Shown piece after piece: positions 1 to 64,000 of a DNA stretch of 64,000 nt. Within the stretch, counting starts at the first letter, position 1. Each line of letters begins with the position of its first letter. The stretch spans positions 156,488,001 to 156,552,000 of the forward strand of contig OX597816.1 of the NCBI GenBank assembly GCA_951406725.2, given 5' to 3'. The translations under genes and the position numbers were made by a program. The DNA comes from Octopus vulgaris. Taxonomy: Eukaryota. The notes beneath the pieces were generated by a model, which had not been told where the DNA came from, ran no database searches, and saw only the letters and a list, made by a program, of their open reading frames with translations.

Positions 1-235
1 AGAAAGAGGGGAGGGGAAGGGGGAGAGGAGAGGATGGGGAGAAGGAAGGGGATGAGGGGGATGAAGGAGGAAAGAGGGAGAGGGGGGAGAGAGAAGGGGA
101 GAGAGGGAGTGAGGGAGCAGAGGGAAGGGGAAGAGGGAGGGAGAAAGAGGGAAGAAGGGAAGGGGAGTAGGGGTTAGTGGAAGTGAAGTGGAGGGCTGGA
201 TGGAAAGATTAGACGAAAGAGAGGAAGGAATCTAG
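1..235. repeat. Purine-rich (G/A) low-complexity tract
   Basis: Almost only G and A for about 200 nt. Confidence 0.85.
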
Positions 236-287
236 ATGTTCGCGGGAGAGTGAGGTGGCACCGATAATGTCGTCAATATAACGACCA

Positions 288-512
288 TAGGCGTGTGTGT
301 GTCTGTGTTTGTCCCCCTAGCATTGCTTGACAACCGATGCTGGTGTGTTTATGTCCCCGTTACTTAGCGGTTCGGCAAAAGAGACCGATAGAATAAGTGC
401 TGGGCTTAGAAAATAATAAGTCTCGGGGTCGAGTTGCTCGATTAAAGGCGGTGCTCCAGTATGGCCACAGTCACATGACTGAAACAAGTAAAAGAGTAAA
501 AGAGTAAAAGAT
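288..512 (+). mobile_element. SINE 3' half (family C); tail resembles the CR1-like LINE 3' end
   Basis: Ends ggcggtgctccagtatggccacagtcacatgactgaaacaagtaaaagagtaaaagag. Related pieces at ~3770-3950, 6100-6300, 20090-20620, 33830-34000 and 53850-54095. Confidence 0.7.
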
Positions 513-781
513 TATAGTACTACATAAGATTTCCCTGTTTTCATTATCATTGGTCTGCTAGTGCCCGGTCCCCTTAATTTTTAGCTAACATCTTGATACA
601 CAATCATACATATATATATATATACATATATACATGTATACGACGGGCTTCTTTCAGTTTCCGTCTACCATATCCACTCACCAGAAAATGCACATAATGT
701 ATAGGTTAAGTTTAAGTGGTCAGTAATATTTACTGCACTTGTGGTGCTTCTATTTCATATTTGAATATATATATATGTATG

Positions 782-837
<56 letters not shown>

Positions 838-838
<1 letters not shown>

Positions 839-1216
839 TAGCTGAAGGTGACCCGCTCTACGCGCGGGTAAGAGCGTGGTTGTTACTTTCTGTTGCTTCC
901 TTTCAGCACGTAAAAAGCACCATCCGAACGTGGCCGATTGCAGCGCCGCCTTGACTTGCTTCAGTGCCGGTGGCACGTAAAATGCACCAACCGATCGTTG
1001 CCGCTGCGAGACCCCCTGGCACCTGTGCCGGCGGCACGAAAAAAGCACCCACTACACTCACAGAGTGGTTGGCGTTAGGAAGATCATCCACCTGTAGAAA
1101 CACTGCCAGATCAGACTGGAGCCTGGTGCAACCTCCTGGCTTCCCAGACCCCGGTCACACTGTCCAAACCGTGCTAGCACGGAAAACGGACGTTAAACGA
1201 TGATGATGATGATGAT
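838..1216 (+). mobile_element. 3' UTR fragment of an RTE-type LINE (or derived SINE) with (TGA)n tail
   Basis: Ends cggacgttaaacga(tga)n. A similar tail in reverse complement lies at ~22705-22760, at the end of the RTE-like LINE 22700-24900. Confidence 0.6.
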
Positions 1217-1534
1217 TCTTCGTCTTTGTTTCTCTCTCCTTTCTCTCTCACTTTCCCACTCTCTTACTTTTCTTTTCTCTCGAACTCTCCCTCGCTTTCT
1301 CTTACTCTCTATCTTTATGTATCTCTCTCCCATTTATAAACAACAGAAGATCTTGCGTAAGTTGAGAAATAAAATATTTAGAAAGATCAATCATAAATAT
1401 CAGGCAGTGGCAACGGAAAGGTCTGCTTCAAGGCAGACAGCAAAACGTTAACATTTAAAAGGGACAGACGAACTTGCGAGCTGAATAAAAATAATAAAAT
1501 ATTGGAAACCAAAGTTTGAAGGGATAGAATCTGA

Positions 1535-1790
1535 GGATAGTAGATCACCATGGCTGGCATTTCTTAACGACGGACAACAACGTATTGACAGTTTAACGGC
1601 TGGCGTAAATTTTTGAACTTGATGTAAAAGAAAATTCGTCAACACCAAGTTTTGAAGTGATTCTTTCTCACGACAGTAGACTCACCATGGCAAACATTCA
1701 AAACTTCTTTATCATGGACGGCAACACATTGACGATTAAAAGGCTGGCGCAAATTTTTTAGCTTGATGTAACAGAGAATTCCTAAACACC
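1535..1790. repeat. Two diverged tandem ~140-bp units
   Basis: tagatcaccatggc...ggctggcgtaaattttt...ttgatgtaa...aacacc occurs at ~1540-1646 and ~1676-1790. Confidence 0.6.
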
Positions 1791-2027
1791 CGCTCCTTGA
1801 AATTCTAATCCCCTTCCAGCCCCATTTAGACCCCTTTTCACATTTTGGTTAATATAACCCGATTTCATTCGGGTCTACTGGGGCCACATTTTATAAGATG
1901 AGGAATTTTGTCCTAGAGGTGACGCCTTTCATTTGAGGGAAAAAAATAGTGGTCATGCAAACTTGCCAGCACTTTTAACATAGGTGTGCATATTTTCAGC
2001 TGAATCGACCGACTACGTAATGCACAC

Positions 2028-2141
<114 letters not shown>

Positions 2142-2939
2142 CACGCATTATGTATACAAATGTATACAAATGAGATATATATCTGTATAAATTAAATTAG
2201 AGATAAAACCACTAATAGGCAAATCAAACAGTGAAAAACCAAAAACAAAAACATTTAAAAAAATATAATATAGAAAATATCGAAAATATAAAATTGAAAA
2301 ATTTAAATTATTTAAATTGAAAATAAAAATTATTAAATTATATTTATAATTTGTTTTAAAATATATATAACTATGAAAAAGTATAATATACATAAATACA
2401 GATATATACACTTTGTATATATACATTATATATACATATTTATATATAGAACACACACACACACACTCATACATTATATATACATATTTATATATAGAAC
2501 ACACACACATACATATAAATGAACGCAAGAATATTTGTTCTTATGCTCGTGTGTTGTTGGTGACAGACAGATACTTAAAAGAACGCCGCCGATGTGATGG
2601 GAAGGTAGGAAACAGAGTCAGTGAAAAAGAGAGGAAATGGCGAGAGTGACAGATACTTTAAATAACGGTAGTGGATTTCTCAAAGTTATATATGAAGGGG
2701 AGTAAGAGAGGGAAAGGAGGAAATAGCGTGAGTGAGGAAGATGGCCCCTAGCAACCACACCTTTTAAGATAGGGATTTCTAAGGTAGCCCACGAGCATCG
2801 TCACCTCATTCTACATGTCCCTATAAATTGTGGAGCGAATCGGACGGGATGTAGTGGCATTGAAAGCGATCCAAGCGGTAAAAACGCATTTCAGTTATAT
2901 ATATATATATAAAAAAAAAATATATATATATATATATGC

Positions 2940-3290
2940 AAGACACACTTGAGTTTTGTATATGTAAACCTAGCGTCTTCAAACACTTTCACTCCACTCC
3001 AAACTTTTATTCGCGATCCAGCTCGATCCGAAACAAACGTCACTATTGTCTTTGGATCCATTCTTGGTAGTCCTTATGCCGTCCTTAAACCTCTTTTTAG
3101 GTTTACACCCATTGCGTTTCCGCTCTGCAAGCTCGGCATAGAACAGGTGTTTGTGTGTACGTTCATCCATTATTCAAACATGGAGGACATATGTCCCCAG
3201 CCTTTTGTACAACTACTCTGAAATGCGGTCAACCCACAATGTCAAAATCCTGAGACAGTTCAGCTGTTCTACACCAGAAAGAATTCCTCA
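2940..3290 (-). mobile_element. RTE-clade LINE ORF C-terminal remnant
   Basis: MDERTHKHLFYAELAERKRNGCKPKKRFKD resembles the RTE C-terminal M.D.R.PK.L.YGEL..GKR..G...KR.KD pattern. Confidence 0.6.
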
Positions 3291-3299
3291 GTGAAACAA

Positions 3300-3700
3300 C
3301 TGAGCTGTGGGATATACTGGAAGAGTTACGAGTCTACTTCCAGGAGTTAAATCGGAGGCATGCCAAGATATATGCCTGGAAGATCTTGACTGATTTGGCA
3401 CCAAACTTTGACATCGAAAGTACCAGCCGCTGAACTGGACTAGTGTGAGGGCAGGTACTGCAATAGATTGGGATCCAAACGCAAATAACCATTCAATATC
3501 TTACCAATGAATCAGAGAGATCTATCTGAAGTGGGGGTAGATGTTTTCAAGGAACAACTTAACCTCCTGTATGAAAAACTCAAAAGAAGTTAGCAATATC
3601 GATTTCACCAGAAGCCAATCACAAAAGACTGATCATTGAAATGGTGATAGTACAGGATATACTCCAGCATGTTGACAAAGTTTGGGCTGAAATGCATCAA
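3300..3700 (+). mobile_element. Degenerate CR1-like LINE 3' fragment
   Basis: tgccaagatatatgcctggaagatctt...aactttgacatcgaaagt aligns with 30440-30505. Confidence 0.5.
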
Positions 3701-4409
3701 TGAATAGAAGAACATATATGTGTGTGTGTGTTTATATATTATATGTGTGTGTGTAGGTGTGTCTGTCTGTGTCTGTGTACTTTCTGTCCTCCACTACTGC
3801 TTGGCAACCGGTGTTAGTTTGTTTACGACCCCGGTTCGACTAAAGAGAACGATGCAACAAATAAAAAAAAACAATAAGTATTGACTAAAATCTTCAAGGT
3901 GGAATCCCAGCGTGGCTGCAGTCTAATGACTGTTACAAATGAAAGGAACATAGTAATGCGAAGAACTATATAGAGTCAATGATGTTGACTCGTGTACAAG
4001 GGAAGATGATGATGGTGTGGAGGTGGGGATGATTATAATGATGAAAATGGTGTTGGTAATGGTGGTACTGGTATTCGTTGTTGTGGTGGTGGTGTTTGGA
4101 GGCGTTGGTGCTGCTACTGCTGTTACTGCTACAACCGTTGTTGCTGCTGCTGCTGTTTTGTCCTCCAGCATACTCTCCCAGTTTTAATGTTAATCATTGG
4201 AATTTTACTTCAACTTTCTCTTCGCCGTCACTACCATCACCATGACCGCCACCGCTACCATCACTACCACCACCAACACCACGCATCACCACCACCACCA
4301 TCACCATCAACAGCAGTAAGAACGACAACAACAACATCCCCAGCAGCACTATGATTATCCCCATACCCATGCTGTGGTGGTGGTGGTGGTGGTGGTGGCG
4401 GTGATGATG

Positions 4410-4441
<32 letters not shown>

Positions 4442-5363
4442 GATAATGATGACAAAAAATGATGATGAAAAAAATAGTGATGATGATAAAAAATAGTACA
4501 ACGTACACGCGCTGAATCACCACACCTTACAGTCGTCTTAAAAAAGATAAAAGACAACCTGGATAATGTAGTCTAGTTGTAGAAATATAATCATAGAAAC
4601 ATTGTAATCCAAGTTGTGTTTAATCCGATAGTCTAGGTTGATGTCTGCTTTAGCCTGGTAATCCACTGAAAATATTGTTTCTTCTGTTAGTCTTAAATAC
4701 ACGGTGCTTGGATACGGTTGGATGCTTTTCATAATAGGTTTAACCAGACCTGGGACTAAGCGACAAAACACCTGCTAGTGTTTAGGTTTTAGTAGCGGAA
4801 GTGGTTTATTTTTCCTTTTCTTTCTCGGCCCCTAAGACTCACAAAGCCGGTTACCCGGATTACATGACGTTTAAGTAAGAGAGAACAAGAAATTCTCGCA
4901 GAACAGGACGCCGGTCCGTTGAAGGTTTCAATGCCAGTAATTCTAAGATGAAGGGACATTTGATAAATTAGATTGGTTTCGGCTATTATCGGCCCAGGTC
5001 ATGACTAACTCAATAGCACCACCTGGAAAAGTTTTTTAGTTAATTATTTCAGGACACCATGAATCACTCAAGCAGAGAGTTGTTGTTGGTTGAGACGTGT
5101 AGGTGGTTTATCCTGTATTTCCTGGAGGAATTTATCCAGGAACCGTTTGAACGTTGTGGGGTCTTTTTCTATTTTAATTTCTTTTAGAATAACATTGAAA
5201 AAGAGAAGGACCATATATATATATATATATATATATGCCTTTCATCGTTCTGGTGTCACTGAAATAAATACCGGTTGCGCACTATGTTCGATGTAATGGA
5301 CTTAACTCTTCCCAAAATTTCAGGCCTTGTGCCTATAATAGAAAGGTCTACTATTATTGTTAT

Positions 5364-5782
5364 GATCTGGCATGGTTGTAAGCACACCGCGCAAAATGCT
5401 TAGTGGTATTTCTCCGTCGCTACGTTCTGAGTTCAAATTCCGCCGAGCTCGACTTTGCTTTTCATCCTTTCGGAGTCGGTAAATTAAATAGCAGTGAAAC
5501 ACCGGGGTCGATGTGATCGACTAGTCCCCTTCCACAAAATTTCAGGCCTGGTGCCTCCATTAGAAAGGATTATTATGAGCTGGCAGTAGTCCTAACACGC
5601 CGGGCAAACAGCTTAGCGATATCTCGTCCACCTTTACCTTCTGATTTTAAATTCCACAGAGGTCTACTTTGCCTTTCATTCTACCGGAGTCGATAAGATA
5701 AATACTAGTTGAACACTGCGGTAAATGTAATCGACTTACACCCCTCCCCATCGAATTTGCTGGCCTTGTACAAAAATTTGAA
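5364..5782 (+). mobile_element. Two tandem copies of tRNA-derived SINE family A
   Basis: B-box-like gagttcaaattcc plus core cgactttgc(c)tttcatcctttcggagtcg, as in the other family A copies. Confidence 0.75.
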
Positions 5783-5948
5783 GATATTTTTTTAAAATTA
5801 ATCTAAAATTTAAGATTTTTCAGCATATATAGGCGTGTTTAGGAAACTCTTTTGCATCTACAAGTTGCGCAACAACTTGAGCAAGCCCCGGGCCGAGTAA
5901 TGCCTTGTGAGAAAATTTTATATGCGAAAATGTATGGAAGTCCGTCGT

Positions 5949-5997
<49 letters not shown>

Positions 5998-6698
5998 TAA
6001 ATATAAAAATATAAACTGATAAAAATATAGACTGCTCTATTTCTTAGAATGTGGTTCTTCCCCGGATTTATGCTTTTGTAATAACGATATATATAGAAAG
6101 AGAGAGAGTTGTTTGTATATATATGTGTGTATGTGTTTGTTGTGTCTTTATGCTTATGTTTGCCTCTCCCCCAATACCACCACCACCATGATAACCACTG
6201 TTGTTTTGTTTGCATCCCCGTAACGAGGGCCGACCAAATAAGTCCCAAACTTGAAACTATAAATACTGAATGTCCTTTTGTTCGAAGAGACTGAGACAAG
6301 TAAAACATTTTTTAAAAAATGTAATATTAAAATGATTATAGTAAGCGGTCGGAACTGTCCCGGGACTGAAACCACGAATTACATCAACAATGTTCTTATT
6401 CAAAATAATATATACTTCCGCATTTAAAATGTTATTTACTACTTCTTTAGGCAAAGAAGAAAGGTGATGCCGTCATCCTATGATAATCTACTCTCTAACA
6501 CAAATGTGATCTTGTGAGTCTTTGATACCATTCAGTTATTTAACTGTTTAGATATTTATCAGAAGTGAGGTTACAATGAATAGAGTTAATTACCTCACAC
6601 AGTAATGTCAGAGATAATTATTAGTGCATGATCAGATGTATTGATTGCCAGCGGTGGTGCTACGATAATGATGATGGTTATAGTAGTAGTAGTAGTAA

Positions 6699-6772
<74 letters not shown>

Positions 6773-6905
6773 ACTGCCGTTGTACTTGATGTTCATGTTC
6801 ATACTGTCATTCTTTGCAGTATTGTTGAGCTATGCTACTTCTGCCTGTCTGTCTGACTGTCTCTCTACTTTATTACTAATCTTTTTGTTTCTCTTTGTGT
6901 GTGTG

Positions 6906-6937
<32 letters not shown>

Positions 6938-6959
6938 TGTATGTATGTATGTATGTATG

Positions 6960-7021
<62 letters not shown>

Positions 7022-7084
7022 AATATATATATATATATATATATACATGCACATGTGTGTATATGTATATATATTACTCTTTTA

Positions 7085-8044
7085 CTATTTTACTCGTTTC
7101 AGCCATGCGGCCGTGGTCATGCTGGAGCACCACCATGGTCTTTCTGACTTCCTCAGACTTGGTGTTTCACATCACCACTCCTGTATGTGCCTTTGTTCCA
7201 GCTGTTAGTACATTTGATATATAAGTTTCATTCCGCTACCCTCGTCTGTACCTCATGTCGGGCTGTTGGTTCATCTGGTATTGCGGAGGGGAGGATGTCT
7301 AGTTCCTTTTAGAAGACACCTACTTCCACCTTGTTCAAATATCTTAATTCTTGTGGCAGGGTATTGAAGAGCTGTGGGCCTTTGAACGCTTGACTATTGC
7401 AGTACCTGGTCCTGAATTTAGATGGAGTAGATGGTACCTTTGGTACAATACAATGGCGGCAACCTCTGGCATTTGCATAACACTAAAATGCCAAAGGTAG
7501 GTACTAGCCCTTCTAGGATATTCCATATGTATATTATTGCATATCTCTCACGCCATCGCTCCAGGGAAGTATGGCTGTTGTTTTCTCAGCCTATCCCTGT
7601 AGCTCATCCGCTGCACTGTTTTAATTTTTTAATGTAGTGATGTTGGATTGCTTCGAGCTCCGTAGTTAGTTTGGCAATATGTGGTGACCATAACTGGGAG
7701 CAGTCGTCTCGGCGACTGAGAAGAAAGGTTCTCCACAGGGTCAACATAGTTTCTTGGTCTCTTATCTTGAAGGACATCAGAACCCACTCTGCCAGGTGTC
7801 TGCACTTCGCTGCCATCTTGCTAATGTGCATATGAAATGATGGGTCATTGCACATAGTGATCCCCAGGTCTTTCACTGCCTGCGACTCCGGGAATGTAGT
7901 GACTTCGGGTCCAGTAAATATAGATTGTACTGTATTCGTTAGTTGATAGTGCTCTGCTTGAAATTTTCCAACGTTAAACTGCATATTGTTTATTTCCTGG
8001 TGGCCAGGAAGATGTCCAAGTGCTGTTAGATCATGTGAACTCAA
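7085..8044 (-). mobile_element. CR1-like LINE 3' fragment (RT C-terminus to tail), decayed
   Basis: Translation MQFNVGKFQ...VKDLGI...DDCSQLWSPH...LEAIQ, continuing to ERWRERYAI. Homologous to 30255-30870. Confidence 0.75.
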
Positions 8045-8747
8045 TAAAGCTATCCATACAGTGTAAAGAGAGGGATTGCTCAGTGTCTAAAACATCGCGC
8101 GCAAAGTAGCGATCGTAATACCCACTATGAAGAAATGATCAAGCTCAGTAACAATCTATTAAGCAACAACTACCCCAAAATATAGTACCCACTCCAATTA
8201 TAAAGAAAAGAGAGTATGAAACCAATAACTTGTCTACAGTCTGTCTACTCTATGTGAAAGACCTCTCCGAAAACATACAAAAGATATGCTGCCCATATGA
8301 CATCAGGACAGTATTCAAGAATAATACATCACTTCGCAAATATCTCCTTCGAGTAAAACCACCAACAGAAGAGAATATGACTAAAAATTGCATGTACTCC
8401 ATTTCATGCAGCTGTGGTAGGTTATACAAAGGCGAAACATACCACCCCCTCAAAATAAAGGTAAAGGAACATCGCAAAGCTGTGACATGAGGAGATATTG
8501 ATAAATCGTGTATAGCTGATCATGTATGGAAAAATGAAGACCCCCCCCCCACTGTGGGATGAAATTAAAATAATAGATAGAAAACACCACTGGAAAATAC
8601 GAAAACTAAAAGAAGCAGCACATATGCTAGGACACAAGAACCTCCTAAGCAGGCAGAGTGCAGATATGAATAGCATATGGGAACCGGTATTAAGCAAGGA
8701 TAGGAAAATATAAGATTTATAAGCCCTAAAATTTACTCCATAATTGC

Positions 8748-8812
8748 TCCCGTAGTGGTTAAGTGCGCGGGCTACTAACCCCCAAGATTCCGAATTCGAT
8801 TCCAGGCAGTTA
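8748..8812 (+). promoter_or_regulatory. tRNA-like module (A box/B box) in PLE 3' UTR
   Basis: cgtagtggttaag (A-box-like), anticodon-arm-like ggg-ctactaa-ccc, gaattcgattcc (B-box-like). Also present in the second copy at 57568-57632 (-). Confidence 0.55.
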
Positions 8813-8817
<5 letters not shown>

Positions 8818-8898
<81 letters not shown>

Positions 8899-8942
8899 GT
8901 AATGAGAAGAAGAAGAAGAAGAAGAAGAAGAAGAAGAAGAAG

Positions 8943-8974
<32 letters not shown>

Positions 8975-9015
8975 GAAGAAGAGGAAGAAGAAGTAGAACA
9001 ACAACAACAACAACA
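8818..9015. repeat. Compound (AAT)n(AAG)n(AAC)n microsatellite inside the PLE 3' UTR
   Basis: Directly visible. Confidence 0.95.
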
Positions 9016-9797
9016 TAGAAAAATACCTTAGGAATGAGGACAAATATCCGTCAAATGTAAATAATGTGCGTCAATTCATTGCAGCTGTTTCCAGTGGGTT
9101 TCTTTTATAGATTAATGAATACATTACATCATAACTTGTACTCATTATTTTAGTTTCGTCCCCAGCTCCGACCCAAGTGTAATAAAGCTGATATAAAATA
9201 AAATAATATCTAATAGTATGAATGGCACGTTGATATACATATATTGCTAACTCAAGCATTTTCCTATAAGGTGAAAATAAAGTCGACTGCTGGGCTCCTT
9301 TCCTTTCTTCCACCACTAACAAGCTCACTAGCTGCCTTGAAGCTATATATCTTTTGAACGCCATACCAACTAACTGACCTCTTAATGTCATCATCCTAGC
9401 TGTGCTGTTTCTCTCATTCCAAGTCGACTTCGACTGTAATCAGGTTCGGTTGGCCCACTGTGGTAAAATGCTCTTCTTATATTGTTTTGTATCATCCGAT
9501 GAAATCGGTTTTGTTTTAGTTACGTTGTAATATACTCATTAATCTATTAAAGAAATCCGCTGTAAATGGTGGGCTTTTTCGAATTGCATTTCGGTGACAA
9601 TTGTAAATTTAACCGGAGTATATTCAATAATGAATTTTTATTCTGAATAAGCACGTTGTTACCGAAATGCAATTCGAAAAAGCCCGCCATTTACATAGAT
9701 GTGTAAGGGGTAAACATTCCTACATGCTGCTTTGGACACGATAGCTGTTTGCTTTGTATATTGTTTTTGTTTATTCATCGTATATCTTGAATTATGC

Positions 9798-9861
9798 TTG
9801 CACTGAAGAGTAAAAAGTGCATGATATTGGACCGATTACGAAATCACAATGTGATATGCGG
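9798..9861 (+). ncRNA. Type I hammerhead ribozyme, canonical core
   Basis: ttgca-CTGAAGA-gtaa...ttac-GAAA-tcaca.a.tgtga-TA-tgcgg. Stems I, II and III all pair. AUA site, predicted cleavage after 9856. Confidence 0.75.
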
Positions 9862-10396
9862 CTAAGTTCTGTTTTTAAATGACCTGCTTCGAGAATAGTT
9901 TCGGTACGATGTGTTTATGCATTTTAGTAGTTTTGACTTTAAGAGTCCCTCTTAGCGTGAGGCATCTATGTGTAATAGTGTCCTCTATATAATATAAATA
10001 AATAAATTTAAAAGAAAAAAAATTGATTTTTTCTCTGGGGACGTTTTCACGCTAACTACTTGGTAAATTCTTATGAAGAATTTATCCTATTTTTAAATTT
10101 TATATATATATATATATATATATACAAAAGTCGCCATACATATGAACAATTTATTATTTTTTTAAAGAAGAAAACAGTTTATAAGAACGTTTTATTTATT
10201 CAACAGGCCCTATATGGTTACCATTGTCTTCACTAAACTTTGCAATACGTTTACCCTACTCATTGTGAATTCATAATAGCACTTGATAGCTATTGTTGTT
10301 GATACATGGAGACATATATATATATACATACATACATACATACACACATACATATATATATACATACATACATACATACATACACACATATATATA

Positions 10397-10473
<77 letters not shown>

Positions 10474-10694
10474 AGGATACGTGAATTTTTATTGATCATT
10501 ACAATTCTTTCCTCGCATCTGACACTGATCTCTCGCGGGATTCTGAACATCTGGTTTAGGTGTATGTCTCTGTGTAGATGTGTTTTATCGGGTGATTTCG
10601 ATAGGTATCACGTTAAAATAAACTCTACTTCGCAACATTTTTTCTTGTTCTTCGTATATAGAAGTGGCAAATTAAGGGATGTGTGCGTGTGTGT

Positions 10695-10729
<35 letters not shown>

Positions 10730-10920
10730 CCCATATGCAATTTAACATGTCCAAACGTTGCCTAGCATGCATTTCGCTCTCTTCCTTTTTTGTCTGTTCT
10801 TCGTCTGTTTTCTTCATTCATCTCTTGGATCCCAAATGCCAAATACTTTCTGCCATTTTTCCACGGCGTCAAACAAATATACTGTTTGTTATTCATTAAC
10901 CACTCTGTGTTTATAGAACT

Positions 10921-11049
<129 letters not shown>

Positions 11050-11227
11050 TACATACATTTATATATGTATAAATACATACATTTATATATATATACATAC
11101 ATATATATATGTATATAATAACATGTATATACACACATGCACACACAAAAGAAATTTTATCCACTAATGAGGTGTTGAAAACTCTCATATATAAACACAC
11201 ACACAAGCTAACACATTCACACATATA

Positions 11228-11425
11228 TTGAAAACAAGGAGGCAGACAGAATTTTGGGTAATTTTGGATAATTAGCGCTTTCGTTCGTTTACTGAGCTGT
11301 TCAAGGCAAGAATTAAAACTAAAACCGTTTTGATTTTAATTTTTTATCTTGAAGAGTTCGGTGAAACGAACGAAAACGCTAATAAGGAATTATCCAAAAT
11401 TCTCACTGCTTCGTTTTTTTTTCAA
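11228..11425. repeat. ~200-bp imperfect palindrome with an HHR-like motif in each arm
   Basis: Arms mirror around ~11325. Right arm: ttat-CTTGAAGA-gttcg...cgaac-GAAA-acgc-TA-ataa. Left arm (reverse complement): GAAA-gcgc-TA. Confidence 0.6.
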
Positions 11426-11453
11426 TATACAATATCGGTGTACCACTTGAAGC

Positions 11454-11509
<56 letters not shown>

Positions 11510-11685
11510 CGTATATAATCTGAAGAAAGATTTGACAATGAATTCGCTCATTTACGCCGACGATATTTTGCGTAATGTGGGCGTTCTAAGTATCAATAAA
11601 TACTTACAACTCTACATTCATCTGTGTATGTATAAATACATATATGCATATATAATATAAATATAAATATAAGTACATATATATA

Positions 11686-11914
11686 CAGCTTTGACCAAAA
11701 TTTAGCAGACAATTAGCCAAAACTATTTACATCCAAGATATATTTATGTTTAACAACTGAATGCATTTAACAAAAAGCATCTAAATATGAAACACGATGA
11801 AAATCTTTCAAACTGAAGTCCTTCTTCAGCGACACATATTTGCATTCCAGTCAATACATAATTACAGATTTATGGAATTTTGATTTACTGTCGGATGACT
11901 TTTGGCCAACCCTG
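11686..11914. mobile_element. Tc1/mariner-type MITE
   Basis: Imperfect TIRs cagctttgaccaaaatttagcagaca / tgtcggatgacttttggccaaccctg, flanked by TA on both sides. Confidence 0.55.
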
Positions 11915-11923
11915 TATATATAT

Positions 11924-12014
<91 letters not shown>

Positions 12015-12097
12015 TATGCATGTATATACATACATATATATGTCTATATATAAACATATACGCATATACACATATGAATATATATATATTTATGTGT

Positions 12098-12143
<46 letters not shown>

Positions 12144-12154
12144 CAGTAATTAGA

Positions 12155-12507
12155 GGACATCATCAACGAGTGAAAAATCCGTAAACACATAATGAGAGAC
12201 AAGTACGGGACAAAATACCAAAAGAAGTCTAACCCCTTCTCAGTTGTCGACTGTTAATTTCTCCCTATGTCGAGCTTTCATCGACAAGATAGGAAACCTT
12301 CATAAAACAGCACTATCCAGAAATTTTGAACATGTATTATCTGTGGTGAGTGAGAGCTTCGAACGAACAAACAACGACAGATTAGACGCATTGAGTAAAC
12401 AATCGATGAAGAGGAACATTAAGGGCTGTTAGACTTCTTTTGGTATTTTGTTCCGTACTTGTTTTTCATTATGTGTTTTGTTATTTTTCATTCGTTGGTG
12501 ATGTCTT
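12155..12507. repeat. ~80-bp inverted repeats around a ~195-bp spacer, beside (TA)n
   Basis: ggacatcatcaacgagtgaaaaat...aaaataccaaaagaagtctaac vs gttagacttcttttggtatttt...ttcattcgttggtgatgtc. Confidence 0.75.
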
Positions 12508-12660
12508 GTACTTGATGTATTTTATATTTATCTATTTCTAAACGAACGCTACGCAGCTTTCTCCACATTTAGGTTTTACTTTTAAATATATATATATGTA
12601 TATACGAGTGGGTGGACAAACAACAGAAAGGCTCTCAACCGATTTATTGGGAGTTACATG

Positions 12661-12774
12661 TATGGATCAAAACAGTTCGATTGAAATTTGTTGGTACTCT
12701 TCAGTTTCAATTGTGATGCTAGTCGTCTAGCATCACGCTTTAAACTCAAGAGTAGCAACGCATTTTGATCCATA
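12661..12774. repeat. Small palindrome with HHR-core-like remnants
   Basis: tatggatcaaaa / ttttgatccata ends, central gtgatgctag-tcgt-ctagcatcac hairpin, CTGAAGA on the minus arm and CTCAAGA on the plus arm. Confidence 0.55.
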
Positions 12775-12916
12775 TATATATATATCAAAATAGTGTTAGA
12801 GATAGAAACACCCACAACCTGAACAGCTCCAAACTGTATTAACTCAACCAACCCATAAAATATTAGATATTATACTTACTATTTATGTTCATAATCCCAA
12901 ACTTTTTCCATATTAC

Positions 12917-13016
12917 GTACTACACGTGTTTCATGAGCGTACGTATGGTATTGTTAAGACACAAATTCTAATTCAAAAACTCATTGTGTTTACGCACTCC
13001 CAATCGTCAGGTCTAC
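12917..13016 (-). ncRNA. Type I hammerhead ribozyme with long stem II
   Basis: Minus strand gtagac-CTGACGA-ttgggagtgcgta...tacgtacgctcat-GAAA-cacgtg-TA-gtac. Palindromic stem III, GUA site, weak stem I. Confidence 0.65.
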
Positions 13017-13420
13017 TTTTCCCACACTTATAAATATAACTACTCCTTATATATCACTATGTTTGTCAAAATAGATACGAGTATATAAGTATAAATAAGT
13101 AAATAAATAAATTAATGAACCTTACAAATTTAAGACATAAAAATTTAAGGAATAACAATGGATATGAAATATGACTAAAAATTATGAATGAAAAAAATGT
13201 GAATAAATACGGATGGAAATTACGACTAGATATACGAACAGATTAATAAAGTAATATAATAAAAATAAAAATAGAAAGTAAAAAGTAAAAATTATGAACA
13301 AATCAAGTGCTAACTTACGTCTTTCAGTTTCTCTCATGAAAACTAAAATATGTCTCCATCTTCCTAAAACCGTTCAATCTATTCTAAAAAAATTCCGATA
13401 TTATTTGAGTTGAATCTATG

Positions 13421-13526
<106 letters not shown>

Positions 13527-13532
13527 TGTATG

Positions 13533-13574
<42 letters not shown>

Positions 13575-13913
13575 TATATGAATATGTGTGTGTGTGTATG
13601 TATGGACGTATGTATTTATGTATGTTTGTATGTATGTGTGAATAATAAAATGGATGACTGCTTATTAATCGTCTGCTAATGCGGAAACACAAAACTAGTA
13701 ACAATTCACTAATACCCAACTGTGATTTATTAAAAATTTACACATATTTACACAAAAACACAAACACACAATATCTGTCCAATTTCTTAGTTTTCGTAGA
13801 AGGATCATGGCCGAATGGAGATGAGGAGTGTTCCTGCATTACCTGGAAGAAAGGTTCATTTCCTATCCATTGTATGTTTAGTATACCTGTTTTATTATGG
13901 CCTCAGTCTTTGA

Positions 13914-14128
13914 AGGCGGTGAGCAGGCAGAATAGTTACACGCCGGGTGAAATGCTTAAGGGAATTTTGTCTGTGTCTACGTCCTGAGTTCAAATTACAC
14001 TCAGATCGACTTGGCCCTTCATTCTTTCAGTGTCGATAAATTAAATACCAGTTGAGTACTAGTGTCGATGTAATCGACTCAACCCGTCCCCCAAAATTTC
14101 AGGCGTTATCCCTATAGCATAAAGATTA
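13914..14128 (+). mobile_element. SINE family A copy
   Basis: ggcggtgagcaggcagaatagtta...gagttcaaatt...tcgataaattaaataccagtt. Confidence 0.75.
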
Positions 14129-15306
14129 CTGCGTCAGTCTTACCTATCCACATATAAGCATGACTGGGTCAACTAAAACTGTGTGTAAGATCTTCGAATG
14201 GCTTACATCTAGAATACAAAGCTACAGCCTTGTCACACATTGTGAAATATTGCAGCTAGTTGATGAGGAACTGTAAGAGATCTGTCCCGGGTAACGCTTT
14301 CTTGGGTGTGGAAATTCTGGGTCTTCTATATAAGCTTATATAGGCTTGAGTGTAAGGGGGGCAGCAAACCCAAGTGCTGCCTCGGTGGCACTCTATCTAC
14401 GCCGTTGACATTGCGTCACATTAATTCTAGGCTTCAGATTGTACTAATAGTACACATACCTGCAGATTACTCAACCACAAACACTCTTACTCCGTGAAGC
14501 ATATACTTAGTTACTCGAAAAACTGAATCATCATCGCTGAAAAAGGTGGAGATCCATTTATTTCTTCTTTACCAATTGACGCTAGCTTTCTTTTGCATAA
14601 CCATGTTTCATCATCTCTTACTCAACATTTCATCCAATTTCACCCTTTCCACTCCCCTCCGCTATTTCTTCACATCTTTCAAAATCTATTTTGTTCTTTA
14701 CAGTTCTCTGTATCTTCACTAAATATATTTATATTTGTCTTTCTCATACACACACACATACACATATACACACACATAAATACATACTACACACACACAC
14801 ACACATATACACATACATATCAAAATTCTCTACCTACCCTCTATCATCCTCCCCTTTTTCTCTCTCTTAATCTCTCTAACATACTTTCTTTCAACTAACG
14901 CTTTTATCTTTCCCATTATTTTCGCCCACCTTCCTGTCTCTATATTTATTTCATATCCTTCCTCCGAATTGTTGTCCTTCTGCTCCATCTTTCCACATTC
15001 TGCTCTCCTTCCTCATACCCTTGTTCGTCTTCCTCTGTCTTTACCTCTGCCACAACCACCTCGTTCTCATCCTCCTCCTCCTCACGTCATCATCGTCGTC
15101 ATTATCATCATCATAATCACCATCACCTCTCCCTTTATATGAACATACATACAAATGTGTTCGTGTGTTTTTATACATATGCATACACACACACACACAC
15201 ACATGCAAACACACACATACATGTGTATGTATGTGTGAGTATGTATATATGTATATAATATACATACATATAATTATATAAATATGTATATAATACACAC
15301 ACACAT

Positions 15307-15366
<60 letters not shown>

Positions 15367-16087
15367 TTATATGTGTGTGTGTGTATTTGTATGTATGTAT
15401 GTAGATAGATAGACAGAGTGATATTTCTCTCAATCTATATTTTAGATATCTACTCCAGTCTCCTTTTGTATATGTATATGTTTTTTATCACACTAGCTTT
15501 TTGTTCTTCCTACATACCCAATATCTCCCACTCTCTCTCCCCCTCTCTCTCATCTATTCATATCCCTCTTTCTTCTATCTTTAGCTAAACCTCTCTCTAT
15601 ATCTCTCTCCCTCTCTTACCTATTCTCAATCAACTTTCTGACATCCTTATCATCTCAATCTATTCAATTGAAGCCATCGATCTATTTTCTGCTGCCAGTT
15701 CCGTATACCTGTATAGTCGGGATATACAGTAAGGGAATTTAATGAGACAGGTAGTCAGGAATTGCTTATTCCCAGTGCTTTCATAGTTCACCCAGGTTAG
15801 CAGCTATCTATAGAAGAAGTTATCCAGGTAACTATGGAAATCGATCAATATGACTGTATTCTCCACTAACCTAACATAATCACCCCTCACCCCATACATT
15901 ACAAACACATACACACTCACCCTCTCTCTCTCTCTCTCTCTCTCTCTGTGATTCTCTCACTTTGCTTCTCTCTATCTCTTTCTCTTTCACTCTGTGTTAC
16001 TCCTCTCTCTCTCTCTCTCTCTCTCTCTATGTATGTATGTATGTATGTATCTATCTATCCATCTAGCTACTTTTCTTCTTATGTATA

Positions 16088-16148
<61 letters not shown>

Positions 16149-16829
16149 GTATCTATTTTTCTCTCTACTCATTATGTATTAATTGATTTCCGAGGAGTCG
16201 TAATTGACCGAAGAGTATAGTAGCAGACCGTATCAATAGTGTTGATTTTTGTTATTATTGTTGATGCTTACTCTCACATCAGCTCTGATTAGCAAAAAAA
16301 AAACAATTAAATTATAGAAAAAAGTATTCCAGACACGACCATCCTGTCTATTTTTCTCTCTTTGTCAATTGCACACACACACACACACACACACACAAGC
16401 ACACAAACACACATTGTGAAGCTCTTCTGCTTAATTTAATCATAACGGCGAATTTCATGCTGCAGTATCACATGTTTCCAGGTTTTTTCAAGACGCTGGA
16501 GTGTGACTCGTGAGGAGAGTTGTTGCTATTTCTAGCTGTTCGGGTAACTATCAAAGCTGGTTGTCGTATGAGTTCGTCTTCAGTCATTGACAATACACTT
16601 TTGTGTATAATTTATACTTTTCCTTTTGACGCCTTCGATGAAGATCTGAAGAGTTTAGGGAGCCCTTGAATGCTATTGAAACAAAGCTTCAATTTCTTTC
16701 GGGTTCATTTCCACCCCAGGAAAAGTGATAACAGTGCGACACATAAATAGACATCAATGCATGCGAACACACTCACCCCACTCCACATATACACACATAT
16801 GCATGCCAGCCAATAAGTGGCCTCTGGAT

Positions 16830-17800
16830 CCGGGGTTAGCTTGCCAAGACTCTTTCCATTTCTTTCTGTGTCCTGCTCTATACAATCAGTCAGCCATACC
16901 CTTGTTTTCGGTCCATTCTTTCAAATCATCTGTGCACAAACATCTTTGAGCATCCCTTACTCTCTTTCCCGCAAAATGCTCGCAAGGATGTTCAAAGACA
17001 GTTACTCGTGGCGATTTTTGTTATGCACAAAATAAAATAGTTTAGTGGAATTGATTCTCGAAACGATGTCGTTTTGAACTTTCAGCTTTTCTACTACAGC
17101 AGCCTTTGTTACCTGGTCTTCCCACTTTATTCTATCGAATCTGCAAAAGATTCATATCTCAAATGCTTCTATCTTCTTTTCTATTGCTATCTACACTGTC
17201 CAAGCTTCTGCTTTGTGGAGAGCAACTGGTGTACTATAACAGTTTACTCGTTTCAATTTTAAGTCCTGTGTTACATGTTTAGATGTGAAGACCATTGCCA
17301 TTCTTGTTTTATCAACCTCATTTATTTCTTCATCTACGTCTACTACACAGCAACCTTACTGATTTACTTTTCATCATAAATACTTGAAAATTTTGCATGT
17401 TTAAGCTTCTATCCATCTACCTTTAAATTTGTTTCCTTTTGTTTTGTTTTACTAGTAAGCACCGTTTTTGTCTGTATTACATTTGTCACTTTGCTCTCTC
17501 AAAACATCAACAATTTCTTATAATTTCTCATTGGTGTCTACGAGTAAAGCCCTATCATCAGAGTATTGTTAAAGTTCATGCCATTGACCGTGAATCTTTC
17601 TGTGAATTTATGCTTCGTATAGATATCAAATGAGTATGGTAATAACACATATGTTTGCTTTATACCTCTTTTGATTCCTGCTGGTTCTAACAATTCCTAA
17701 CTCAGGTTGCTTTTCCAGTCCAGTATAAATCACAGTTGACACTCTTTTCTTTTGCTTCAAAACTAACTTTTTCTATCGGTCTGTTTTGCCAAACCATTAT
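16830..17800 (-). mobile_element. Old RTE-like LINE RT fragment
   Basis: Minus strand shows a YADD-like SDDRALL at ~17540-17561, a KYL motif and a C-terminal RERVRDAQR...DDLKEWT. Heavily disrupted. Confidence 0.45.
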
Positions 17801-18551
17801 CTCAAGGAGACGTAAACAAAAATAACAAAAATCGTTAGTAGTCGAGCCGTTGGAGACTGGATAACATCAAAAACAAAGACACGCGCGCGTGGGGGTATAT
17901 TATATACACAGTCACCTTATTCCAAATGTACTCATTATGTATTGGTCGGCGTAGAGCTATTGTAAAAGGCATTTGTCTATACTGCTGTGTAGTGCGACTG
18001 AACCCGAAATCACACTGTGGTAAAGTGAGCTTCTTAACCCCACAGCCATTTTTGTACCTCAACAATTCAACGACTCTTTTAGTAGAGTAACTTCTCTCTG
18101 CAAACACGTTAAGAGACGAGAAAGCAAAAAACTGACAATGTAAATTCATGTAAAAAAGTTCAATATAATTATCAAAGACGTCGCGTTCTGTGTCTCCCTT
18201 TATCTGTATTCTTTTATTTCCTGTCTTTACTGTTAATTTCTCTTGCACAGTCGACAAACATGCATATAAATAATCATATGCATAATAACAAATGCAATCG
18301 CCCCGTAGAATTAACTTTACGTTGCTAATCTTCAACATTAAAATTTAAATTGAATAATTCCACCAACATTTGTTGTCCATTCGGTCAAACCATAATCCAA
18401 GTCTCTCATGTTAAGCGGATTGGAATCAAAACTTCATCTTCACATGGTGCTTAATGTTGTTAAGAATTATATACAGCATTGCAGGCCGCCGTTATCGCTC
18501 TTTAATACCACAAACAAACAGTGTAAACAGATGGTACACATTTACAGCAAG

Positions 18552-18615
<64 letters not shown>

Positions 18616-18618
<3 letters not shown>

Positions 18619-18686
18619 CGTCCAATAATACTATATTTGTTTCACGTCCTCGCGTTGTTGTGATTTTTGTGCTTTCTTGTTTCGAT

Positions 18687-18690
<4 letters not shown>
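18616..18690 (+). mobile_element. 75-bp 3' tail of an HHR-bearing element inserted within (TA)n
   Basis: gagcgtccaataatactatatttg...gattaac matches the reverse complement of 40315-40393, with (TA)n on both sides. Confidence 0.75.
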
Positions 18691-18736
<46 letters not shown>

Positions 18737-19249
18737 GTATGTATGTATGTATGTATGTATGTATGCATATACATATATACATGCATAAATGTTTCTATGT
18801 ATGTATGTGTGTGCGTGTGCGGATAGAACTACAAATGTATATATATTTCTCATTTGAATGAAAATTTGCACCCACACGGGTATAATCTTTCTTTTACATT
18901 GAAAACGTATTGTCAAACGTATTGTCATTGAAAACGTATTGTAATACAAACATCCTTCCTTTTTCTTATGCCTAAAGTAATAAGTCTTTAGTTACGAGAA
19001 AAGAAGACTAACGAGGAGCGAAGTGTCACAAACTGAACCATTTCTGTGTATTTCAAGAATTTGCTTTCGGAAGCTATTCGACAATCCGTTGCACACGTTT
19101 TCATTGCGTTCCTTCATTACATAACAGATGAGTTATGAAACAATGGAGGACACTCTTCGTATTTGTTTCACGTACAGGAAATAACAATCAGAACTCTCTT
19201 CAAAGAATTCAACAATGCTTAATTGTGTGTGTATGTGTGTGCTTGTGTG

Positions 19250-19324
<75 letters not shown>

Positions 19325-19328
19325 TTGT

Positions 19329-19557
19329 GCGGTGAGCTGGCAGAAACGTTAGCACGTCGGACGAAATGCGTAGCCGTATTTCGTCTGCCGTTACGTTTTG
19401 AGTTCAAATTCCGCCGAGGTCGACTTTGCCTTTCATCCTTTCGGGGGCGATAAATTAAGTACCAGTTACGCACTGGGGTCGATATAATCGACTTAATCCT
19501 TTTGTCTGTCCTTGTTTGTCCCCTCTGTGTTTAGCCCCTTGTGGGTAGTAAAGAAAT
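19329..19557 (+). mobile_element. SINE family A copy
   Basis: gcggtgagctggcagaaacgttagcacg...gagttcaaattccgccgaggtcgactttgcctttcatcctttcggg. Confidence 0.85.
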
Positions 19558-20340
19558 ATATATGTTTGTGCATGTGTGTGCATGTGTGTGTGTGAGCGTG
19601 CGTGCGTGCATAAATATGTATATATGTAAACTAATGGGCCACGCATGAGTACTTTTGGTCATAAGTTTTCTGAAATAGGACAAACAATGGGCCCGCAATA
19701 AATACCTTGATAAAAATATGTGGAATGCCTAAACTAATTGGACAAATTAAAATCCTTGCAGTGCTTCCTTTCCACTTTCTAGGTTCCGAGGTCCCATTTT
19801 ACCTCTAACCTAAAGTCTTTATGACTTTGGATTAGATTATACAGTTACTAATGCTATACAGGAGGAGATATCCTTTAAGCTTTTCTAGCTTTGTTTCACT
19901 TCAAGACATCCAGTGAAATGCGAAAGTCAATTGTCAGTTGAGACAATACGATATGGTCAGTGAATTTCAGACAGAAATTTGATAAGCAATATGGACGAGG
20001 TGGAGTTATCCGCCCCTAGATATGATCCAATGGTCTCTAAAACAGGTCAGCGTATAATCAGCTTATATTCATTTCTTTATTTTTTTATTCATTTACTTGT
20101 TTCAGTCATTTTATTGCGGAAATACTGAAGAACACCGTCTTAAAGAAATCGACCCAAGATCTTATTCTTTGTAAGCTTAGTTACTATTTACGAACCGCTA
20201 GGTTTACGGAGACGTAAACGCAGACAGACACAGACACATATGCACAAATATATAGATAAATATATATATATATCAAGGGTATGAGAGGTACTGGTGTCAA
20301 GAAGACCCAAAGGTGTCTAGTAACGCTGAGTAAGTGCTAT

Positions 20341-20380
<40 letters not shown>

Positions 20381-20643
20381 CAGAACAAGATTAAAATGTT
20401 CTAGAAACTATTCACAGCCTTGGATTTATTACCTCATTCTGCTAATTTATATATATGTGGCGGGTTTCTTTCAGTTCAGTCTCCGTGTACAAAACCAAGT
20501 CACAAGGCTTTGGTCGGCTAGAGGCTATAGTAGAAAACACTTGACTGAACTAGGAACCATGTGGTTGGGAAGCAAGTGTCTTACACACAGCAATGCCTGC
20601 GCTTATATTTGTGTGTATGTGTGTGTTTGATCGTGTGTATATA

Positions 20644-20702
<59 letters not shown>

Positions 20703-21319
20703 GTGTCTAAGTGTGTCTATGTAAAACAAAGAGAGAGAGGGGAGAGAGAGGGAGAGAGAAATGACAAGAAAAAGACAATGGATGTAGAAAAGGTGATGGT
20801 AACTTAGTTTAGGGCCTCTGAACAGAAGTCAAATTGCATCACTTTTAATGGTAATATTTTTAAATGTCCCATATTTCTACCACTAAAAATAATACCTCCG
20901 TATCAGCTGCTCACTTCCAAAACCTAATATATATAGTTTAAGATCCGTCGCTTTTATGCTATTATTAATCTCATGGAAGAAGAATAAGCAGTCCATATGA
21001 GAATTATCAACGCTCGGAATTGTTGATTGCCAGAGGGGTAGAACATTATCAAACACCTTGTAGTTTAGCCTTAAGTCAATACATTTCTATCATTTGAAGA
21101 CTATACTACGTGAGGTATCCATCTCTTTTCTTAAGGCAGTGAGATATAAAAAAGGAGATATCGTTGATTTCTCTACCAGAGCGAGCGTCCAACTAGAGAA
21201 TCGTGGGCAAAACATAGTTGCAAAGCCTGATAGAAGATAAATATTCCATATCTCTCCAGTATAGTTAAACCATTGAAAGCGAGGAATAAATATATTATTT
21301 GCAAATATTTATCATATGT

Positions 21320-21371
<52 letters not shown>

Positions 21372-22284
21372 TAGAGAAAGCGAGTGAGAGAAATTTCGAG
21401 ATTGAGGAAGTGAGTGAAAGTGTGAGAGAGACAGAAAGAGAGGTGAGAGAGAGAGAGAGATAGAGAGAGAGAGAAAGGGAGACATGCAACTGTGGAATCT
21501 CCAGACTGACAGTTTTAGAGAGCGGGAGACAGAGAGAGAGTGAGGGAAAGAAAGAGAGAAGAGAGAGAGAGTGAAGAAAGTGAAGAAAGTGAAAGAGAGA
21601 GAGAGAGAGGGATGCAACTGTGGAATCCTCAGAATGAATTTTAGAGAGCGAGAGACAGAGAGACGTTTGGAAATTGGGGGAGTGAGGGAAAGGGAGAGAG
21701 AGAATAGGGAGAGAAATAGGGAGTGAAAACGAGAGAGAGAGAGAGATGCAAGTGTGGAATCTTCAGAATGACAGTTTTATTATTATTGTTACATCTTCTA
21801 AAATTTACAATATGTTCCCACTCCCTTTTCGAAGCTAATTTATGCAACTAACGATAAATTTCCCACCAGACATTTTCTGAAAACTAAGCACTTATTTAGC
21901 ATTACGAATAATAGTGCATTAATCTGTATATGACCTCATTCTAGAAAGCTCTGATTTAAAGCTTCAACTAAGCTATTTGCCAAGAGAGATCTGACATTAT
22001 TTAGATGTTTATCAGGAAATTATTGCTCCATTTGCCAATGTATATTCTTTTTAGAAACCTTTTAAATCAAAAACTATAGATATTTTCTCACACCTAAACT
22101 ATCTCAAACATGCAAAATACTTACATATATACATATATATATATATACATAGTGCATACATACATACATACATACATACATACATACATACATACACACA
22201 TACATAAATGCATACATACATATATACATACATGCATACATATATAGTCATACACACACGTGTAAATATATACATAAATATATG

Positions 22285-22484
<200 letters not shown>

Positions 22485-22644
22485 GATATAAAGTACAAGT
22501 TATTCGTGATCAGAGCTATTCGAAAACCAAGATACTAATGTATATGCATATTGTACAAATATGTATGTTTATATATATATATGCATATATATATGCATAT
22601 ATATATGCGTATATATATACATATATATGTGCATATATATGTGC

Positions 22645-22697
<53 letters not shown>

Positions 22698-22699
22698 AG

Positions 22700-24802
22700 T
22701 ATCATGATCACCATCATCTTCATCGTTCGACGTCCGCCTTCCATGCTGACATGGTTTGGACGGCTTAACAGAAGCCGGTCATGTAGGATACTACACCAAA
22801 CTACTCTGTCTCTTTTGGCACGTTTCTTTTACGGGTGGATGCCCTTCCTAACACCAATCATCCCGCAAAGTGAACTGAGTGCTTTTTACGTGACACCTTA
22901 GCGGGGTAAATTTTCTACAGCTGGATACTCTTCCAAATGCCAAATATCAACCATTCCACAGTATGGGCTGGATGACTTCTAAGTGGCACCAGCAATGGCA
23001 GGGTCACCAAGTAACTTGTATGACAAGTAATTTGTATATCAAGGAATTGTGAGAGAGTTGGGGCTATTGGATGAGATGATCTTATGTCAGCTGATGAAAG
23101 GTTAGAGTGTGACAGAGAGCTTGAGAGAAGCAGAAATGGGTGTCTTGATATAGAGGAGGTACATGGTTATCCGGCCAGAAAGAGAGAAAGGGGGAGAAGG
23201 AGAGGGTGGTAGGAAGGGAGAGGAAGAGAGAAGAGGAGATAAAGAGAGAGGAAGAGAGAGATAGGGAAAGAGAGATTAAGGGAAGGAGAGGTAATAAGAA
23301 AGAGGAAAGGAGTCGGTGTGCTGATATAAAGGAGGTACTTGGTGACCTTTCAAGAGGGAAGAGCAAGAGATGGAGAGAGAAAGTGGTGAAGAAAATAGGG
23401 CAGAAACAGGTGTGCTGCTGTAGAGGAGATACATGGCTATCCAGCCAGAGAAAAGAGAGAGAGGGAAAAGAGAGCGAGTGGGAGACAGCAAGAGGGCAAG
23501 AGAGACGGTGGTGAAGTGTCAGAGTATACTCACAAGCAACTGGGATCAGAGCATCGATGGAATGGTAGAGTAAAGAAGAGAGAGAGATAAATAGTGGCAA
23601 TTTCCATGGCATGACTTCAAGGTACGAATGTCATAATATACGTGTTCGGGCATTGGTAAGAAGGCATCAGTAGGGAGTGGAAGTGGGTAGTGCAGTCACT
23701 GGGGAGGACGTGGGTATAAAGAGTAGGTGGGTAAGTATCGATACAGTGAGCAGGGCAGTGATAGCAGGGATGGTGAGTGGGAGATAATTATAGTGTATGA
23801 AGAAGAAATATGAGGAAGAAGAAGATACAGTTTAGAAGAGGTGCAGTTTGGTTTCTGGGGGTAGAGGCTGTGAAAAATATTATTGTTTAACTTTTCTCTC
23901 AACACATATGCATTTTGTCATTCATGCACATTGACGCTGAACTTGCAGCGGAGCATGCTGCCTTCATTCCTCTGTAGTCTACGCATTCAGAGCCCAGGTC
24001 TCACCACCATGGAGTATAGCCGTTCGTACACAAACATCATATATCTACATTTCCCTCTGTGAAGGAGTCCTTTTGTTGCCAACATAGGTACTAGCTCTCT
24101 GAAATTCCTCCATACTATTCTTATTCTAGAAACAACACAACCAGAATATCCACCCTCGTTACTAATTAGGTCATCTAAGTAGCAGAAACTATTTAGTACC
24201 TCAATAGAGTCATAGAAACTTGGGCCATTTACCAGACAGAGAGAGAGAGCCCTATCTGCTTTCTTGCTTAGAACAACTTTAGTCATTGCTAGGTTAACTA
24301 TAAGGCCCTTTGGTTCCAGGATTTGTTTCCATACTTGGAACTTATCCAATTCTGCTTGAAATTCTACAATAAGAGCGAGGTCGTCAGTATATAGCAGTTC
24401 TCATGGGCATCCATATGTAAATACTTCTGTTATAGCCTGGAAGACTATGATAATAAGAGTGGATTAAGAACTGATCCCTAGTGAATTCCTACTTTTAAGC
24501 TAAATTCATCACTGTATTCATAGCCGACTCTCACCTTACTGACAGTATCGCTGTATATGGATTGTAAGGCTTTAACAAGCCACCCCTCTACTTATAGCTT
24601 CCTTAGAGACCATCAGTTAACAGAGCAAAAAGTTCTGCTGAAAGCTTTCTCCAAGGCCGCGAAAGCTGAGTACAATGGTTTACTTTTGGCCAAATACTTT
24701 TCTATAGCTGTCTCACTAGGTAGATGGCACCTGTGGTAATCCTCCCAGAAACAAAACCAAACTGCTCCTCTAGTTTAATTCTATTCTTAATTATTTGAGT
24801 TA

Positions 24803-24846
<44 letters not shown>

Positions 24847-24900
24847 ACTCTGTAACTGGTCCAGCAGTTTGATATATCTGTAGTTGTTTCTAAGGCATCA
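22700..24900 (-). mobile_element. RTE-type LINE remnant (RT to 3' UTR) with internal GA-rich expansion
   Basis: ELLYTDDLAL at ~24375-24402 (YADD motif). ORF 23987-24349 KGLIVNLAMTKV...FCYLDDLI...RIRIVWRNFRELVPML. Tail at ~22705. Confidence 0.75.
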
Positions 24901-25000
24901 CCTTCACCTTTCTAACAGCTAACTATAATACTACTACACCAGTCCTGAGTAGTAAACTGATTAACTATGGGAGTGACTAGGCTTTATCCCACCCCACCGG

Positions 25001-25031
<31 letters not shown>

Positions 25032-25059
25032 ACATACATATACATATATATATATATAC

Positions 25060-25127
<68 letters not shown>

Positions 25128-25454
25128 AAATACCTCAAAGCAGGCGAGATAAGTCACCATGTAGCAGGTTCGGTTGGATATAAATATTTCACTGTTTCTG
25201 CAGGTCATCATCATCATCATCATCATCATCGTGAATTCGAAACGATGTAGAACAGCTGGTCAGAGGGATATATGCAAATAGTGTTGCATCTGCTTTCTGA
25301 TGTGCAGCAGCGACACACACATGAAACGAAATTCAGTTTGAGTTAAAAGCATTTCTAACCTGCTGATACTGATAATCAGCTCATAAATAAAACGCATACA
25401 TTACGTACGTGATGTCGGTAATGGTTTCATTATTGTTGGTGCTTATAATTCAAA

Positions 25455-25546
<92 letters not shown>

Positions 25547-25729
25547 GTGTGTATATATATATACATATATAGATGTATATATATATATGTGTATATATAT
25601 ATGTGTGTATATATATATATACATAAATATATGTATACATTTATGTAGGTCCCGGGTTGAGTCGGGGTTAACAACAGTAAATAAGGTACTCAATACATAG
25701 CAGAGTAAAGTAATTTATTTTATAGAAGG

Positions 25730-25780
25730 AGCTTCTAAAGGACTAAAACTGTTTCATTCAGTTGAAATCTTGAGGAAGTT
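25730..25780 (-). ncRNA. Hammerhead ribozyme, left arm, core mutated
   Basis: Minus strand aacttc-CTCAAGA-tttcaactgaat-GAAA-cagttttagtcctt-TA-gaagct. G5 changed to C; GAAA intact. Confidence 0.6.
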
Positions 25781-26257
25781 GGCTGTCAAAATAAGGTTTG
25801 GTATTTATACATTTAGGCAGATTTAATGGGATTGTGGTGGAGGACGTTTTTTGGGTAAGTTGGTATTTAGGAGATAAACAGGGCACAAGCTATTGTTCTT
25901 AGGGGAGTGGTCAGAAGGCCAGAGAGTTTTTTGAAATGAGATGAATCAGTGAGAAATAAATAAATGAATAAATAGAATAATTGAATAGAATGAGATATAT
26001 GGGATGGGGTTTTAGTTAAATTAGAAGACAATTGCTTTTTGGTGGTCAAGAGGAGGTAGTCAGTTTGTTATTGTTAAGTGGAGCGAAGAAATAGATAAAT
26101 ATACATGAAAAAACATATAAAATAAATATACATACAAACACACATACATACATATATATACATACATACGCACATATATATACATACAAACACATACATA
26201 CATATATACAAATATACATATACACACACACACATATATACAAAAATACATATACAT

Positions 26258-26304
<47 letters not shown>

Positions 26305-26370
26305 CATACATACACCTACATGCACGCACACACACGCGCACATATATATATACATATATATATACAAACA

Positions 26371-26421
<51 letters not shown>

Positions 26422-26781
26422 AAATGCACATATGCATACATACATAAATACCCACGTTCATATAAACATATACGTAATTATGCATATATAAACACATATA
26501 TAAATATACGTCTGTACACACAAACACACACATAAATATATGCACGCATATATAAACGCATATGCACATATAAAAACATATGTGCATATAAATATACATA
26601 CGCATATATAAGCATATATACGCATATAAATACATATATGCATACATAAATGCATACATGCATATACATACATACACACATATACATACATGCACATACA
26701 TACACATACATACACGTACATACATATACATATCTACACATATACACATATATATATACCCATAAAAAAATCTACAAGTCC

Positions 26782-26812
<31 letters not shown>

Positions 26813-27139
26813 CTTACATCCATACACAAATATGCAAGCATATGTATATATAAATACACATACGCATACATAAATATATACATGCATATACACATACATA
26901 CACATACACACACACATATATATATACATAAATACATACATGCATATATATATATACATATACACATATACATACATACATATAAATACACACACATGCA
27001 CATATATATATATATACATACATAAACATATACATATGTATATGCATACATATAAATATATACTCATGTACACACATACATACATAAATACATACCCACA
27101 CATACAAACATATGCATATATACATATATATATATACAG

Positions 27140-27172
<33 letters not shown>

Positions 27173-27410
27173 GATATATATATATATACATACATATATG
27201 CATACACATACACACGTATACACGCATACACATACATATGTACATATACATATGCACACACACACACACATACATATATGCACATATATACATATATGTG
27301 CACATATACACATGCATATATCTATATATATGTATATAGTCTTAGGAGAGAAGGTAATTGGGAGTGATGAAGGAACGGTGGGGGTGTGGGGTTTTGTGGG
27401 TGGGGTGTCG

Positions 27411-27773
27411 TCAATCGGGTGGCCGGGTGGATCTGTAATTTTTGTAGTTTGCATAGATTTTGTGCATACAGTTTGGGGAGTGTTCCGAGATCTTGTAGAG
27501 GAGAGGGCCTTTGGCGAATAAGATCTCAAAGCTCTCAGAAATGCAAAGGTCACAGCAGGTATGGCCTCCTGTGTAAGAACGCGCCCTCTGGAGTAGTCTC
27601 CACTTGATCTTGAAGGGGATGGAGTTCCTTTTAAGGTGCCAGATATGGGCGGCGAGAGTAGTCTGGTTAGATTTGTCAGGTCGCCGGAACGAATGTGTGT
27701 GGGCGTACCAGCGAGTCTTAAAACTATTTGAGGTCATTCCGATGTACGATTTTCTTTTATCATCGGGGCCTGA
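27411..27773 (-). pseudogene. PLE GIY-YIG endonuclease fragment, left arm
   Basis: SYIGMTSNSFKTRWYAHTHSF...TLAAHIWHLK...IKW...CDLCISE. Confidence 0.85.
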
Positions 27774-28168
27774 CTACTTGCCCCCTCAACAAAAACTGCC
27801 TACAGAAAGATCTCTTCTACATATGCGATGTACGATCAGGCCCCGATGATAAAATAAAATCGTACATCGGAATGACCTCAAATAGTTTTAAGACTCGCTG
27901 GTACGCCCACACACATTCGTTCCGGCGACCTGACAAATCTAACCAGAATACTCTCGCCGCCCATATCTGGCACCTTAAAAGGAACTCCATCCCCTTCAAG
28001 ATCAAGTGGAGACCACTCCAGAGAGCGCGTTCTTACACAGGAGGCCATACCTGCTGTGACCTTTGCATTTCTGAGAGCTTGGAGATCTTATTCGCCAAAG
28101 GCCCTCTCCTCAACAAGATCTCGGAACACTCCCCAAACTGTATGCACAAAATCTATGCAAACTACTAA
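27774..28168 (+). pseudogene. PLE GIY-YIG endonuclease fragment, right arm, uninterrupted frame
   Basis: CPLNKNCLQKDLFY...YIGMTSNSFKTRW...H...CDLCISE...LLNK...CMH has the YIG motif, conserved R, E and N, and Cys/His residues typical of PLE endonucleases. No RT upstream. Confidence 0.85.
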
Positions 28169-28421
28169 AATTACAGACCCACCCGGCCACCCGATTGACG
28201 ACACCCCACCCACAACCCCCCCACCCCCACCGTTCCTTCATCACTCCCAATTACCTTCTCTCCTAAGACTATATACATATATATATAGATATATGCATGT
28301 GTATATGTGCACATATATGTATATATGTGTGTGTGTGTGTGTGCATATGTATATGTACATATGTATGTGTATGCGTGTATACGTGTGTATGTGTATGTGT
28401 GTGCATATATGTATGTGTGTG

Positions 28422-28470
<49 letters not shown>

Positions 28471-29110
28471 GTATATATGCATATGTGTGTATGTGTGGGT
28501 ATGTATTTGTGTATGTATGTGTGTACATGAGTATGTATTTATATGTATGTATATACATATGTATATGTTTATGTATGTATATATATATATGTATATGTTT
28601 ATGTATGTATATATATACATGTGTGTGTATTTATATGTGTGTATGTATGTATATGTGTATATGTATATATGTATGTGTGTGTGTATGTGTATGTATGTGT
28701 ATATGCATGTATATATTTATGTATGCGTATGTGAAATATATATATATATATGGACTTGTAGATTTTTGTATGGGTATAGATATATGTGCATGTGTGTAGA
28801 TATGTATATATATGTACGTGTATGTATGTGTATGTATGTGCATGTATGTATATGTATGTATGCATGTATATGCATGTATACATTTATGTATGCATATATG
28901 TATTTATATGCGTATATATGCTTATATATGCGTATGTATATTTATATGCACATGTGTTTTTATATGTGCATATGCGTTTATATATGCGTGCATATATTTA
29001 TGTGTGTGTTTGTGTGTAGACGTATATTTATATATGTGTTTATATAAGCATAATTATGTATATGTTTAAATGAACGTGGGTATTTATGTATGTATGCATA
29101 TGTGTATTTG

Positions 29111-29154
<44 letters not shown>

Positions 29155-29188
29155 CGCGTGTGTGTGCGTGTATGTAGGTGTATGTATG

Positions 29189-29247
<59 letters not shown>

Positions 29248-29705
29248 ATATGTATACTTGTAAATATATGTATGTATGTGTTTGTATGTATATATATGTG
29301 CGTATGTATGTATATATATGTATATTCGCATGTATATGTATGTGTGTTTGCATGTATATTTATTTTATATGTTTTTTCATGTATATTTATCTATTTCTTC
29401 GCTCCACTTAACAATAACAAACTGACTACCTCCTTTTGACCACCAAAAAGCAATTGTCTTCTAATTTAACTAAAACCCCATCCCATATATCTCATTCTAT
29501 TCAATTATTCTATTTATTCATTTATTTATTTCCTCACTGATTCTTCTCATTTCAAAAAACTCTCTGGCCTTTTGACCACTCCCCCAAGAACAATAGCTTG
29601 TGCCCTGTTTATCTCCTAAATACCAACTTACCCAAAAAACGTCCCCCACCACAATCCCATTAAATCTGCCTAAATGTATAAATACCAAACCTTATTTTGA
29701 CAGCC

Positions 29706-29756
29706 AGCTTCCTGAAGATTTCATCTGAATGAAGCAGTTCTAGTCCTGTAGAAGCT
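29706..29756 (+). ncRNA. Hammerhead ribozyme, right arm, one core change
   Basis: agcttc-CTGAAGA-tttcatctgaat-GAAG-cag ttctagtc ctg-TA-gaagct. Perfect 6-bp stem I, GUA site, A15.1 changed to G. Confidence 0.7.
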
Positions 29757-29785
29757 CCTTCTTTAAAATAAAATATGTATACATG

Positions 29786-29840
<55 letters not shown>

Positions 29841-29864
29841 ACATTTATATATGTGTATATATAC

Positions 29865-30200
29865 ACAGCTCTTGAATATCCTCCCGAAGAACAGCTTCCC
29901 ACAGCTCTTCAATATCCTTCCCACAGCTCTTCAATATCCTCTCGAAGAACCTGAGGGACCTGCATGGTGTAGATGCGGATGTCTTGAAAGTAGGACTGGA
30001 TCTCTTCCTGTCAGGTGTCCCGGATGAACCAACTTCACGGCAGGAGGTGCAGATGAGGGCAGCTGCATCGAACTCTCTCATGCATCAGATGGCGTTTGGT
30101 AAAAAGCATCCGTGAGGTAAAATCGTGTAGCAAACCAAATGGCGGTGCCCCAGCATGGCCACAGCTCATTAGCTGAAACTAGAAAAATCAAAAATCAAAA
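29865..30200 (+). mobile_element. CR1-like LINE 3' end, second copy, with triplicated ~21-bp 5' junction
   Basis: (cc)cacagctcttcaatatcct occurs three times, then sequence very similar to 30605-30870. Confidence 0.8.
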
Positions 30201-30254
30201 TCATCAATCAAATACATATATGCATTTAATATATATATGCATAATAATATATAT

Positions 30255-30890
30255 GTGTGTCCTAAGCCACTTTGACTACTGCTCTCAGTTATGGTCACCA
30301 TCCAGTGTCAAGTTGATCACAGAGCTCGAGGCGATCCAACGTAGCTACACGAAGAAGATAGCCTCTATGCAGAATGTAAGCTACTGGGAAAGACTCAGGA
30401 AATTAAAATTATATTCCCTGGAGCGTAGGCGGGAAAGATATGCCATAATATACATCTGGAAGATCCTGTAGGGAAGTGTCCTGAACTTTGGCATCGAGAG
30501 TTACGCAAATGCCAGAACTGGGCGCCACTGTGTGGTGCCTAGGACTCCAAACTTGCCATCAAGATGTAGGACAAGATTCTGTGATAGCCTGGGCTTCCGA
30601 GGCCCACAGCTCTTCAATATCCTCCCGAAGAACCTGAGAGACCTGCATGGGGTGGATACAGATGTCTTTAAAATGAAGCTGGATCTCTTCCTGTCAGGTG
30701 TCCCAGATGAACCAACTTCACGGCAGGAGGGGCAGATGAGGGCAGCTGCATCGAACTCTCTCATGCACCAAATAGCAGTTGCTAGAAAGCCTTCATGAAG
30801 TGAAACCAAGTAGCAACACCAAATGGCGGTGCCCCAGCATGGCCACAGCTCATAAGCTGAAACTGGAAAAATCAAAATCAAAATCAAAAT
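30255..30890 (+). mobile_element. CR1-like LINE 3' fragment
   Basis: SHFDYCSQLWSP...LEAIQRSYTK...SYWERLRKLKLYSLERRRERY, GPQLFNILP...FKMKLDLFL, then an (aaaatc)n tail. Confidence 0.85.
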
Positions 30891-30911
30891 CATATATTTG
30901 TATATTATATA

Positions 30912-30997
<86 letters not shown>

Positions 30998-30999
<2 letters not shown>

Positions 31000-31313
31000 A
31001 GAAATTATACAAAATGTATAAATAGATGATGGGTAAAGCACCGGCACAGTTTCGATTACCTGCTGTTATCCGTTGATTTATTGCAGGAACTTCGTAGTGG
31101 CGGTTGAAGTAACAGTATTAATAAAATAGATGGAATAAAAGATTTTATTTAGAATGACACATGTTTCGACTCATTCTGGGTCTATTCGAGTATATAAGTA
31201 AATAAAAAAATACAATTAAAAAACGCACTAGAGATTTTCTGATTCGGTTTTACGTACCGCTATATGTCCATCAACTTTGGGAATGAGTAAAAAGCAGAGA
31301 AAAATTGTAACGC

Positions 31314-31371
<58 letters not shown>

Positions 31372-31881
31372 ATAATCAAATAGGGTAATAAAATAAATTA
31401 TTATTACCAGTGGCCTAGCACAAAATACGAGTTAGTCATTAGACTATATATTTTTTGTATAGAAATATAATAAAAGGCTTCCAAATAAGGAAGCGTAGTG
31501 CTAGAAACACAAAAAGGGATAAATTCATGAAAGGAATGAAAATTAAAAACATTTACCATCTCAGCTATATCCCAGACCGAACGGTTTCTACCTATTTTTA
31601 GCAAACACACAGAATATATTTGCCAGGCCAGGTTCTTCAGTGGGAAGCCTTCGTAATCCTAGAAGCACAGACTGTTAGAAGCACATGTGAATCTAACGGT
31701 TTGTATATCCTAACTTTTCAAACCTCTGCACAGACGCAAATCATACCCGGCGAGCAGAGAGGATGCCGGTAAAAAATTTACGAACAAATTTATCAAGCAA
31801 TATTTAAACATAATCAAATAGGTAATCGAAACTGTGCCGGTGCTTTACTCATCATCTATTTATACATTTTGTATAATTTCT

Positions 31882-31883
<2 letters not shown>
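30998..31883. repeat. 64-bp inverted repeats bounding an HHR-containing composite, flanked by (TA)n
   Basis: ggagaaattatacaaaatgtataaatagatgatgggtaaagcaccggcacagtttcgattacc vs its reverse complement at 31821-31883, near-identical. Confidence 0.85.
31570..31645 (-). ncRNA. Type I hammerhead ribozyme
   Basis: Minus strand tccca-CTGAAGA-acctg...taggt-a-GAAA-ccg tt cgg-TC-tggga. Perfect stem I, GUC site, one extra A before G12. Confidence 0.75.
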
Positions 31884-31915
<32 letters not shown>

Positions 31916-32177
31916 GTGAAAAGGAACACACGAGTTGATATATATGACCATTCAAAATACGACCATCAGGGCACTCCCAGATTCTCCCACCCCCTTTCCT
32001 CATCAGCCTTCTTCCTCTACTACCCTACCAAGAACTCACAACGACCTCCAACACACAAGTGCAAACAAGGGAGTCAGAGAAAGGCAGAATGCCACTTATA
32101 TCTGAACACTACTATAGAAATATTCCTTTAAAAAAACTTTTCTTCTAATTTTTCTAAATTTAATTATTTAATCGTTA

Positions 32178-32215
32178 CAGTTGAAAAGGTCTCAAAATGA
32201 CCGAAACCGGTACTG
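32178..32215 (+). ncRNA. Minimal type I hammerhead with U3-A8 core variant
   Basis: cag-TTGAAAA-ggtc tcaaaat gacc-GAAA-ccgg-TA-ctg. Palindromic stem III (accggt), GUA site. Confidence 0.65.
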
Positions 32216-32264
32216 AAATGTTCACTATAAAATTATTTTAGCATTTTCTATTTTTGACTTGTTT

Positions 32265-32318
<54 letters not shown>

Positions 32319-33562
32319 GCACAGTGTTTCTAGAACTACGCTTCCTTATTTGGAAGCCTTTTATTATATATATATATCATTTCTATTTATTTATGCGCCT
32401 TTTTCTAGCCTAGCCAGGCTCATGGGCCCGGTTTCCCGTCTATGGCGTATGTGTTCCCCCCAGCTATGAGAGGGGCCGAAGCTGGGGGACTGGCAATTAT
32501 GGTAACATTGGGACATGTAGATATGATAGGATATACATACTTTCATGCAAGCAAGGATTAAAATTTCACTTCAGTTTTACTATTCATCCGGGTTGCTGAG
32601 AGTACTTTAACATCACTCATTTCTTAGCCAGGCATAATCTGCACTTGTTGTTGGTATTTAAGTAACCATTACGTTCCTCTAAGATCCTCCACTGCATGAT
32701 TTAAAGAAACACAAAATATGGAACTCAGGTATGCTACATATAGGAAATATTGCGAGAAATCTACATGTGACTAATCACGTTGCTAGTCGCTGGAGAACTA
32801 AAGACCACCAGTATACGTTTCATACACACAATATATGCAACAATATTTCAATCAACTGGGAATGCTTAAATAATTATTACTCTAACCATAATTAGAATCT
32901 CAATGAAGGAAAATCAAGCAATATCAATATATGGTACAATATAAACAACAAAACCACGATATGACAAGAACCTTTTAACAAGTTCAATCCTACGAGAATG
33001 AAGAAAAACGTAGAACTACGAGAATACCAGATATAAAAGGTTCACAGACCAAAAGCCCATAAAAGTCTATGATACATTCCTATTATGATCTGTCTAACTT
33101 ATATCATTATGCTTTCGACACTTGGGCAATTTTTGGCATAACTATGAACAATTAAATTATATAAAATAGGTATCTCTGAATTCATATGTATACGTTTGTG
33201 TCTTCGTGTGTTTGAATGTGTTAGTGTTCCAGTGTTTCCGAATACGCGTCTATGCTTCTTTGTATAAAAATGATTCACAAACTTACCAAAGTCCTAGCTC
33301 TCAACCTTGAAATTAATGTCAAAACCGGCATCGTTTTTAAAGTTCAATTTACTCATTGACATTCTGACCTTTATCAAATAAACTATTGAATCAAAACAAT
33401 AGATTGATATATAACATATAATCTATACGATCAAAATTAATCTCTATTATTATTGATGTGTTTCTTTTTAATTAGTTGTGTTTCATGATATTCCATTTTA
33501 TTACTAGACCGTTTTAAAAATTAACAAACAATATTAGTTTTTGGCTTACTTTTTCCTTCTAT

Positions 33563-33816
33563 GTGGTGGCGCGTGGCTTAATAGTTAGGGTGTCAGCACC
33601 ATAATCGTAAGATTGTGGTTTCTATTCCTGGACCGGGCGACGCGTTGTGTTCTTGAGCAAAACACTTCATTTCACGTTGCTCCAGTCCACTCAGCTGGCA
33701 AAAATGAGTAACACTGCGATGGACTGGCATCCCGTCCAGCTGGGGAGCACATACACCATAGAAACCGGGAAACCGGGCTGTTGAGCCTGGCTAGGTTTTA
33801 AAAAGGGCGCATTTTG
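33563..33816 (+). mobile_element. tRNA-derived SINE family B, full length, 11-bp TSD
   Basis: A/B-box-like head. tttccttctat is repeated at 33552-33562 and 33817-33827. Near-identical to 37343-37600. Confidence 0.85.
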
Positions 33817-34624
33817 TTTCCTTCTATCCTGTAATTGCTTCTGTCATTGGACTGTGGCCATGATGGAGCGCTAATTTTAAGGGTTTATGCGAATAAAAGT
33901 AACCTAGCACTTGTTCTTAGGTTCGATAATTTTGATTTTTTCCCCGACCTGTTAAAGGAAACGCAAGCAAACCAACATCGACTGTCGAATCGTGGGGTTA
34001 TAAACACGAAACATTCATAAATATTCCTATTTTTCTGAACATAAAGAAATTCTATCCACCAATGTGCCGTCGAGCAATCATTTTCATCGTTCGACATTTA
34101 TGCGTATATGTATATAAACAAAATTATATGACAGACTACCACATAGTTTCCACCAACCAGTTTCACTCACATGTCATCAGTTTGACCGGGGCTGCAGAAG
34201 GAGATTCTTGACCAAGATGCCAAGCAGTGGGTTCGAAGACGAAAGCATGCATCTGCAAATCGATGTTCTTAACTGCGTACCTGTATGCGCACACAAGTTT
34301 GGCTACATTCCAAACAAGATTACTCATTACTTTTTCTTTTTTTAACTTTCCTGTTTGCTTCACTTTTCGTATTGAAATGCAAATCATTGTGTTAGTAAAT
34401 GGGATACTTTACGTAGCTCCGTCTTAAAACATAGACGCACTGGACAATTTCACGGAGGCGAAACGGAGCAGAGGTTCCAATTGCTACCTTATTTATGTTG
34501 TAGCAAGCATTCAATAAATATAGAAGATTCAAATATATTAATTTCCTCGTAGTGCTTCACTGCACTACTTTTTCTTCTTTTGTTTTTTTTTCTTTGTGTG
34601 TGGGGGGGGGGGGGGCGGAGGTCA

Positions 34625-34982
34625 CTAAACAATTACATCGAACCCAATACGTGGTAGATGTTTATTTCATCGACACATGAAAGAAGAAATCTGACATGTG
34701 CGGAATTTGAACTCAGAATATAAAGCCGAAACAAATACCTATTTCTTTACTACCAACAAGGGGCTAAACAAAGAGGGGACGAACACGGACAGACAAACGG
34801 ATTAAGTCGATTACATCGACTCCAGCGCGTAACTGGTACTTATTTAATCGACCCCGAAAGTATGAAAGGCAAAGTCGACCTCGGCGGAATTTGAACTCAG
34901 AACGAAACGGCAGACGAAAGCTGGAACAAATACCGCTAAGTATGTTATCCCACATGCTACTGATTCCCCCAGCTAGACGCCT
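34625..34982 (-). mobile_element. SINE family A dimeric copy
   Basis: Reverse complement of the family A core occurs twice (cggaatttgaactcagaa at ~34700 and ~34885). Confidence 0.7.
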
Positions 34983-35371
34983 TTGCTTACGTCATGATTT
35001 TAGAAGTGTCATTTCTATGGCATCCTTAAATTTATTAAGTGCTATTTCAAAATATTCGTATGATTTTCATACAACATTATCTTCTAACATTTTCTCTATG
35101 ATGGAATCATCTTCAAGAATGTCTTCTGGCATCAAGTTAAACATATTGTATACATTACGAATATCACCTTGACTATGATTGATGAAGCGTAGTGTTCACG
35201 TATTCCATACATTAATCACTGAATCACTAGAGTGCTGTACTAAATATTAAAATATTAAATAATAATGAATCATGTTTATACATCTATTTACGTTATAGGG
35301 TCAAAGGTTCAAATATAGCACAAGATACGATTTCGCATTTCATATCAGTGGATCGATAGTATATATATTCC

Positions 35372-35932
35372 TCTACTCTAGGCACAAGGCCCGAAATTTT
35401 TGGGAAGGTAGGCAGTCAATTAGATCGACCTCAGTACACAACTGGTACTTAATTTATCGACCCCCGAAAGTATAAAAGGTAAAGTCGACCTCAGCGGAAT
35501 TAGAACTCAGAACCTAAAGACAGGCGAAATACATATTTCTTTACTGCCCACAAGGGGCTAAATATAGAAGGGACAAACAAGGACAAACAAACAGATTAAG
35601 TCGATTATATCGACCCCAGTGCGTAACTGGTATTTATTTAATTGACCTCGAAAGGGTGAAAGGCAAAGTTGACCTCGGCGGAATTTGAACTCAGAACGTA
35701 TCGGCAGGCGAAATACCCATTTCTTTATTACCCACAAGGGGACAAACAAGGACAGACATAGGTGTTAAGTCGATTACATCGACCCCAGTCGTAACTGGTA
35801 CTTAATTTATCGACCCCGAAAGGATGAAAGGCAAAGTCGACCTCGGCGGAATTTGAACTCACAACGTAACGCAGACGAAATACCGCTAAGCATTTCGCCC
35901 GGCGTGGTAATGTTTCTGCCAGCTCGCCGCCT
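35372..35932 (-). mobile_element. SINE family A trimeric copy
   Basis: Three repeats of the gtcgacctcggcggaatttgaactcagaac core; head ends gccagctcgccgcc. Confidence 0.8.
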
Positions 35933-36194
35933 TTTATCGAATGTTTATATTTATATGCTAGTAATACGTTGGATCAATGTATGTGGGTTAAGAATTCTCG
36001 ATCGGTATTTTCCGGACGATTGTGGTCTTTTTTTGTGTATATGCTTACATTTATGTGCGTTGACTACTACATTAGAACTTTTTAGTTTTTATTTCTAGCA
36101 ATGTAGGTGCTTCTAACACCCAAGTCACATTTAGAGACAATTATAATTCTCCATTTTGGTGAAATATTGCAAACTGTTGTTTATATCAATTTTA

Positions 36195-36326
<132 letters not shown>

Positions 36327-37342
36327 AGTGTGTATGTATAATATATAAATAACAACAGACAGATAATGTGTCAATTTTCACTAAAGCTAACTTGATTAAC
36401 TGAGACAATATATCATTGAAAAAAACTGCTTTCATCAGGTGAATACATGGACTACAACACTCAAATCCAACGGGTTATTGATATACTCAATCGGATACAA
36501 TTAGTGATATACATAACCTGAATATTTTTCAGCCTGTACTTCGGTAAACGCATATGAACAAACCCACTCGATAGCGGCATGGGACGGTACAGCCCCCGCC
36601 CCCAGTTCGTATATGGAGTGTTGGAGATAATTCACAAGCATAGTACCTGCCCAAGGACAGACGAATACTAGACACACGTACACACACACGGATATAGATA
36701 CGTACGCTTATGGCTATTTGTGTAAACGGGTTTTACATCTCCATAGCATAGTTTACATTAAACGGCTCTTTCTCATGCGGTTTCCTGTTTTCTTTTTAAA
36801 ATACGGATATATAGAATAGACTGAATGGTTGATTTGAACATAACCGTACAGAGGTAGCGACAATCAGCTTGACCTGCCTCAAATACCTGGCAAATTGCTA
36901 TGCGATCGTATCATACTTAGTTAAAAAGGAAGTATATGATAACAGCTCAGACTGGTAATGCTGCTCGATTTACCGAGCCCGATCCTGCGTACCAAGTGGC
37001 ATTCAGTGTACAGCAATCTCTCCTCTGTCATTTGGATTGTTTGGCCACATGTCACATGGTCACGGTGGATGAGGAAATATCTCGACTGACATGACTGGAA
37101 CGATCCGAATACTGACTACTGGCGGATACACTGACGAGCTGCAACATCGCTCTCACCATAACTGACTTGAACACTGACACATAAAATATGTAAGATAGAG
37201 ACGGTCGGTGGCGGGGTAATCCCTGTTTATCATATGGCTGCTCAGTTGGTAATGATCTGGGGATAAACAACAAGAGTTGACAATACTTTGAAAATGACGT
37301 CATTGTCGAATATCTTTTAAAGTTAAATATTGCATGCCTATG

Positions 37343-37600
37343 TGGAGGCGCGTAGCTTAGTGGTTAGGGTGTCAGCACCATGATCGTAAGATTGTGGTTT
37401 CGATTCCTGGACCGGGCGACGCGTTGTGTTGTTGAGCAAAATACTTCATTTAACGTTGCTCCAGTCCACTCAGCTGGCAAAAATGAGTAACGCTGCGATG
37501 GAATGGCGTCCCGTCCAGCTGGGAGCACATACGCCATAGAAACCGGGAAACCGTGCCCATGAGCCTGGCTAGGCTTTAAAAGGGCGCATTTATTTTTTTA
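37343..37600 (+). mobile_element. tRNA-derived SINE family B, full length, 14-bp TSD
   Basis: tagcttagtggttag (A box) and ggtttcgattcc (B box). attgcatgcctatg at 37329-37342 and 37601-37614. Confidence 0.9.
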
Positions 37601-37654
37601 ATTGCATGCCTATGGAGAAATCACATTCAAGAGAACCAGTAAGTTTAACAATGT

Positions 37655-37866
37655 TACAAATTTTGGCACAAGGGCAACAAGTTTGAAAGAGTGGAATAAG
37701 TTGATTACATCGAGCCTAATCCTCAAATGGTACTTATTTTATCGATTCCGAAAAAGTAAGAAGCAAAGCTCACCTCGGCGAAATTTGAACCCAGAATGTA
37801 AAAAAATGGAAGAAATGCCGTTAATCATTTTGACCCCCATACTAACGATTCTGACAGCTCGTCGCT
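37655..37866 (-). mobile_element. SINE family A, diverged
   Basis: cctcggcgaaatttgaacccagaa and ctaacgattctgacagctcgtcgc. Confidence 0.65.
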
Positions 37867-38330
37867 TTAACTAGTAACTTTAATATTAAAACTAATTCTC
37901 TAGCACGTTCTTTAAACGCTTGCTACCCTGAGCTGAATATTGATTTGATTAAAACTAGAACTGAACTAAAGAATTCGTGTAGCAGATTATTACATCTTAA
38001 AACTAAGAAATCCAATGCTGCTGATGACTGGAACAAGAAATATGGAAAAGCAGATATACGAGAGAATAACTAAGACAGTTTTCACTACGTTGATTTTCTA
38101 TTTAGATTTCCTACGGCGTTTACATTAGTTTATTGATATTAGTAAGACATTTGGATTTCTACAAGCCATCAATCATATCAGGGTAAAACAGTGGAACATA
38201 GTGATACGAAATACCAGTGGTTTATGGAAATATTAGCAATATATACAGTATGTGCGTCTTCGTCTGTTGGTGTTGTACACATAAAAGAAGAGCTACATAT
38301 ATAATGTTTATATGTGTATTTTATACACAA

Positions 38331-38368
<38 letters not shown>

Positions 38369-39673
38369 TCAACAACAGCAGCAAAAACACCTGATCATTA
38401 CTGTCTGGAATCCAATACCTTGTTTCCATAGCATATGAATGACTCAGATCACAACATCCCATTTAACACCTTACTGAGCAAAACGCTAGTCAGTCGCAGG
38501 GTTATTCGTTTACAGCTGAGTAAATGAGGTAACGGGAATTGAAGTGCTTTATTCAAGAATCCAAGTTTCTGTCTGTGAATTGAAACCACGCTCATGCAAT
38601 CGTAACACTACATAACGAATGTTATAAAATAAAGGGAACATTAATCTACAGCAACATTCTAACAAACTAAAATATTGTCATAGAATAATTAAATAAGAAA
38701 ATCTACTCAACAAATGCTTCAAACACTACACCTATGAAAATACACCAAACCAATCATATGGGATGTTATATGAATCAAATTTTACTAATTATAGAACAGA
38801 TGAACACGTCATAAAATACCTTACAAAACACAACAGAAAATGCCTTACATGAAATAAATTAACACTAATACGATACCACAGAAACACTAAAAGCAATTCA
38901 GCCTGCGACAATTAATGACCAAAGTTCTGTAAAATTTTTATTGCACATCTAAATATTATAAACTTGTTGGCTTCAATTGTCGTACTGACCATTACGCCAA
39001 TCTCCTTTCGGCTTTCATTATTACAAGACATAGTTGCAATCCATTTCATTATAAAACACGAAACAAATCTTTATAGAAAAAACACCTGGTGTACGATGCA
39101 TGTAAAGTTACCGATAAAAATAAATGAACAGTAATGGAAGTAAACTAGATAACACAGCACAATATGAAAATAAAGATACTGATTACACTTGCTGCAAAAC
39201 TTTTAAACCAACACCTGATTGGTAATGTACAAATCTACAGGTCAAAATTCAACTACACGCTCTAAAGTTATTTGATGATAGAAATAATTATGTAGACATT
39301 GATGATGGATTTTGGACTTTTAGATTTAGAAACGAATTAAAAGAACTCGGAATAAAATTAGAAACAAAAACTTGATGAAACAGCTATAATATTTGCAAAA
39401 GGAAACTGTACCCTAAAAATACATGTGTGTTTTATATGTGTGTGTGTGCGTGTGTGTGTTTGTCTTTATGCATGTATTTGTGCACAGTAGCAATTCATTT
39501 ACGAATGTGTTAGTGAACACACTACATTTACATACTCTCTCCCTTCCCCCTTCTCTCTCTCTCTTTCACTCGCACACACACACACACACACTCATATACA
39601 CACTCTCAACATACTAATATCTATCTATCTATTTATCTATATATTATAATTTAGTGTATCTAAGAGATACCAA

Positions 39674-40205
39674 CATGCTGGCCACCTGAGAAGATCGGTA
39701 TTTAAGTAACAATCTTATCCTTATTTATATAAATTTATATATTTATTTTGTCATTATATTCACTGCGGTGATATTTTGACCATATCGCACGAGGAGTTTT
39801 AGGCGGGCAATTTAAGCTGGTCGTGTGCATACGTGCATATATATGTATGTATACGTTCATATATGTAAGTTTTCGTATGTTATATACATATATTTGTATT
39901 TATGTGCTATCTGAGTATATTCCACTGGTCAGGGCTGAGCATTTCTTATGCAGATCCAGAAATCCGGGATCAGGAATTATCCAGTGATTTTTTTTAGGGG
40001 GGCTAGTTTATTTTGTCTCTTCGTCTTCTCTCTTGGTGTTGTATGAATATTTTATGTGGTTTTCGAGTCAAGTTTTGGCTGCTATTTCTTAGATACCCTG
40101 AATTATTATTTTAATAATAATTATTACCTTTGAAGGTTTTTGTTCCCATGCTGGCCACTTGATAAGATCAGTATTTAAATAACGATCTTATCCTTATTTA
40201 TATAA

Positions 40206-40209
<4 letters not shown>
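39674..40209 (+). mobile_element. Element with ~63-bp direct repeats (pLTR-like) and a degenerate HHR
   Basis: catgctggccac...atcttatccttatttatataaattt at 39674-39736 and 40147-40209. attcc-a-CTGGTCA...GAAA-tccggga-TC-aggaat at 39919-39977. Confidence 0.5.
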
Positions 40210-40291
<82 letters not shown>

Positions 40292-40314
40292 ATATATATA
40301 TATATATATATATA

Positions 40315-40505
40315 GTTAATCCAAACATGAAAACACCAAGAGAAAACACAACAACGCAAGGACGTGGAACAAATATAGTATTATTGGACGCTCAAGAAGG
40401 AAGAGAAGAAGGAGGGCTTTACGTTTCGAGCGGAACTCTTCGTCAGAAACATAGGAAAAGGAAATATTCAGAGAAGGGAAGACGGAGGAAAAAAATCGCC
40501 AACGG
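40315..40505 (-). mobile_element. Short non-coding HHR-bearing element whose 3' end abuts (TA)n
   Basis: Tail shared with 18616-18690; contains the HHR at 40416-40450. Confidence 0.7.
40416..40450 (-). ncRNA. Minimal type I hammerhead ribozyme (dimer-type stem III)
   Basis: Minus strand gttt-CTGACGA-a-gag ttccg ctc-GAA-ACGT-A-aagc. The ACGT palindrome takes the place of stem III. Confidence 0.7.
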
Positions 40506-40508
40506 TAT

Positions 40509-40564
<56 letters not shown>

Positions 40565-40844
40565 GGATAGAAACACAGAAACTGAGAAAGAAAGGAAGAA
40601 AAGAACGATATAGTTGAATGCTCAAACGCGCGCACAGACATCAATGTATATAACAAAAAGCGATAGAAGGGACCTATATATATATATATATATATATATG
40701 ATTCTGTTTTACCTGCATGTATATATGATGCTTATGTATTTTTGACACTATATGTGGATCTAGCATTTGAAGTTAGTTATATTGAATTGTTTTGCCTTAT
40801 CCACTTCTTTTCTTTCCTTTTTTCCCTCGTTCTTCTTTATCTTC

Positions 40845-40859
40845 TTCTGCTTCTTCTTC

Positions 40860-40909
<50 letters not shown>

Positions 40910-40973
40910 GTTATTGTTATTATTTTCTTCTTCCTTCTCTTCTTTCTCCTTTTCTTTTTGTTCTTTTTCTACT

Positions 40974-41040
<67 letters not shown>
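40845..41040. repeat. (TTC)n, (TTA)n and (CTA)n microsatellites
   Basis: Directly visible; they explain the ORFs at 40742-41455. Confidence 0.95.
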
Positions 41041-42874
41041 AGCTACTTTGTCTTCCCCTTCTTTTCGTCTTCATGACTCTTATCTTCCTTCTTCCTCCTC
41101 CCCTCTCCCCTCTTCAACCTCAGCATCAACATCATCATCCGCAGTAGCTAAAAGAGCCATAGTAGCCGTGGAAATTGCAATGGCAGCATGGACAGCAATA
41201 CAGCAATACGCTCATCTTTATCTCTTTTCAAATCCATTTTCTTATAACTCTTTCCGCTACTTTTCTTTCCTTCCTCTTCCCACAAGTGTTTTCCCCTCTC
41301 TCGTCTATATATCTTTTTTCCACTATATCTACCGCCTTGTTTTTTCTAATAACCTTTTCCTTCGGCTTAAATTTATCAACTGTATATCTCAACCTTTATA
41401 TAAGACATACATCAGACCTAGAAGACCTTTCTTTTGTTTACGTGTTTTTTTCTGATGTTGTCTATTCTGTTTATATTTTTATAAAGAAGATATCAGAAAT
41501 ACAGCCAAGCACAATTTTCTGGTGTTGTTCGTGAAAGTAAATGAAAGTAGAAGCTGAAGTACGTTTTAGAGCAATATTTATAAATACATCTACGAACACA
41601 TATGACTGGAAATTCAATGGAAAATTTACATGAATCCCTTTTCAATTAAGTCCGCACTGTGTTGGAAATGATACCCCTTGACTTTCTGAATATCTTTTTT
41701 TTTTTGTGGAAAGATGTGAGGAACATTTTGAAACTGATTGCATTCGTTTTCCTCGTATTTAAATCTATCTTCACCAGTTTGATTTAAATCTCCAAAATCA
41801 GAAGGACATTTGCATAAATGAATAAAACGATGACAAAAGTGCTTAACGAAACATCGTCCGGCTGTTTACATTGTGAGCTCAAAGATGCAGAGTCGAGTTT
41901 ACTTCTCATTCTCTTGGAGTCAATAAACAAGTACCAGTTGAACGCTAAGTTCGATATATTCGATTTTTTTATTTCCTTCGAAAAACTGCTGGTCTTCTGC
42001 CAAAATATTAGAAAGAACTTTAACATTTTATAGGTAAATTTTGACGCAAACAGTAACAGAACAGCAGAGAAAATTCGAAATGAATATTTATTACTTACTG
42101 AGTGAGAACCATACTACAGAGCTTGTATCATCGTATTTTACTCAAACTACCGACTTTCATTCATTTTCTTAAAACTATGCTTCTTTTACTTTCCACATTT
42201 TAAAGTTGAATCTACACAGTACAGACGTAACTGCATATTTTGTCGTTTGACCTGGAATTTTTAACGAAACTTACTAAGATTTCGTAGTGTTTTTCGTTGT
42301 ACTGGGCTTTCTCCAAAGCGATGCGCATAACGTCTTAGAAAATTAGAAGTTAATTTTTCCAAATTTTTTTACTGAATCTCCATATCTTGCTGCCATTTAT
42401 TCTCTATTTAATCAATATAGAGTACCACGAACGTGGGCCACTAATAAAGAAACCATGGCTACTTTATTCGAGGGTTATATAATTTACTCATTAGTAAAAT
42501 TATATGTTTCTCGTACAGGACGTTACTAGTTTCTTCAATATGTCAGTTAGTATGGGGTTAGGCTTGATGTCGGGTGTTTATATAAATTATTTATGATGAA
42601 ACAATCACTGACGTCATGTCTAGAATTAAGCAGTCAGATAAGCTAAGGATAAAATGAAAACAAAAAAAAAGAAAGAAAACCACGTCTGTTTATACCATAG
42701 ACAGCAACGAATGCTAATTACTTAGTGTAAGATTTTTGTGATAAATGCGAAAAATATTATTTTTTGTTACTGCTAGTCAGCAAAACTCTTAGGAATAATA
42801 TACCTACTCTTCATAGTGGTAAACTTTACCTCCCGACATTTTGCCATTTACCTGAAGGTGTGTCTGAAAAGTCA

Positions 42875-42877
<3 letters not shown>

Positions 42878-42955
<78 letters not shown>

Positions 42956-43225
42956 TGTGTGTGTGTGAATGTGTGTGTGAATGTGTGTGTGTGAAAGTGT
43001 GTGTGTGTGAATGTGTGAGTGAATGTGTGTGTGTGTATGAATGTGTGAGTGAATATGTGTGTGTGAGTGAATATGTGTGTGTGAGTGAATGTGTGAGTGT
43101 ATGTAAGTGTGTGTGAGTGAATGTGTGATCGAATGTGTGTGAGTGAGTGTGTGAGTGAATGTGTGTGAGTGTGTGTGTGTGAGTGAATGTGTGAATGTAT
43201 GAATGTGTGAGTGTGTGTGTGTGCC
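42878..43225. repeat. (GT)n grading into GT/GAGT/GAAT degenerate repeat
   Basis: Directly visible. Confidence 0.9.
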
Positions 43226-45356
43226 TGCATATGAGGAGTAGTAGTAAGAAATATTGGCATGATTGTGAGTCACCGACTCTTCGGCCCGTAGTCAAATGTG
43301 TTGTTTATTTGACTAGGATTCTCTAATGAAATTAGAACTATCAGCTCACAGGTTTTAGAAGTTCCCAATTTACAGCCCATGAAGATTTGATATTTATTTA
43401 GGTAGCACATTCAACACCAAACACCACTTCAAAATACTTAGTTATCTTAGCTGATATACCATAAACCAGTTTTGCATCAGCCTTTAGATAAATCTCTTGT
43501 GTTTTACAACAAATCTACATAATATATTATTTTGAAAATTTTTATTAGTAAAGAACAGTAAAAATATGACTACAAATAAGCTAGTCTTTCCATATATCAC
43601 CAGGGAATTGTATCGTATTTCAAGTCACCTTTGATATTGCTCGGTAACTATGGAAACCGACAATTTCTCTTTTAGTTTCCTTCAATTACATATTTCAGAC
43701 TGTATTAGCAACAATAATCTTCATTTGCTTCCTCCAAAACGTTGAACACCAGTTTTCAATTATTCACTTGTAATAATTTAGCTCCAGATTTGCCATGAAC
43801 AAGCAGACCTATGATCAAAGACCAGCGTTCCACTGATGACCGTCAACTGATTTGTTTAGACATAGAGCAAACAGAGCTACATTATTCAGTCATTATTTTC
43901 TGCTGTTGTTTCCCCCTACGTCACCTTTAGTACTACAGTATTGTAATCAAAGGTGGTCATTCAATGTCCGTTAAGATTTTCATATACTTGAAAATGAATT
44001 GTAGAGTACTCAGATGTATGTGATTAAAAAGTTTGATTCGAAAGAAAGTGGTTTTCAGTTCCCTCTCAGAGCACGTCATTTATATTCAAATTAACTATTG
44101 TTACCACGAAGCCATCGAAGTGAAAATGGTAGATGGAAATTGAAAATCTGTGCAGAAGCTCGTCGAGTGGGAAAACATTTGAAAAACGATGCTCGTTGTT
44201 TATTCATCACGGTCTGTGGAACATAGAAGTTCGAGAAATTGTGATGAGTGAGACAAATAACGTATCGAAAATACGTGGGAAATCATTATTGAAGACTAAA
44301 ACTTTTGAAAGTGATGACCCAGTATAGCCGCTGTTCTATAATGGAAACAAATAAAAAAAATATTCATCCTAAATTTCTATCAATCATTTTCCTTCATTCA
44401 GCTTATTTTTACTCAATTGCTCTTGTAAAATCCTTCATCACTTACTTCTCCACAATTTACCAAGTCATTCACCACTTATTTTTTCATTGAACTAGTAGAT
44501 CTAGCTAGTCTTTCATGTAATCTTTAATTAATTATCTAGTTTAAACTGCTCTACGAAATCTTTCGTAATTCAACTTCTGTTCCTACTCTTTCTACCACCA
44601 ATCAATATACGGTGCACTCTTTCTTATGATTTAAATTTTATACTCCGGAATACGATCACCATATACTAGTTAATTTTCTTATACGCGACTTAATTTCATA
44701 CCGACTTTGATCATGCGAAATTTATAGTTTTCACTCCAATTATCACACACGTGGGGATAAAATATTAATTTGTATTTTCCAGGCGTAAGGCACATGTACT
44801 TTTCTTATTTCGAATCCACTTTGATCACTCAAAAATCAAGATATTTACACCAATTATCGCTCACATATGGATGAAATCAAATATTAGTTTGAATTTTCGA
44901 GGCAAAACTTGCTCGTGCCTTCCGCGAGAAAATTAATGGCGTGTAAGAGCCAAAACACGTTTTATGAGAAATCGATGCTCTTACTTCATTTCTGTAATTA
45001 ATTGGCTCTGAAAAATAAAATACTTCTTCCTTCTTAATGTAAAAAGATGTAGCACGCATTGGTAATTATGAGATTGTGCAACACATATGCATCTATGAAT
45101 TAGATGATGGTGATGATAAGTTACTTGCAGATTTTTGAAGGCATTCCCAGGATCCATTAAAGGGTAACCTATTTTAGCTTCCTGTGCAGAATATGCACAA
45201 AGGGGCGCAGAAGCCACTATGTTGTATATAAACACCTTTATAATTGTTTATCCATGGATACATGTGAACACACACACGCGCGCGCACACACACACATACA
45301 CACACGAACGCACACACGTCTATCAATCTCAGTCTGTCTGTCTGTCTGTCTCTCTC

Positions 45357-45580
45357 TCTATATATATATATATACATATATATATTATATAAAATCCGTT
45401 CTGTCTGTGTGTGTGTGTCTTCCATGATCTCGGGCATCCTCCATCCGATTGCGCTCAAACGTGATATGTAGATACCGACGGTATCAGGGCGTATACAAGT
45501 TTTGAAAAAATTACAAAAAGCGATTCCAGGTGAGAATGCGATCGATAAAGCCGTGGGAACGTGCATTTGTAAAATCATTT
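45357..45580 (+). mobile_element. Possible non-autonomous Helitron-like 5' end
   Basis: TC(TA)n...aaaatccgttctgtctgtgtg...tccatccgattgcgctcaaa resembles 5' regions of invertebrate non-autonomous Helitrons. No 3' end identified. Confidence 0.3.
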
Positions 45581-46577
45581 TTCTTGGAATAGAAGAAAGT
45601 CTATCTATTTATTTTTTTGCTGGCGTCTCAAATTTAGGTTAAATCAGTGTTTCTCAAAGGGGAGGCCTATGGGATAGTCGGACAATTTATGTTGAATGAT
45701 ATTGTCTTCGCCATACATATGGAAAAGACAATATGGTCAAGACTGAAAAAAATTGAATAAAAGTTTGTCTGACCATGGCTGACCTGGGATCTAAAAACCA
45801 TTATGAGAACCATCATTATCCCAAGAAAAATAAAATCAGTTATAATCCATTAACCTAAATTAGTATTGCATTAAGCCTTACAATGCTGTTTAGTAAAAAC
45901 AAATATATATATAGCCCAGGAAAATAGTCAAGAGGATGAAGATATAGATAATTAATATTCTCTCTACCCCTTTTAGACTCAGCAAAACATCTAGGATTCA
46001 AAAGTTAGAGTTGAGATGGCTGCATCAGCACTAGACTTGAGCAACGTGAGAGGAAATGCTTTGCTGAAGCTCACGACGCACTGTCTGGTCAAGGAAATGA
46101 ACTAGCGAATTTAAGATCATAAGCTAATTACCTTACCTGCTGAAGCTACAAGCCTTCAAACACAAAAATATCTCTGGTAGTTAAAGTGCAATACGTACTA
46201 CATAATTAAACTGATGCAATTAAAATTTCCATCAACTGTTTACACATAATTAATACAATTTTTCTTTATTAGTATTTAACGGTTCTTGAGCATCTGGCCT
46301 TATCATATTTGCCTTAAGTTGAAACCTCCACCAAACATCTGTTACATAAATTCCATTATTGTTCCTCAATTTCCGATAACCTATCTACACAATATACTAT
46401 CAGGCCATACTTATTTGCCAGTGACGGTTATGGTTGCCGTTGTTTTTCGTCACTTTCAACCTCTAGAATATCAATTTCTGAAATATCTAACATGCTCTAC
46501 TGATAAATATTTCCGCTACAGTAACTGGTTTACTATATCTCTGTAGAGATGTTTCTGAAACACAAAATTGCTATGTA

Positions 46578-46640
<63 letters not shown>

Positions 46641-47421
46641 GAAAGGGTAGATTCTTTTCAATTAAATTTTGTAGCTATTCGCTAGTAAAACGCAATGATG
46701 ATGATAATGATGAAGATGTGAGTAGTAATAATAATAATAATAATAGCAACAACAATAACAGTTAGAATAATAATAATGAATGGGATAATGCAGTATCAGG
46801 CAGTGGCTCTCATTGCTTCTGATCTTCACTGATTGGAAGTGTTATCATGTACACGTTTTGTCTTGGAGTAAAAGATAGGTTACAACAAATATTCTGATCA
46901 ATACCACAAACTTGCTTCTCAGTGGCTTGACGTTAACCAGCTTAGCATGTCCCTTAGTAGTTGACGATATATGCATCTCTGATCACAAGCAGTCGTGGGG
47001 GACTATAATAGCCATGTGTTCAGAGGAATTCATTGGGGCTTGAATAATTCACTTCTGAAAACCTAACACTATTCCTCCTTAAATAAACGCTATTCAGGGA
47101 CCTTTTGAGTGGGATAGATTACTCGACCTGAAGGAAAAATCTGAACGGGTCCCGCTGTAATGTTGCACAGATATATGGTTATATTGCATGTGCCTGGTGT
47201 ACTCTTATCAGACGGGTAGTCATGATGGGTATATTGGGCTTTGTATATTTGTAATCCAGTATCCAGGGTCTTTGCATTGAGAAATGCAAAAGGAATGTCT
47301 TCTAAATATTAGATATTCGCATTATAATAATTGATAAATAATTTGAGTGTATAATTTTATGATTATAAGTGTGAGTATTTTCTCCTGTCATATCTATCTA
47401 TCTAATCTATCTATCTATACA

Positions 47422-47490
<69 letters not shown>

Positions 47491-47910
47491 GCACATATGT
47501 ATGTACAACGTGTTAGGTGTGGTGTACAGAAATTGAATATTGAGAAAAAACGTCATCAGAATTTTGGAAAAAAAAAACTTTTTATTTCTTCATTATCATT
47601 ATTGCTTTCGTTCCTTTCTCGAACTTGTCAAAACAAAATTTGTGAATGTGTTCGTCATACGAACGAAAGCGCTGATAATAATGAAGGAATAAATAGATTT
47701 TTTTATTCAAAATTCTGACGACATTTTTCTCAATATATGTATTTATACACATACATGACAAGTAAATAGACACCCTAATAATCGTATATATATATATTAG
47801 GGAATAAATTATTATTCCAACCTTACAGGTAAAATTCAGTATAATAATATTAGACCGAATTTCGTAATATATAATATATAATATATGTATATAACTAATT
47901 TAGAGACGAA

Positions 47911-48404
47911 CCACCATTCCACAACTCAGTCAATTAATAATCCACTCCAAAACCATGCTGTGAGACATATACCATTCACAATACTAATCTAAAATTTTGA
48001 TAATTTGACATGAGGAGTGACTGTTTTGGGAGTAAAATCATTTTTACGTTCTAATGAACTTGGCTATAGTTTGCTTATATGATTTTATATAGTCCAAATG
48101 CAGCCATGAAACGCGCGTAGTCGATGTACAAGTACTTAATTTTATAGATTATATTATTGTATTAACTTTTATTGTTCAATTTATACTTTATTTGATTTTA
48201 GATTAATATTTTTATAATGAATGTTTCTTTATATGTTATTCGTTGTGATTTTAAAAGTGCTTTCTCTTATATATTATATGACTGTAATAATCTTACTGTT
48301 CAATATTATATATTATTACAATTTTAGATTAGTATTGTGTATGGTATATGTCTCACAGCATGGTATTGGAGTGGGTTATTCATTGACTGAGTTGTGGAAT
48401 GGTG
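47911..48404. repeat. ~95-bp inverted repeats enclosing a degenerate HHR
   Basis: caccattccacaactcagtcaat...aatactaatctaaaatt vs its reverse complement at ~48318-48404. CTAATGA...tggct...agcca-t-GAAA-cgcgcg-TA at 48051-48119. Confidence 0.7.
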
Positions 48405-48418
48405 TATATATATATATG

Positions 48419-48481
<63 letters not shown>

Positions 48482-48674
48482 AGAAAATGGAGAAATACAT
48501 CTAAATCAATTAACTACCAGATAATATCCAATCACATACTTTATTAAACCACTACATATGAACATCAAGGTCAAACATAATAATGTAGAACAAAACAGTG
48601 TACATGAAGGAGTAATGTGATACAATAAGTACAATATGTATAAGAGAATATAAATAAATATAAATATAAACCAT

Positions 48675-48801
48675 ATCTTACAGCTGTTTCGGCCATGCAG
48701 ATATGGGTGTCTCATTTTGCTCATATTAGCCATGTGTGATAGGTCAATATATAGTTATAAATGAGACACTTACAAAAATATCCAAAGGCCTCTTCGGAGA
48801 T
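48675..48801 (-). ncRNA. Hammerhead ribozyme (CCGAAGA core, long stem II), left arm
   Basis: Minus strand atct-CCGAAGA-ggcc...ggcc-GAAA-cagctg-TA-agat. Confidence 0.65.
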
Positions 48802-49340
48802 TATGAAATACAAACTAAATCAAATATACACCCATACAAGTGTGGGTACATACCCATAATATATCATATACACATACATATGAGTGCATATACTCATACT
48901 CCTATACATATATATATACATATATATAATAATATAAATCAATAAGCATACATATGTTCTATATTCAATGTTACAGTTTTTCAACTTTATATTATGATAT
49001 TACAATGTAGAAAACATACACATATTAATACTCAAATTCAGATATTCAAAGTCAAGTTATATTAATATCAATTAATATAATGTACTCTTGACTTTGTATA
49101 TCTGCATTTGAGTATTAATATGTGTATGTTTTCTACATTGTAATATCATAATATTAAGTTGAAAAACTGTAACATTGAATATGGAACATATGTATGTTTA
49201 TTGATTTATATTATTATGTATATGTATGTATATGTGTATAGGAGTATGAGTATATGCACTCATATGTATGTGTATATGATATATTATGGTATGTACCCAC
49301 AGTTGTATGGGTGTATATTTAATTTAGTTTGTATTTCATA

Positions 49341-49468
49341 ATCTCCGAAGAGGCCTTGGGATATTTTTGTAAGTGTCTCATTTATAACTACATTATGGAC
49401 CTATCACATATGGCTAATATGAGCAAAATGAGACACCCATATCTGCATGGCCGAAACAGCTGTAAGAT
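49341..49468 (+). ncRNA. Hammerhead ribozyme (CCGAAGA core, long stem II), right arm
   Basis: atct-CCGAAGA-ggcc..tgtctcattt..aaatgagaca..ggcc-GAAA-cagctg-TA-agat. GUA site. Confidence 0.65.
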
Positions 49469-50324
49469 GTAGCTTATATTTATATCTATATTTATTTATA
49501 TTCTCTTATACATATTGTACTTATTGTATCATATTACTCCTTCATGTACACTGTTTTGTTCTATATTATTATATATGATTGGTGCCAAACAAACAAGAGA
49601 CGACTACTCTCTGCTTCTCTCTCTCGCTCGCTCGCTCTCACGTACGCACATACTTTATACATACATGCATTTGCGAATGCATGAGAATATTTTACACATA
49701 TATAGACTCCTACATACACAGACACATGCGCGCGCACGCATACACATGCACACACACACACACACACACTCAAACACACACATAGGTGCTGCCTTATTCA
49801 AAGACGTCTCATTTCTGAAAAGGAAAGAGTAATTTCTTCATACTGCTCAATAACATTTTATTTTAAGAAATATATTGTATACAGTTCAACTTACAACATA
49901 TGAGGCAATACATTTCCGATATCGAAACACTTTGAGTTGCTGTAAAATTTGTTCTGGCATTCAAGACATTTTAATAACAGCAGGTGGAAAAGTGGCAGTT
50001 GATACAACTGGTGGTAGTTGATGCAACTACCAAGTAGACAGAAAGATATATACTTATGCACACACACACACATATATGTATACAAGCATGTATATCTCGC
50101 TATCTATTTCTCTTCTCTCTCTTACTCTCTTTCTCTCGCTGTCTCTCTCGCTATATATATATATATATTGTATATATATATGTGTGTATAAATATATTTA
50201 TACATATAAATGTATATATATATGTATACATATATATATATATATACATATATACATTTATATATATATATATATATATGCATACATATATATATTTGTA
50301 TATTTGTGTGTCTGTATATATGTA

Positions 50325-50386
<62 letters not shown>

Positions 50387-50722
50387 ATACGTATGTATTT
50401 TTATACAATGCTGCATGCATATATGTTATGATATATTATATAAATTGACTAGTTTTCCACTATGTCCATTATTCATAATATGAGAAGACATCCGGCCGGA
50501 GGTCTTCAGATGGTATTTCAAATAAGAAACAGCTTCAAGAGAAAACGTTGTAAAAGAATAGTTTATCCTTTGAAATGCCATCTAAAAAACGCCAACGAGC
50601 TCCAATCTTTGAAAAATGGTTAGATGGAACAATGGTAAGTAGCAAACACAAGAGGGAAAAGATAATAAATTATGCATGAATGTACGTGTATGTGTGTGTA
50701 CGTATGTATATATATATGTATG

Positions 50723-50811
<89 letters not shown>

Positions 50812-51029
50812 ATTTACGTATGTATGTACGCAATTTGTTATCACGCAATTACAGTTTCGATACGAATATGTTGTATCTTGTGCCTAAGCACCGTGTAACA
50901 AAGCAACGTCCTTTTGAATAAATTAGATTTGACGGAAACTATTTGAAAACCTGTCGGATAGAATGTATGATCCTTTAATCGATAGATCATCAACCCCTAG
51001 CCTGTGGGTGTTATTTTTCACAGTTAGTT

Positions 51030-51240
51030 GAATGAATTTAGCAATAGTGAGTATGTAAGGTTCATTCATCCTGTTGTCTAATATGTTCGATTCTGATGCT
51101 TTATATATACATATGTATTTGCGTATGTTCACACACACATACAAATATATATATATATTGGTCAGTGTCTTTGATCAATAGGGTATATTGAGAGTGTTAT
51201 AAAATAAATGATACATGGTACTCCAGGAATCTATCTATCA

Positions 51241-51306
<66 letters not shown>

Positions 51307-51540
51307 AAATAAGTCTATCCGACGGTTATGTATTAACTTTACCGTTTATTTACGATACCACTCCTTTCATGATGAATATGGAGATATACGACAAGTCAAG
51401 ATGAAAGAGACATATAGGAGAACTAAATCACGTATGAAAAACTACATTGTTGATGTTAGATGACTGAATTTAACAATAGTAAGTATGTAAGGTTCATTCA
51501 CCCTGTTGCCTAGTTCGTTCGATTCTGATCCTTTATATAT
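51030..51540 (+). repeat. Two ~75-bp direct repeats, each ending at a TA run
   Basis: tgaattta(g/a)caatagt(g/a)agtatgtaaggttcattca...gttcgattctgat at ~51033-51105 and ~51465-51538. Confidence 0.7.
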
Positions 51541-51734
51541 AATACTATGTAATTACCAACGCGGTAGTTCACCTCTTAATCAAGGAATAAGCTATCGGAA
51601 TCTTCTGCAGTCACAAAATTGACTTCTCCTGCCCTCGTTGTCCGTATCCGAAATTTTAGCAATATATTTCTCAATAGAAATATGAATGATTGGTACACAG
51701 TGCTGGTTTCATCTCTATATTGTACATCCGGGAA

Positions 51735-52353
51735 GGCGGCGAGCTGGCAGAAACGTTAGCACGCCGGGCGAAATGCGTAGCCGTATTTCGTCTGCCGTTA
51801 CGTTCTGAGTTCAAATTCCGCCGAACTCGACTTTGCCTTTCATCCTTTTGGGGTCGATAAATTAACTACCAGTTACGCACTGGGGTCGATATAATCGAGT
51901 TTATCCGTTTGCCTGTCCTTGTTTGTCCTCTCTGTGTTTAGCCGCTTGTGGGTAGTAAAGAAATAGATATTTCGTCTGCCGCTACGTTCTGAGGTCAAAT
52001 TGGGCCGAGGTCGACTTTGCCTTTGCCATCCTTTCGGTGTCGATAAATTAAGTACCGCTTACGCACTGGAGTCGATGTAATCGACTCAATTCCTTTGTCT
52101 GTCGTTGTTTGTTCCCTCTATGTTTAGCCCCTTGTGGACAATAAAGAAGTAAGAAACGTTAGCACGCCGAGCGAAATGCTTATCGGTATTTCGTCTGTCT
52201 TTACGTTCTGAGTTCAAATTCTGCTGAGGTCGACTTTGCCTTTCATCCTTTCGGTGTCGATAAATTAAGTACCAATTGCGTACTGGGGTCGATCTAATCG
52301 ACTGGCTCCCCCCCCCCCACAAACTTCGGGCTTTGTGCCTAGAGTAGAAAACA
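51735..52353 (+). mobile_element. SINE family A trimeric copy with 15-bp TSD
   Basis: Three cores. atattgtacat(c/t)cgg at 51717-51731 and 52354-52368. Confidence 0.85.
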
Positions 52354-52604
52354 ATATTGTACATTCGGCCAACAAATCGTACTCGTGCATCTGTGAGAGA
52401 CCAGGCGAACACGTTTCTTCTGAGACATGCTAAAAGCAGATTTGTAGCCGTGAATAATTTCAGCCCCAGCTCTGTATATATGTATATATGATCTCGTGTG
52501 ACGACGAAAGGCAAGTATTTGAAATTGAAGACCTTTCGAGCTCGCTACCCGAAAGCCCGCGAAATATATCACAGGGAGCTTTTGGGATATATATATTTTT
52601 TTCT

Positions 52605-52752
52605 CTCTAGTTTCAGCTCAGAACTGCGGTCATGCTGATGCACCGCCGTTTTGCTACACTGTTATTACTAAGAGCCTCCTCTAATATGTAGCACTTGGTG
52701 AAGAATGGAGTTTGATATAGCTACCCTCATTTGCACCTCTTGCTGTGAAGTA
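52605..52752 (-). mobile_element. CR1-like LINE extreme 3' end
   Basis: Reverse complement acttcacagcaagaggtgcaaatgagggtagct... matches 30715-30865. Confidence 0.65.
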
Positions 52753-54094
52753 TATATATATATATATATATATGAAAAGAGATACTAATGTTGGGAAGGG
52801 GTTGCAGCTCTTTCTAGAATCACTTTTGGGAAAGTGAGTTAAAACATCTACGAACAATCATGGAAAATAAACGAAGTATAGATCCTTTTACACAACGGCA
52901 TCAAAATATAATGTATTTAATGCATTTAAATTCATCCATTTTTCGATAATATGAATTCAGTTCTATGAATTGATTCTTCTAATTTGAAATTCTCTTCTTA
53001 AACTACTACAACGAACGCATATTACTATTGTAAGGTATATAACTTTGATAAAGTCACTGGTTTAAGTCAATAATGTGACGTAAATACTTACAGACGATAC
53101 ATTTAAACTCTTTCGCTGACACTACGCAATTCTCATGCATAATCCAGTCAGATATGGTGGAAAATATATAAATGTTGTTCAAAAGGAATTTCTATAGTTA
53201 GCATGTTCTTATTTATGTTGTTGTCCGGAATTCTTCATGATAACAGCAGCATTGCAGCAAATTATACGGTTGCTAAGATTTCCACAACAAAACTTCGTTA
53301 TCTAATATAGCTAACTAACTAACCCACGACGAGTGCTGCTGCTTTTGCTTCAGATTTTTCTCTTGATTAAATGTCCGAGTATTATCTTTGCACCGCAGAA
53401 ACTAATGAAGTGATAAAGTCCAAACCTTTATATCCATGATAAGCAAAACATCAATAAATATAAAAGAACAGAAACACACATGCTAGCACGCACGCACACA
53501 CACACATACACACACATACACACACACACACAAACGCACACACAAACAAACGCACACACATACAAACACACACACGCATACATACACGTAAATGCAATGA
53601 TATATAAATGCAGTGATGAGGAAACGAAACGGGAATATAATGAACTTACGGACTGAAATAAATATCTAATTATATACGTGAGTGAGTGTGAGTGTGTATG
53701 TGATCGTGTGTGAGAATACGTGTGTGCGTGCGGGCGTGTGTGTGTATGTGTGTGTATTTATACACATACACTTAATACACATGCAAGTATGCTAAATATA
53801 AGAGTGTGATAGTTTAGAGCTGGAAACATGGGTATATATAACTTTATCCCTTTTCTTTCACTTGTTTCAACCATCTGACTGTGGCCATGGTGGGCCAGCG
53901 CCCTGAGGAGTTTTATGCAAACAAATCGACCCCACTTCTCACCATTTTGACTCTGATATATATATATATATCAGAGATAGAGAGAAAGAAATAGCTAGAG
54001 AGTGACAGAGAGAGCGAGAGTGACACAGACACACACACACACACACACAGATGGGGTTCTTTTAGCTTCCGTCTACCAAATCCACACACAAGAC

Positions 54095-55285
54095 TTCCCA
54101 GTTTCAAAATTTAATAGAACCTACAGACATTATTTTATCGTTTTGTCAACACCTGTTTTCAAACTGACGTCCGGTCTGGTCCAGGCACTGCTGAAAACGT
54201 GAAACAATGGAATCACAAACTTCACGAACCAATTTCATTGGTATTTGTGTGCATTCTCGTTCAATGGTTGCTCTCACATTAGCGGCTGTTGGAGGTTTCA
54301 TAGCGTAGAGAATTTGTCGTTTAGATATCCAGTTAAGAAACAGTCAAGTGGTGTGCGGTCTGGTGAGCACGAAGTGTATTCAACGAAACCCCTTCGTCCA
54401 ATTCACCTGTTTGACAAGATCCCATCGAGGAAGGATCTAATGTCGTGATGGTAGTGTTGTGGTATCCCAACTTGCTGAAAATAAAACTCCTCATCTTCAA
54501 AGTTTTCTCTTGACAGACTGTTGCAGGAAGTTCAAGTAAACGGGGTCAGCCACAGAAGCGTGAAAAAAGAATGGTCCAATTAATTCTTTTGGTGATAAGC
54601 TACACCACATTGTATCACCTGGGATGTTAACATGGTATTTTATCATAACATGCGGATTCCCAGGTCCCCAGAAGGTGCAATTGTGGCAGTTAATTGAACC
54701 ATTTAATTTGAATGCGGTCTCATCACTCCACACAATCTTTGTTGGAAAGTGTGCTTCTTCTACACATCGTACCAAGTACCACTTGCAATACAGAACTCTT
54801 CGGTCTGGATATGCATCATTAATAGCATGGACTAATCTTGGAATGTAACTTTTCCATTGACAACATTTGAAAATGCGCTGGACAGACTATTTTAAACTAC
54901 CTACCTCAACACTCGCTCGTCGCACAGATTTTTTTTGACTTTGGTGATACATTTCCAGCTCTCCTTCCTGCTTTGTGGAATTGTTGATGTTCGTGTTCTC
55001 CCGGAACGCTTCTCGTGGACATTCTGAACACTTCCATCGGCTTCAAACTTATCTCTAATTCGAGTGATGGTAAGTCGCGTTGGTTGATCTTTTTGAAATT
55101 CCCTCCTAAACCGTCTTTGCATTTCAACTGCGTTCTCACACTTGTAGTTGCTTTTTAGAATGAATTTCCTTTGTTCAAAGCTTAGTCTGCCATCATTAAT
55201 TCCTATGGGTTTAATCTGGAAAGAAAAAACATCAATTGAGTTAGCTACTAAAGTGTGTGTGAATACATTTTTTCAGGACACCCTG
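54095..55285 (-). mobile_element. Tc1/mariner-superfamily (Tc3-like) transposon with decayed transposase
   Basis: TA + cagggtgtcctgaaaa terminus at 55285. QRRFRREF...PTRLTI.RI.DKFEADGSV...[25 protein letters not shown] and SPDRTPLD motifs, with frameshifts. Confidence 0.85.
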
Positions 55286-55295
55286 TATATGTGTA

Positions 55296-55348
<53 letters not shown>

Positions 55349-55365
55349 GTGTGTGCATGTGTGTG

Positions 55366-55409
<44 letters not shown>

Positions 55410-55699
55410 CATATGTGTGTGCATGTGTGTGTATGTATATATATATATATATACAGCGGGCTACTTTCAGTTTCCATCCACAAAATCTACTCACAAGGTA
55501 TTGGTCAGCTCGAGGCTACAGTGGGACTGAACTCGGAGCCATTGGTTCGGAAGCAACCTTGTTACGACAAAGCCACGATTCCATCTCTATGTATATGCAT
55601 ACATACATGCATACGTGTGTTTATGTGTGTATACACATGCATATTAGAAAGTATATAGGTGCACATGATATTTCCATGCCTCCAATATTTGTGAGATTG

Positions 55700-56640
55700 A
55701 TGACTTTAATGCTCTGTTTACACTGTTGTTGATGTTGATCTGCAAGGTAACATGAGTAGGGAGGATAAACCTGCATAATGGGGATGATCCAATAGCTATA
55801 CAGTTTTGTGTCGTGAAAGAGTGTGTGGTTACACTAAATTTGCGGAGAGGTGGGTGGATGTGTGAGACAGAGGTGCCTGTTTCTTGGAGCTATGTAACCA
55901 AACAACTCTGTGGAATAGACTCCATTATACTACCGACACAAGACAAAGAGATTGGTGAGAGCACCGTTGTGAGTCTGATGTTGGAGATTATCAGTTAGTG
56001 AAGATGTGTGAATCAGCTGAATGTCTCATCTCCACAGCTGGTATTGGATTTCCCTAAAGTGGAAACAATACTCTATTGTAGTCCTCTCTTGAGCTTTGTA
56101 GAATGTCAGCATGTTGGGCGTTGAAATATCATCTGGCTCTAAAGAGATATGCTATGTTAAACATATGCAGTCACCAAAAGAAATTCTTCAGTATTTGGAG
56201 TAACTATAATGGCTCTTGTTAAGTGTCTCTCTCTCGTTTAGATGCGATGTAGTGCAGTGATTCATTTTACTAGATGAGTTACGCATGAGAAATTTTAGCT
56301 AAGTGCCTATGTTGGCATGGCTTCACTAAATTAGATACTCTCAAGATGTATGTAAATAGAATCAATGAATAGGGAGCGTTAGAGAGGAAACAAGGGTCAT
56401 ATCATTTGCAAATAGATGGCCGTTGTTGGAGCAAGTAAATCAATGATGTATAAGTGGAATAGAGTTGGGGGGACAAAACACAAGCCTGGGCATATCAGAA
56501 TTGATTGGGAACAAGGCAAAAAAACGAGCTTATGAGAATCTGTTAATCCAGACGAAAGATGTGTGGAGCCCGTAGGCTAGAACCACTGACAGGAGATCTG
56601 CTTGATAATTATGCATGAAAATTATGCAAAGATTACATGT
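55700..56640 (-). mobile_element. Very old LINE RT remnant
   Basis: Minus strand LFANDMT (YADD-like) at ~56395-56415, preceded by a degenerate GVPQGSVL-like segment. Confidence 0.35.
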
Positions 56641-56831
56641 CTTCAAATGTCAGCCAGTTACAGGTTAATTTACGAACAGGTTATTCAGTTTATTGAACGA
56701 ATGAATACTAATTGTCGAACGTCGATGAACCATCACTGCGTGTTTCTGTATGCTTGTGTGTGGAATGGAAAATCACAATACATACATGCATACACACACA
56801 TACACACAATACATAAGTAGGTAGAAAGAAG

Positions 56832-56900
<69 letters not shown>

Positions 56901-57419
56901 TGAGAGATATGCATACATATTTATATATTGCGGATTCGTTAACAGAGCTGGTTATTCACGTTACAGTCTGTTACATAATATAAACATAGGAATTTAATCT
57001 GAAACTGCATATATAAAACTAATTAAATTTAATTAGCTGCATTGGACAGACGTAAACGGCTATAATATTTACACAAGCATTAATGAATATACTGCTAATA
57101 CGCACATAATCTATTTAATTGAACCAGCTGCCAAAAATATGTCAAATGTTCTAATCTGTATACCTGTTTCATAATGAGCTTCATGATAAAAGATTTAAAT
57201 ATATTTTAAGAGCGTTGAGTCAGTAAGTGGTGTTTGATTTGAAAATAAATACGATCAAAACTATCTTCAAGTTGATACCGTATCTTCTGTGCACGGTGAA
57301 ATTATATAAAATATCAGTAGTCTGCCATTCTATTACATTTTAGTTATTGGGTTATCAGATAATTTCCATTGTTAATACAGTTCTAAGAGAGATGAGTAAT
57401 TATGTAGATTATTTACCTT

Positions 57420-58105
57420 ATTTACATTTGACGGATATTTGTCATCATCTTTTTTGTTGTTAACACAACGTTTCGGCTGATATACTCTCCAGCCTTCTTC
57501 AGCTGTTCTGGGGAAATTTCGAACCTGGGTTCTCATACCTCAGGTATATTTCGATGTTATTATTATTGTCACTGCCTGGAATAAAACTCGGAATCCTGGG
57601 GTTAGTAGCCCGCGCTCTTAACCTTTACGCCATTCATTATGGAATGAATTTTAGGACTTATAAATCTAATATTTTCCTATCCTTCCTTAATACTGGTTCC
57701 CATATGCTACTCATATTTCCAGTAGGCGTGCTTAGGAGTTTTTTATGCCCTGGCTTATATGCTGCTTCAATTACTTTTCGTATTTTCCATTGGTGTTCTC
57801 TGCCTATTATTTTAACTTCATCTCAGAGGGAGAGGTGCTCTCAGTTTTTTCATACATGATTAACTATACCCGATTTATCAATATCTCCCCGTGTCACAGT
57901 TTTGCGATGTTCCTCTACACTTATTGTGAGGGGGCGGCATGTTTCGCCTATGTATAACCTTCCACAGCTGCATGGAATGAAGTACACGAAGTCTTTGGCC
58001 ATATTATCTTCTATTGGTGGTTTTACTCGGAGATATTTGCGAAGTGTTGCATTACTTTTGAATGCTGTCCTGATGTTATATTGGTTGCATATCTTTTGTT
58101 TCTTT
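57420..58105 (-). mobile_element. 5'-truncated Penelope-like element (GIY-YIG, tRNA-like module, HHR)
   Basis: KICNQYNIRTAFKSN...FVYFIPCSCGRLYIGETCRPL...EEHRK...KSGIVNHV. The 3' end gacaaatatccgtcaaatgtaaataa is shared with 9039-9064. Confidence 0.88.
57462..57507 (-). ncRNA. Minimal type I hammerhead in PLE 3' end
   Basis: Minus strand aacag-CTGAAGA-a-ggctg gagagtatat cagcc-GAA-ACGT-T-gtgtt. One stem I mismatch, GUU site. Confidence 0.7.
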
Positions 58106-58179
58106 TCAATTGTGACATAGCGTGAAACTCCATCAGAAACTAGCTCGTCTTTCAAACCAGCTAACTTTCCTGTGTAGAT

Positions 58180-58443
58180 GTAGACAGTCTTTACATAGAC
58201 CTCTGAGCAGGTATCGCTAAGCTTTTGGCAACATTTGATGCAGATTCTCTGCCCAACTTCCTCTGTCATAGTCATTGCGACGATCACATGCTACACACGT
58301 TCCTTCGAAGCACTGCTGCAAACAAGGTAACTGAACTAGAACGTTGAAACATAGTCCACATGCAAAGCAGAGTTTAAGGTCACTCTGTGGGCTTTAGCTT
58401 CGTTATTATGGCAAAAGTCCGGTTACTTATTGATCAGACCACA
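58180..58443 (-). mobile_element. Mariner 5' fragment (TIR plus transposase N-terminus)
   Basis: Terminus ggtctgatcaataagtaaccgg. QRICIKCCQKLSDTCSE resembles the mariner QR..IKFC.KLG.T..E N-terminus. Confidence 0.6.
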
Positions 58444-59190
58444 TATGTGTGTGTGCGCGCGCGTGACTGTATATGTGTTTGTGTGCGTGTGTGTATGTAT
58501 ATATACACACACATGCACACACTCCCGCACGCACACATGCATATTTATAGAAAGTCAAATTCCTCTGTCACTTAAGTAAAACTCTTTTCTCAGTATTGAG
58601 TCCATCCATCACTAAATGTTAGGTTATTAATTCCCAAAATACATTGAAATACTAACGCTAATTTTAACACGCACCTATACAAGCCGCCATACGTACACAC
58701 ATATACACATATGTAAATTTCCCTTTGAGATATGAAATTACGATTTGAATATATTATAGATTAAGCCACAATTTAAAAGGTAGACAAAAACAGTTACAAG
58801 TAAGGTAGAATGATACAGAAAATAGATATTCTAGAAAAGATGAAATGCAACAGAACTACATCCATACACACAGCAACGTACGAACCAAAATTCATTTATT
58901 ATATGTGGCTATATTAATTAATAGAACAAATGCATTCAAAGAATTTTGAAACATACATCGATTAATTAATGCGATGATTATTTATTGGTTATTATATTTT
59001 GTTAAATTTTCAAACATACAGAGGATAAAACACAAAAAAAAGATCATCAACGACTTAGATTATTGATCAGATAAAATTGATGTTTTAGAAATTCTAATGT
59101 ATAATGGCAATTTTGAATACGTGAATACACGCACGCCTACCTATACGTATATACATAGATACACACATACAGACACGAGCCCACAGATAT

Positions 59191-59222
<32 letters not shown>

Positions 59223-59332
59223 TCATATACATATATATATATATAAATAAATATATATATATATATGAATATATATATATATATATATGTATATGTATAT
59301 ATATATGTATATTTATATATGTATATATACAA

Positions 59333-59373
<41 letters not shown>

Positions 59374-59562
59374 CATACGATTATACCCATATATATGTAT
59401 GCCTATATGTGTGTATTTCGCTGTATATAGATATTGTTGACGTCACTGTTCCTCCAAAATGTATATATATATATATATATATATGTATTTGCATGAAAAC
59501 ATATACATACATATATCTATATACATATATACATATATATGTATGTATATGTGTATATACAC

Positions 59563-59645
<83 letters not shown>

Positions 59646-59873
59646 ATATATGCATACATACGCACGCATACCTATATACACACCTGTTTATTTAAGATTG
59701 GCAGCGTATAATGTTTGTATAAACTACAAATCTTTCTTCATATGACTATTTAATGCATAGGTCAAACTAAAAGGTTACCTACAAATCGATAACATTGAAA
59801 ATAAAAGTAGCAAGAAATAACATAACTGAATTGTAGGGTGAATAAATCAACAATCAGCAACATTACCAAAACC

Positions 59874-59908
<35 letters not shown>

Positions 59909-60624
59909 CAGTACGTCTATGTCAACCACCCAACAGAAATACTTCACATCCACCACTATCACCATTAAAATATAAACAACAACGATGGTAACATTGAATA
60001 CAGCTACAGCAATGAAAATCTAATAAGAAAGAACTAAATCCCAGCATGTCATAACGGATGATATTTTGCATGTCCACACCGTACTCACACGTTATTATGT
60101 ACATGCATTACATAAAGTCTATGTCTGTACGTTCGTTGTCTTCTTGGTTCGACTAATGTTTATCCATGTGACGAAAAAGAAGAGGACAAAGAGAAGTATA
60201 GGAAAGAAAGAATGAATAAATGAGCGAAGGAATGAAAAAAAGACAAGGAAAAGATGGGAGAAAAATGAATGAGAGTGAGAGAGAAATAAATCTTAGATCA
60301 ATATTTTTAAGAGCAATTTCAATAGGGGTGCCAGATGTTAGCAAAAACTTTCAATAGTTCGCTGCTCTTTTCGTGTCTTGCTCTAACCAGTTCATTGTTG
60401 TTATATTCGTCAGTAACCTTTTTAACACACGTCTCTTGACCCTTTTTCTTTTTTCCATTTTTTTTTTCAATGTGAAATTCCATTACAATTTCTTAAATAA
60501 TTGTTATGCAGTCCGTAGATACTTTGACATTGCGTGCTTCGCTAAATATCGCAGTCTCCACCAGCTTGTTACATACTAATATCTGCCTATCTTAAAATCT
60601 AATGTGCCGAGAAAGAAAGGGAGG

Positions 60625-60666
<42 letters not shown>

Positions 60667-60693
60667 GAGAGAGAGAGAGACAGACAGAGACAG

Positions 60694-60724
<31 letters not shown>

Positions 60725-60755
60725 GTGAAAATGTGTGCATGCATATGTGTGGGTG

Positions 60756-60786
<31 letters not shown>

Positions 60787-60843
60787 ACACAAACATGCAT
60801 ATATACATACATACATACACATATATATATATACATATACATA

Positions 60844-60882
<39 letters not shown>

Positions 60883-60961
60883 ATGTGTGTGTGTGTGTGT
60901 ATGTATATGTATATGTATATATGAACTCACACGTACACACACGCACACAAAAGCGTATATG

Positions 60962-61025
<64 letters not shown>

Positions 61026-61990
61026 TGTATATATATATCTCTGTGTGTGTGTGTGTGTGTGTATGTATGATATGTGTAAGTGTATAATTGTGAGTGTGTG
61101 TAAGTATAGTTTTTAATTTAAAAGAAATTTCTGGTCTCGGAGTATATGTGCATCTGCGTCAGCGCATGCATTCGCGTTCCTGTGCTCGCCCCTCTATGCA
61201 CATACGAATGCGAGTATTTGCAAGTGCTTGTGTATATGTGCATGTGAGTGTATGAGTGTGTGTGTGCGTTTATGTGCGCGCATACGTGTGTGTGTGTGCG
61301 TTCCAGCGCTTCCACTATGTGAGTGGTTTTAAAACTGTATTTTCAATAGAGATCATCAGAGCACACGACATTCATTGTGTGTGTGTGTTTTTTTTCTTCT
61401 ATTAACAATGGAGCTTTCTTGTTTCCTTCATTTAATCATTGGTTGCGGTAGTTTCCATATTGAGGCTCGTAAATGGATTTCGGTAGAACGATGTGGATGT
61501 CAGAAACGTCTTAACTTTCAACTATTTCCATGTAAAGAAAACAGCATCTTTAGTTATATTTACAAAGAGATCTGTTATATTTAGACATGCACATACACAA
61601 ATTCATAGACACACACACACAAACACAAACACACACACATACACACACTCACAGACCCCTATGTTTGTATGTTTTTATATGCATGTGTGTAGAAAAGTAT
61701 AAGTGTATATATGTATGCTTTTATATATGCACGTATGTAGAAAAATTGTGTTTGTATCTCTCTCTGTCTCTATCTATCTATGCATACACACACACACACG
61801 CACACATATATATATATGCTGTAGGGAGTTATTAACAATGGTACGCCCTTCCCATGTGACGAATGGAATAACCTAGTCACTATGAGTAAAGAGAAGTATG
61901 TGAAATACCAGAGTATATAGTAGGTGGTCAGAGACAGTTGTATTTTTGAGCCTGATGACGCCATTTTTTTTCTGCTTTTACAATATAAGC

Positions 61991-62865
61991 ATGGCCGTTC
62001 CACTAGAAATGTGCACTAAAGAAGGACAAAGAGCAGTGATCCGATTTATCTGGTTGAAAGGTGTCTCAGGCGCTGAAATTCATCGGAGGCTTATAGCACA
62101 ATACGGGGACGCCCATCATCCTTCACCACTGACGAGAAGATTCAGCAAACCCGAGAGGTGGTAATGGTGAACTGACGAGTTATCAATGATGATGAGATAG
62201 CTCCTTCTTTGTAGATTAGTCATGATTCTGCCTATCAAATCACCCATCATAAGCTAGGCTTCCATAAAGTCTGTGCAAGATAGGTGACAAGAGTGCTTAC
62301 TGCAAAGCCCAAGCGCAAACATCTTGAGGTCTATCAACGTTAACTCGATCGCTACAGCAGTAAGGGCGAGGAATTTTGGAGCATAATAGTTACAGTAAAT
62401 GAAACATGGGTCCATCATTATGAGGCAGAATCCAAAAGACAGAACCATGGAGTGGAAATATCCTGGCTCGTCAGCAACAAAGAAATTCAAGACTCAGTCT
62501 TCTGCGGTAAAGGTGATGCTAAACCTCTTTGGGGAGCCATAAAAGGTCCTATACTGGAAGACAACCCGGAAAAGATGTGTACGATCAACAGTGCAAGATA
62601 GAGTGCTTTGTTGGCCAACAAACTGAAACCAACAATTCGCACCAAACACCGAAACCTATTGTGGAAAGGAAAGAAGTTTTGCTGTTGCATGACAATGCAC
62701 GCCTAACACACGACCGGCCGGACCATTGAAACTATTAACCAATTGGGTTTTGAGGTACTGGAATACCCTACCTACAGCCCAGATCTCACCTCTTCCGACT
62801 ATCATATCTTTGGACCGCGCAAAGATGGTTTTCGAGGTCGTCGATTTACTGCGGATGAAGATGAC
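61991..62865 (+). pseudogene. Mariner (DD34D-type) transposase remnant
   Basis: QRAVIRFIWLKG...EIHRRL, KVCAR*V (WVP motif decayed), NETWVHHY, LLHDNAR, YSPDLTSSDYHIFG. Stops, frameshifts and an internal deletion. Confidence 0.88.
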
Positions 62866-63859
62866 CGCTTTTGCTGCCGCTGCCGGTGTGCTGCCGCCAC
62901 CAGTCGTGCAACGGCTGCTACCGATGTGCAGCTGACACCACTGCAGTGGTTACTTTTGCTAATGCAGTTGTTGTAGCTCCTGTTGATGATAGCATTGTTG
63001 CTGATGTTGTGGTTCCTGTTATTCTCGTTTGCCGCTACAGCATTTGGGCTTTGAACTGTAAGGAAAGAAGTAAGTTCTATCCTCCAATTCCGTGAGCAGA
63101 ATCATTTGTTCATTAGAATTGCTGCTACATATATTGCTTTTCTGAATATTGTTATAATTCTGATGCTGCTATTCTCTAGTCTCTGATCCCTCTCCTAGCG
63201 AATATGGTGTCATTCTGCTACTACGCTACTGAAGCATTTTGTTGGTGTCAGCTACGCCAAATTTTTCGAATTTGGAGAGAAGACAAAAAATTACGTGTCT
63301 CTCATGCAGAATTAGCAGAAACGTGGAAAGTGAATAAAAAACACACTTCCAGTTACGAAAAGAAATGTAAAATATAATGCACGACATGCTGAAAATTTTT
63401 AAACTACACACCAACACACATGCACACACAAAAACATGTGTGTACACCCATGTATATACATACATGTATGCACACACATATACATATAGTTAACATTATT
63501 TGGAACTCGCAAAATTCACTGAATGGTATTCGCTATCTGAGATGATATGAGTCAAGGGATTGTACTTGAAATGTACCCGATTAAAACTTAATAATAAGAG
63601 ATCACTTCTTTTATTCGTTACAAAGACATATCAAATGAAATACGCTCAAATTCATAGATCAACACAAAACCTACTTCATGTTCAAAACATAAAATTTAAG
63701 TTTCCCACTTTACACTTATGTATGTAAACACATGTTCTCGTGCATCCGCGCACATGCACACACTCCTCCATAATCAAATCTATTTTACACAAACTAGCTA
63801 TCTATGCACACACGTACACACAAATGCATATTTTCATAATCAAGTTTACTAGAATTCTA

Positions 63860-64000
63860 AAGGCAGCGAGCTGGCAGAAACGTTAGCACGCCGGGCGAAA
63901 TGCTTAGCAGTATTTTGTCTGCCGTTACGTCCTGAGTACAAACTCCGCCGAGGTCGACTTTGCCTTTCATCATTTTGTGGTCGATTAAATAAGTACCAGT
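63860..64000 (+). mobile_element. SINE family A copy running off the window end
   Basis: ggcagcgagctggcagaaacgttagcacgccgggcgaaatgc...gaggtcgactttgcctttcatc. Confidence 0.85.

What the first reader, a model, noticed from the sequence alone, without database searches (positions are those of the whole stretch)
25645..29772. 4.1-kb head-to-head Penelope palindrome with outward GIY-YIG ORFs and terminal hammerhead ribozymes
Seen: 25713-27773 and 27836-29772 are reverse complements around a 62-bp spacer that continues only the right-arm ORF (CPLNKNCL). Each arm reads outward as endonuclease ORF, low-complexity UTR, unique tail and HHR, then TA-rich repeat. The left arm has ~70 nt more 3' tail. Known: PLEs encode GIY-YIG endonucleases, carry HHRs in their pLTRs and can show inverted truncated ends. 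Inference: both ends of a break in (TA)n were primed on the element RNA and joined at their 5' truncations, giving an element with two 3' ends. Read-through transcription would form a ~2 kb hairpin with a ribozyme at its distal end.
Basis: partly seen in the sequence, partly recalled or inferred. Interest (0 to 1): 0.85.

Follow-up and report, generated by a model that had tools for sequence, protein, structure and literature searches.

The report
Ordinary head-to-head Penelope (Hydra) insertion
This 4.1-kb palindrome is real but ordinary: two broken end-pieces of a common jumping gene (a Penelope-like element of the Hydra group) joined head to head, a known layout seen at many other copies in this genome, likely made in a single insertion, with both ribozyme motifs mutated and so likely inactive.

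Summary
The palindrome is confirmed: the arms are about 97% identical in unique sequence, around a 62-nt spacer. Both arms are 5'-truncated ends of a high-copy Penelope-like element (PLE) that meets the tested Hydra-clade protein motifs; the endonuclease piece models as a GIY-YIG fold. The layout is published: an inverted 5'-truncated partner with a one-sided 'tail' (PMC8557442, PMC3846280), including one Hydra family. Here 21 of 37 other endonuclease-bearing loci carry an inverted piece, and 3 have the endonuclease in both arms. Corrections: the 'ORFs' are start-less fragments lacking the reverse transcriptase. Both hammerheads carry core mutations, whereas 73 of 86 family copies are intact. 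A 12-nt target duplication and variants shared by both arms point to one insertion. One residue of interest: 34 of 35 resolved two-ended units carry the 71-nt tail on exactly one end, none on both, on either the longer or the shorter arm. This fits both target strands priming at two start sites of one RNA (inferred). Reads did not test the junction. Low interest.

The parts
25629..25640 (+). Left copy of a likely 12-nt target-site duplication, at the edge of a TA-rich repeat
   Evidence: Identical to 29773-29784. Such non-pure-TA repeats of 12 nt or more arose in 48 of 1860 mismatched flank pairs, and in 0 of 60 for this flank
25642..25712 (-). 71-nt PLE 'tail', on the left arm only; in full-length copies it is the sequence between the hammerhead and the ORF leader
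25730..25780 (-). Left type I hammerhead remnant; core reads CUCAAGA, stem III mismatched
   Evidence: five changes private to this arm
25713..26119 (-). Left arm, unique 3' region (pLTR-like)
   Evidence: 394 of 406 aligned bases match the right arm
26120..27336 (-). Left arm, microsatellite-rich 3' UTR
27411..27773 (-). Left GIY-YIG endonuclease fragment; starts after the first beta strand, no start codon
27772..27773 (.). Inversion junction with 2-nt microhomology
27774..27835 (+). 62-nt spacer: extra 5' sequence of the right arm (last Cys of the CxCx5C linker and first endonuclease strand)
27773..28168 (+). Right GIY-YIG endonuclease fragment, premature stop at 28166-28168
   Evidence: Model pLDDT 90.6; best match I-TevI catalytic domain Z 9.4, rmsd 2.4, 89 aligned
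28274..29365 (+). Right arm, microsatellite-rich 3' UTR
29366..29772 (+). Right arm, unique 3' region, ending at the family's tail-less end point
29706..29756 (+). Right type I hammerhead remnant; GAAG in place of GAAA (29734)
29773..29784 (+). Right copy of the likely 12-nt target-site duplication, followed by (TA)n

Best explanation
This is one decayed, 5'-truncated, head-to-head insertion of a Hydra-clade Penelope-like retrotransposon, likely made when both nicked strands of a (TA)n target primed reverse transcription on the same element RNA at two start sites 71 nt apart, and the two short cDNAs were likely joined at their truncated ends. Shown: family and clade motifs, inverted layout, tail on one end, 2-nt junction microhomology, mutated ribozyme cores, no reverse transcriptase. 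Strongly indicated: one event from one source (target duplication, shared variants). Inferred: staggered nicks about 12 nt apart, one primer per strand, one start site per primer, end-joining, then neutral decay to about 3% between the arms. It likely has no function now.
For: Long copies carry one frame with reverse transcriptase then endonuclease, and the Hydra motifs RWR, DKT, CxCx5C, CxxC, CxH and no CCHH (vs PMC8557442 section 11; supplement alignment). GIY-YIG fold. Of 31 independent two-ended units, 31 have exactly one tail; 15 of these were picked by the ORF, not the tail. A prediction noted before the new stretches were read held at 3 of 4 testable loci. The tail is on the longer arm in 15 and the shorter in 13 of 28 units (with the window rescored as shorter), and arm lengths are uncorrelated (rho 0.11). 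The partner arm is the closest arm in 15 of 23 units, and on average 5.8% of foreign arms are closer. The window's arms share at least 3 variants found in at most one other arm. 17 of 33 junctions tried resolved: 9 with 0-5 nt overlap, 8 with 1-15 nt gaps. In vitro, a Poseidon PLE nicks and extends both strands, starts at two sites that bracket the tail, and is predicted to be a dimer (PMC11167929).
Against: This copy is nearly symmetric (62-nt offset on 2-kb arms), which suits fold-back. Near-symmetric units are 5 of 31 against 1.9 expected (P 0.027), though only 2 of 31 against 0.9 (P 0.23) among arms over 200 nt. L031 and L044 have short inverted pieces at the 5' end without a 3' end, and L041 and L062 show extra switches. 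L037 had no tail at either end found. In the endonuclease tree the window's arms are each other's nearest (2.5%) only narrowly (2.6% to L056) and are not grouped with support. About half of the loci have no inverted partner: 16 of 37 ORF-picked, 15 of 29 tail-picked. Both samples are top-40 hit lists, biased in arm length. The in vitro data come from another clade.
Confidence: 0.6

Rival explanations
1. Fold-back (self-priming): one cDNA, or an antisense RNA, folded on itself at 27773 with a 62-nt loop and was copied back, giving the second arm.
For: Proposed for head-to-head Penelope structures in PMC3846280 (Discussion). The junction here is near-symmetric, with a slight excess of such units. 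Fold-back-like 5' ends at L031 and L044. Sister arms and one target duplication fit it equally well.
Against: A strand copied back from the longer arm cannot gain a tail that the longer arm lacks, yet the tail is on the shorter arm here and in 13 of 28 units. Most units are strongly asymmetric. It needs an extra step to move or add the tail.
Confidence: 0.25
2. The two ends were copied from two different RNA molecules: either in one event with the start site fixed by which strand is nicked, or as two separate insertions into the same (TA)n run.
For: The family is high-copy and targets (TA)n. The arms differ by 2.5-3.2%.
Against: The arms are sisters far more often than random and share rare variants. 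The differences are mostly private to one arm. One target duplication flanks the whole unit. Separate insertions would give both-tailed units, and none were seen. Two RNAs from one dominant source copy are not excluded.
Confidence: 0.09
3. A single-armed insertion was later duplicated in inverted form by DNA repair, or the arms were homogenised by gene conversion.
For: Microsatellite-rich, palindromic DNA is unstable (recalled). L062 looks rearranged.
Against: Both ends stop at the family's two fixed 3' end points, next to (TA)n, in unit after unit. A repair duplication would not respect those points.
Confidence: 0.03
4. Assembly artefact from a fold-back read.
For: Long palindromes are a known artefact class (recalled).
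Against: Each arm has its own substitutions and repeat lengths, the two flanks differ, only one arm has the tail, and the same layout recurs on many contigs.
Confidence: 0.02
5. A kept, functional unit: a long hairpin RNA released by terminal ribozymes, or a source of endonuclease.
For: The central 937 nt would fold with 880 bases paired if transcribed.
Against: Both ribozyme cores are mutated while 76 of 86 family copies keep the core. There is no start codon, and one frame has an early stop. The arms have diverged in an apparently neutral way.
Confidence: 0.02

Closest known systems
Hydra clade of C-terminal-endonuclease PLEs (Craig et al. 2021, PMC8557442; read: passages, sections 11 and 15, supplement part 2 and passages)
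   Same: Reverse transcriptase then GIY-YIG in one frame; RW(K/R), DKT, CxCx5C, no CCHH, CxxC and CxH; canonical hammerhead; (TA)n target. [quoted passage not shown]
   Different: A different family from Hydra-1_Obim by hammerhead flanks and protein sequence (by eye). A microsatellite-rich 3' UTR of 1 kb or more makes long copies over 4 kb, against 'generally <3 kb'. The tail is 71 nt, against 30-40 nt given for PLEs.
Head-to-head inverted Penelope insertions of Adineta vaga (PMC3846280; read: passages and Discussion)
   Same: Inverted pLTRs, tail optional on one of them, 8-10 bp target duplications, head-to-head called the most frequent arrangement.
   Different: There the inverted piece is mostly a pLTR. 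Here both arms reach into the endonuclease, as at 3 of 37 other loci. Those authors favour self-priming.
PAc, a Poseidon PLE of Anolis tested in vitro (PMC11167929; read: parts 1-2 of 4)
   Same: AT-rich target, both strands nicked and extended, two reverse-transcription start sites that define the tail, hammerhead just upstream and not needed for insertion.
   Different: Another clade. In the parts read, the paper does not tie the two start sites to the two ends of one inverted insertion.
LINE-1 twin priming (recalled; seen only in search listing)
   Same: A second target strand primes on the same RNA, and the cDNAs join by microhomology.
   Different: In L1 the second primer anneals far inside the RNA, so the arms do not repeat each other and there is one 3' end. 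Here both arms copy the same 3' region.

Membership tests
PLE, endonuclease-bearing | GIY-YIG endonuclease domain | tested here: met
   Top structural matches are GIY-YIG domains: I-TevI Z 9.4 (rmsd 2.4, 89 aligned), T4 EndoII Z 7.7, UvrC Z 6.4. Y31, G33, R42, C98 and E101 are invariant in 37 rows. Homolog P0043 hits PF01541 at 1.6e-5. Pfam has no hit on the window or family frames; Foldseek best E 0.023.
PLE, endonuclease-bearing | Reverse transcriptase in the same frame | tested here: met
   Family level only: L033, L040, L054 and L064 carry it, each broken by frameshifts (YRDDG-type motif, matching the Hydra rows by eye). It is absent from the window copy by truncation.
PLE, endonuclease-bearing | pLTR, tandem/inverted structures and optional tail | tested here: met
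   Direct pLTR before the ORF in L033, L054 and L064; inverted partners and one-sided tail.
Hydra clade | Endonuclease C-terminal to the reverse transcriptase | tested here: met
Hydra clade | RWK motif and DKG changed to DKT | tested here: met
   IRWRSFFF (R for K) and SDKTK in long copies
Hydra clade | CxCx5C linker; no CCHH; CxxC and CxH around the catalytic E and N | tested here: met
   CNCPDKTTC (L033, L064); a single Cys within the GIY-YIG hairpin; CDLC, then E, then N, then CMH
Hydra clade | Canonical hammerhead; insertion into (TA)n | tested here: met
   Family: 73 of 86 copies with core and stems; descriptor hit in 0 of 20000 resamples; ends abut TA-rich repeats in almost all 33 units listed.
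Hydra clade | Falls in the Hydra clade in a reverse-transcriptase tree with reference PLEs | not tested
Hydra clade | Generally shorter than 3 kb | tested here: not met
   L033 spans about 4.8 kb from hammerhead to hammerhead because of the microsatellite UTR. The source calls this a tendency, not a rule.
Naiad/Chlamys | N-terminal endonuclease, no canonical hammerhead | tested here: not met
Penelope/Poseidon, Neptune, Nematis | CCHH motif in the endonuclease | tested here: not met
   against PMC8557442
Active type I hammerhead (window copies) | Intact CUGAnGA and GAAA core with stems I-III | tested here: not met
   Both copies fail. That these two positions are essential is recalled.
Active type I hammerhead (family copies) | Self-cleavage | not testable with these tools
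   Needs a cleavage assay. Rfam does not score even an intact copy.

The most novel reading that the evidence does not exclude
Inverted PLE insertions follow a near-strict one-tail rule (34 of 35 here, none with two tails) because a dimeric PLE protein nicks both target strands and primes two cDNAs on one RNA, one from each of the two start sites. The tail and the inverted partner would then be two signs of one step. This Hydra family, with a long 71-nt tail and hundreds of candidate loci, would give a genome-scale test of the open question of how PLE inverted repeats form.
Probability: 0.4. Interest if true: 0.5.

Novelty: new member of a known kind. Interest (0 to 1): 0.2.

Why it matters
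The locus itself matters little: a dead copy in a known layout. Two modest uses remain. (1) The family looks like a further Hydra-clade PLE with an unusually long tail and UTR, which Pfam and Rfam both miss. (2) How PLE inverted repeats form is named as open in PMC8557442 (section 15). The one-tail count, sister arms and uncorrelated arm lengths constrain it, and favour priming from both target ends over simple fold-back.

Tried and rejected
Reads: the run search listed 24 runs, best share of words 0.31, none on record as RNA: no RNA holder listed. Four contig sets laid on 27600-28000 showed no joint and no listed piece bridging the junction. Contigs reaching 27772 run on into normal family sequence. 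This is inconclusive, as the runs may be of other individuals or species. Rfam: only microsatellite-driven miRNA hits among the 150 of 159 rows shown, none at gathering score and no hammerhead; none on the right ribozyme or on an intact family copy. Minimum-energy folds of three 56-nt hammerhead pieces were no better than shuffles (z -0.3 to -0.7). Pfam gave nothing relevant on window or family frames. A protein search for longer relatives of the window fragment found none; a longer family frame found 53. Foldseek had no match at E <= 0.001. Target duplications could not be read in most units because the flanks are pure (TA)n; non-pure repeats of 12 nt or more were seen in 4 of 31. 16 of 33 junctions did not resolve. 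Two look-ups of earlier scan findings returned nothing. Dropped before counting units: 2 near-identical duplicates (L087, second unit of L070); one L033 unit was re-ended because its 'second tail' runs on into the ORF. Rejected: Naiad, Penelope/Poseidon/Neptune, miRNA precursors, working ribozymes.

Full report
OBSERVATION. The palindrome is real. Reading outward from the centre, 27337-27773 and 27836-28273 match at 426 positions with 10 mismatches and 2 gaps. The microsatellite-rich middles align with 1018 matches, 48 mismatches and 14 gaps. The outer unique regions match at 394 positions with 12 mismatches. The 62-nt spacer belongs to the right arm: other copies run through it in frame. The left arm has 71 nt more at its far end. 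Two claims need correcting. First, the frames are fragments: no start codon, no reverse transcriptase, the left one cut inside the GIY-YIG hairpin, the right one stopped 10 codons early. Second, both hammerheads are damaged in the core.

WHAT IT IS. Searches of the own genome gave 489 and 974 first-look candidates for the endonuclease piece and the 3' end; 40 were scored each time, so these are not copy numbers. I read 37 loci picked by the endonuclease and 33 picked by the tailed end, 10 kb each. Four long copies show hammerhead (lost in L040's upstream end), tail, leader and one long frame with reverse transcriptase then endonuclease, each now frameshifted. They carry RWR, DKT, a CxCx5C linker, no CCHH, and CxxC and CxH around the catalytic E and N. 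These are the features given for the Hydra clade (PMC8557442 section 11), and the proteins match the Hydra rows of that paper's supplement by eye. I did not build a tree with reference proteins. A model of the window's right fragment (pLDDT 90.6) matches I-TevI (Z 9.4, rmsd 2.4, 89 aligned), T4 EndoII (7.7) and UvrC (6.4). Foldseek and Pfam gave no significant hit. The family hammerhead is a type I motif, intact with stems in 73 of 86 copies; the descriptor hit 0 of 20000 resamples. Rfam and energy folds do not detect it.

HOW COMMON THE LAYOUT IS. 21 of 37 endonuclease-picked loci have an inverted family piece 5' of the main arm, and 17 have an inverted hammerhead end. Three (L041, L043, L062) have endonuclease in both arms, as here. 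Of 29 independent tail-picked loci, 14 have an opposite end within 10 kb. Of 31 independent two-ended units, 10 are 4 kb or longer. The window itself holds a second such palindrome of another family. [quoted passage not shown] 2 legend). Head-to-head is called the most frequent arrangement (PMC3846280). The Hydra family Penelope-13_HM is annotated with an attached inverted copy.

ONE EVENT. A 12-nt direct repeat flanks the unit (25629-25640, 29773-29784). Comparable repeats arose in 48 of 1860 mismatched flank pairs, and in 0 of 60 for this flank. In the 3' region the two arms are closer to each other (3.2%) than to any of 29 other arms, and share at least 3 variants seen in at most one other arm. 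Across units the partner arm is closest in 15 of 23. Against this, in the endonuclease tree the window's arms are not grouped with support, although those of L041 and L043 are. Most differences are private to one arm, which fits identical arms at birth and neutral decay, and argues against a fold-back read artefact. Public contigs neither bridged nor excluded the junction.

MECHANISM. Every one of 31 independent units has the tail on exactly one end. Fourteen were picked by their tail, so for them only the absence at the other end is a test; 15 were picked by the ORF and 2 were incidental. I then noted predictions for six loci whose far end was unread: 3 held, 1 failed (L037, a complex locus with no tail found at either end), and 2 could not be tested. 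Total: 34 of 35 with one tail, 0 with two. The tail lies on the longer arm in 15 and the shorter in 13 of 28 units (the script printed 16 and 12 in base pairs; the window is the shorter arm in element coordinates), and arm lengths do not correlate. Both samples are biased in arm length. Resolved junctions show 0-5 nt overlaps (9) or 1-15 nt gaps (8) among 33 tried; here the overlap is 2 nt. A Poseidon PLE protein nicks and extends both strands of AT-rich DNA and starts at two sites that bracket the tail (PMC11167929). The simplest joint reading, which is inferred: each target strand primes one cDNA on the same RNA, one at each start site; both stop early and are end-joined. Independent choice of start site at each end would give two-tailed units. 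Simple fold-back cannot put a tail on the shorter, copied arm. Fold-back still has support: this copy is nearly symmetric, near-symmetric units are slightly in excess (5 of 31 vs 1.9, P 0.027; not significant for long arms), and some loci have fold-back-like 5' ends. I give dual priming about 0.6 and fold-back about 0.25.

FUNCTION TODAY. Likely none. The centre would form a long hairpin if transcribed (880 of 937 nt paired), but no transcript was shown and both ribozyme cores are mutated. In the Poseidon element, cleavage was not needed for insertion in vitro.

NOVELTY. The layout is already known; the family appears to be a further Hydra member. Five literature searches and the texts read did not state a strict one-tail rule or link it to two start sites. 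The library lacks most subscription papers, including older Penelope work on tails, so this may be in print. What I saw of each paper: PMC8557442, passages, sections 11 and 15, supplement part 2 of 59 and passages; PMC3846280, passages and Discussion; PMC11167929, parts 1-2 of 4, no supplements; bioRxiv 10.64898/2026.07.22.740005 and PMC13282606, passages only, nothing bearing on the layout. Hammerhead residue roles and L1 twin priming are recalled.

VERDICT. Real, largely correctly read, but ordinary. New member of a known kind; interest 0.2.

Noticed in passing
window 48480-49580: A second head-to-head palindrome (arms 92-96% complementary, 30-nt spacer) of a different high-copy family (1638 first-look candidates). 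Four other head-to-head pairs appear among 42 rows. It has a GAAA-CAG-CTG-TA hammerhead half and a one-sided extension next to (TA)n. Likely another PLE-derived inverted unit.
   Followed up: partly
window 57440-58290 (-), with an 83% inverted relative at 8269-8813: A frame with a Cys-bearing GIY-YIG-like motif (FIPCSCGRLYIGET), followed by an intact hammerhead core at 57502 (-). It looks like a Penelope/Poseidon-type 3' end (pattern recalled); no Pfam hit.
   Followed up: partly
window 25730-25780 (-): Five of the left arm's eight unshared changes in its 3' region fall in the 56-nt ribozyme region (P about 0.002, after the fact). Both arms lost the core, against 8 of 84 other copies. Unexplained; possibly chance.
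   Followed up: partly
window 29845-30870, with a 70% relative at 7224-7708: A LINE-like 3' fragment next to the right flank, with an internal direct repeat 29920-30180 / 30603-30864 (88%). Class judged by eye; no Pfam hit.
   Followed up: no
window 5237-5749, 13912-14124, 19329-19566, 34632-34984, 35372-35934, 51732-52358, 63859-64000: Many copies of one SINE-like repeat, some in tandem.
   Followed up: no
L031:5886-5929, L044:4950-5327, L041:4386-5444, L062:3799-6203: Family copies with short fold-back pieces or several strand switches inside the ORF; in L062 both outer arms break at the same element position.
   Followed up: partly
L033:3471-3664, L079:9142-9338, L097:4265-4487: Minimal inverted units of about 200 nt, made of two hammerhead ends and one tail.
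   Followed up: partly
family-wide: The two subfamilies differ at the free position of the hammerhead core (CUGAAGA vs CUGAUGA), as expected if the motif was under selection while the family was active.
   Followed up: partly
window 47537-48404 and 32393-37591: Further short inverted pairs (47912-48004 / 48312-48404, 94%; 33559-33814 / 37338-37591, 92%).
   Followed up: no
P0046: The only animal-named homolog is an octopus protein labelled 'GATA zinc finger domain-containing protein 14-like', likely a mis-annotated piece of a related PLE. The host is likely a cephalopod (inferred, not pursued).
   Followed up: no
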